Of a stretch of DNA of 57,097 nt, positions 1 through 57,097 are shown piece after piece. Position numbers and translations under genes: made by a program. The notes beneath the pieces were generated by a model that was not told the DNA's origin, ran no database searches, and saw only the letters and a list, made by a program, of their open reading frames with translations. How positions within the stretch are numbered: position 1 is the first letter of the stretch; every line of letters begins with the position of its first letter. This DNA comes from an uncultured Bacillota bacterium (GTDB lineage Bacteria; Bacillota; Clostridia; Christensenellales; UBA1242): NCBI GenBank assembly GCA_949296805.1, contig CASFPO010000049.1:1-57097 (forward strand), read 5' to 3'.

Positions 1-158
1 ACTTCTCTGTTTGATTTGCACTGTACACTTTTGTGCTTGGCTCAATAACTTTAAAGTAAATTGACTTTGTTTGTACTTAATATTTAATTGTCATTGTTCC
101 CTAACTCTTTCCTTGAGTTAGCGTTATTATATTAACATATTCCTCTATCCATTGTCAA
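1..158 (-). promoter_or_regulatory. Promoter and probable leader of a stable-RNA (rRNA) operon running off the window
   Basis: On the minus strand, TTGACA is followed by a TG-n-TAATAT -10 and then a non-coding leader containing GAACAATGACAATTAAATA, which resembles Firmicute rrn leader/boxA sequence. No rRNA sequence is inside the window. Confidence 0.35.
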
Positions 159-420
159 CACTTTTTTCTAAATTTTTACCTTTTTTATTATCTTTTTTCC
201 ACTTTCTGCGATACACTAGCGCCCGTTGTGGATTAATGTGAGGAGATATTACTATTTTTTAAAATGATACGCTGTAAAAACTTATTTAATTAATATAGTT
301 TTTGAAAAACTTGGGTTGTCTTTTTCATCTATATATTATAAAAAAACTATGTCAGTAATTACACTTAAGACATAAGTTTGGCACAGCTTTTCCATAGATT
401 TTATGATTTTATATAAAAAC

Positions 421-446
421 AAAAAAAGAGGCAACGCCTCTTTTTA
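421..446. terminator. Intrinsic terminator (bidirectional-type)
   Basis: AAAAAAAGAGGC-AAC-GCCTCTTTTT hairpin directly after the stop of the small ORF. Confidence 0.7.
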
Positions 447-449
447 TTC

Positions 450-599
450 TTAACATTCAATTTCCTGTTCGGTGGTTTTTTGACGACCTATTTCCCCAAT
501 ATATGTTTTGGTAGGCGACTTTTTTATTGCCTCTTGTATGGCAGATTTATTAGCAACAATAGTGTTTGTTATGTTTATAGTACATGTTATTTTTGGCAT
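450..599 (-). CDS. Small hypothetical protein (~49 aa, MPKITCTINIT...)
   Basis: GGAGGT Shine-Dalgarno before the ATG at 599, terminator after the stop. The longer ORF-track start overlaps argS. Confidence 0.5.
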   Translation of the reverse strand: MPKITCTINITNTIVANKSAIQEAIKKSPTKTYIGEIGRQKTTEQEIEC

Positions 600-672
600 A
601 TATTTTACCTCCGCTAATCTGTCTTTATAATAGCATATTTTTTTGTTTTTGTAAATAGGTTTTTGAAAATTT

Positions 673-2433
673 TCACATTTTTTCTGGAATATCAATTGCA
701 AGTATATCTAGTGCTTGACATAATTTTTTCTTCACAAGCATTAATAGGGCTATATAGCTTTGTTTCTTTTTCTCATCCTTTTCATTAATTACATTTACAT
801 TATTGTAAAAGGTTGAAAAAGCACTTGCTAGGTTGTACGAGGCAAGACACAATGGAGAAAGGGTTTTGTTTGTATAGCATATTTCATAAGATGAGTTTAA
901 CTTTAAAATGTTTTTGATTATGTCTTTAGTCTCTTCATTATAAATTGCAAAATCTTTTGCCTCTGTTACGCCTGTTTTGTTCAATATAGAATTGATTCTG
1001 ACCGCTGTGTACTGTAGATATGGTCCTGTTTTACCTTCAAAAGACAAAAATTTATCTATATCAAATACATAGTCTTTATCAACATTGTTGATAAGGTCCC
1101 CAAATTTCATCGCGCCAACGCCTATAGCTAAAGCAAGGCTACGATTATATTTAACTCCGTTAGATTTTAGCTTCTCTCCTGCACGATTTACAAGAAGATC
1201 GATTATATCTTCAAGCTTTATTGTATCTCCCGAGCGAGTTTTAAATGGTTTCCCATCCTTGCCATTCATTGTACCATAGCCTATATGCAAAAGCTCTTGT
1301 TTCTCAGGCGATATGCCTGACATTTTGCAAACTCTAAAAACCTGTGTAAAATGATTCTTTTGCCTTAAGTCTACTATGTATTCTATCCTATCTAAGTCTT
1401 TAAACATTTGATTGCGCATAAGAATGGTTGCTATGTCAGTAGTTGCATACAACACTCCACCATTATATTTTTTTAGTATGGCTGGAGGCATTGGATTTTT
1501 ATATCTTTGCACTTCATCGTCGCTGGTTTTTGGAATTGGTATATTTTCGCCCTCTATTGCCACATCCACGACCAAAGCACCATCACTAAGCCTACTTAAC
1601 CCTTTATCTTCTATAATCTTAATTGCCTCATCTATATAATCTTGAGCATCACTTTCTCCGAACCACAAATCAAATTCCGCACCTAGTTCGCTATAATGTT
1701 TTTTAATCTCTTTAACTGATACTTCTCTTATTTTTTTATAAATAGTATAATAAGGCTCTTCTTTCTTTTGAATTTTTAGTGTCCACTCATCGGCCTCTTC
1801 TTTAAACTTGGCATCTGTATTTTTTCTTGCACTTGCTTTTGGATAAGCTTCATTAAGCATAGCTAAGGTTATTTCTTTTTCTTCTCCTTGATTAAAATAA
1901 TAATCAAGGTTTCCATCTAGAAAAAGTTGAAGCTCAGTAAGCCCCATCTGCAAACCCCAGTCTCCTAAATGCACATCTGCAATAACCTCGTCTCCTAAAA
2001 ATCTATAAAGTCTTTTCAAGCTCTCTCCAATTATAGGCGAGCGTAAATGCCCTACATGTAAGGCCTTTGCAACATTTGCTCCGCCATAATCTAATAGAAC
2101 CTTTTTCTTATCCTTATGGCAAGGCACACCACCTCGCTTATCAAGTAAAAATTCTTGTCCTAGTTTTTTAAGTTTTTCATCTGTTAGCTTGATATTTATA
2201 AAAGCCGGTCTTGCCACTTCAAAAATATAGTTGTCATTTTTATCAATATTTTTTACAATTTCTTCTGCCATCTCGAAAGGATTTTTTCCTAGTTTTTTCG
2301 CTAGCGCAAAACAATCATTGCATTGAAAATCACTCGCTTTTGGCAAATTAGAAAAAGTAGCGGATATATTTTCGTTATACCCCGCTTTTTTTGCACCATT
2401 GGTAAGCAAAAGATTGAGCTCATCAAAAATCAT
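673..2433 (-). CDS. argS: Arginyl-tRNA synthetase
   Basis: HIGH-like motif LHVGHLR, GDWG, KPFKTRSG, C-terminal anticodon-binding domain ending PEKM. Confidence 0.97.
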   Translation of the reverse strand: MIFDELNLLLTNGAKKAGYNENISATFSNLPKASDFQCNDCFALAKKLGKNPFEMAEEIVKNIDKNDNYIFEVARPAFINIKLTDEKLKKLGQEFLLDKRGGVPCHKDKKKVLLDYGGANVAKALHVGHLRSPIIGESLKRLYRFLGDEVIADVHLGDWGLQMGLTELQLFLDGNLDYYFNQGEEKEITLAMLNEAYPKASARKNTDAKFKEEADEWTLKIQKKEEPYYTIYKKIREVSVKEIKKHYSELGAEFDLWFGESDAQDYIDEAIKIIEDKGLSRLSDGALVVDVAIEGENIPIPKTSDDEVQRYKNPMPPAILKKYNGGVLYATTDIATILMRNQMFKDLDRIEYIVDLRQKNHFTQVFRVCKMSGISPEKQELLHIGYGTMNGKDGKPFKTRSGDTIKLEDIIDLLVNRAGEKLKSNGVKYNRSLALAIGVGAMKFGDLINNVDKDYVFDIDKFLSFEGKTGPYLQYTAVRINSILNKTGVTEAKDFAIYNEETKDIIKNILKLNSSYEICYTNKTLSPLCLASYNLASAFSTFYNNVNVINEKDEKKKQSYIALLMLVKKKLCQALDILAIDIPEKM

Positions 2434-2448
2434 ATTATCTCCAAATTA

Positions 2449-3036
2449 TTATAGTTGCTTGCGATCTTCAAGCGCTTTAGATAATGTCACTTCATCAGCA
2501 TATTCAAGATCACTGCCCATAGATACCCCCTGAGCTAGCCTTGACACTTTAACACCAAGTGGTTTGAGAAGCTTTGCTATATACATAGCTGTAGCATCCC
2601 CCTCTACATCTGGATTGGTTGCCATTATCACTTCCTCAACATTATCTTCTTGCACCCGAGAAAGAAGCTCTTTTATCTTTATATCATTCGGTCCTCTTCT
2701 TTCTAGTGGACTAATTGTGCCAAAAAGCACATGGTAGACTCCATCATATGTTTTTACTTTTTCCATCGATAAAATATCTTTAGGCTCGGCTACCACACAT
2801 ATCACTTTATGATTTCTTTTTTCACAGATTGTGCACACATCTTGATCTGTAAAATTGCCACACACTTTGCAAAAACCTATCTTTTCTTTTGCCTCAAGTA
2901 TGGCATTTGCAAAATTTGTAGCTCTCTCCTTTTTGCCCTCGATGATTGAAAAAGCATAACGCTGAGCTGTTTTATACCCCACGCCCGGAAGCGACCTAAA
3001 CTGTTCAATAAGTTTTTCTATCAGATCTTCTTGCAT
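2449..3036 (-). CDS. recR: Recombination protein RecR
   Basis: [11 protein letters not shown] HhH motif, C4 zinc finger, TOPRIM motif [12 protein letters not shown]; dnaX-ybaB-recR synteny. Confidence 0.97.
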
Positions 3037-3055
3037 TAAATTTACCGCCTCTGTT

Positions 3056-3379
3056 TTACATCATCCCTGGAATATTAGGCATATTTTCTTTTTCTTTTCT
3101 ATTAATTTGCCCTAAGGCGTCATTAACAGCTGAAACGATTAGATCTTCAAGCATTTCAACATCTTCCGGATCAACTACTTGTGGATTAATAGTTATTGAC
3201 TTTAGGGTACGATTCCCCATCATCTTCACTTCAACCATTCCTCCACCTACAGAGGAACTAAATTCGCTTTCTTCAAGTTCTTGCTTTGCTTTCGACATAT
3301 CCTCTTGCATTTTTTGCGCTTGTCGCATCAAATTATTTAAATTTGCACCACCAAATCCACCAAAATTATTATATCCCAT
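3056..3379 (-). CDS. ybaB: YbaB/EbfC nucleoid-associated protein
   Basis: [30 protein letters not shown]. Start moved to the ATG at 3379 behind a GGAGG RBS. Confidence 0.93.
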
Positions 3380-3380
3380 T

Positions 3381-4831
3381 TTATTTTCCTCCTTTAATAA
3401 CGAGATTTTCTCCAAATAAATCTTTTAGTTTTTCTATATCTTTCTCTTGTGTGGAAAGTTCCTCTTTTTTTACATTTATATCAATTTCATGGTCTAAACC
3501 CTGCCATTTTAAAGCATTTTCAAGTTCACGCTTGCCTTCGCTAAGCAAGTTATATATCATTCCATCTGATATATTTATAATTAACTTATTTTCTTTTAAT
3601 TCTACATCTGTTATATCTCCGCACGCTACTTGAAGTGCTATCTGTCTTCTCTCTTTTAGGTATAATACAAGTTTTCCCCAAATATTTTTAGCACTAAGCG
3701 TGCCTGTATACGCTTGCGATTTCAGTTTTTTTTTACATCTTCACTAGGCAGGTCTTCTAGCAAGCCAAGCGCAAGTGTTTCGAGTAGCAATCTTGGTGAC
3801 AAGGTATATCGCAGTTCATTTTCTGCTCCACCAAAAGTCTGCATATATCTTATTAAAGTTTTTTCATCAAAGTTTTTTGCCTGCTCTGACAATTTTTGAA
3901 AAGCCTCCTCTGGCAAATTTAAAATTTCGTTAGGCTTTGCGCAAGACTTAATAACCAGCAAATTTCTCGCCTGTTTTGAAAGTTCTTTTACAAACATAGA
4001 AAGATTTTTTGAGTTGTCAATCTCATTTACAAACTCAAGCAAAGCACCAATGTTTTTATCCCTTAGTATATCAAAAAAATTAATAAGCAAATCATAGTCA
4101 GTTGTACCCAGAATACTTTGAACACTTTCACAAGTTATCTTATTTTCGTTATAAGCAACTACACTATCTGCAATTGACAGTGTGTCCCTCACGCTTCCTT
4201 CTCCAGCCGAAGCTATTAATCTTAAAGCATCGTTATCATATGGTATATTTTCTCTATCAAAAATATTTTGAAGAAGGCTTGTTAGCTTCTCGGTAGAAAC
4301 CAAACGGAAATCAAAACGGATACATCTTGACAATATAGTTGCAGGCAACTTATGTGCCTCTGTTGTAGCAAGAACAAATATCACATATGCAGGAGGCTCT
4401 TCCAAAGTTTTTAACAGTGCATTAAAGGCACTATCTGTCAGCATATGAACTTCGTCAATAATATAAACTTTATATTTTGCACCCACTGGGGTAAATTTTA
4501 CTTTTTCTCGAATTTCACGAATGTCATCAACTCGATTATTAGATGCGGCGTCGATTTCAATGATATTTATATCATTCTCACTTTCAAGACGTTTGCACGT
4601 TGGGCATTGTCCACAAGGCGAACCTTGTTTGTTGTTTTCGCAATTGACAGCCCTTGCCAAAATACGTGCAACTGAGGTTTTGCCAATTCCTCGTGCCCCT
4701 GTAAAAAGATAAGCATGACCAATCTTTCCGCTTGCTATTTGATTTGCAAGTGCCTTTGTGATATGTTCTTGCCCTATGACCTCTTGAAAGCTTCTTGGTC
4801 GGTACTTTCTATATAGTGCTAAATGCTCCAT
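3381..4831 (-). CDS. dnaX: DNA polymerase III gamma/tau: 369-aa gamma form in frame 0 (3722-4831); ~483-aa tau form through a frameshift at the A9 run (3726-3734)
   Basis: ALYRKYRP, Walker A GARGIGKT, zinc finger, DEVH and SRC motifs. After GTA AAA AAA AAC TGA the -1 frame stays open for 114 codons (LKSQAYTG...DLFGENLVIKGGK*) up to the ybaB start. Confidence 0.9.
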
Positions 4832-4914
4832 AACTCTCCTTAAGTATCTTTATTATACATTTTTATTTTTTGTTTGTAAATAAAAAATCGGCGAATGCCG
4901 AATTTTATTGTAAA

Positions 4915-5241
4915 TTATAGCCTTACACCATTATCAGCAATTAAGTTGTCCTTTTCATAAACAAGCATTTGCAATTTTGAGCCAAAAGAATTGCTTTTGC
5001 ACTTTAAGTTATATTCAATATTATCTATATTAAAGAAATAGCTTTCTCCTTGAATAAGATTAGGCATATAAAAACTTTTATTTAGTTTTTTATCTACATA
5101 AACTTTTATATATGCTCCAGCATTTTTAATCAATACTTCTCTCTTTCCAACTTTAAATTTAAAAGTTTTTCGCATAATAAAATATGTCGTAATCACAAAG
5201 CACGCAAACAATAAAAGTATAACAATAAATGCAATTAACAT
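4915..5241 (-). CDS. Hypothetical membrane-anchored protein
   Basis: N-terminal hydrophobic helix, AAGGAG RBS, directly downstream of the nitroreductase. Confidence 0.7.
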   Translation of the reverse strand: MLIAFIVILLLFACFVITTYFIMRKTFKFKVGKREVLIKNAGAYIKVYVDKKLNKSFYMPNLIQGESYFFNIDNIEYNLKCKSNSFGSKLQMLVYEKDNLIADNGVRL

Positions 5242-5252
5242 AAGTTTCTCCT

Positions 5253-5933
5253 TTAATCTACATAATGAAAATTATCTGCTCCAGCCCCTAATTCAAAGTG
5301 AAGTTTTACAATGCCATAGTCTATTTTGGAATATTCTCCTCCAAGATTTTTAATTCTCACTCCACTTTCGCCAACTCTTTCGATATAAAACTGTTGCTGA
5401 TTGCGAGCGGTAGGCGCTTTACTTGCTATTTCCACACCTTTTTTAAACCATTCAGGGCTATCGGCAGTTATACTTGAGAGTTCGATTAAACTTTTACTAT
5501 TATGAGCAAAACCTTGCGTTTTGCCATAACCTATTGAGATAATTGCAACCAATTTTTCTCCCTTTAAAATTTTGCACCTATCTAAAACACTCCTTTTATT
5601 AAAAGTAAGCGCTATCCAGCAACTGTTTAAACCTAAAGTTTGTGCTTTTAATAGACATTTTTGTCCATAATATCCAGTAAGCTCTTCAAGTTTTGGGTTT
5701 GACGTCTTTCCTATCAAGGCAATATAGCTATGCACACCTTCAAAAGTGCCATAATGAACCTCTAGCCCACAAAAAGCTTCTCGGTCATTTGATATAAGTT
5801 GAAATTTTAGTCCACTTTCATAATTTTGTGCATCAATATACTCTTGAAGAAGTTTAAGTTTGTCTTCCTCTATATCTTTATCAAGATAGTTTCTTACAGT
5901 ATGACGCTTGTCAATTGCCTCTAAAAAATCCAT
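5253..5933 (-). CDS. Nitroreductase family protein
   Basis: AIDKRHTVRNY, GLNSCWI, APTARNQQ motifs. Confidence 0.85.
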   Translation of the reverse strand: MDFLEAIDKRHTVRNYLDKDIEEDKLKLLQEYIDAQNYESGLKFQLISNDREAFCGLEVHYGTFEGVHSYIALIGKTSNPKLEELTGYYGQKCLLKAQTLGLNSCWIALTFNKRSVLDRCKILKGEKLVAIISIGYGKTQGFAHNSKSLIELSSITADSPEWFKKGVEIASKAPTARNQQQFYIERVGESGVRIKNLGGEYSKIDYGIVKLHFELGAGADNFHYVD

Positions 5934-5951
5934 TTCCCCTCCCTTTTATAT

Positions 5952-6347
5952 TTATTGTGGAAACTGTACAACAGGTGCAGTAACCATTGGACCAATTTGA
6001 GACTGCACTGTCAGCTCACTTAAAACACATGAGATATGACTTGCAAGAACTCTTGACACTGGGCCATTTTTAAAAAATTCCACAGGGTCTTCAATGTTTT
6101 CATACTCAGTAGTGTTGATAATAATCTCCACTCCAATAGTAACCTCTATTGAAAAAATACAATCAGGCTCAGGTTTTACAAATCTAGTTAAAAACACTTT
6201 TACAGCATCAGAACGAAGCCTTTCCACCTTCATCTCATCCCAAACTCGCATATTGATAGTGCTACTTGGTTGAGGTTCTCCTAATCTTTGATAATCTACC
6301 TTTTCTAAAATTGGTTTAAAATTCATATTTCTAATTGCGTTTGCCAT
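5952..6347 (-). CDS. Hypothetical protein, possibly SecB-like
   Basis: 131 aa with an RBS. C-terminal ISCVLSELTVQSQIGPMVTAPV resembles the SecB-like signature helix followed by a G-P segment. Confidence 0.45.
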   Translation of the reverse strand: MANAIRNMNFKPILEKVDYQRLGEPQPSSTINMRVWDEMKVERLRSDAVKVFLTRFVKPEPDCIFSIEVTIGVEIIINTTEYENIEDPVEFFKNGPVSRVLASHISCVLSELTVQSQIGPMVTAPVVQFPQ

Positions 6348-6471
6348 AATATTCTCCTTTATGCACTAAATGAATTAGTATTATTTTATCACATATTTAA
6401 AAATTAATCAATCGTTTTTTTATTTATCTTAATAAATAGACATCTCGCAAGGAGATGTCCCTTTATAAGCC

Positions 6472-7260
6472 TTATTTATTTTTATACTTTTTCTTTAATT
6501 TTTGTTGACCTATCCAAGTTGCCATAACCAGCTTTTTAGGAAGAAGATTTACAAGGCGAACCTGACTTCTTGCTATAAACCCACAGATAGAAAGCTCCTT
6601 GCCTTTTCTACTATCTTTGATAGCTTTTTTAACTACCCTCTCAGGTTCATACATCGCCGCATAAAAAGTAACCACCTCATGTTTGGCTTTAGTATCCTTA
6701 GCCCTATTAAAGAAAGCTGTTTTTGTCCAAAATGGACAAACACAGGTTACCTTAATCTTTCTTGATTTAAGCTCTTGATTTAAAGCTCTTGAATAGCTTA
6801 CAACAAATGCTTTGCTAGCTCCATAAACTGCCATATATGGAATAGGTTGAAATCCTGCAACCGAGGCAATCTCTACTATCCTTCCGCCTTCGCTCATATA
6901 CGGCAAAACATACTCAGTCATTTGAAGAAGAGCCTTGCAGTTAAGATCAACCATATTTGCTGAGTCCTTAACGTCAATCTCATCATATCTGCCAAACTTT
7001 CCAAAACCAGAACAGTTTACAAGAAACTTTACATTAGGTTTTTCTTCTTCAAGTTTATTTCTGATTACATCAAAGCTTTCCTCTTTTGTAAGGTCAAGGT
7101 CAAAGCCTATAAAAGGCGTTTTTGTCTCTTCTTTTACCTTGTTAAGAGCCTCTTGCCCAAGACCTATTCCCCAAAACTCATCAAATTGACCATCAAGTTG
7201 TCTAACAAACTCTCTTCCCATTCCAGACGATGCCCCTGTAATTATTGCTATATTTTTCAT
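6472..7260 (-). CDS. Short-chain dehydrogenase/reductase
   Basis: TGASSGMG glycine-rich motif and YGASK catalytic motif. Confidence 0.93.
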   Translation of the reverse strand: MKNIAIITGASSGMGREFVRQLDGQFDEFWGIGLGQEALNKVKEETKTPFIGFDLDLTKEESFDVIRNKLEEEKPNVKFLVNCSGFGKFGRYDEIDVKDSANMVDLNCKALLQMTEYVLPYMSEGGRIVEIASVAGFQPIPYMAVYGASKAFVVSYSRALNQELKSRKIKVTCVCPFWTKTAFFNRAKDTKAKHEVVTFYAAMYEPERVVKKAIKDSRKGKELSICGFIARSQVRLVNLLPKKLVMATWIGQQKLKKKYKNK

Positions 7261-7288
7261 AAAATCTCCTTTTACCCATTAAATTGTG

Positions 7289-8425
7289 CTACTTTTTTAT
7301 TATTCCCTTTAAATAAGTATCAAGATACTCAAAGGCCTTATTTTTAAATTCTTTTGTCACTTTGTAAAATTGCCCAGCAATTGCACACGAAATTGCACAA
7401 AGCGTGTCGCTGTCTCCACCAATTGAAATGCTTGTCCTTAAACAGTCTTCAAAACTGTTTGAAATTAAAAAACAATAGATCGCTTGAGGCACTGTTCCTT
7501 GACAAGTTTCATTAAACTTGTAGTTCTTTCTTAAAGTTTCATAATCAAAGTCTAATTTGTAATAATTCTCTTCAATATACTTCTTGATCTCTTCTTTGCT
7601 TTTCTTCTTTTTTGCAAGAAAGATTGCAACCGCAGTAGCCTCTGCCCCTTTGATACCTTCTCGATGATTATGTGTTACTCTGGTCACTTCATTGCTAAGT
7701 TTTTTTACTTGATTTATATCTTGAGCAAACATCGCCACAGCACTTATCCTCATTGCCGAGCCATTTCCAAAACTTTCATATGGCGATTGACTTTCAGAAA
7801 ATAGCCAATTTTTAAAGTCAGTTCCATAGCCACAATTTTCATATTTTCTACCAACTTCATTTATGCAAATTTTTGTCTGCTGAAAAAGATTGCTATAATC
7901 TCCCTTGCAATCTCTGAATGCTTTGTACACTGCCAAAGAAAGCACTGTGTCGTCAGTAAATTTACATTCTTTTGTAAACAAAGGACACTCTTTTGTGCGA
8001 ATATTGTTATTTTCATATGTCGACCCTGCAATGTCGCCAACAATTGCACCAATCAGCGGGCTTTTATCCAATCTTTTTTTGCTGATTTTTTTATCTTTAA
8101 TCGCCTGCTTTTCTTCTATTTTCAACCTTTCAACTTCGGCAATCTCATCATCTTTTAAAAGCATATCTCCAATACGTGTAACCACAGAACCTGCAACAAT
8201 CATAAGTATAAAAGGCACTGCAACCATCCACGCAACAAAGGCATCTTCCGTTTTAGTCTCAAAGAAAAGCACAAAAAATGTTATAAACGAGGCAACAAAA
8301 CCTGCGAGTCCAATACCAAGCGTCAAACCACCAGCAATCAAATATATCTTTTTAATCTTTTTGGCTTGTTCTTCATTATGTTTTGCCCTTACCCTATCAT
8401 TAATCTTTTTAATATAACTCTCCAT
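7289..8425 (-). CDS. ADP-ribosylglycohydrolase (DraG/ARH family) with an N-terminal two-helix membrane domain
   Basis: GAIVGDIAG, FTDDT, SFGNGSAMR, THNH, GGDSDT motifs; two hydrophobic segments in the first ~90 aa. Confidence 0.88.
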   Translation of the reverse strand: MESYIKKINDRVRAKHNEEQAKKIKKIYLIAGGLTLGIGLAGFVASFITFFVLFFETKTEDAFVAWMVAVPFILMIVAGSVVTRIGDMLLKDDEIAEVERLKIEEKQAIKDKKISKKRLDKSPLIGAIVGDIAGSTYENNNIRTKECPLFTKECKFTDDTVLSLAVYKAFRDCKGDYSNLFQQTKICINEVGRKYENCGYGTDFKNWLFSESQSPYESFGNGSAMRISAVAMFAQDINQVKKLSNEVTRVTHNHREGIKGAEATAVAIFLAKKKKSKEEIKKYIEENYYKLDFDYETLRKNYKFNETCQGTVPQAIYCFLISNSFEDCLRTSISIGGDSDTLCAISCAIAGQFYKVTKEFKNKAFEYLDTYLKGIIKK

Positions 8426-8604
8426 AACTTATCCTTTATATTTTTAATATTATCATAATTGTTTAAAAAAAGTAAACAAATTTACAAATCTACTTTAAAA
8501 TGTTACAAAAAATGTCAATTTATCAACAAGTATAAAATAATTACTAAAACTTTAAAAAATTTTGCTTTTACAAAATAAAGAATTTAACCTTTTAATAAAA
8601 ATAC

Positions 8605-8633
8605 TTGCAAAAAGATAAAATATAATGTATAAT
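8605..8633 (+). promoter_or_regulatory. Sigma-A promoter of the tRNA-Leu transcript
   Basis: TTGCAA-17 bp-TATAAT. Confidence 0.75.
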
Positions 8634-8661
8634 AAAAAGGCAAACTAAATGCCTTTAATTT

Positions 8662-8819
8662 GCGGATATGGCGGTTTGGGTTCCCTTAAAATGTTATTTT
8701 AAGGGTAAAAGTGGCAGTTTGGAGTCCCTGCAAATTGCAAATTTGTGGGGTAAAGACGCGCTGGATTTAAAAATCCAGCGAAAAACAAATCAAATTGTTT
8801 CGTCGTCTGCCATTCCGCC
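8662..8819 (+). repeat. Interrupted tRNA-Leu 5' half followed by an interrupted antisense copy
   Basis: GCGGATATGGCGG / TGGCAG / AGACGCGCTGGATTTA match the tRNA in order, separated by hairpin inserts. AAATCCAGCG and CGTCTGCCATTCCGCC are reverse complements of the tRNA. Confidence 0.8.
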
Positions 8820-8847
8820 TAAGTGAAAAATTGATAGTAAATGGTAT

Positions 8848-8929
8848 GCGGATATGGCGGAATGGCAGACGCGCTGGATTTAGGTTCCAGTCCGAAAGGG
8901 TGCAGGTTCAACTCCTGTTATCCGCACCA
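8848..8929 (+). tRNA. tRNA-Leu(TAG)
   Basis: GCGGATA/TATCCGC acceptor stem, CTGGA-TTTAGGT-TCCAG anticodon arm, long variable arm, GGTTCAACTCC T arm, encoded CCA. Confidence 0.96.
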
Positions 8930-8931
8930 GA

Positions 8932-8967
8932 GAAAAGCAATCCGAATCGCTGGGTTGCTCTTTTTTG
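8932..8967 (+). terminator. Terminator after tRNA-Leu
   Basis: AGCAATCC...GGGTTGCT stem followed by a T run. Confidence 0.7.
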
Positions 8968-8968
8968 T

Positions 8969-9358
8969 ATAAGAAAACCACAAGCAGTGCTTGTGGTCCC
9001 AAAAGGTTTCTAGCTATGGACATCAAAAACCTCCTATGTTAAAGTATAGTTGAAGTTTTGCTGCTTTAACTAAAAACATAGGAGGTTTTTGTATATGAAC
9101 TTAGATATAAGTAGTTTAGCACATACAAAGTATAATTGCAAGTATCATATAGTATTTGCTCCAAAATATAGGAGACAATAATATATGGAAAGATTAAAAA
9201 GGATATAGGTGTAATGATTAGAAAATTATGCCAATATGAAGGAGCAAAGATAATAAAGGTCGAACAAGCGGCAGAACTTCGCCAAACATTTAAGATTATG
9301 CTGCAACAGGTCCTAAAAGGGCAGCGCCAACTACCAGTTAAGCTGGTAGTTATGATTT
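8969..9358 (+). mobile_element. tnpA: Internally deleted IS200/IS605-family remnant (tnpA pseudogene)
   Basis: From the ATG at 9095 it reads MNLDISSLAHTKYNCKYHIVFAPKYRRQ* and continues out of frame (YGKIKKDIG...LC), the Y1 transposase N-terminus. RBS-sequestering inverted repeat AAAAACCTCCTATGTT/AACATAGGAGGTTTTT; hairpins at both ends. Confidence 0.85.
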
Positions 9359-9415
9359 TGAAAAAATATGGCATTAAAGATTGCAAATATTAAAATAAAA
9401 GGTTATAATAAAAAT

Positions 9416-9973
9416 ATGATTTACACAATAGGTTACGCAGGTGTCACAATTGACAGATTTGTTCAAATCCTTAAAAATATGAAAATCAGTCTTTTAATTG
9501 ATGTCAGGAGTGTCCCGAAAAGCCAATATTTTTATCAATTTAACAACAATCTTTTAAGCAGAATTCTTGCGAATGTTGATATTAAATATGAGAATTGGAA
9601 AGACGAATTTGGTGCAAGGCAAGACAATTTAAATTTCTATACTGACAATATTCTTGACTATGGCAAATTTGCAAAAAGTCAGCAATTTCAATCAGGGATT
9701 TCAAAGATAAAAGAACTAAAAAATAGAGGCGAAAACATTTGCTTGATGTGTGCAGAAATTGATCCTATAAATTGCCATAGGGCTATACTATGTGGAAAAG
9801 AAATCTCTGCAAATGGCATAAATATTACACACATAATTGCAAAGAGAAACGGCGAAACTTATATTGAAAATCAAAAAGATTTTGAAAAAAGACTTCTTCA
9901 AACAACAAAGGTAAACAACCTCTCCGAGGCTTACCTAAAACAAAATAAAAAAATTGGCTATAAACTAACTTAA
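9416..9973 (+). CDS. DUF488 family protein
   Basis: IYTIGY, LIDVRSVPKS, CLMCAEIDPINCHR motifs. TTGCAA-17-TATAAT (9381-9409) ends 6 nt before the ATG at 9416, suggesting a leaderless mRNA. Confidence 0.88.
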   Translation: MIYTIGYAGVTIDRFVQILKNMKISLLIDVRSVPKSQYFYQFNNNLLSRILANVDIKYENWKDEFGARQDNLNFYTDNILDYGKFAKSQQFQSGISKIKELKNRGENICLMCAEIDPINCHRAILCGKEISANGINITHIIAKRNGETYIENQKDFEKRLLQTTKVNNLSEAYLKQNKKIGYKLT

Positions 9974-10060
9974 TTTTAAGTTGGTCAGCCATATTTAGAG
10001 TTAATCACAAAACAAATCGTGGTTAACTTTTTTGTTGCAAAAAATTAAAAGGAGAGAAAA

Positions 10061-10681
10061 ATGAAAAAACAAATTTGCATATTAACTAAATCACTAAAAG
10101 ACCGTGATTATTGTGTTGCTGGGATTGATATAACAACAGGGAAGTGGATAAGACTTGTTACATCAAAAGATGGCGGGGCATTTCCCAAAGAAAAATTAGA
10201 TGACAAACATTTTAAAGAATTAAATGTATTGGAAGTCGAGGTCAAAGAACATGTGCCATATCATGTTCAAAACGAAAATTGGCTTATTGCCGAAAAAGTT
10301 GAAATTAAAAAGATTGGGAGTTTATCAAGACAACAACTTTTTAATTTACACCCTATAGAAAAGCCTAAATTCATTTTTGGCAATCCAAAAAATGAACTTG
10401 AGTATAATGAAATTAAAATGCTCAATCATTCTTTAAAGATGATAAATGCAAAAGAACTGCAATTTGACACTTCAATGAAAGGAGATGGAAGACATCACTA
10501 TAAAGTCAAATTTCAATATAATGGCTATGAATACAATCTCGCTTTAACAGATCCAAAATATAGAAATGAAGATTTTGACCAAATTCGTATTCCGAGTGCG
10601 ACAATAATTGTGAGTATCCCAGCAGTTCCTTATGGCGAGAATGATTTATACTATAAGTTTGTTGCAAAAATTTTTATATAA
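10061..10681 (+). CDS. Dual OB-fold domain protein
   Basis: CILTKS...CVAGID...GKWIRLV, QNENW, YNLALTDP, YKFVAKI pattern of the family usually found beside DUF488 genes; AAGGAG RBS. Confidence 0.7.
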   Translation: MKKQICILTKSLKDRDYCVAGIDITTGKWIRLVTSKDGGAFPKEKLDDKHFKELNVLEVEVKEHVPYHVQNENWLIAEKVEIKKIGSLSRQQLFNLHPIEKPKFIFGNPKNELEYNEIKMLNHSLKMINAKELQFDTSMKGDGRHHYKVKFQYNGYEYNLALTDPKYRNEDFDQIRIPSATIIVSIPAVPYGENDLYYKFVAKIFI

Positions 10682-10940
10682 AATTTAGAGAAGTCTAAAC
10701 TTCTCCCTTTTGTTTTGAATTATATCTTTTGTGTAATATACTAAAAATATAGGACAAGTTATTTTATCTTAACCCTAACGCGTACATAACCAACGCCAAC
10801 CGTAACTTGTAGGCGGTTTGGATACTTTATCACTTGTTGCACCAAACAAAAAATAATCAAAAAAGTTTGAAAAATAATATCATTTTTATCTTAACAAAAA
10901 AGTTATAAGTTTTTCTTATAACTTTTTATATTTTAGTTTA

Positions 10941-13556
10941 TTATTTTTTATCTTTCCTTTTTAATAAAATTTTCTCAAAGTACTTATATATTTCACTAAC
11001 TATAAGCATTAAAACCGAAAAGGCAAAGATTATTGTCCATTGCACTGCGTTAAGTGTTCGTAAACTTAACAAATATTTTAAAGGAGTAAAGGCGAAGAGT
11101 GCAACAAGTGCAAAACAAAAACATACTGCTAAAATAAAAAATTTATTTTTAAAGGGTTTGGATTTAAATATGCTGGCATTTGTTCTCATAGAGGCAAGAT
11201 AGAACATCTGAATGATATTTAAGGTATAAAAACTCATAGTAACCGCTATTCCCTCATTGTAATAACAAATACCTATAACGTATGCAAGCACAACAAAGAG
11301 CGTTTGAAAAAGACCGAGAACAACGATTGAAACCCCTATTCCATCTGAGAATAATCCTTTTTTAGAGTCACGAGGAGACACTTCCATCAAGTCATTCTCT
11401 GGCTGTTCAACCCCCAGTGCGATGGCTGGCAAGGTGTCTGTGATAAGATTGACAAATAATATTTGGACTGGAAAGAGAAAGATATACTGCGGAAAGATAA
11501 TTGTTACAAAGAACAGTGAAAACAGTTCGGCAAGGTTTGCAGAAAACAAAAATTTTACAGTTTTTTGAATATTTCGATAGATCTTTCTTCCCTCTTCAAC
11601 TGCAATTATAATAGTTGCAAAATTGTCGTCTGTAATGATTATATCTGACACCTCTTTTGCTACATCCGTTCCTGCTATACCCATCCCGATACCAATATTC
11701 GCCTTTTTTAAAGATGGTGCATCGTTTACTCCATCCCCCGTCATTGCAACAACTTTACCTTTGTCTTTAAAAGCCTGCACTATCCGAACTTTGTCTTGAG
11801 GACTAACTCTTGCAAACACGCAATATTTGTCTATGATCTTAGAAAGTTGGCTGTCGCTCATCTTGGATATTTCAGTACCTGTGGTAACCTGAGACAGCTC
11901 ACTTGCAAGCCCAATCTCCTTGGCTATAGCAAAGGCAGTTTGGCTGTAATCTCCTGTAATCATCACTGGTTTCATACCAGCCCTTTTGCATTTTTTAACT
12001 GCTTCCTTAATTTCTTTGCGAGGTGGATCTATCATTCCTGCAAGCCCAATAAAAATCAAGTCCTCTTCGTTTAAAATATCAGACTTTTTGTAAGCAAGGG
12101 CTAAAACTCTTAACGCCTTACTTGCCATAATGTCATTTGCTTTGAAAATGTTAGTTTTGTAAGTCTGTGACAGCGTTTCAACTTTACCATTTATCAAAAT
12201 AAATTTGCATTTATTTATAACCCTATCTAACGCACCTTTTACATAAACGATACTTTCCCCTTTTTCTTCTACTAATACACTCATCATCTTGCGATTGCTA
12301 TCAAAAGGAATTTCATCTTTTCGCTTGGCAATTTTTTCAAAATCCTCTTTTCTAACTTTGTTATCTCGGCAAAATTCTAGCAGTGCAACTTCGGTAGGAT
12401 CGCCTGCAAACTTGCCCTTATATAAAAAAGCGTCATTGCAGGCTAATGCACAATAAAAAAATGGATAACTTTCCTTTGAAAAAGCAAACTTTTTTTCTTG
12501 TAAGTTGTTGTTACAATAGACCGCTGTGACCGACATTTTGTTTTGAGTGATAGTGCCAGTTTTGTCAGAGCAAATAACTTCACAGCAACCCAAAGTTTCT
12601 ATAGAATGCATACGCTTAACTATTGCTCGTTGTTTTGCAAGCCTAGCAACGCCGAGGCTCATAATGATAGTTATTACAGCTGGCATACTTTCAGGAATCG
12701 CCGCTACCGAAATTGCAACCGAAGTCAAAAAAGCATCCATTATGTTGGAAGGATTGATAATTATCTCTATAATAAAAGTGATTATCGCTACCAAAAGCAC
12801 TATATAGGTTAACACCTTGCCTACATCCTTGATGGATTTTTGAAGAGGCGTCAACTCTTTTTGATTGTCTTTTATCGCACTTTCAATCTTGCCAAGCTCA
12901 GTATTTTTACCTAAAGCAGTCACAACACCAAGCCCTCGCCCGCAAACAACAACCGTGCCTTTATATCCCATATTACGTCTTTCTCCTAAAGGTGCATTAG
13001 CTTGGCAAATTGACGAGGCGTCTTTTTCTATCTGATGGCTTTCTCCAGTAAGCGAGGACTCGTCAAGTTTGAGCTGATTGGATTTGATAAGTCTAAGGTC
13101 GGCAGGCAAAATTGTTCCCGCCTCGAGTGAAACAATATCTCCTAGCACAAGCTCACTAGTATTTATCTTAAGCATTTGCCCATCTCGCAGAATATAACAC
13201 TCTGGCTGGGTAAGTTTGCCCAGTGCCTCAAGCGATTTTTCTGCCTTATACTCCTGAATAACGCCAAAGATGGCATTGATAAGCACAATAAACAAAATTA
13301 TACAGCCGTCAATAATCTCGCTAGTGGTTTTTTCAATAATTCCAATTACAATAGATAGTGCGGACGCAAACAGTAAAATTACAATCATAAGATCGTAAAA
13401 TTGCTCAAAAAACTTGCTGACAATAGAGCTCTTTTTGTCATAACTTAAAACTTCTGCCTTTTCTCGCTTAGTTAAATCACTACTCTTTAACCCTTGCGGA
13501 CTGCTATTAAGCTCCCTTAATGACTGCTCTATACTTTTACAATGAAAATTACTCAT
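10941..13556 (-). CDS. P-type cation (Ca2+) transporting ATPase, type IIA
   Basis: TGES, IPESMP, DKTGT, KGA, MITGD, TGDGVNDAP motifs. Confidence 0.95.
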   Translation of the reverse strand: MSNFHCKSIEQSLRELNSSPQGLKSSDLTKREKAEVLSYDKKSSIVSKFFEQFYDLMIVILLFASALSIVIGIIEKTTSEIIDGCIILFIVLINAIFGVIQEYKAEKSLEALGKLTQPECYILRDGQMLKINTSELVLGDIVSLEAGTILPADLRLIKSNQLKLDESSLTGESHQIEKDASSICQANAPLGERRNMGYKGTVVVCGRGLGVVTALGKNTELGKIESAIKDNQKELTPLQKSIKDVGKVLTYIVLLVAIITFIIEIIINPSNIMDAFLTSVAISVAAIPESMPAVITIIMSLGVARLAKQRAIVKRMHSIETLGCCEVICSDKTGTITQNKMSVTAVYCNNNLQEKKFAFSKESYPFFYCALACNDAFLYKGKFAGDPTEVALLEFCRDNKVRKEDFEKIAKRKDEIPFDSNRKMMSVLVEEKGESIVYVKGALDRVINKCKFILINGKVETLSQTYKTNIFKANDIMASKALRVLALAYKKSDILNEEDLIFIGLAGMIDPPRKEIKEAVKKCKRAGMKPVMITGDYSQTAFAIAKEIGLASELSQVTTGTEISKMSDSQLSKIIDKYCVFARVSPQDKVRIVQAFKDKGKVVAMTGDGVNDAPSLKKANIGIGMGIAGTDVAKEVSDIIITDDNFATIIIAVEEGRKIYRNIQKTVKFLFSANLAELFSLFFVTIIFPQYIFLFPVQILFVNLITDTLPAIALGVEQPENDLMEVSPRDSKKGLFSDGIGVSIVVLGLFQTLFVVLAYVIGICYYNEGIAVTMSFYTLNIIQMFYLASMRTNASIFKSKPFKNKFFILAVCFCFALVALFAFTPLKYLLSLRTLNAVQWTIIFAFSVLMLIVSEIYKYFEKILLKRKDKK

Positions 13557-13589
13557 ATTTTCCCTTTATATTTTTGATTTTACTTTTAC

Positions 13590-14336
13590 CTACAGGATAG
13601 CAGAAACTAAACTGATAAAAATTAAATACAAACAAAACCACTTGAAGTTTGCCTTTCCCGTTACGTTTAACATCAATTTTATTGTCATAATCCCTATAAC
13701 AAAAGCTATGACAAACCCTATAATTAAACCTAGCCAATTGATTTGTAGTTGTGCTCCGCAAGAGACCTCATACACTTCCATAACTAGAGAAAGCAAAATT
13801 ATAGGCACGCTCATTAAAAAAGAAAACTTTGCACACTCTTTCTTGTCAGCTCCGCTTAGAATTCCTGCACTTATTGTAGCTCCCGAACGAGAAATCCCCG
13901 GGAAGACCGCCAGCCCCTGACTTATCCCCATAATTATGGCAGTTTTGATAGAAAACCCTTGACCTTTTTTATTATATTTTTGACTGATAAATAAAAGAAG
14001 TGCAGTTATTAAAAAACATATAGCCAGTCCGCCTCCGCCAAAAGCTTTTTCTACCAATGGCATAAGTATTAACACAATTATGCAGGTGGGAATGGTCGCT
14101 AGTGCAAGATTTACGCTCTCTTCTGATAAGGGGTGCTTAATTAAAAAAAGCATTTCCTTCCTAAAAACTATTACAACCGCAAGCAATGTGGCTAAATGCA
14201 ATATTATACTTACCAAAAGCGAATCTTCCACCCCAAATAACGAGGATAAAAGCACCAAGTGACCACTTGACGAAATTGGCAGAAATTCACATAACCCTTG
14301 CACCAAACCAAGCAAGGCAAAAATCAATATCTCCAC
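13590..14336 (-). CDS. uppP: Undecaprenyl-diphosphate phosphatase
   Basis: GLCEFLPISSSGHL and PGISRSGAT motifs; probable GTG start at 14336. Confidence 0.95.
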   Translation of the reverse strand: MEILIFALLGLVQGLCEFLPISSSGHLVLLSSLFGVEDSLLVSIILHLATLLAVVIVFRKEMLFLIKHPLSEESVNLALATIPTCIIVLILMPLVEKAFGGGGLAICFLITALLLFISQKYNKKGQGFSIKTAIIMGISQGLAVFPGISRSGATISAGILSGADKKECAKFSFLMSVPIILLSLVMEVYEVSCGAQLQINWLGLIIGFVIAFVIGIMTIKLMLNVTGKANFKWFCLYLIFISLVSAIL

Positions 14337-14488
14337 CCGCTCCCCCTTGCTATTAATATACAAAAACAAAAAAGCAATTATTACTACTTGCTTATCTAAG
14401 CTTGCCCGCTATAACTAAAAATAACAAAGCAAAAAGCTTTGTTATTTTTAATATATTTGATATTCTTATTTTTCTCGTATTTTGACTT

Positions 14489-17143
14489 TTAAAGTAAATT
14501 ACCTTTAATTCTGGTAAATACATAGTAACCATCCACTGCAGTGTCACTTCTACTAAAGGTCGAACCATTAAGGTAGCTGTTTGTATATGATCCGCCATCA
14601 ATTATACTTGCAAGCACTCGGATGGTGTTGGCATTCTTAATCAAGTCTCCGCACGCTGTGTTACTAGTTAAATCCTCATATATATACCCGCTTTCAATTG
14701 TGACTGTTGCTAGACTTGTGCAACCATAAAATGCATAGGTCCCATTTATACTTCTCACGCTTGATGGGATTGTTATACTTGTTAACTTTGAACACCTAGA
14801 AAAAGCATAATTTCCTATACTTATCACACCATCCGGGATTGAGATATTTGTTAGAGATGCATTACTATCAAAAGCATTCTCATAAATAAACCTGCATCCA
14901 CTATTTACTGTATAAGTTGTACCTGTAAAGCCGCTACCATCATATAATACTACATAAGGATTACTATCATTTCCTAAATATTCTACTCCATTATCCGTTA
15001 CTGACGGTTGCAATCTTGTACAGTCGTCAAAAGCACCACTTCCTATGCTTGCAACCGTAGATGGAATTGTTATACTTGTTAATTTTGAACATCTATAAAA
15101 AGCATCCTCTCCTATACTTGTCACTCCCTCTGGAATTATTATACTTGTTAAATTTGGACACACATGAAAAGCATGCTGATTAATTTCAGTAGTATCTGGA
15201 TGCAAGGTCACACTTATTAAATTTTCTCGTGGCACAGCTGGCAAAAGAGCAATCCTTGTTGCACCATCTACATAATATTGAACATTATCATATGGTTCTA
15301 TCTTTGTAGCAGGTTTTTCTCCTTCTAAGTCTGAAGCATTGTGTATTACTCGAGCATACCTTCCTAAATGTCCATGGCGTCCTGTTTTATCTATTGTAAG
15401 GCTTGAATAATTATAAACTTCAGCTAAAGCAAAACAACCAGCAAAAGCACTCTCTCCTATACTTATCACACTTTCTGGGATTGTTATACTTGTTAAATTA
15501 TAGCAATAGTTAAATGCTTGGCTATGAATAAACTTGCATCCACTATTTATTGTATAGGTTAAACCTGTAAAGCCACTGTCATCCCATAATACTAAATACG
15601 GGTTGTTTCCATTACCTAAATATTCTACTCCATTATCTGTTGCTGATGGCTGCAAGCTTCTACAGTCTTCAAAAGCATCCCTTCCTATACTTATCACACC
15701 ATCCGGGATTGAGATATTTGTTAGAGATGCATTACTATCAAAAGCATCCTCATAAATAACCCTGCATCCACTATTTACTGTATAAGTTTTACCTCTAAAG
15801 CCACTACCATCATATAATACTACATAAGGATTACTATCATTTCCTAAATATTCTACTCCATTATCTGTTGCTGATGGCTGCAAGCTTGTACAACTACTAA
15901 AAGCACTACTTCCTATACTTATCACACTTTCTGGGATTGTTATATTTGTCAAATTACTACAGAAATAAAAAGCACGACTCCCTATACTTTTCAATTGACT
16001 ATCTGCTCCAAAATTTACTTCTGTTAGTGCATCGCAACTGTAAAAAGCACTACTTCCTATACTTGTCACACTATCTGGGATTGTTATATTTGTCAAATTA
16101 CTACAGAGAGAAAAAGCAACATTTCCTATATTTGTCAATTGACTATCTGCTCCAAAATTTACTTCTGTTAGTGCTTTGCAAGATTGAAAAGCACCATCTC
16201 CTATACTTGTAACACTATCTGGAATTGTTATGCTTGTCAAATTATTACATTGAAAAAAAGCATACTCTCCTATACTTGTCACTCCCTCTGAGATTGTTAT
16301 ATTTGTCAAATTATTACATTGATAAAAAGCATATGCTCCTACATACTCCAAAGTCTCTGGTAAAGTAATACTTTTCAAATTATCATTTTTTGCAAATATA
16401 CCTGTTGAAGAAGTTCCATCTACAATCGCTGTAATTGTATAGTCTGAGCCTTTTACATACTGCCCATCTACTATAGAAAAGGTTGATGGGATTACTAGGT
16501 TGGCATCAGAACCGTTATATGCTGTTATTGTTGCCTCGTTACCTGAGGTTGAAAATTCAAAATCACTTGGACTAGCTGGTGGCTCTGGCGCTACACTTAC
16601 GTCAAAGAGTTGTAGGTCATAGCCAAAGCTTGCGTTGCTTAGTGAGGTGTTTTTATCCTCTACTGATAGGGTTAAGGTAAACTCTACTGTATCGTTTGCC
16701 TGTCCTTGTGGGTCAAGGGTTATTATATCTCCGCTTGTGTATGCTCCGCTTGTAGTTGTAATAGTTTTTAGTAAGTTTGGTGTTTCAGCCGAGATTGTGT
16801 CTGTTAGCGTTACTGTTAGTGTACGCTCGGTACTTAAGTTCTCTACTGTGATAGAAAATACTACTGGAGTGGCCGAAGTGTCAAAGTTTAGGTTTAGCTC
16901 TTCCCATACTGTGTCATTTCCTGTAGTTTGTGTGGCACTGTAGGTTACATCTAGTGCTGAGGGCGGTACTGTTGCTCCGGTAACATTTCCTGTTACATGG
17001 GCATAGACCTCATCTGCGGTAAAGCTGATATTTCCGCCCATATTTACATTTACTTGACTTACTGCTAGTACTCCCATTATCAGCATACCTAGTACCAAGG
17101 TAAAGGCTGATATTACAGAGACTAACTTTGCTTTTAATGACAT
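14489..17143 (-). CDS. BspA-type (LRR_5) leucine-rich-repeat surface protein with an N-terminal pilin-like domain
   Basis: Signal peptide, ~150-aa beta-rich domain, PEPP linker, many LTxITIPxSVTSIGxxAFxxC repeats. Confidence 0.92.
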   Translation of the reverse strand: MSLKAKLVSVISAFTLVLGMLIMGVLAVSQVNVNMGGNISFTADEVYAHVTGNVTGATVPPSALDVTYSATQTTGNDTVWEELNLNFDTSATPVVFSITVENLSTERTLTVTLTDTISAETPNLLKTITTTSGAYTSGDIITLDPQGQANDTVEFTLTLSVEDKNTSLSNASFGYDLQLFDVSVAPEPPASPSDFEFSTSGNEATITAYNGSDANLVIPSTFSIVDGQYVKGSDYTITAIVDGTSSTGIFAKNDNLKSITLPETLEYVGAYAFYQCNNLTNITISEGVTSIGEYAFFQCNNLTSITIPDSVTSIGDGAFQSCKALTEVNFGADSQLTNIGNVAFSLCSNLTNITIPDSVTSIGSSAFYSCDALTEVNFGADSQLKSIGSRAFYFCSNLTNITIPESVISIGSSAFSSCTSLQPSATDNGVEYLGNDSNPYVVLYDGSGFRGKTYTVNSGCRVIYEDAFDSNASLTNISIPDGVISIGRDAFEDCRSLQPSATDNGVEYLGNGNNPYLVLWDDSGFTGLTYTINSGCKFIHSQAFNYCYNLTSITIPESVISIGESAFAGCFALAEVYNYSSLTIDKTGRHGHLGRYARVIHNASDLEGEKPATKIEPYDNVQYYVDGATRIALLPAVPRENLISVTLHPDTTEINQHAFHVCPNLTSIIIPEGVTSIGEDAFYRCSKLTSITIPSTVASIGSGAFDDCTRLQPSVTDNGVEYLGNDSNPYVVLYDGSGFTGTTYTVNSGCRFIYENAFDSNASLTNISIPDGVISIGNYAFSRCSKLTSITIPSSVRSINGTYAFYGCTSLATVTIESGYIYEDLTSNTACGDLIKNANTIRVLASIIDGGSYTNSYLNGSTFSRSDTAVDGYYVFTRIKGNLL
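14814..15915. repeat. Near-identical intragenic direct repeats in the BspA gene
   Basis: Blocks of ~230 nt starting at 14814 and 15684 are almost identical, with a more diverged third copy near 15530-15680. Confidence 0.85.
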
Positions 17144-17326
17144 ATTTTTACCTCTCTTTTGTTTTTATTTTGTACATATTAGTAAAAATTATCTAGCTTA
17201 ATGCAAAATTTCGACTATTTTTGCATTATTTATGCCTATTTTATCAAGTAAAATATGGTCAGCAATAGGATTTTGTTTTAAAGGAAATACTATCAAAACT
17301 TACCCTTACCTAATAGGCGTTAGCCT

Positions 17327-17354
17327 ATTTTACCCCCCCCGAATGTTTTGTCAA
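17327..17354 (-). promoter_or_regulatory. Sigma-A promoter with a G8 tract in the spacer, upstream of the BspA gene
   Basis: Minus strand reads TTGACA-AAACATTC-GGGGGGGG-TAAAAT (16-bp spacer). Confidence 0.7.
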
Positions 17355-17713
17355 GCAATTTGGCGACTTTTTTGAAAATTGTTCAAATTTTTTGTTTTTT
17401 CTTATGTTTAACCCACCTTAATGCTCAAACCTTATCATATTTTCAAAAAAGTTTTTATCTGCCCGTCGTCACGGGCAGGACAAAATCATTCGGGGGATTT
17501 CTGAAAAATTGCACACGTGCAATTTTTGATTATGCGGGGTGGCTAAAGCCACGTTTTAACATATTTACGGTAGTTAGAGCTATCTGTAATTTTTCTATAG
17601 TAATTTGATGCACCTTTTATAGTGGACAGAGAGTAACTAGAGACACTTTTTGTAATTTAATTTGCCGAGAAAAACAAAAAACAACAGGTGGTACCTGTTG
17701 CTTAATAGAATAT

Positions 17714-19351
17714 TTAAAATCTTTTATTTAATCTTGACCTTACTTCCTTTTCTCCCAAAATTTCCATTATACTATAAAGGGTTGGCGAGTTCTTTTTGCC
17801 AGTAATGGCTAGCCTTACAAACTCACATGCTTTTGCAATATTTCCTTTAAACTTTTCAGGAGCAAGTTTATATTGCTTATTATCGGTAGCATAGCCAAGT
17901 TTTTCTGCCACTTGTTTAACCTTTGCAAACCACTCCTCATTACTTATTGGCATTTTAAAGGTTTTGCTGTATTCCTCTAAAAACTCGTTGGCATTTACCT
18001 TGTCTTGAGCGTCTAACTCAAAAACTTTAGGCGCTGAGAATATATAGTCAAAATTATCTTTTATCATTGCATAGTTAAAGATATCTTTTCTTGGCTTTAT
18101 TGTATTTTCTCTATCCATCTTGCAAAGTTTTATATATTTATCTTTATCCTGTTGCAATATTTCAGCGAGTGGTTTGTCATACTGCTTTGCATAAGAAAGC
18201 CATGTGGTATAAAGTTCCTCTCCGCTCATCTTTGCGATCACATTTTTTGAGATGTCATTTAGTTTAAGTAGGTCAAAGATAGGCGCTACTGTAGTTATAT
18301 CAGACACGCCAAACTCAAAATCTTGCCATTTTTTATCTGGATTGTTCTTTCGCCAAATTTCAAAACCAGAGTTAATCATATTTAGCAAATACTCAAGCAC
18401 GCTATCAATAGGATAACCTTGCTCAAAATAGTACATCATATTTGCTTCTGGATCTTTACGCTTTGATATCTTTCTTCTATTGCCTTCCTCGTCAAGCTTG
18501 CAAATAAGCGGATTGTGACAATATTTTATAAACGGAAAACCTAACGCCTCAAAAAGTTCAAGGTGGGCTGGGGTTGAGGAGATATATTCTTCTCCTCGGA
18601 CAACAACTGTAGTACCCATTAAAGTATCATCAATTGCGTGAGCAAAAGCATAAGGTGGGCGACCATCACTTTTTAAAATCACAAAATCCTTTGCATTTGC
18701 CTTTGCCTCAAGCTCTCCTTTGATAAGATCATAAAACTTTATTCTTTCCGTTCCCTTATTTTTTGTTTTTAATCTTATTGCAAAGCTCTCATTGTTGTCT
18801 ATATGTTTTTTTACTTCTTCGTAGCTTAAGTCTCGACAAGGATCGTATTCCTTTTCATCATCGTTAGCAAACTTGGTCTTTCTTTGATTGAGGACATCTT
18901 CTTTGCCTTGCGTTTTTTTGCAAAAGCAAGGAAAGGCTTTACCTTGAGCTACAAGTTCTTTAGCAAATGCCTTGTAAATCTCTAGCCTTTGGCTTTGAAC
19001 ATAAGGGCCATAACTGCCTATATCCTCTCCAGATAGCGTTTGGTACTCGTCAAAATTTATATTAAACCTGTTAAGTATAGAATATATTACCTCTTTTGCT
19101 TCCTTCAGCTCTCTTTTTTCATCAGTGTCCTCAATCCGCAAAAACAATATACCATCGGTGTTTTTTGCAAGGTTATAACTGATAAAAGCTTGAAAAAAAT
19201 TCCCTATATGCATAAGACCAGTTGGGCTAGGTGCAAATCTTGTTACCACCTGCCCTTCTTTTAAATTACGCTTAGGATATTTTTTGATGATATCCTTTAT
19301 CTTTAAAGTATTTTCTGGGAAAATTAGCTGTGCTATCTTTTTATTGTCCAT
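17714..19351 (-). CDS. gltX: Glutamyl-tRNA synthetase
   Basis: TRFAPSPTGLMHIG, LRIEDTD, RGEEY, KISKR motifs. Confidence 0.96.
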   Translation of the reverse strand: MDNKKIAQLIFPENTLKIKDIIKKYPKRNLKEGQVVTRFAPSPTGLMHIGNFFQAFISYNLAKNTDGILFLRIEDTDEKRELKEAKEVIYSILNRFNINFDEYQTLSGEDIGSYGPYVQSQRLEIYKAFAKELVAQGKAFPCFCKKTQGKEDVLNQRKTKFANDDEKEYDPCRDLSYEEVKKHIDNNESFAIRLKTKNKGTERIKFYDLIKGELEAKANAKDFVILKSDGRPPYAFAHAIDDTLMGTTVVVRGEEYISSTPAHLELFEALGFPFIKYCHNPLICKLDEEGNRRKISKRKDPEANMMYYFEQGYPIDSVLEYLLNMINSGFEIWRKNNPDKKWQDFEFGVSDITTVAPIFDLLKLNDISKNVIAKMSGEELYTTWLSYAKQYDKPLAEILQQDKDKYIKLCKMDRENTIKPRKDIFNYAMIKDNFDYIFSAPKVFELDAQDKVNANEFLEEYSKTFKMPISNEEWFAKVKQVAEKLGYATDNKQYKLAPEKFKGNIAKACEFVRLAITGKKNSPTLYSIMEILGEKEVRSRLNKRF

Positions 19352-19405
19352 ATTCTTCCTTTTAAATTAGGGCTATAAAAATAGCCCTGACTGTTTTGTT
19401 TGGTT

Positions 19406-20404
19406 TTATATCTCATAGATGTTATTGGCAAGATACAAATAGTATTGATAAAGATAACTATTGTTATCAACATAATATTTTTGCAGTTGCCTATAATAAG
19501 CTAGGCTATTGCCTTGTGAGAGGATATTTTCATCCTCTACATAACTAATTAGCGAAACATTTTGATAAGCTTTAGCTGTAGTTTCTCTCTCATTTGCAAG
19601 ATGATTGCTGAGCTTGATAGTCTCCGCCATAGTATCAGCATCCAGCGAAGTGATAAAGCTTCCGCTTACAGCTAGATTTGAGAAATTTGTTAGCAACCTT
19701 ACCGTGCCGTCATAAACATCATTGCTAGCAAGAGCTTGTCCTTGAGCATTATTGATTATTATCTCCATTGCATCATCTATCGCATAAAGAATTTGCGTTT
19801 CTACATAAAAAGTAATTTGACTAAAGGTCTGATTGTATGTTCCAAGTTCTTTAGCCAGTTCTCGCTCTTCAATAAGAAAATCAGCAAGAGAAACTGCATT
19901 ATTAAAAATCGAATTTATAAATGTCTTTGCTTGTGCTTCATAAGTTATATAATAACTATTATATACGCTGACATTTGAAGAGTTGTCTGCAATTATCATA
20001 TTTTCAGACGCTCGGTCGATACTTACTAAGATTGAGTTGAGTTCGTCAAGCGAGTTGTTTAATGAAGAAAAGTTATACCCAGTAAGTCCCGAAAGATAGG
20101 TATAATATTTGTCAATATAGTTAAGCCCGTATGCGACGAAAAAAATTATATATCTGTTACCTTCTGTCTTCACACCCGCAAGATTTTTTGTATAAAAATT
20201 GTTAAGACAAAATTTGCTTTCAACCCCTCCATAAGAAGTAGCATCTTCTTTAAAAAGGCTGGAGTTAGTCTCCATAGCCTGCAAAGTTTGTTGATAGCCT
20301 AAATAAGGATTTTCTGAAGCTGAGTCATCCCCGCAAGCGACTAGTGTTAGCCCTGAAAAGACTACTAGCAAAGAAAGACAGATTACCAAAAATTTACTTT
20401 TCAT
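19406..20404 (-). CDS. Hypothetical lipoprotein
   Basis: Lipobox LVAC after a hydrophobic signal; Tyr/Asn-rich body. Confidence 0.8.
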   Translation of the reverse strand: MKSKFLVICLSLLVVFSGLTLVACGDDSASENPYLGYQQTLQAMETNSSLFKEDATSYGGVESKFCLNNFYTKNLAGVKTEGNRYIIFFVAYGLNYIDKYYTYLSGLTGYNFSSLNNSLDELNSILVSIDRASENMIIADNSSNVSVYNSYYITYEAQAKTFINSIFNNAVSLADFLIEERELAKELGTYNQTFSQITFYVETQILYAIDDAMEIIINNAQGQALASNDVYDGTVRLLTNFSNLAVSGSFITSLDADTMAETIKLSNHLANERETTAKAYQNVSLISYVEDENILSQGNSLAYYRQLQKYYVDNNSYLYQYYLYLANNIYEI

Positions 20405-20411
20405 TTACACC

Positions 20412-21371
20412 TCACATTTTTAGATAAGCGATCACTGAATCTAATACACCAGTAGTGTCGTTTGAAATTTGCGAAAATTCTATCTCTAGACTTGAGTTTA
20501 TAGATGAAATGACACCTTCAAAATTAGTTTGAAGATAGGTGGAGTAAAAAGAGTCTACCTTTTGGTATTTTTCTTGTAGATAACTATCAAAATAATAACT
20601 ATAAATATCATCCACATCATTTAAATAGGTGTTTACAAATGAAGAAAATACACTTACTTTGCCAAAAGAGGTATAATCATAATCTGCTGCACTAGTGTCT
20701 TGAAGGTTAGTCTCTGTCAGAATAACAAATTCATTTGTTATAACACTAAGAAAGTTATCTACGGTGTTTAATATAGTTGTAGAAGCCAAATTGTTTGACA
20801 AGGTCTCTGTAAAACAGCCTTGATAACAATTATTTAAAGCCTCTACGGCACTTGCCATTGACAAAATGTAATCGGTAAAGGACAACCTAAAATCTATCCA
20901 TAAGCTTTTTAGATGAGTGTCTGAGCCTGTATTTAATGCCACCATTTGCGACATAATAGCATTCATATCTTGTTGGAAATTAACAGCTTCTTCAAGGTTA
21001 TTTTCAATTTGTTTGTGGTTGCTTTGCAAGGTTCTATTATCCTCTGCTAGTGGCAGATATTCATTATAAAAGTCAAGAATTATATTTATGGTGTTAGCAG
21101 TTGTTTCAACGTCATTATATTCAGTCACATAATAACTTAATGTGCTGTTTGAAAGCTTATTACCAATTTGCTCATACTTTTCCTGCTCACTTGTATTTTG
21201 CAAAAAAGAGGTTTGGCTTGCTTGCTTTAGCCTTTCTATAGCACCTTGAGTATCTCCAGGAATTACAAGCACTATTACGGTAACAATAATAGCAATTAAA
21301 ACCAATATTGCTATTGCAATTAGCCATTTCTTTCCCCCGCCCGAGCTTTTTGTCTTTTCTGCTTTTGCCAT
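20412..21371 (-). CDS. Hypothetical single-pass membrane-anchored protein
   Basis: Basic N-terminus, one TM helix, helical-looking ectodomain; AAGGAG RBS. Confidence 0.8.
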   Translation of the reverse strand: MAKAEKTKSSGGGKKWLIAIAILVLIAIIVTVIVLVIPGDTQGAIERLKQASQTSFLQNTSEQEKYEQIGNKLSNSTLSYYVTEYNDVETTANTINIILDFYNEYLPLAEDNRTLQSNHKQIENNLEEAVNFQQDMNAIMSQMVALNTGSDTHLKSLWIDFRLSFTDYILSMASAVEALNNCYQGCFTETLSNNLASTTILNTVDNFLSVITNEFVILTETNLQDTSAADYDYTSFGKVSVFSSFVNTYLNDVDDIYSYYFDSYLQEKYQKVDSFYSTYLQTNFEGVISSINSSLEIEFSQISNDTTGVLDSVIAYLKM

Positions 21372-21382
21372 AACCTCTCCTT

Positions 21383-22819
21383 TTAATTATCATTATCAAA
21401 AACATCTAAATCTATGTTTTCTATAGGTGTTTCTTCAATTTGCCTATAGTCTATATTCGCTTTTGGCATATCAACTTTCTGCCCAATATTGACAAAAGTG
21501 GTGTACTCTCCTATCCAGCGAAGCTTAACGGTCCCCGTTCTACCATTTCTATGCTTTGCTATGATAAGTTCAACTGTGCCAGGCTCATCTTCTTGAGGAA
21601 TATCATTGTATTTTTCAGGATTATACAAAAATAATACTATATCGGCATCTTGTTCTATTGCACCTGAATCTCTCAGGTCAGAAAGCATTGGTCTATGCCC
21701 ATTTTCAGTTCTGCTCTCAACACTTCTTGAAAGCTGAGATAATACTATGATTGGCACATTTAACTCTTTTGCGGTAATCTTTAAATTTCTTGAAATCTCA
21801 CTTACCTCATTGACTCTATTTTCATTTCTTCTTGAGCCACCTGAAGACATTAGCTGAATATAATCAATCATAATTAAATCAACATTTTGCTTTGACTTAA
21901 GACGTCTGCATTTTGTAAGCACATCTGAAGGTGTGGTCAGCGAAGAGTCATCTATATAAAGATTGCTCTGCTCAAGCTTTTTGGTTGCAGTCCAAATTCT
22001 CTTCCACTCTTCTTCTGTCATAGAACCATTTAAGGCTTTGCTCATACTAACCCTAGCAAGTGAGCAAACCGCTCTTTGCATAAGCTGTTCTTTGCTCATT
22101 TCAAGCGAAAATACAGCACAGGTTTTGCCTTCTTCTACCGCAGCGTTGACAAGTATATTCATTGAAAAAGAAGTTTTTCCAACGCCTGGACGAGCCGCAA
22201 GCAGAATAAGGTCGCTATTATGTAAGCCATTTGTAATCGCATCAAAATCTTTATACCCTGTAGGAATTCCATTTAGCGAGTCAGGATTTTTTGCGATCGT
22301 ATCAAATTTTTCTAGCACTTTTTTTATTGCGCCATCTGGCTTGCCTACATGTTCAAGAGCTGACCGCTCTTCCTTTTCAGAAATATCATAGATTTCTTTT
22401 TCAGCAAATTGTAAAGATGCATCTTTATCTTCATTTTCAAAAGCATCTTCAATTATATGCTGTCCTGCGGAAATAAGTTTTCTCCTAATAGAGTCAGCTT
22501 TTACAATATCACAATAGTATTTAAAGTTGACAGCCGATGGTACAACATTTGTTAAAGCAGTTATGTACTCAATACCACCAACCGAATCAAGCAATTTATC
22601 TTTTTCAAGCTGATTTGTTAAAGTAATAAAATCAATCGGCGTAGATTTTAAATAGATTTTTAACATTGTATTGTAAATATTTTTATGCGCTTCGGTATAA
22701 AAATCGCTTTCTTTAATCATGCCAAGTATATCGCCTTGAATTTGCACATCGATAAGAATACAGCCAAGTAACGCCTGTTCTGCTTCAATATTATGTGGCA
22801 ATATTTTGTAATCAGCCAT
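21383..22819 (-). CDS. dnaB: Replicative DNA helicase
   Basis: PHNIEAEQ, AARPGVGKT, FSLEMS, IDYIQL, SQLSR, DLRDSGAIEQDAD, AKHRNG motifs. Confidence 0.97.
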   Translation of the reverse strand: MADYKILPHNIEAEQALLGCILIDVQIQGDILGMIKESDFYTEAHKNIYNTMLKIYLKSTPIDFITLTNQLEKDKLLDSVGGIEYITALTNVVPSAVNFKYYCDIVKADSIRRKLISAGQHIIEDAFENEDKDASLQFAEKEIYDISEKEERSALEHVGKPDGAIKKVLEKFDTIAKNPDSLNGIPTGYKDFDAITNGLHNSDLILLAARPGVGKTSFSMNILVNAAVEEGKTCAVFSLEMSKEQLMQRAVCSLARVSMSKALNGSMTEEEWKRIWTATKKLEQSNLYIDDSSLTTPSDVLTKCRRLKSKQNVDLIMIDYIQLMSSGGSRRNENRVNEVSEISRNLKITAKELNVPIIVLSQLSRSVESRTENGHRPMLSDLRDSGAIEQDADIVLFLYNPEKYNDIPQEDEPGTVELIIAKHRNGRTGTVKLRWIGEYTTFVNIGQKVDMPKANIDYRQIEETPIENIDLDVFDNDN

Positions 22820-22859
22820 ATTCCTTCTCCTTTTGCTTAAGCTTAAGCTTTAGTGCAAA

Positions 22860-23123
22860 TTATTTAGTAAATGGGTCTTTCTTCCCGCTTTTTTCTAACT
22901 TTTCTTTTTTCTTTTTATCAATTTTAGCACAAATCAAAGAAAAGAGCAAGTATAAAACAAAGGTAATGCAGATGATTATAAAACCACCCAGCACTGAAGA
23001 GATTGATGTATATTTAAAAAGAAGGAAGCATATAAAAACATCGAATATAAAGACAGACAATAAAAAGATTATAAGCCTTTTGGAACTTTTTTTTAAATTT
23101 CTGCTTTCCTTCGGATCTAACAT
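22860..23123 (-). CDS. Small two-TM membrane protein
   Basis: GGAGG RBS, two hydrophobic helices, basic tail ending DPF. Confidence 0.7.
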   Translation of the reverse strand: MLDPKESRNLKKSSKRLIIFLLSVFIFDVFICFLLFKYTSISSVLGGFIIICITFVLYLLFSLICAKIDKKKKEKLEKSGKKDPFTK

Positions 23124-23204
23124 AATACCTCCTACCTTTTTTGTGTAATTTTCGGTTATGCTTTACTCTCTTTGTCGTTAACACTTAGCGTTTAATTGTT
23201 TAAA

Positions 23205-25034
23205 CTATATTTCTCCTCTTAACATTTTGCCTCGCTCTCTAAGTCTGAGGTTGTGATCAAGAATAATCTTTCTAATTCTAAAGCTTTTTGGGGTAACCTC
23301 TAAAATTTCATCATCTCCTAAAAATTCAATAGCGTCTTCAAGGCTCATTTTCTTTGGAGGAATAAGCCTAAGTGCATCATCTGTTCCTGCAGACCTACTG
23401 TTAGTCAAATGTTTCTTTTTGCAAACATTTACTACTATGTCATCGCCTTTTGGATTACGCCCTACAACCATACCCGCATAGACAGGCACACCTGCACCAA
23501 TAAAAAGTTCGCCTCGCTCCTGTGCATTATACAGTCCATAAACAATCGCTTCTCCAGTTTCATGTGCAATAAGCGAGCCATACTCTTTACGCTTAATCTC
23601 CCCTTTCCAAGGTTGATACTCAAAGAAAACTGAATTGATTACGCCTTCGCCTCTTGTATCTGTTAAAAGTTCACTTTTAAATCCAAACAACCCTCTTGAC
23701 GGAATGGTAAACTCCATCTTCATACGATTTCCATGTGGCGTCATTTGAACAAGCTCCCCTTTTCTAATCCCCATCTTTTGCATAACAACACCGGTGCAAT
23801 CTTCTGGCACATCAAGATAAAGCCTGTCAATAGGTTCACATTTTACACCATTTATTTCTTTAATTAAAACTTTTGGCATAGAAACTTGAAATTCATATCC
23901 ATCTCTTCTCATATTTTCTATAAGGATGGATAGATGCATTTCTCCTCGTCCGCAGACTTTGAATTGTTCTGCTGTCTGTCCATCGCTAACTTTAAGTGAA
24001 AGGTCTTTGATAGCTTCCTTATACAGTCGGTCTCTTAAGTGCCTGCTTGTAACATATTTGCCCTCTCTTCCAGCAAAAGGGCTGTCATTAACCATAAAAG
24101 TCATCTCAACAGAAGGCTCGGCAATTTTAACAAATTCAATAGGCTCTATTTTTTCACTATCACAAATTGTGTCGCCAATTTGCACTCCCTCAAGACCTGC
24201 CACACAGACAATCTCGCCTGGCATTGCACTGTCAACCGCCACCTTTTTTAGTCCTTCAAAAACAAAAAGGCTTACAATTTTAGCTTTTACTATATTTTCA
24301 TCATAATAATTGCATAGACATACACTCTTTCCTACCTTCAAAGTGCCTCTGGCAATTTTTCCGACGGCAAGTTTACCTACATAATCGTTATGCTCGGCAG
24401 AAGAGACAAGCATTTGACAATGTCCATTCTCGTCTCCTTCTGGTGCTGGGATATAATCTAATATCTTTTCAAAGAGAGGCGTCATATCCTTACCCATAAT
24501 ATCCTTATTATCAGATGCAACGCCCATTCTTGCTGAAGCAAAAATAAATGGAGAATTTAATTGCTCTTCATTTGCGTCAAGCTCTAAAAATAGTTCCAGT
24601 ACTTCATCAATAACCTCTGACACTCTTGCATCTTGTCTGTCTATCTTGTTTATTACAACAATAACTTTTAATTTTAAAGCAAGTGCTCTCTCAAGCACAA
24701 AGCGAGTTTGTGGCATTGGACCTTCATAGGCATCAACTACCAAAAGAACGCCATCTACCATTTTAAGCACTCTTTCAACCTCTCCACCAAAATCGGCGTG
24801 CCCTGGCGTATCAATAATGTTGATTTTTACATCTTTATATTGACAGGAGCAGTTTTTTGAAAGAATTGTAATGCCTCGTTCTCTTTCAAGGGCGTTTGAG
24901 TCCATAACTCTATCTTCAATCTGCTGATTTTCTCTAAATACTTGACCTTGTTTTAAAAGCTCATTAACAAGACTTGTCTTGCCGTGGTCTACGTGAGCAA
25001 TAATGGCAATATTTCTAATTTTATCGTTTATCAT
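23205..25034 (-). CDS. typA: Translational GTPase TypA/BipA
   Basis: [40 protein letters not shown] motifs; start set at the ATG at 25034. Confidence 0.97.
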
Positions 25035-25229
25035 AGTTTTATCCTTCTTTAACCTTATAATATTAGCACAAAACCAAACAAATTTCAACTGCTTAGATAG
25101 ATTTTTAGACCAAAAAAAGAAAGTTATAGTCTACACAATTTGAAACTAGCGGAATAATTAACACTTTAATCAACTTTGGTTAAGGTGTTTTTTATTCTCT
25201 TAACCGCCACAAAAACAAATATTTCTGCA

Positions 25230-25447
25230 GTTGTCAAGGATTGTCGCAAAAGCGACATTTATTTTAACCTTGACAACAAAGAATATTCGTTTACCATAAT
25301 AAAAAGAGAAGAAAAAAAATAATAAAAAAGCGAAAGTGTGTTATGCTCTGTCAACACTTTCGCTTTTTGCTTTCATTTATTTGGTTGTAGAGTGTGCTTG
25401 TCTTCGGTGGAGCGAAGCGAAACCGACTTGTATCAAGACAAGCACAC
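25230..25447. repeat. Cluster of three inverted repeats (REP-like hairpins plus a terminator)
   Basis: GTTGTCAAGG...CCTTGACAAC (25230-25277); AAAAAGCGAAAGTGT...ACACTTTCGCTTTTT (25325-25368); GTGTGCTTGTCTT...AAGACAAGCACAC (25392-25447). Confidence 0.7.
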
Positions 25448-25465
25448 GTTTAAATGCCAAATCGC

Positions 25466-26197
25466 TTAATTATTGCTGAAATATTCTATAATTGGATTTA
25501 AATTATTCTTTTTGTATATAATGTTACATAAATTATCATTTTTTAGTGTTTTTAAAATATCCTTCATTGATTTTTCTTCTATTTCCTGTGAATATATATA
25601 TTTAATTACATTTGTTATGCTTAACCGCAACATTTCATCTACTTTGGCATAAACTTCAAGTATAGAAATCTTTCTAAACTCAGGATTTTCAAATATTTTG
25701 CCTAGGGAAATCACTGCTAAAACATCAACAACCTTTTTCAATTGTTCAACGCAATCATCTGCGATTTTACACCTTCTCTTCCCTTCAAAATCAGGAGGAC
25801 TTGTTGCAAATGCAATAGTAGGGATATGTAATTCTTTTGCCACCTCACAAACAACTGGTGACGCGCCAGAACCTGTTCCGCCACCAAGACCTGCCACAAT
25901 AATTAGAAAAGAACAATCTTTTAACGCATCTTTTATTTCTTCACAGTCTTCTTCTGCTGCAATTTTTCCAAATTTGGGTAAGCCACCAGAGCCCAACCCT
26001 TTGGTTGTCTTTTTACCAATTTTTACAAACCGACTTGCTTGTTGGAATTGAAAATTCCAACCAACAACCCAATCTGTGTTGATGGCCATATATTCAATAT
26101 TTGGCGCTTTATTACTTCTCAAATTTTCTGTAATATGTACTCCAGCGTCACCAACGCCTACAATTTTAATTTTAAAATTTTTATTTTGTTCTCCCAT
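25466..26197 (-). CDS. FtsZ/tubulin-family GTPase domain protein (short FtsZ paralogue)
   Basis: IKIVGVGDAG, AINTD, GLGSGG.P..GKIAAEE, AGLGGGTGSG, PDFEGKRR motifs; no T7 loop or FtsZ C-terminal domain visible. Confidence 0.88.
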   Translation of the reverse strand: MGEQNKNFKIKIVGVGDAGVHITENLRSNKAPNIEYMAINTDWVVGWNFQFQQASRFVKIGKKTTKGLGSGGLPKFGKIAAEEDCEEIKDALKDCSFLIIVAGLGGGTGSGASPVVCEVAKELHIPTIAFATSPPDFEGKRRCKIADDCVEQLKKVVDVLAVISLGKIFENPEFRKISILEVYAKVDEMLRLSITNVIKYIYSQEIEEKSMKDILKTLKNDNLCNIIYKKNNLNPIIEYFSNN

Positions 26198-26206
26198 TGT
26201 TAATTC

Positions 26207-26776
26207 TCACAAAATATTTATTAAAATTCTTGTTAGCTCGTCTACATACTTATTCTGATTTCCGCATGAAGGGAAGGAAGTATTAAAAGCATTAATATTT
26301 TCTGAATAACCACTCTCCAAAATCGCCGCAAAAACTTTTTCCATGCAAGTTTTTTTTACGACAATAATATATTTTGGTGATAAAAGTTTAATTTCGTTTT
26401 TCAAATCTGGTATATATTTATTTATAATTTCCTTTTTTTTACTCTTGGAATTAATAAAACCTATGGGTTCTTTGCAAACATCATACAGCCAACATTCCAT
26501 TTCTTTAAATTTTGCAAGTGAAAAATCAATCCCTACATTTTCAAAAGATTCTTTTGTATATCTGTATAGATTTGAATTCTTATCATAGAAGAAAGTTCCG
26601 CCAGATGGTCTACTTTCTCCAACAAACAAAATTTTTGTTTTGCTTGGTTTGAAATCATTTCGTTTCTTTTCAAATTGCTCTGATTCAACAATGTTTTTTA
26701 ACAATAATGAGCTTTGCTCTGATTCTTTTGCTCTTTTTCTTTCTATTTCTAAATCTAATAATTCAATACTTTCCAT
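26207..26776 (-). CDS. Hypothetical protein, possibly uracil-DNA glycosylase superfamily
   Basis: KILFVGESRP motif, EIKLLSPKYIIVV, C-terminal FPS: positions match UDG-like motifs A and B. Confidence 0.5.
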   Translation of the reverse strand: MESIELLDLEIERKRAKESEQSSLLLKNIVESEQFEKKRNDFKPSKTKILFVGESRPSGGTFFYDKNSNLYRYTKESFENVGIDFSLAKFKEMECWLYDVCKEPIGFINSKSKKKEIINKYIPDLKNEIKLLSPKYIIVVKKTCMEKVFAAILESGYSENINAFNTSFPSCGNQNKYVDELTRILINIL

Positions 26777-26814
26777 TGATATCTCCTTTATATTTTACAA
26801 AATGCTTGTAGATT

Positions 26815-27063
26815 TTAATCAGTCCTTTCAAAATTTGGATACGACTTCATATAACAACCTTTACCTTTGATAGTAACAATCTCACAACCATACTCACGAA
26901 GATAGTTTATATTGCGAGCGATTGTTTTTCTATTACACTGTATTCCACAAAATTGACTTATTTGTTTTGCTATTTTTGTTTGATGTAACAAACATTTTTC
27001 AGAGCTTCCATATTTCAGTGCATCATAAACGTACAAAATAATAAGTTTTTTTATTTTTGTCAT
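26815..27063 (-). CDS. Small winged-HTH protein (similar to the N-terminus of WYL regulators)
   Basis: GGAGG RBS; IQCNRKTIARNINYLREYGCEIV...KGCYM. Confidence 0.7.
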   Translation of the reverse strand: MTKIKKLIILYVYDALKYGSSEKCLLHQTKIAKQISQFCGIQCNRKTIARNINYLREYGCEIVTIKGKGCYMKSYPNFERTD

Positions 27064-27225
27064 TTTTATTTTACCTCCCTACTAATATTATAACATAAAA
27101 CATGAGTCAAAAACAAACCATATAAAAAATCTAAACATATTTTAGTTTAGATCTTTTTGCTAGTTTCAAAAGGGTTGACCCATTCTCTAACTTTCTTTTT
27201 TTATTTTCTATAACTTTCTTTATTT

Positions 27226-28110
27226 TTAATGATTTTTGTATTTTCTTTTAAAAACCTTTGCAATTTTTTTGCGCTCATAAAATATATAAAGAACTACCCC
27301 TACAATAAAAGTAATAACTACACACAGAATGTACCATAGCCCTATATTAACTTGATAGGTTGTCATACTTATTGTGTTTTCTGCTGTCAACTGGTTGTGA
27401 TTGACCATCCAAATATGGTGTTTATGTCCTAGGCTATCCGTCAATTTTAAGTCACTATCTGAATGAATTCGCTTTGAAAAGGTAGCATAATCATAAATTA
27501 ATGTTGGGCTATAACTATTGTCTATTTGAGCATTAAACGACAAGTCCTTTACTGCTTGCAAGTAAATTTGAACGTACCTATCTCCTACATATATGCTTTC
27601 ATCTTCTCCGACCTGCTGTTTGGCTGAAAAAGGAAAAGTCCCTTGCTGAGTATTTTTGCTTAGCAACACAGCACCATCACTAGCCTCAATCTGTCCGCTA
27701 TTATGGTAATAATTCCAACTTTGAATACTTGTGAAAAGCATATCAAAGCCAACACTATCCTGCCTCTCGTTATAAGTAACTGCACTTATTATAAGCCCTC
27801 TGTTTATTTTAAATTCTTCCACAGGATTTTGCAAATACAAAAGCGTAAAGTTCATCAAAAACTCATAACGAAGCTCTTCAACACCCTCAATAAGCGTTTG
27901 TTTAAAGCTTTCAAGGTCTTTTTCCTCGCCAAGCTCAGATATTCTTTGCGAATTAACAGAAAAGTCAAGTGTTTGCATAATCTGTCCGTTTGAAGATATA
28001 TCAAGTCCTAATAGAATGTAATCGTCAAGCTTAGGCAAGGCAGAGCTATTACACCCAGAAAAACAAAATAAAGAAAACATTATTGTTAACAAAAGCATAA
28101 ACTTTTTCAT
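27226..28110 (-). CDS. Hypothetical lipoprotein with a C-terminal TM helix
   Basis: Lipobox FSGC; C-terminal hydrophobic helix and basic tail. Confidence 0.8.
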   Translation of the reverse strand: MKKFMLLLTIMFSLFCFSGCNSSALPKLDDYILLGLDISSNGQIMQTLDFSVNSQRISELGEEKDLESFKQTLIEGVEELRYEFLMNFTLLYLQNPVEEFKINRGLIISAVTYNERQDSVGFDMLFTSIQSWNYYHNSGQIEASDGAVLLSKNTQQGTFPFSAKQQVGEDESIYVGDRYVQIYLQAVKDLSFNAQIDNSYSPTLIYDYATFSKRIHSDSDLKLTDSLGHKHHIWMVNHNQLTAENTISMTTYQVNIGLWYILCVVITFIVGVVLYIFYERKKIAKVFKRKYKNH

Positions 28111-28178
28111 AACTATATAATATTCTCTTTATTTTATTTTTAAAACACTGGCTTGTAATTTTTATTGTTGAATAAGTG

Positions 28179-31100
28179 TTATCTACTTATTGAGGCTGTA
28201 TATCCATTTTCAACACTCTGAATTCTTAAGTAATATCCATCGCCACAGCTGATTGTAGTTGCAGTTATAGGAGCTGTGCTAATGACCGTTGCAGTTCCCG
28301 AGCCAACTGACGCATAGTTTGTACCAAGGTCAGCCGAAGGTGGCACAGGAGTTGTCACTACAAGAGCGTTGCCAGCGGTATCTACAAGATAGTTGATGGT
28401 TCCAGAAGAAAGCGAGTATACAATTCCAGCAAAGTATTGAGCTATGCTTGCAATTTCTGGCTTTGTAAATGTTCCATTATTGTAGCAATAGCTAAGGCTT
28501 CCGTTTGAGCTTATTGTTGCCACACCAGTAAAGTACACCGCACATCCAACAGTTGAGGTCAAAGTGAAGTTACCTTCATTGCCAACCTTATTGAGCGTTG
28601 AATTGTTGACAATTACAATTCCGCTTGCATAAACGTTGATATTGCTTTGTCTTACTTGAAGAGCAACATCTCCATAATTAAAGCAATTTTCGATCAATCC
28701 GTTATAGCCATCTCTACTAGAGTTTACTAATGCAATTCCACCATAGACAAAATTGATGTTTACCTGTGGCATATTATATGAAAGGTCAGCATAATTATTG
28801 CAATTTGTTATCTGCCCATAATTAATACTTACTATTCCACCCACAAAGATGTCATTTGAGTAACCAGTGCCCTGCAGACTTGTTATAGTCATTGTGCGAG
28901 TAGTCACATTGTCAATTTGTCCATAGTTATAAAGTGCTAGCGGGCTTATTAGCACGTCACTACCATCAAGCGAGGTAATGTTAAGCTCCATATTCAACTC
29001 CAAATCCTTCACTGTTGCACTTGGAGACAAACTTTCAAACAAAGCAAAATATTTAGTAAAGTAAAGACCGCTAAGTCCTGGCACTGAAGTAGAATAAGTT
29101 TCATTCATGGCTATAAGATCGCTGATTTGCAAAGTTATACTATAGCCATCTCCATCAAGCGAGCCATAGAATTGACTAATAAACAAAGCGTCATCTACAA
29201 TAAGTCTATCTTGTTCTAATATAATATCTGACGTTAAGATAAAATAGAAAGCTTGTTGTAGCCTATTTCTACGTGCAATATTGTAAAAATCCTCAGCATC
29301 AGCAATTCTGTAAGGATCACTTTCGCTTCCATTTCCTCCCGAGAATAGATCAAACTCAATTCCGCCCTCAGGCATATTGAATTGAATGGAATCACTATAC
29401 AGATACAATGTTTCAGCGGTTATTTGAGCAGTTCTGCGAGCTTTTAATGAGAAGGAAGTGATCATACCTCTTTCTTGAGGCATATAGAAATTGTCTGTTG
29501 TGCTTGTAGTTATTGTATAAAGATTGTCTGTTGTAACCTCAATATAATACTCAAAATCATTTATATTGTTGCCGTTATTCCACTCCCATGCAAACATATA
29601 GTTTTCGCTATCCCAAATTATATCAACAAGAGCCTCTCCATTTTCCGAAATCATAGTATTTGCAATGTTAAAATGCAGTGTGTCACTATAGAGGATTAAA
29701 AGTCTATTAACTGTACTAGCCTCCTGTCCATCTCGCACTTGAATTCTAAGCTCTGTCATATCATTTGTAATCGTAAAGGTCTTTGAAGAACTATTTCTAT
29801 CTAGAAGTGTAGTGAATGTACCTGCCCCCGTAGTATACTCGATAGCAATTTCATAGAAGGAATTATCTCCTGCTATGGTCACATATCTAAAGTAACTACT
29901 AAAGTCAAGAATTGTTTGTTCTCCATTTAAAGTTATTTGATAGTTACCGTCAAGAGAGGTCATTTTATAGACTGAGTTAATTTCAAGCGATTTTGAAATC
30001 AATCCATTTTCAGTATAGATTTGAACAGTTATATTAAATGGATTAATATTGTTTAACTGTCCTTCATCTAAAGTAAACGCAACTAGCACATAACCTGCAG
30101 TGTAGGAAGATGAGCTTACGCTATACTCATGACTTCCAGTAAGTTCTATCGATTGTGTCCTGCCATTTTGAATATAATTTGCTCTTATTAAAGTTCTTGA
30201 GCTTGCACTTTGATTGTTCTCATCAGTTATAACTTCTCCACCATAGCTTGCGGTTGAAATATAATAGATGATTTTTCCTTCAGCCACGCCGTTATTGTTT
30301 ATGTTCTCATTTGGACTTAAGATTGGCGCCGATGTCCTTGTAATAGGCTGATTGCTTGAACCAAGTTGCAAGGAAGCTCCCCTTAAAATATGAGTAGTCT
30401 GGTCGCTGTAATAGACACTATCTGCTATCAAATAGCTTTCGTTTTCAAGCGTTGTAATACTTCTAACATCATCACTTGCTTGACCTGCTAACGCAACAAC
30501 TTCCACTGAATAATAGTCATAATCTTGACTGATATGATCTGCACTGAGGAAATTGTTTACAGTGTAATAAATTTCTCTATCTATATAGCTATATGAAGTA
30601 TCTAATTCATTTTCGCCAATCACTTGATTATAATAATTTACGGTCACTTGATAGAGGATACTGCCTTGCTCAATATTGTCAGGATTTTGCACAATATCCC
30701 ATTTGATATTACCTTGATCTATATATGGCAAGCCATCAATAATATTTAGCATTCTTGCTGAAATCTGAGATTCCTCCGATGAGAAAAGCATTGTTGCAGA
30801 CGTCAGTCCTGTATTTTCGTTTTCAACATAGAAAGTCCAAATATAGTCCGCTCCGTGGCTAGTCTGCCCTATACTTTCACTTGCTACAATTTGTCCGCTA
30901 TTTCCTAACAAATAGGTAAAGAAAGTATCGGCAATAAGCTCAGATGGATAGGAAATCTCTCCACTCTCCACATCAATAGAACCGACTCTGTAGGTTATAA
31001 AACTGTTAGCTCCTCTTCTAAGGATGTTTTCATAATAATAGCCATCTCCCTGTTGTCTAGATATGTTATTTGCTAGCAAGTAATGCAAGGATTGATCTTG

Positions 31101-40282: not shown

Positions 40283-40963
40283 ATGAAAAGGCGGTGCAAT
40301 ATGACTAGACAACAATATATTTGGAGACAGCAAGAAAAACACAAAGAATATGAAAACATAAACGCATTGGTTCACCAAATGGTAAAGTTAAGTGGATTTG
40401 TGTTAGAGCCTATCATTTTAGGTGAAGTCTTTTTTAGATATTTACAACAACAAAAAGCAAGTGATAAGAATAAACAGACGGCACGCAATATGTCAAAAGT
40501 TTTTTCTATACTCTGTCAATATAACTTTATCAATGGAAAACTTTATTACAATGAAAATGGTTTTTCAGTTTCTCCAAGTGTTTGGCAAAAACATTGTATA
40601 GGTAGGGACGCACTTGATACAAGCATAAAAAAACTTAAAGCTATGAATTTGATTGATTTTGATAACTCTTGCTATTACGGCAAAAAAGAAAGACGAAAAA
40701 GATTTTACACAGTCAATAGAAACGGACTTGAATATCTTTTACACCAAGCAGAGAAAATCAAAGGCGAAGAACACGAGCAAGATTTACAACTTTACGAAGA
40801 TTTTTTAGACTACACAAATCGCAAAGACTTTGACACTGCTTACCAAGAAGAACAAGCATTCAAAGAATATAAAGCACAAAGAAAATGCGGTGCTATCAAA
40901 GTTGCACCAAAAGAAATAAAAAGTTTTCAAAAAAATTTAGAGAATTTAGAAGAAATCATATAG
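40283..40963 (+). CDS. Winged-helix protein, putative replication initiator of the element
   Basis: IGRDALDTSIKKLKAMNLI...KRFYTVN wHTH pattern; followed by ~480 nt of non-coding DNA with hairpins and short repeats. Alternative start at 40301. Confidence 0.5.
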   Translation: MKRRCNMTRQQYIWRQQEKHKEYENINALVHQMVKLSGFVLEPIILGEVFFRYLQQQKASDKNKQTARNMSKVFSILCQYNFINGKLYYNENGFSVSPSVWQKHCIGRDALDTSIKKLKAMNLIDFDNSCYYGKKERRKRFYTVNRNGLEYLLHQAEKIKGEEHEQDLQLYEDFLDYTNRKDFDTAYQEEQAFKEYKAQRKCGAIKVAPKEIKSFQKNLENLEEII

Positions 40964-41451
40964 TTGCCGAAATGAATCCCGTATACTTTAATACTAAAGG
41001 GTACGATTGCTTGATGAAAGCCGAAGAAAAGAAGTTGAAAAGTTGTAAAAGAAATTAGTTGAAGAATAGAGAAAGTCAGCCACCCCGCAGGTTTTGGGTG
41101 GTTTTTTCTATATGTTATCTATATGGTGTCTATATATTGTGGGTATATAGTTTTATCAATTTTAACTCCCAAAATACATACAAAACACAAAGTTTTATCC
41201 TTTTATACATAAGTGTATGCAACTATTGCCGTTATACAGATTTTATAAGTTTTACGAAATGCTTGTAAATTTTTTCATTTTGTGCTATCATAAAGTTGCG
41301 ACACAATTGAATAGTTTTACCCAAAGAGTGAAAGATTTTTTTGCTATTCATACAAATGCTTCCACACCCTTTGGGTTCAATTGTGTCGCAGCAATTGGAA
41401 GGTTTGTTTTTGGATAGACTGTGCCTTCCGTTTGGGAGGCACTTTTATTTT

Positions 41452-42105
41452 ATGGAAAAGAAAGGTTTTGTTTATATTTTAACCAACCCTTGTTTCAAAG
41501 AAAATTGGGTAAAGATTGGACAAACAGACAATTTAGATAGAAGAATTTGGGAACTTTCTCAAGCAACAGGAATTCCCTTGCCTTTTGAAATGTATGCAGT
41601 ATTAAAAACTACTAAATATAAACAAGCAGAATATATGATACATAGACTTATTGGTAAACTTGCACCCGATAAACGCATAAACCCAAAACGAGAATTTTTC
41701 AACATTGAACCAGAAGATGCGGTTTCAATTATGAAAGATATTGCAAGCCTTATTGATGACGCTGAAATTATTTACAATGAAAAAATAACTATTGAAAAAA
41801 CATCAAAACAACACGGAAAGAAAGCCCCACCAAAAACATTTTATAGTATGGGCATAAAAAATGGAGACATAATAGAATTTACACTTGACCCACAATATAA
41901 GGCAACGGTGTGTGGAGAGCGAACTGTAATGTTTGAAAACAAAGAATACTTTTTAACCCCACTTGGAATTATACTCTTGCAAAGAGTTGGACATAGCGAA
42001 GAACAAGCAAGGCAACTTGGAAGCGGTTTTGGAGTTTTCAAATTTGATAATCAAGACAACAACCTTTATGACCGTTGGGAAAGGTTAAACGGAAATAAAT
42101 ATTAA
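41452..42105 (+). CDS. GIY-YIG (T5orf172-like) domain protein with a C-terminal beta domain
   Basis: GFVYILTN, VKIGQT, RIWEL, TGIPLPF, KREFF motifs; start at 41452 behind GGAGG. Confidence 0.85.
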   Translation: MEKKGFVYILTNPCFKENWVKIGQTDNLDRRIWELSQATGIPLPFEMYAVLKTTKYKQAEYMIHRLIGKLAPDKRINPKREFFNIEPEDAVSIMKDIASLIDDAEIIYNEKITIEKTSKQHGKKAPPKTFYSMGIKNGDIIEFTLDPQYKATVCGERTVMFENKEYFLTPLGIILLQRVGHSEEQARQLGSGFGVFKFDNQDNNLYDRWERLNGNKY

Positions 42106-42295
42106 GCAATTTACCGCCTGCCCTCGTTGTTTATCGATTGCTTTCTTGTTTTATCTCAACTCAATAAAATATACCACAAAGAGAAAAAGACACTGCCAAG
42201 CAAAGATTTAAGAAAACAAAAAAGTTTAGGTTGCAAGGCTTTACAGCCGTATTTTGCTTTAATATAATCAAACTAAATTAAAAGGAGAAAAGTTT

Positions 42296-42511
42296 ATGAA
42301 ATGGATAAAATGGCTTAATCTCGCTCAAACAATTTTACTAGTTATTGTTGGCATTTTACTTGTTAATTTTAAGACTATCACAGAAGCGGGAATGATAGTA
42401 TTTGAAATATTCGTTATATTATCTCTTGTTTTGTCTATTGTAATGCTTGTTATGCACTTTAAGAAAAACAAAAAGCAAAAGAAAGAAGAAAAACCGAGCG
42501 AAGAAAAATAG
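42296..42511 (+). CDS. Small two-TM membrane protein
   Basis: AAGGAG RBS, TTGCAA/TATAAT-like promoter upstream, two TM helices and a charged tail. Confidence 0.7.
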   Translation: MKWIKWLNLAQTILLVIVGILLVNFKTITEAGMIVFEIFVILSLVLSIVMLVMHFKKNKKQKKEEKPSEEK

Positions 42512-42841
42512 ATTACACTAAACCCACTATTTATATATTATAGTGTGCGGGAAACCACACATATTTTGAAAAGTTTAGGTCAAATCTCTTTACATTGCTC
42601 AATGCCTATTCTATACTTTATTGTGGGGAACAAAAGATATTTCAAAATTTTTTTAGAAAAAGTATTGACTTACGATAAAGTATGTGATAATATACTGGCA
42701 TACGCTTGTGGAACAAAATGTAAAAAACATTTTGGATACCGCTTTATGACAGGTTTTATTATAAAGGCATCGTTAAAACCAAAAAATTGGTTTTTGCGGT
42801 GTCTTTTTTGTTTCTCCGCAAAGACTTAAAAGGAGGTTAAA

Positions 42842-42970
42842 GTGAAAAGAAAAACACAAGTTATTATTATTGAAAATCACAATCACAAAGAAATTGGAAT
42901 TCCATTTTATCAATTTATTTTAAAAACATTACAAAATCAAAAAGGAGAAACAAAAAATGAAGAAAAATAG
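42842..42970 (+). CDS. 42-aa ORF overlapping the recombinase start (not in the ORF track)
   Basis: AAAGGAGG RBS and GTG start; MKRKTQVIIIENHNHKEIGIPFYQFILKTLQNQKGETKNEEK*. Confidence 0.55.
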   Translation: MKRKTQVIIIENHNHKEIGIPFYQFILKTLQNQKGETKNEEK

Positions 42971-44768
42971 AATATTAAACGATAAACAAAAATATGTTGT
43001 GGGTTATTGCCGTTTTAGTAGTGATAATCAAGGAATAGAAAGCATAGAAGGACAACAAAAGGAAATTTTAAGATATGTAGAGAATAATGGTTTGATACTT
43101 TTAAAATGGTATGTTGATGAAGCAAAAACAGGAACATCAGCAAATAGGAAATCATTTTTACAAATGATTGAAGATGGTAAAAAACAAGAATTTGGACAAG
43201 TCCTTGTTTATCAATTAGATAGATTTGCAAGAGATGAAGAAGATAAGGTTATCCATTTTGTAAGTTTAAGAAAAAATGGTATTAAAGTAGTTTCTGTAAC
43301 TGAACATTTTGACGACACGCCAGAAGGAAAGCTAATGGAAGCAGTTGTGAGTGGTATCGCCGCATATTATTCAAGAGATTTGGCGAGAAAGACACTGCGA
43401 GGTATGAAACTTAATGCTGAAAAAGGATTTAGTAATGGTGGCACAACTCCATATGGTTATAAACTTGTCCCAAGACTTGACGAAAACAATAAACCTATGT
43501 TCCACAAAAAAGGTCACGCGTTACACAATATAGCAATCAACCCAGAACAAGCAGAAGCAGTTAAAATTATGTTTGATATGACAATAAAAGGTTATACAAG
43601 GCACGAAATTATAGAGCAACTAACCAAACAAGGTTTTAGAAAAGAAAACGGCGAAAAGATAACAGGAACTTTTATTGACCATATATTAAGAAATGAAAGA
43701 TATACGGGTGAATATTGGTATTACTATAACAAAAAGAACATAAATTTTAACCCAGAAAGTGATGATTATAGAATTCGTATCACAAAAGGTTTTGACCCTA
43801 TTATTTCAAAAGAAGATTTTAATACTGTTCAAAAAATCTTGGAAACAAGAAGACACAAAACACCAACAAATGCACAAGAAGATTACTTATTAACTGGCAA
43901 AATTATATGTGGAGAATGTGGTTCAAATTATAACGGAATGCGATGTAAAAGACACGGAAGACCCTATGTTTATTATCAATGCACTGACCAACATAGTTAT
44001 AAAAACGGACAAAAAAGAGAAAAATATTGCCATAATAACACAATTCGTAGAGATGAGATTGAAAAACTTGTTATAGATAAAATTAAAGAAATTGTCTTTA
44101 CTGATAATCTAGTTGAACAAGTTTTAGATAACTATAACAAATTTGCCATTGAAGAAAGTAAAAATAATTCTATGATTGAAATGCTTGAAAACAAAATAAA
44201 AGACTATGATAATCAAATGAAAAACATTACTAATGCTATCGGTCAAAATACTGCAAGTTATTCAATACAAGTGCTACTTGATAGATTACACGAACTTGAA
44301 CAAAATAAAAAACAAACAACAGAATTACTTGAAAAAGAAACGATTGGAAATAATTCTTTAACCACAACCGTAAAAGAAATATTAAAAGTTTATCAGAAAG
44401 CTCAAAAAATTCTTGATGGAGATGATATTCCAGCAAAACGAGCTATTATAAACAACTTTCTTAATAAAGTAGTTGTCAAACAGGATACAGTTGAAGTTTA
44501 CCTTAATTTATTGCCTTTAACTTGCTCTGCTTTCCTTGATATTGACATATTAAAAAATAACTTATTTATGGGAGATTTAAGTGTTGGAGATTGGGATTTT
44601 GCTGAATACCCAGATTACCCAATTACAACATTAAAACAATATAGGGAGTATAAAGAAAAACCCAGCACAAGATTTATTCCATCTTTTACTGGGCTAAATA
44701 CAATTGGCTCCCCAGGTAGGATTCGAACCTACGGCCTATCGGTTAACAGCCGAGCGCTCCACCACTGA
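42957..44768 (+). CDS. Large serine recombinase
   Basis: YCRFSSDNQ catalytic motif, LDRFAR, PYGY, recombinase domain, LLTGKIICGECG zinc ribbon, coiled coil. The last 20 codons run antisense through tRNA-Asn. Confidence 0.95.
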   Translation: MKKNRILNDKQKYVVGYCRFSSDNQGIESIEGQQKEILRYVENNGLILLKWYVDEAKTGTSANRKSFLQMIEDGKKQEFGQVLVYQLDRFARDEEDKVIHFVSLRKNGIKVVSVTEHFDDTPEGKLMEAVVSGIAAYYSRDLARKTLRGMKLNAEKGFSNGGTTPYGYKLVPRLDENNKPMFHKKGHALHNIAINPEQAEAVKIMFDMTIKGYTRHEIIEQLTKQGFRKENGEKITGTFIDHILRNERYTGEYWYYYNKKNINFNPESDDYRIRITKGFDPIISKEDFNTVQKILETRRHKTPTNAQEDYLLTGKIICGECGSNYNGMRCKRHGRPYVYYQCTDQHSYKNGQKREKYCHNNTIRRDEIEKLVIDKIKEIVFTDNLVEQVLDNYNKFAIEESKNNSMIEMLENKIKDYDNQMKNITNAIGQNTASYSIQVLLDRLHELEQNKKQTTELLEKETIGNNSLTTTVKEILKVYQKAQKILDGDDIPAKRAIINNFLNKVVVKQDTVEVYLNLLPLTCSAFLDIDILKNNLFMGDLSVGDWDFAEYPDYPITTLKQYREYKEKPSTRFIPSFTGLNTIGSPGRIRTYGLSVNSRALHH

Positions 44769-44779
44769 GCTACTGGGGA
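44705..44779 (-). tRNA. tRNA-Asn(GTT)
   Basis: Minus strand reads TCCCCAGTAGCTCAGTGG...GGCT-GTT-AACCG...GGTTCGAATCC...TGGGGAGCCA. Confidence 0.96.
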
Positions 44780-45138
44780 ATATTGAATAATTACCCTTCT
44801 CCTACCCCCTACACTTTCAGTCTTTTACCAATCTTTTTATGAGGGAAATATGAGGCAAACATTCCATAAAGGAATGATTGCTCTATTATAATATCAAATA
44901 ATTTTTTCTTTGTCAACAATTTTTTTAAATTTTTCCAGATTTCTTTTTGATAATATTTTATGCTTTTTTATGATATAAATACCTAGTCGCGTTTACCCCA
45001 TTGTTTATCTTTTCTTGCCTTTGTCTTCACTTAAATTTGCTTGCCTCTTTATTATTGCGGTATTGCTTCCATCATTGACTTTCCTTAAATTTCAAAACAC
45101 CTTATTGTTATGTTTTGCAAACTTTTATACGCCTAACA

Positions 45139-45666
45139 TCATATTTCTAACTCGCTACACAATTTATCCATTATTTTGTTGTGTGTCTCTGTGTTTTGCC
45201 TCTGTCCTAAATCAAGACCTCGGAAGTATGGAATAAAAATACTGCTATCTCCCACTTTGTATGATAATTCTATTCGCTCCGAACTATATGATTCTTCTAT
45301 TTTTCTATTAGTAGGGTCAACCAAAACCCATTTGCCATTAATATAACACTCGCAAAAAGCATGTCCTTTATGAGTCTTAAAGGCTTGGTTCTTCTTTAAC
45401 TTGAGTAGCCAATTATACTCCGCAGTATGCAAAAAAGTTGTGGCAAAACCTAGTTGGCGAGCAAAGGTAACAAATAAATTAGCGTAATCGGTACAACCAC
45501 TCGTCTTTCCACTTTCCCAAATTTCTTTGGCAGACCGCATAAATTTTTGCTTTTGAATGCTTTCTTCTTGCGAGTATTTTACACAATGATTGATCCACAA
45601 ACAAAGACCATTTAAAAGTTCCAAACTGGTTTCATCTTTTTGCTTATTTTTCAAATCAGTTGCCAC
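45139..45666 (-). CDS. Transglutaminase-like protein, possibly N-terminally truncated
   Basis: GCTDYA / GHAF / WVLVDPT Cys-His-Asp triad; weak GTG start. Confidence 0.7.
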   Translation of the reverse strand: MATDLKNKQKDETSLELLNGLCLWINHCVKYSQEESIQKQKFMRSAKEIWESGKTSGCTDYANLFVTFARQLGFATTFLHTAEYNWLLKLKKNQAFKTHKGHAFCECYINGKWVLVDPTNRKIEESYSSERIELSYKVGDSSIFIPYFRGLDLGQRQNTETHNKIMDKLCSELEI

Positions 45667-45934
45667 TTTTCTGTAAACATAATCCCTATCTAAAAAGGTT
45701 GCGATAGAACCCCAAAATTTTTATACTGTTCAACATCCTCGAAATTATTAAGTGCTTTCATCAAAATGTTCGCTCCTTCTTAAAATATTGCAAATAGTGA
45801 TAATATATTAAATAATTTTCAGTTAAGTTTCTGTTTTTCTCAATTAAACAAACTTTTTCTTTTATTTTTACGCACGCTTTATAAATTTAAAAATTCAAAG
45901 CTCTATTTTGCGATAAAACTATAAATTTTAGTAT

Positions 45935-46468
45935 TTATTTGTATATATCTGACTTTAAAATTTCATAATATACTACATCATGATATTTATCAAACTTAAA
46001 CTCGTGTTCTCTCATTATGCCAACATATTTCATTCCAATTTTTTGCATAACTTTTCCACTTGCTGGATTAATATCCATATGCCTAGCATAAATGCTATTT
46101 AAATTTAAATTGTCAAACCCATATTCTACGATGGCTTTCGCTGCTTCTGTTGCTATTCCTCTGTTCCAGTATTTTTTTGCCACCCAATATCCTAACTCCG
46201 CTTTGTTTGAAGGTCTTTTAACGCTCAAACTAATGCTACCAACAACTTCATTAATATTTTCTTTTAATGCTATTGCAAAGGTGTATGCCGTTTGATCGTC
46301 AATTGCCTTTGAGGTATGTTTAATAAAGCTTTTTGCATCTTCAAGTGTGTATGGAAAAGGCATAGCTTATGTTGTCTTAGCCATATTAATGTCATTGCAC
46401 GCTTCGTAAACTTTTTTAGCATCTGCATCTTTGAACAGCCTCATTATAAGCCTATTTGTTTCTATCAT
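45935..46468 (-). pseudogene. RimJ/RimL-type GNAT acetyltransferase with an in-frame stop
   Basis: The ATG at 46468 (AGGAG RBS) gives MIETNRLIMRLF...; TAA at 46367-46369; the frame resumes with ELGYW, WNRGIATEA, NPASGKVMQKIGM. Confidence 0.8.
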
Positions 46469-46792
46469 AATTTCTCCTAATAAATTTATAGCATATGCAA
46501 ATTTGCTTGTCAAGAAAAATTATAACTTACAAAATTGGTAACACAAAAGTAAAAAAAAATCCCCGATTTGTTCTAAAACTAAAAATGTTGCTGAATTCTT
46601 GGTTCAAAAGAGCAACTAAAATGTAAACAATATTGTATTACAGTATGGACATATAAATTACATCATTATTCCACATACACCATGTATAACAATTTAAAAC
46701 GATACAAACTAAAAAGATTCCAATCTTTGCAGTGGAGATAAAAAACTCAATAAGAAAAGGTTGGTTGAGCATATCTGTCGGTTAGACCACTA

Positions 46793-47101
46793 TTATTCCA
46801 TATAGCTCACTTTTTTACCCGTTTTTATTGCATATTCAATTTCTGATTTTGTGCTTTCTCCAATATATCCACCCTTATTTATAACAAAAACTTCGTCAGC
46901 CATATCTATTTTTCTTTTATGCATATCGTCAAGCATTTCTTTTGTATTTTCTGTCCAAACCTCGTCATTACCAGAATGACCAAATAGACCTACAGAAATA
47001 ACAATATTACCTTCAAGCGTAAGTCTTTTTTGTTCTTTTAAAAAATCATCTTTAAATTTAGTGCTACCACAAAGAGTAATAACTTTATATTTCCCAACCA
47101 T
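46793..47101 (-). CDS. Small nucleoside-deoxyribosyltransferase-like (flavodoxin-fold) protein
   Basis: ITLCGSTKF, HKRKIDMADEVFVIN, GYIGESTKSEIEYA motifs. Confidence 0.6.
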   Translation of the reverse strand: MVGKYKVITLCGSTKFKDDFLKEQKRLTLEGNIVISVGLFGHSGNDEVWTENTKEMLDDMHKRKIDMADEVFVINKGGYIGESTKSEIEYAIKTGKKVSYME

Positions 47102-47505
47102 ACCTTACCTCTAAGCATATTTTATCACAATTATAAAAAATCTCCAATTAAAAAACACGAACTCTAACAAATTCCTAAAGTTTGTATTTTCACTAATGGT
47201 GGGCGTTAGATTGTCGAACCGTACCAAATATGCCCTAAAATAAAGGGTTTTAGCAATTTGAAGGTATCTATTTTGTCATTTTTCAAACTGCCTTAAATTT
47301 AGATAAATACTGTTATATCTCTCGCCAAATCAAAACTTTTAAATTTTGTTTTATACACTTTTTCATAGTGTTCTTTTTTTATTATATCATAGTTTGTGTA
47401 ATTGTCAAAATAAAGAAAACAATCTCTATTTTGAATATGGTTGTCAATATGAAAAAATTGCTGTTGACGATTTTGAAACAGTAAACGATTAAAAGGAGAA
47501 AAATT

Positions 47506-47793
47506 ATGTGCGAAATACAAATGGTTATTGGCTCTTGGGGTTCATACAATGAATGCAACGAAAGAGCATTAGGTTCAAAATGGCTAAATCTTTCAGATTA
47601 TGAAGATTGGAACGAGGTTGAACCATTACCTTCAAAAAGTATTATTCCTGACAATATAGCCGAATTGGAACAAAAAGCAATAGATAAATTAGAACTTTTA
47701 ACCGAAGATGATATAAACAAAAATACTAACTTATCATTTTTCTGTTCAAATCAATATTTTGCAATTAAATCAAAACGAAACAAAAAAACATAG
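47506..47793 (+). pseudogene. Probable ArdA-like antirestriction protein N-terminal fragment fused to unrelated sequence
   Basis: IGSWGSYNE...GSKWLNLSDYEDW resembles the ArdA N-terminus; similarity stops after ~40 aa; AAGGAG RBS. Confidence 0.45.
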
Positions 47794-47850
47794 AGAACTC
47801 AAAACTCTATGCTTTTTTGTAAAAATTCGAGCAAAAAACAATTATTGCGA

Positions 47851-48639
47851 TTATTTTATAATTTTAGGGTCTATTCCATTAATACCATATTTACTATATT
47901 CTATAGCAGGGACATTACCTAAGTCTTGCAACATCCTTAATAATTTAAAATAAGTAAATATCAATGGTGAATTTTCTTTATCTGTTATAATATTAAAATT
48001 CGCCAAATAAATTGGTTTATCATAAAATTTAGAAATCTCTGCATTATGTTTTATTTCACATGCATAGCAGGATAGACAGCAAATAAAATCAATTTCTTCA
48101 TTTTTAGATTTTGTAATTTCCGAAATATTCTTTTTTAAATTTTCCTCAACATTACCTACAGCCCATGAGCTTTTATATGTTAAAAGACCGCCAATTATTA
48201 TAGGTGCAGGTTTACCAATTTCATATCCTCTTATTGTATTAATTGGTGCTGATGTTCGAATAAGAGATTTTACACTATTAATTTTATTTTTGCAATAAAT
48301 TAATTGTTCCTTGCTTAAATCTTGTTTTACTTCAAATACAGCATAAACACTTTCTGCAGGAATGTACTTTTGTCCGTTGTTTTCAAATATTTTTGGTGAA
48401 AAGTGAGTATCGTATATAACAATATCCATTTGATCGCTACAATTTCCTTCGCAATCTATTACAAAAGCCTTTTCAGCACAATATCTTTTGGGGAAATTTT
48501 CATTAAACCATTTTCTCCATTCTTCTTCAGTTGCATCTCCTTTTGTCGGAGCATGCTCAAACCCATCATTTAATCCAAAGCTTGCCAGCATTTGGGCTTG
48601 TTTTAATTTAAATAATTCCTTAATGTCAACTTTTCTCAT
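47851..48639 (-). CDS. nucC: CBASS effector endonuclease, NucC-like
   Basis: HAPTKGDATE..W, P.RY, SDQMDIVIYD, YIPAESVYAVFEVKQ, LGNVPAIEY..Y; 7 nt downstream of the CD-NTase. Confidence 0.85.
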   Translation of the reverse strand: MRKVDIKELFKLKQAQMLASFGLNDGFEHAPTKGDATEEEWRKWFNENFPKRYCAEKAFVIDCEGNCSDQMDIVIYDTHFSPKIFENNGQKYIPAESVYAVFEVKQDLSKEQLIYCKNKINSVKSLIRTSAPINTIRGYEIGKPAPIIIGGLLTYKSSWAVGNVEENLKKNISEITKSKNEEIDFICCLSCYACEIKHNAEISKFYDKPIYLANFNIITDKENSPLIFTYFKLLRMLQDLGNVPAIEYSKYGINGIDPKIIK

Positions 48640-48646
48640 TTACTTA

Positions 48647-49489
48647 TTACCATACAATTTTGTTCATAGTTACTTCATTACCATAGTCGTAACTTAAAGA
48701 ATCAATTGCTGCCTTCCTTATATTTTCTTTTTCTGAATATGTCAATGTATCTGCTATATTATTATTAGTATTAGCAGGATCGATAATTCTTCTATAAAGT
48801 ATAGTATCTCTCAATGTTTCAAAAACTTTTTTAACATTATTATAAAGAGATGAAGTTCTTTGATGTTTTAAAACTTCACAAGTTATAATTTCGATTGCAA
48901 TAGATGGCAATTCAAGATTGTGGCAATCTCTCCAAATTTTTAAAACCATCATTTCATCCGTTAATCCACTATTTCTTACCATGTCGATATGCAATTGGAT
49001 GTTTGTTAATGTATTACTATCATTTTTTCTTGAATAAATATTATGGTCATTATAATATCTATAATTTACATATGTAGAGTGATTCACTCTTTTTCCCGGA
49101 GTAACATCAATGCTACACCCATTATATGTAATTCCAATGGAAACATTTTGTTTACGTAAAGAATTTGTGGCGAAGCGTGGCTTTAAAAACGAGTAGAGGT
49201 CTTCATAATATTCCTTTACAGTATGTTGATTGTTTGGATCAGTAATGGATACAAAAATATCAACATCAGACTTGCCTTTAATTGCATCTCCCTTTGCTTT
49301 TGACCCAGATTTCATAGTTTCAATTGTTATACCGTTTCCCCAGTAATAATTTTGTGAATTATATTGTTGTTTCCATTGGTTAATTAGATCACAAAGATAT
49401 CTATAAGATTGTTCTTCATTACGATTGTATTGATAGTTGTTTGATTTTTTGTATAATAAATTTCTCAAATAATCATTTACGGTCTCCAT
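48647..49489 (-). CDS. cGAS/DncV-like nucleotidyltransferase (CD-NTase)
   Basis: SGSKAKGDAIKGKSDVDIF, RKQNVSIG, IDVTPG, PSIAIE, DPANTNNNI motifs; start at 49489 behind AAGGAG. Confidence 0.9.
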   Translation of the reverse strand: METVNDYLRNLLYKKSNNYQYNRNEEQSYRYLCDLINQWKQQYNSQNYYWGNGITIETMKSGSKAKGDAIKGKSDVDIFVSITDPNNQHTVKEYYEDLYSFLKPRFATNSLRKQNVSIGITYNGCSIDVTPGKRVNHSTYVNYRYYNDHNIYSRKNDSNTLTNIQLHIDMVRNSGLTDEMMVLKIWRDCHNLELPSIAIEIITCEVLKHQRTSSLYNNVKKVFETLRDTILYRRIIDPANTNNNIADTLTYSEKENIRKAAIDSLSYDYGNEVTMNKIVW

Positions 49490-49880
49490 ACTTTTCTCCT
49501 TGCCTACCCAATATAAGACATTATAACATATTTTCAAAATTTTTCAATATTCAAAACAAAAAAGAAAAATATTCTTACTAATTTTTGTATCATTTAATTG
49601 TATATCAAACATTAAATGATATTTTAAAAAAGTTATCATTTATTTCATTATAGTAATTTAAAACATGGTTAAAGAGAAAAAATTATTTAAGTTTCTTTTA
49701 GTTTAAATTGACTTTATCTATTTTTAAAATTCTTTAATTAAATCATAAGCATTAATTTTATAAATAAAAAACGTACCAAAGAGCATTTGGTACGTTAAAA
49801 GAATTCATGGCGGCACCAACACTATCCAGATTGAACTAAAATTCTGTAATAATTGTATTTTAAAGATTTTATCTAGATAG

Positions 49881-52800
49881 TTAAATGGGTCGTGTCAGAA
49901 CTTCACATAAGGATACAAATCTTTCAAATAACATGGTCGATATTTCTTTGTTTCCTTGGTAAGATAATATTGACATATATAAACCACAATATCCAGAATT
50001 TTCAATTAAATAATTGTTCATTTTATTTTTAACTTCTTGGTTTGTACAGTTTAAAGAAAGAGAGATAATTGGGTGTAATGTTTTTCCTACCATGTATTCA
50101 TTAGGGAAATATTTTTCTTTCAATATTTTGAAAAATAAATCCACATCTATATTTTCATCGTTCAATATATTGTTCCAATAATTATAAGACGCCTGGGTAT
50201 AATCAATTTTTGAATTCTTGTTATCTACTTTTGTTTTTAAATTTGAAACATTGTTGTTAACAATATTTAAATCCTTTGTTAAGTCTAATTTTGATAAAGT
50301 ATAAATTTCAGTAGCATCTAAATATAATTTCCCTGATTTTGATAGGTGCTGTTTTAAATCAGACAATAAATTATCAAATTTATCAAAATTTGTATTATAA
50401 TTAATTGCATGTATTAAATATTTAGCAAAATATTCGTGATATTCCTCGGGGTCAGACGATATGTTTTTTATATATGAATTTGTGCGAATTTCTTCAACTT
50501 GTTCATATGGTATTCCATTTTTCAGTAGTCTTATAAAGAAAGAGAATATTATATTGCTATAATTATAATCGTTGTTTTCTAGCCATTTTAAAATATGAAT
50601 GATTTTCTTTTTATCAATCACATTAATATTTTGAAATAGATGTTCGATATTTTTATAATGACAACATTCATAAGAATTTTTATCAATCCACTCTATCATT
50701 TTTAAGATTTTGCAAATATATTTAAATTCTGTATTGCTGTTAAAATAATTGTGTGATATTAATGTAACAAAAGAGTCAATTAAATATCTTTCAACTATAA
50801 CATCGCCTTTCCAACCATGATAAAGATAAGATTTTGAATATCCTTCCATAAAATAATATAAACTTTTAGATTTGTTTTTCTCAACATACAAATATGATAA
50901 CTGAAAAAATAAATCTACTCTTTCTTGTAGAGAAGAAAATTCGTTTATGTTTTTTATAGAATCAAAATCGTAAATATCTTTAATTTTATCAAAAATAGAA
51001 CGATTCTTTTCTTTTAATATAGCTAATAATTGAATGTTTAAAAATTCAAAATTTAGCAAATTTTCAATTAAACTTATAGAGAAATTGACATCTATTAATT
51101 TTGAAGTGACAAGCATTATAATGTATTGTGCATAAATATTGCATATTCCTGTTGAATATCTATGTTTTAGTTCATTAAAAAACTTAATAAATTCAGGGAT
51201 AAATGCAGAAGTACTAATTGTTTTATTAAGTAGGTTACCAAGCAAATCACTAAAATGAACCATATCGTAGTTTTTAATTTTCCACTTGAAATAATGAGAA
51301 GCATAAATTAAATCGGCATCTTCAAATATGTTTAAATATGCTGTTGTTTTATTGATTTTATTTAAAAGTTCATTTTCATCAATTAAAATATCAATTGTGT
51401 ATATTCTTAATATATCATAATAGGAATCGCCTTTATTTTGACTTAATAAATTATATACAAAAGTTTTAATTCGTTCATTGTTTGGCATGTAAACTAAATT
51501 AGGACAGAATATTGCTTTTGCAAATAATTTATGAAACTTTGCAGGTATAATTTTATCAAGATTGTTTAAGGAGTTATTAAACGAAAAAGCATTTTCAAGA
51601 TATTGTGAAAAAATTTCAATTCTGTTATAATTCATATTATCAAGCAATATATCTTCAAAATTTTTCATAAACGCTTTTATAAAACTATTAAGATTTTTAA
51701 AATCTTTATTTTTTAACCAAACCAAAGGAGAAACACTTATTTCTTTTGGTAAAAGTGTATTAAATTTGCTTGTCAAAATTGGAGATTTAGATATTTTATT
51801 AAAAATAGGTGCTATTCGATTCCCATATTCCATTTCAATATTTGAATATTTTGTATTGAAAATAGAATTAACGTCAATAACCTTTTTTATGAGATTATTA
51901 TTTTCTATTAAATTACAAAACGTATTATCGTCGTAATTATTTAATGTTGAATAAAACCAATCGCTTAACATAAATGCTGGTAAGTCAAAGCCGAATAGTT
52001 TATCATTGCCGATATAAGCGTTATATATGTTATATTCTAATATATCTGATAATTCTTTTCTTTTTAATACATTATCGTGTAATTTTCTCATAAATATATT
52101 TTCAAATAATTCTATATCTTCAACAATTTTATATGTTTTTAAAATACTTAAATTCGTTTTATAAAGTTCATATATTTTGTTGGATAAAAAGTATTCATAC
52201 ATGCGCTTATGGGTAAAGTATAAATTATTGTCAGTTATGGATAATATCGAACTATCGGTTAAAAGTCTGTTTATTTCGTTATACAGTTGGTAGTTGCCTA
52301 ATTTTAAAACACTGTGACAAATTTCATAAAATGACCTTAAACTCACAACTGAGGACTTATTCTTGAATAGCAAAATTGCAACTTCTTCTAAAATATTGTA
52401 TAAATACTGCATTTGAGGCAAAGGAAGTTTCATATTCTTGTTGCAATCTTTTAATTTTAGATTAATTATTTGAGTTATAATTTCGTTTGTGTTTTCTTCA
52501 TATTTTATTCCTTCAAAATTACTAGCAATCAAATCTAAAAAGTATGGTTCAGATAAAACATCTTTTAAACTTTCATTATTTATAAAAATTTTCGTAAATA
52601 GTTCATAGTTATTTTCGTCTAAAATTTTTTCAACATATGATTTCTTTTGGTTTTCATACAATGGTTCAATTGTAAACTTTTCGCAGTTGTCAATGTTGCT
52701 AATAATGTTATTTGTCAAAGAAGATGTTCTACAACTAATGAAGATGGTAGAGATTGATTGATTTAATGATAATTCAGATAAGTATGTAAAAAATTCATTT

Positions 52801-53681
52801 CTTTGTTCGTTATTTAATTCGTCTATTGCATCAAAAAATATTTGGATTTTATGATGACTTTTATCAGTAGTCAAATTTGATAGATAAAGATTTAACACAT
52901 CTTTATATTTTTTAGAGTGAATTTTAAAATCAAAAAACACATTAAAAGTTTTATTGTTTATAGATGTCGCAACAAAGTTTTCATCTGTATCAAAAATTGT
53001 ATCTTTGTAATTATAGAGATAATATAAACAAACAGATTTGCCTAGTCCAGCATTACCTAATATTATATTAATTTTCTTATAAAAATTATATTTGGGCAAC
53101 TCTGAAAGTTTATATGATGATGATTTCAAATTTAAATCAATTAATTTTGTGCTTATAATCTCGTCTATTTTGGGATTAGTGTAACATGTGTGGCTTTCAA
53201 AATAGGTTAATCTAGCATCTTTAAAAAAGATGTTATAAACAATATTATAATCATTGTCTGCAATTTCTTTTAAAATAGAGTCGTTTGAAATTTCTATTAA
53301 TTCAACATTTATTTCTTTGAGTTTTTTAATTATTTTAGAATAACCCACTGATGTTTTTGTTAAATCTTGATTACAATACAAGACCAAATAATCCAATTTC
53401 TTATCAAATTTATTTAAGTAAGTTTTTAAAGACTTTATTGATTTTAATATTTGCTTATAATCAATTTTATTTTTGAAATATTTTGATTGAAAACCATAAT
53501 ATTTTTTATCTTTATCAAATAATATAGGTTCAGTTTCAATTCCTGGATTGTTATGTGATTTTATTAATAAAGGTGCATTAAATTTGTAAGAAAAAAGATA
53601 ATAACACATTTTTTCAAATGCATTCTCAATATTTTTACTATTTTTATTATTAAAACTTTGCCAGTCAATTAATTCTTCCAT
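49881..53681 (-). CDS. STAND/NACHT ATPase with an N-terminal PD-(D/E)xK-like nuclease (Avs-like antiviral protein)
   Basis: AFEKMCYYLF...PGIETEP...GFQSKYF, Walker A GNAGLGKS, Walker B FFDAIDE, SCR, FTHKRMYEYF, long helical C-terminus; very AT-rich. Confidence 0.8.
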   Translation of the reverse strand: MEELIDWQSFNNKNSKNIENAFEKMCYYLFSYKFNAPLLIKSHNNPGIETEPILFDKDKKYYGFQSKYFKNKIDYKQILKSIKSLKTYLNKFDKKLDYLVLYCNQDLTKTSVGYSKIIKKLKEINVELIEISNDSILKEIADNDYNIVYNIFFKDARLTYFESHTCYTNPKIDEIISTKLIDLNLKSSSYKLSELPKYNFYKKINIILGNAGLGKSVCLYYLYNYKDTIFDTDENFVATSINNKTFNVFFDFKIHSKKYKDVLNLYLSNLTTDKSHHKIQIFFDAIDELNNEQRNEFFTYLSELSLNQSISTIFISCRTSSLTNNIISNIDNCEKFTIEPLYENQKKSYVEKILDENNYELFTKIFINNESLKDVLSEPYFLDLIASNFEGIKYEENTNEIITQIINLKLKDCNKNMKLPLPQMQYLYNILEEVAILLFKNKSSVVSLRSFYEICHSVLKLGNYQLYNEINRLLTDSSILSITDNNLYFTHKRMYEYFLSNKIYELYKTNLSILKTYKIVEDIELFENIFMRKLHDNVLKRKELSDILEYNIYNAYIGNDKLFGFDLPAFMLSDWFYSTLNNYDDNTFCNLIENNNLIKKVIDVNSIFNTKYSNIEMEYGNRIAPIFNKISKSPILTSKFNTLLPKEISVSPLVWLKNKDFKNLNSFIKAFMKNFEDILLDNMNYNRIEIFSQYLENAFSFNNSLNNLDKIIPAKFHKLFAKAIFCPNLVYMPNNERIKTFVYNLLSQNKGDSYYDILRIYTIDILIDENELLNKINKTTAYLNIFEDADLIYASHYFKWKIKNYDMVHFSDLLGNLLNKTISTSAFIPEFIKFFNELKHRYSTGICNIYAQYIIMLVTSKLIDVNFSISLIENLLNFEFLNIQLLAILKEKNRSIFDKIKDIYDFDSIKNINEFSSLQERVDLFFQLSYLYVEKNKSKSLYYFMEGYSKSYLYHGWKGDVIVERYLIDSFVTLISHNYFNSNTEFKYICKILKMIEWIDKNSYECCHYKNIEHLFQNINVIDKKKIIHILKWLENNDYNYSNIIFSFFIRLLKNGIPYEQVEEIRTNSYIKNISSDPEEYHEYFAKYLIHAINYNTNFDKFDNLLSDLKQHLSKSGKLYLDATEIYTLSKLDLTKDLNIVNNNVSNLKTKVDNKNSKIDYTQASYNYWNNILNDENIDVDLFFKILKEKYFPNEYMVGKTLHPIISLSLNCTNQEVKNKMNNYLIENSGYCGLYMSILSYQGNKEISTMLFERFVSLCEVLTRPI

Positions 53682-53782
53682 ATATTCCCCTTTGAGCCAT
53701 TATATCATATCAATTGAATAAATTAATGAAAATTGAGTAATTTTTATAAAATATGTGTTATAATGTCCGTAGGAGCAAATTT

Positions 53783-54109
53783 ATGAAAATATATAACAAA
53801 CTTGTTAGAGATAAAATTCCAGAGATTATTGCTGGTGATAACGGAAAAACTTGTGTAACAAGAATTATGGAAGATGATGAATATTTAGAAACTCTTAATA
53901 CAAAAATGAAAGAAGAATTGAAAGAATATTTAGAAAGTGGAGAAGTGGAAGAACTTGCTGATTTAGAAGAAGTTTTAAGAGCAATTCTTGATGTTAAAGG
54001 TGTTTCTTATGAAGAATTTGAAAAAATAAGAAATTCAAAGGTTGAAAAAAGAGGTGCTTTCAAAAAGAAAATCTTTCTTGAAAGCGTAAGCGAAAAGAAT
54101 GATAAATAA
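53783..54109 (+). CDS. MazG-like/all-alpha nucleoside triphosphate pyrophosphohydrolase
   Basis: YNKLVRDKIPEII, EELKEY, EELADLEEV, KRGAF motifs; AGGAG RBS. Confidence 0.85.
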   Translation: MKIYNKLVRDKIPEIIAGDNGKTCVTRIMEDDEYLETLNTKMKEELKEYLESGEVEELADLEEVLRAILDVKGVSYEEFEKIRNSKVEKRGAFKKKIFLESVSEKNDK

Positions 54110-55460
54110 AAGTGCAATTTGTAATTTAGGACTTACATTTGTAGATGAGTATTCATTTGATGATACCCATTCTTCTTTTGTGTTCAAAAAAGACAACACT
54201 TGTGTAATAGTTGATAATAACATTTGTGAAAATGATAAAGAAGTTGTTTTTGATTATTCAAAGTATTGCGAAATGCAAAATAAATATATGGCAGAATATG
54301 AAAAACTTTATAGGTTTAATTTCACAAGTGAAAACATTTACCCTCAAATTTATGATTGGTTAAATAAAACTCCAGCAGATATTGAAATTAAAGATAATGG
54401 TGGTTCTTTTCATAATGCACATTTAGACAACACACCACTTGAAAAAACTTTTGAAGATTTGTTTGTTGAGTCCTATGGAGATAATGCAACAGAATATTTA
54501 AAAAAGGAATATTCAGTATCGCTAAACAATGGTAGAAATGCTTTTATTGATTATGTTGTAGAAACTAAAAATGGCAACTATGCAATAGAAGAAAATGGAG
54601 TTCATTATCATCACCCTTGCTTAATTGGAAACAGTGCTTATGAAAGGCAATTAGAAAAACAAAACACATTAGTTTTGTATGGTTTTAAAGTTTTCCGTTT
54701 TTCTAGTCAAAATTTATCTTTTAAAGAGCAAACCATTGACAACATAAAATCATATTTAGGAGAAAAGGATAACTTTATTAATTCTATTGTTGTAAAAGAA
54801 CAAAGAAAATTTAAACTCTATGAACATCAAGAGAGAATTCTTGAAGATATAAATAAATCGAGAAAAGAAGGTATTAATACATCACTTGTTGTTATTCCAA
54901 CGGGAACAGGAAAATCTCAAATAGTCATAGAAGATTTAAAACAATTAGCAGAAGATAACAAAATTAAAAGAGTTTTGATAATGGTGCCATCAATTCCAAT
55001 TAAAATGGAAGTAAAACTTAGAATTTACAGTTATGGAACAATTGAAAGGTTAAGTAAATGTTTTGAAAAGCACAGGGCTGATTTTAGAAACAAAAACGAA
55101 TTTCTTGTTCATGTTATTACAAATGGTTTGGATATTTTAGAATTGCAAGATGAAAATTTTAAAGATTACTATCAAAAAATGGAGAGTATATCAGAGAAGA
55201 TAACACACTTTGAAAATCACTTATCAGTTAAAGAAAATATGTATATTCAAGATTTGAAAATGATAAATGTTCAACAAATATTTATAGAAAAATTATTGTC
55301 AAGAATATATAATTTGGTTCTTGCTCATGATGATGAAAGAACCTTGCAAGCAACATATGTTGAAGCTGGAATGTATGACAGATTGCCAGAAGGTTTGCAG
55401 GAACTAAAAAATGAATATTTAAAGGCAATTGGGATAGAAGAAGATAAAAATGATGACTGA
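54099..55460 (+). pseudogene. Chimeric ORF: restriction-like nuclease domain + truncated SF2 helicase + unrelated C-terminus
   Basis: IDYVV...AIEENGVHYH...GFKVFRF nuclease; LYEHQ and PTGTGKS helicase start; no DExH motif follows. Confidence 0.65.
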
Positions 55461-55659
55461 AATAGATGAATTTATTAGAAGCAGGATAAGGAATGGGGAT
55501 ATTTTGAAAAATTATGCTCGTTTTTGCTAGTAAAATAAAGCATTTTACTGGAGCAAAATAAAAACTCGCAGAATCAAAATTGACCCATTCCCCTTATGCG
55601 ACAAACGGGATACCCGTTTTCGTTATTTATAAAGAATTAAACAAGCAAAAGGAGTAAAA

Positions 55660-55854
55660 ATGAAGAAAATAAAATATGCAAAAAACATACAGAGTATAAA
55701 TCTTAAAACAAACAAAGAGAGAAAAGGACAAGCAAAATTCTATCCGTCAGTGACCAAAAGTGTTGGCGAAACTTTAAGCAATTATTTAATTGATTACATT
55801 AAAAAAGGTGGAGATATTAATAATCTCACACCCGATAATGTTTTTAAAAATTAA
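55660..55854 (+). CDS. Small hypothetical protein
   Basis: AAGGAG RBS, 64 aa, basic. Confidence 0.5.
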   Translation: MKKIKYAKNIQSINLKTNKERKGQAKFYPSVTKSVGETLSNYLIDYIKKGGDINNLTPDNVFKN

Positions 55855-55857
55855 TTT

Positions 55858-56826
55858 TTATAATTCAACAATTTTTATATCATCATTATATATTTTTAAT
55901 TGAGTAATAATTTGGTTTGAATACATTTTTAACAAGTTAAATTCTTCTTGTGTTACATTAGCATTATGGGCAACTTTATTCCTAACTTGATATAATTCTT
56001 GTATTCTAATTCTAAGAAAATCTTGATTTGGGAAGTCTTTTTCAAAAATTGACCAGTTATCATTTTGAATAATAATTTTTTTTAATTCATCAAAATCTAA
56101 ATAAGAAAGTAAAGTTTTGCCCCTTGGTTCAGTCCACCCATTTTTGTCGTCTTCTTCTTTTCGAGATATAGCTTTCTCTTGTACTTTTTTACAATTCTTA
56201 AACAATTCAAATAAACTTTCATTTCCAAATTTTGATTTATATTTTACAAGTATGTAAGCTCTTAAATAATTTTCAATTGTAAAAGCTTCTATATAAGCAT
56301 CAGAGTTTAATGCTAAAGTATTTATTAACTTTCCTGATAACTTTTTGTAGTTTTTACTTATTCTATTTTCTACTTGCTCAACATTCCCAGTATTATATTC
56401 AACAATAGTATCATAAATTAGAATATATAGTTTTTTTAGGTATTCATCAATTTTGTAATATGTTTTAAGCAAAAAATCTCTATTAGAGAACAGCATAAAT
56501 CCATAACTTTCTTTTGGATCTTTTTTGTTGTGATTTTCATTATATGTATGTAAATCAAAATCTTGTTCAGTAATTTCAGTTAATTTATTTAGATAAAAGT
56601 CAGAATAAAGTTTAGATAATGTCTTTATGGAATTACATTTTATTTCGTTTTTTGTAAATAACATTTCAATATCAAAAAAACAATTTTTAACTTCAGCTAA
56701 TTTATTTTTTAATTTGGGAATTTCTTCAAAAAAGTAATCTCCAACATTAGGAATGGTTTTATTTTTTTTGTAAATAGAAATTGCTTTGTTTCTAACTTTA
56801 ATTGCTTTTCTTTTTTTCTTATCCAT
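55858..56826 (-). CDS. Swt1-like HEPN domain protein
   Basis: FTIENYLRAYI, YLDFDELKKII..NW..F, RNKVAH (RxxxxH). Confidence 0.8.
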   Translation of the reverse strand: MDKKKRKAIKVRNKAISIYKKNKTIPNVGDYFFEEIPKLKNKLAEVKNCFFDIEMLFTKNEIKCNSIKTLSKLYSDFYLNKLTEITEQDFDLHTYNENHNKKDPKESYGFMLFSNRDFLLKTYYKIDEYLKKLYILIYDTIVEYNTGNVEQVENRISKNYKKLSGKLINTLALNSDAYIEAFTIENYLRAYILVKYKSKFGNESLFELFKNCKKVQEKAISRKEEDDKNGWTEPRGKTLLSYLDFDELKKIIIQNDNWSIFEKDFPNQDFLRIRIQELYQVRNKVAHNANVTQEEFNLLKMYSNQIITQLKIYNDDIKIVEL

Positions 56827-56827
56827 A

Positions 56828-57031
56828 CTAATCCTCCAATCCTATTAAATAATCAGCAGAACAATTAAAGAACTTGCAAAGAATGATAATACTGTCAATG
56901 TTTGGAATTCTTAAATTTTTCTCCCAGCGATTGATACAAGCAGTGCTTATTCCTATTTGTTTTGATAATTCATATTGAGTAAGATTTTTTTCTTCTCGTA
57001 ATTCTTTTAATCTTTCTGCAAACTTATTCAT
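56828..57031 (-). CDS. XRE-family HTH regulator
   Basis: RLKELREEKNLTQYELS...WEKNLRIP...SADYLIG; AGGAG RBS before the ATG at 57031; 1 nt from the HEPN gene start. Confidence 0.9.
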   Translation of the reverse strand: MNKFAERLKELREEKNLTQYELSKQIGISTACINRWEKNLRIPNIDSIIILCKFFNCSADYLIGLED

Positions 57032-57097
57032 ACAAAAACTCCTTATATATAGGAGTATATACCAAATGGTAATAAAATACTTGACTTTTACCAAATG

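Follow-up and report, generated by a model that had tools for sequence, protein, structure and literature searches.

Partial sense and antisense tRNA copies in the leader of a tRNA-Leu gene: a unit of an undescribed, tRNA-linked repeat family

Genes for tRNAs are usually thought of as compact and inert. Yet a gut genus with small genomes carries structured, fast-changing repeats, derived from tRNAs, within its tRNA transcription units. The case described here lies in a stretch of 57,097 nucleotides (the window) from an uncultured Clostridia bacterium, where the leader of a tRNA-Leu(TAG) gene contains pieces of that very tRNA in sense and antisense orientation. Is such a leader a control device of its tRNA, the footprint of an integrated element, or a repeat that perpetuates itself next to tRNA genes? 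An initial annotation of the window described the arrangement at this gene. It proposed that the precursor could adopt mutually exclusive folds, which might gate tRNA maturation or yield an antisense/decoy RNA, or, alternatively, that recombination at the anticodon loop left the leader behind as a scar. As checks it suggested a covariance model and a BLAST comparison of the leader with related genomes, with misassembly and lack of conservation in relatives as outcomes that would speak against the feature.

Architecture of the leader

The window belongs to a draft genome of 1.12 Mb in 49 contigs (G000). The parts of the locus are the following:

8605..8633, + strand: promoter-like site TTGCAA-17-TATAAT (10/12), which would drive leader and tRNA
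8636..8656, + strand: hairpin of 7 bp where the transcript is predicted to start (from folding)
8662-8819, + strand: leader span with partial tRNA copies, namely sense tRNA-Leu(TAG) 1-13, 16-21 and 20-35, fold-back and antisense
8662..8674, + strand: sense copy of tRNA 1-13 (acceptor 5' strand, positions 8-9, D-stem 5' strand), exact repeat
8675..8711, + strand: hairpin module H1 at the D-loop position, 10-bp stem of 8683-8692 with 8696-8705
8712..8717, + strand: TGGCAG, equal to D-loop positions 16-21 of the tRNA (pattern match 8712-8764)
8718..8755, + strand: hairpin module H2, 11-bp stem of 8726-8736 with 8740-8750, including two G-U pairs
8754..8769, + strand: sense copy of tRNA 20-35 (D-stem 3' strand, position 26, anticodon stem 5' strand, start of the loop), 16/16
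8771..8780, + strand: antisense of tRNA 24-33, forming a perfect 10-bp hairpin with 8759-8768
8783..8800, + strand: small A/U hairpin, 6 bp, in the position of the variable arm (from folding)
8804..8819, + strand: antisense (aD) of tRNA D-arm positions 9-24, perfect over 16 nt
8820..8847, + strand: A/T-rich spacer of 28 nt before the tRNA, unconserved between species
8848..8929, + strand: intact tRNA-Leu(TAG) (ARAGORN; Rfam tRNA, 57.8 bits)
8936..8965, + strand: terminator of a type found with large serine recombinase genes elsewhere, at the tRNA-Leu loci L003, L010, L093 and L246

The order of promoter, leader copy and tRNA-Leu was borne out, every element that had been named being found in its place. 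The site at 8605-8633 is the best promoter-like site within 8300-9100, and no other was found on the + strand between it and tRNA-Leu(TAG). Positions 8661-8674 equal 8847-8860 (one leader base plus tRNA 1-13). As had been noticed, the sense copy reaches the anticodon arm (8754-8769 equals 8867-8882, exactly over 16 nt) and then folds back into the 10-bp palindrome of 8759-8768 and 8771-8780. The reported complement to the D-arm region of the downstream tRNA is also real: 8804-8819 is the perfect 16-nt reverse complement of 8856-8871, and the antisense 16-mer has two occurrences in the 57-kb window and none in 100 dinucleotide shuffles. This tRNA is the sole TAG isoacceptor gene among the 36 tRNA genes of G000. 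The hairpin at 8636-8656 may act as a 5' stabiliser; a similar one occupies the same place in a relative (G079, locus L087).

Two related modules of ~37-38 nt, H1 and H2, split the sense copy at the D-loop position. They had been overlooked in the initial annotation.

A 49-contig draft with repeats of 13-16 nt close together could raise the suspicion that metagenome assembly produced the layout. However, a contig from sequencing run X1, possibly the source sample, spans 8300-8869 with zero differences, three overlapping contigs from a run of a different study (X2) span 8300-8891 with few differences, and dozens of other assemblies show this architecture too. The layout is thus reproduced in two studies, and the chance that it is an assembly artefact is negligible. 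The feature is real and is a member of an undescribed repeat family.

Distribution and anatomy of the repeat family

BLAST of the leader against relatives matched the tRNA part and left the leader itself unmatched. The family came to light only through the words of each tRNA repeated upstream of it, and through patterns. In a first draw, 3 of the 16 other TAG loci of the genus had such copies, each matching its own tRNA, which gives only 4/17 loci bearing a unit; one genome (G005) has a 100% identical tRNA with a plain leader and no unit. Within G000, the tRNA-Leu(CAG) leader has the same design as that of TAG, and plain tandem copies of the 5' half are found at tRNA-Thr (contigs C20, C24) and tRNA-Arg (C41). 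In many genomes a pattern search retrieved the D-loop hairpin, flanked by GGCG and GGCAGACG and frequently tandem, while matches to the pattern TGGCAG..CGCGCTGG were true in 4/18 cases and otherwise mostly due to chance.

The covariance model (R1) was built from 29 seed units of 18 sources. At E<=1e-3 it matches 71/151 genomes of the genus, with up to 15 matches per genome, and none of the other 80/151. The best match reaches E<=1e-9 in 41 genomes by our own count from the table, ~17 of them suppliers of the seed. The window's unit, rather than being a singular design, is one of a repeat family with variable copy number. A draw of 146 genomes from the rest of the order, covering 94 genera, gave no match at E<=1e-6. 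In a scan of contigs, L118 was the only true unit among the matches listed, the others being chance matches in GC-rich genomes; the scan pattern being too loose, the range outside the genus is read from R1's 0/146 alone. As far as searched, the family appears confined to the genus, in roughly a quarter of which units lie beside tRNA-Leu genes. At 28 of the 30 best loci an intact tRNA-Leu lies on the same strand within <=250 nt, and the remaining two are truncated by contig ends. Neighbouring genes are ordinary and vary from locus to locus.

In the loci fetched, upstream arrays consist of 1-4 units of ~115-190 nt each and are found at TAG, CAG and TAA isoacceptors, and once at AAG. Each unit is a copy of its own adjoining tRNA, in the order tRNA 1-13, hairpin module H, tRNA 16 to ~35-43. 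TAG-type units continue with a linker, an antisense motif GTCTGMCATTCCGCC (antisense to positions 9-23) and a spacer. The linker often holds a small hairpin between the anticodon-like hairpin and the antisense; hairpins of differing sequence occupy this place, 8783-8800 in the window, in most antisense-bearing relatives. The antisense motif is retained in 11/17 genomes with TAG-type units and missing in 6/17, and most CAG and TAA units are without it. Nine of the 11 antisense-bearing genomes have an A opposite G19; G000 has the fully complementary C. The spacers around the antisense have diverged beyond alignment between genomes. All upstream units are sense-oriented parts of the tRNA transcription unit, and the genomes that carry them measure only ~1 Mb. 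Insertions in the tRNA copies are seen only at loop positions (13/14, 21/22, anticodon loop, T-loop).

At two loci (L240, L249) the anticodon arm of the copy is exact and complete to position 43; the units of other genomes carry the perfected palindrome, as in the window. The fold-back at the anticodon loop thus looks secondary. The idea of a recombination scar at this loop comes nearer to the evidence than a singular device does, but it is inexact, since these two relatives retain the whole arm.

A permuted form of the unit occurs downstream of the tRNA at L095, L096, L098, L101 and L102. It consists of antisense D-arm, 1-2 nt, 7 nt of sense, H, and the remaining tRNA to CCA, with a 7-bp palindrome at the junction of antisense and sense. 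A terminator-like hairpin with a T-run precedes the permuted form in some genomes and is lacking in one, and in some cases the permuted form is itself repeated. Fragments of tRNA 3' ends with H in the T-loop follow the same layout (G000 contigs C43 and C11; L083; L118). Both copies in L118 share the same chromosomal downstream flank, which indicates duplication and not a foreign insert.

The module H is a GC-clamped hairpin of ~40 nt. It has a fixed head, GGGKYCCC; its 5' arm is rich in A and its 3' arm in U, and the loop varies. In the 29 units 97% of the stem cells are paired, with double changes at 4/8 pairs, and one position has recurrent G-U in 9 units, which fits folding of the tRNA-sense strand only, be it as RNA or single-stranded DNA. 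For covariation the score is 0.396 compared with 0.168 in shuffles (0/500 reach 0.396), and falls to 0.04-0.10 when the alignment is slid. Taken together, H stem and fold-back hairpin reach 93.4% pairing and show 44 double-change cells, where shuffles give 13.3 (0/500) and slid controls 1-10; these figures overstate independence, as the rows are related and partly tandem copies. G000 has ~20 H-type hairpins sharing the GGGKYCCC head, 18 of them outside the window locus, mostly 80-630 nt behind tRNA genes or beside fragments of tRNA ends; clusters follow the genes for tRNA-Glu, Ser, Met, Leu(CAA) and Pro. Comparison of 46 distinct H modules gave a likeness of 0.755 within and 0.747 between genomes, which shows neither spread within genomes nor vertical descent.

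The units also turn over. Two genomes (G079, G112) have the same two-hairpin unit as the window, and share unit types that differ between them in number and order. Metagenome contigs of at least 90% likeness include a unit that lacks H2, with joints from 8717 to 8793 in both X1 and X2, and a back-joint from 8823 to 8661 indicates tandem units. These variant contigs possibly come from related strains or species.

Origin and possible role of the units

We lean, with modest confidence, towards reading 8662-8847 as a unit of a genus-specific repeat linked to tRNA-Leu: a duplication-inversion product with a palindromic module, kept by recombination and transcribed as a passenger of the leader. Local duplication-inversion of the tRNA gene, through template switching at its own hairpins, would have given the sense-antisense-sense order. 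This order is seen in the window as 8662-8769, 8771-8819 and 8848-8929, as expected of a tandem inversion duplication. The quasi-palindrome of the anticodon arm would later have been perfected in some lineages; the exact-arm units of L240 and L249 beside perfected palindromes fit quasi-palindrome correction by template switching, as this concept is outlined in PMC8794818 and PMC7202029. H would have been acquired in loop positions. Recombination or slippage between direct repeats (tRNA 1-13 together with the end of the leader) would add, remove and multiply units, and the same recombination would keep the copy identical to the real tRNA. Judging from its position between promoter and tRNA, the unit is probably transcribed as a 5' leader and would be removed by RNase P. 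It may be tolerated because it is a partial copy without the 3' acceptor strand, and its split sense copy could hold the antisense in a three-way junction. These steps are conjectural, the end products being what is seen. An agent moving H was not found when Y1 transposases were checked in 154 genomes of the genus.

Could the leader act on its own tRNA? Folding of the region 8636-8932 (leader and tRNA) is well below shuffles, with z -6.8 for the leader with tRNA and z -4.8 for the leader alone. In the minimum free energy (MFE) structure of this region, the real D-arm is taken up by the antisense 16-mer, and the real 3' acceptor strand by the 5' strand of the copy; the exchange is predicted likewise in 9/9 antisense-bearing relatives that were folded. 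The mutually exclusive folds proposed by the initial annotation are thus recovered in the MFE prediction. However, the outer helix (5' strand of the copy with the 3' acceptor strand) is also predicted in 6 loci without antisense and is therefore a product of the energy model, which leaves out tRNA tertiary structure and folding order; the MFE is weak evidence.

A cis-acting leader with masked antisense, tuning or quality-checking the output of tRNA-Leu, is possible but doubtful. Its fold would comprise the helix GGCGG:CCGCC, hairpin H, the helix TGGCAGAC:GTCTGNCA, the anticodon-like hairpin and the small hairpin. As long as the antisense were held by the split sense copy, the tRNA would fold and RNase P would cut normally; once released, the antisense would invade the D-arm, the 5' strand of the copy would take the 3' acceptor strand, and the RNase P site would be looped out. 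Such a model would account for the low folding energy, for paired parts that are conserved between variable loops and spacers, with compensatory and G-U changes in H, for the antisense in 11/17 TAG-unit genomes, for the pairing exchange in all 9 antisense-bearing loci folded, and for the position of the upstream unit, always inside the transcription unit. The conserved, covarying structure of H stem and fold-back is what a structured cis-regulatory leader would have, but presence throughout the genus is not: at E<=1e-3, 80/151 genomes, the larger part of the genus, are without a unit, among them species whose tRNA is identical. The copy number ranges from 1 to 4, the antisense is missing from 6/17 TAG-unit genomes and from most CAG and TAA units and is thus not essential, and sense arms in arrays mismatch their own antisense. 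Copies with the same features also lie downstream of the tRNA, some behind terminator-like hairpins, and the outer helix is predicted in the 6 antisense-free loci as well. Moreover, tRNA-Leu(TAG) must mature efficiently, being the only TAG gene in the genome. One contig from an RNA library (X16) joins the antisense motif to the start of the next unit, a weak hint in favour of the model, as DNA can occur in RNA libraries. Otherwise coverage by contigs of the RNA runs X15 and X16 is concentrated on the tRNA and the IS200 remnant, and the gap over most of the leader weighs neither way.

In a related form, which we hold to be rather unlikely, the unit would be a working device made from the tRNA 5' half, choosing between the pre-tRNA-Leu cloverleaf and a dead-end fold with the D-arm duplexed and the RNase P site hidden, with H as the target of a protein or condition. 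Action in trans is much less probable. There, the released leader would be a sponge or mimic for an enzyme binding the D-arm, or an antisense against other pre-tRNA-Leu species. The D-arm does not vary within the genus, and its targeted segment is identical in the TAG, CAG, TAA, CAA and AAG tRNAs seen, so that the antisense could act on these isoacceptors, and the 5'-end hairpin could stabilise the leader. But the patchiness and copy-number variation that count against the cis model apply here too, and the copy is without T-arm and 3' acceptor strand, which most tRNA-binding enzymes need.

Recombinases are plentiful in G000: its 1.1 Mb contain 4 large serine recombinases and give 11 tyrosine-integrase matches, and several of these are neighbours of tRNA genes. 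One serine recombinase ORF, in contig C43, extends into tRNA-Leu(CAG), and another, 42957-44768 of the window, into tRNA-Asn (44705-44779). The unit might accordingly be an att-type footprint, or a miniature, of an integrative element with a serine or tyrosine recombinase targeting tRNA-Leu, its body deleted or mobilised in trans. Recombinase ORF remnants in G121 (TAG locus) and G010 (CAG locus), the recombinase-associated type of terminator behind the window's tRNA, and the dyad symmetry of the antisense-plus-sense junctions, resembling that of recombinase sites, would agree with this. We nevertheless regard it as improbable. The TAG locus of G010 has an intact recombinase and no unit, whereas most unit loci have other terminators and housekeeping neighbours, recombinases making up 2/61 ORFs at the 30 loci; no element body lies between unit and tRNA in 28 of these loci, the other two being truncated by contig ends. 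The copied part is the 5' part (positions 1 to ~43), matching each local tRNA, where an att site would be expected to copy the 3' part; a second copy of the TAG 3' end was not found in 5 genomes. The duplicated flank in L118 is chromosomal and not foreign, and a recombinase core site containing a 40-nt hairpin would, to our knowledge, not resemble known att sites. Downstream of the terminator in the window there follow an IS200 remnant and a DUF488-like gene; G121 has its recombinase remnant at this place. As the recombinase of G010 occurs without a unit and most unit loci are without this terminator type, the downstream island remnant is treated as unrelated to the upstream unit, and the large serine recombinases are judged to be separate from the units.

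A link to IS200/RAYT was rejected as well: PF01797 is present in 14/154 genomes of the genus and in only 4/41 of those with strong R1 matches, and the terminal hairpins differ from the H type both in an intact IS200 (G000 contig C8) and in the remnant (window ~8977-8997). G000 also has one reverse transcriptase gene and one IS110 gene, neither near units. The match to SbcD is partial and below threshold (52.6 vs 77.65 bits) and is uninformative on tolerance of palindromes.

To return to the duplication-inversion repeat, several observations are awkward for a mere by-product. The signs of structural constraint on H (97% paired, with covariation) would not be expected of a decaying by-product. 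The antisense motif has been kept while the spacers surrounding it diverged. The small hairpin recurs, insertions are limited to loop positions, and all upstream units are sense-oriented in the transcription units of ~1-Mb genomes.

With moderate odds, we consider the unit a by-product more than a regulator, and we propose no host function specific to it; its appearance is closer to that of a self-perpetuating DNA repeat than to that of a proven control switch. If such units are by-products, they present a clean natural record of small duplication-inversions and of hairpin spread at highly transcribed, hairpin-rich genes. If the leader RNA acts on its own tRNA, it would represent a new kind of control of tRNA maturation. 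The units also matter for annotation, as they mimic tRNA starts, break assemblies and inflate leaders.

Comparison with known systems

In Rfam 15, only tRNA reaches its gathering score in the leader and tRNA, and the best other families at E<=10 are far below theirs (e.g. Hatchet, 15.7 vs 51 bits). No published description of such tRNA-Leu leader units was found in the literature. The nearest known systems are palindromic repeats (REP, RPE), tRNA copies at integration sites, tandem inversion duplications and the tyrT/RtT repeats, each of which fits in part.

REP/BIME and RPE elements are multicopy imperfect palindromes, short and GC-clamped, with strand-specific imperfections. They frequently occur in clusters and are frequently transcribed, and RPEs can sit inside genes at structurally tolerated places. 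H is likewise a dispersed imperfect palindrome with a conserved head motif, as expected of REP/RAYT or IS200/IS605-derived elements, and, like RPE, it sits in loop positions, here of tRNA copies. Unlike REP and RPE, it is tied to tRNA genes and their fragments, with fixed GGGKYCCC motif and polarity, and, unlike REP, it is not accompanied by a REP-associated Y1 transposase (14/154 genomes).

Prophage and island integrases leave partial tRNA copies as attL/attR. The units resemble these in being partial direct copies beside an intact tRNA gene, in a genome rich in tRNA-linked recombinases. They differ in copying the 5' and not the 3' part, in lying ~115-190 nt apart with no element between, and in having an inverted copy and a hairpin module and matching each local tRNA.

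The repeats of the E. coli tyrT operon (RtT, 178 bp) are tandem, belong to the transcript of a tRNA operon and each copy the tRNA end; they lie downstream, copy the 3' end and are without antisense. The present units, in contrast, are upstream copies of the 5' part with antisense and H. T-boxes (RF00230) also combine a structured leader RNA with complementarity to a tRNA. They precede mRNAs, read the anticodon and the uncharged 3' end of the tRNA, and end in a terminator/antiterminator; the unit has none of these features and no Rfam match.

Tandem inversion duplications and quasi-palindrome template switches share with the units the sense-antisense-sense order, hairpin junctions and perfected repeats. 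The units differ from tandem inversion duplications in their ~100-nt scale, in their recurrence at four to five isoacceptor loci, and in being kept across species.

Neighbourhood and variant inserts of the tRNA-Leu(TAG) locus

Upstream of the promoter-like site of tRNA-Leu(TAG), the window carries the following gene:

7289-8425, minus strand: gene for a protein of the ADP-ribosylglycohydrolase family whose N-terminal extension is long

The same gene also neighbours the tRNA-Leu(TAG) loci of two other genomes compared, G079 and G112, and because this neighbour is common to all three, the window locus is syntenic in these species.

Partial copies upstream of tRNA-Leu(TAG) carry different inserts in other genomes. 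At two loci, L021 (genome G006) and L022 (G011), the GC-clamped hairpin module H is placed after position 21 of the partial copy. Roughly 100 nt of structured sequence are inserted in the anticodon loop of this copy, and next comes a palindrome of the 3' side of the anticodon stem. An insert related to the one in the anticodon loop is also found downstream of the same tRNA gene. At the third locus, L024 (G007), two partial copies lie in tandem; they carry a non-H insert of 42-43 nt at the same place in the D-loop.

Repeats at other tRNA genes of the same genome

Plain tandem copies of tRNA 5' halves, each ending just past the anticodon loop, are located upstream of tRNA-Thr(GGT) on contigs C20 and C24 and of tRNA-Arg(ACG) on contig C41 of the window's own draft genome. 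The tRNA-Thr copies on C20 and C24 are preceded by a small hairpin, composed of the tRNA 3' end and its antisense. On C24, the upstream copy is nearer in sequence to the tRNA of C20 than to the adjoining tRNA of C24 itself.

Long composite repeats are present behind tRNA genes of this genome:

C6, 6680-7120
C7, 25911-26450
C11, 43200-43800
C28, 11692-12480

They are built of H-type hairpins, a second type of hairpin with the head GGGTACCC, a long hairpin whose start directly follows CCA, and short pieces similar to CCA-bearing tRNA 3' ends.

A recombinase at tRNA genes, and IS200 remnants

Two remnants of IS200-type elements, one decayed and one short, and a large serine recombinase gene are found in the window:

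8977-9274: decayed IS200-type element
8977-8997: its 10-bp hairpin
9024-9040 with 9075-9091: its perfect 17-nt inverted repeat, spanning the ribosome-binding site
9128-9274: its Y1 transposase frame, interrupted by six stop codons
38191-38256: second, short IS200-type fragment
42957-44768, plus strand: large serine recombinase ORF (603 aa; Recombinase domain 43542-43850)
44705-44779, minus strand: tRNA-Asn(GTT)

The recombinase ORF overlaps tRNA-Asn(GTT) in antisense for 64 nt, and the same head-on arrangement recurs at tRNA-Leu(CAG) on contig C43. The 3' ends of tRNA genes seem to be sites of islands with this recombinase in this genus.
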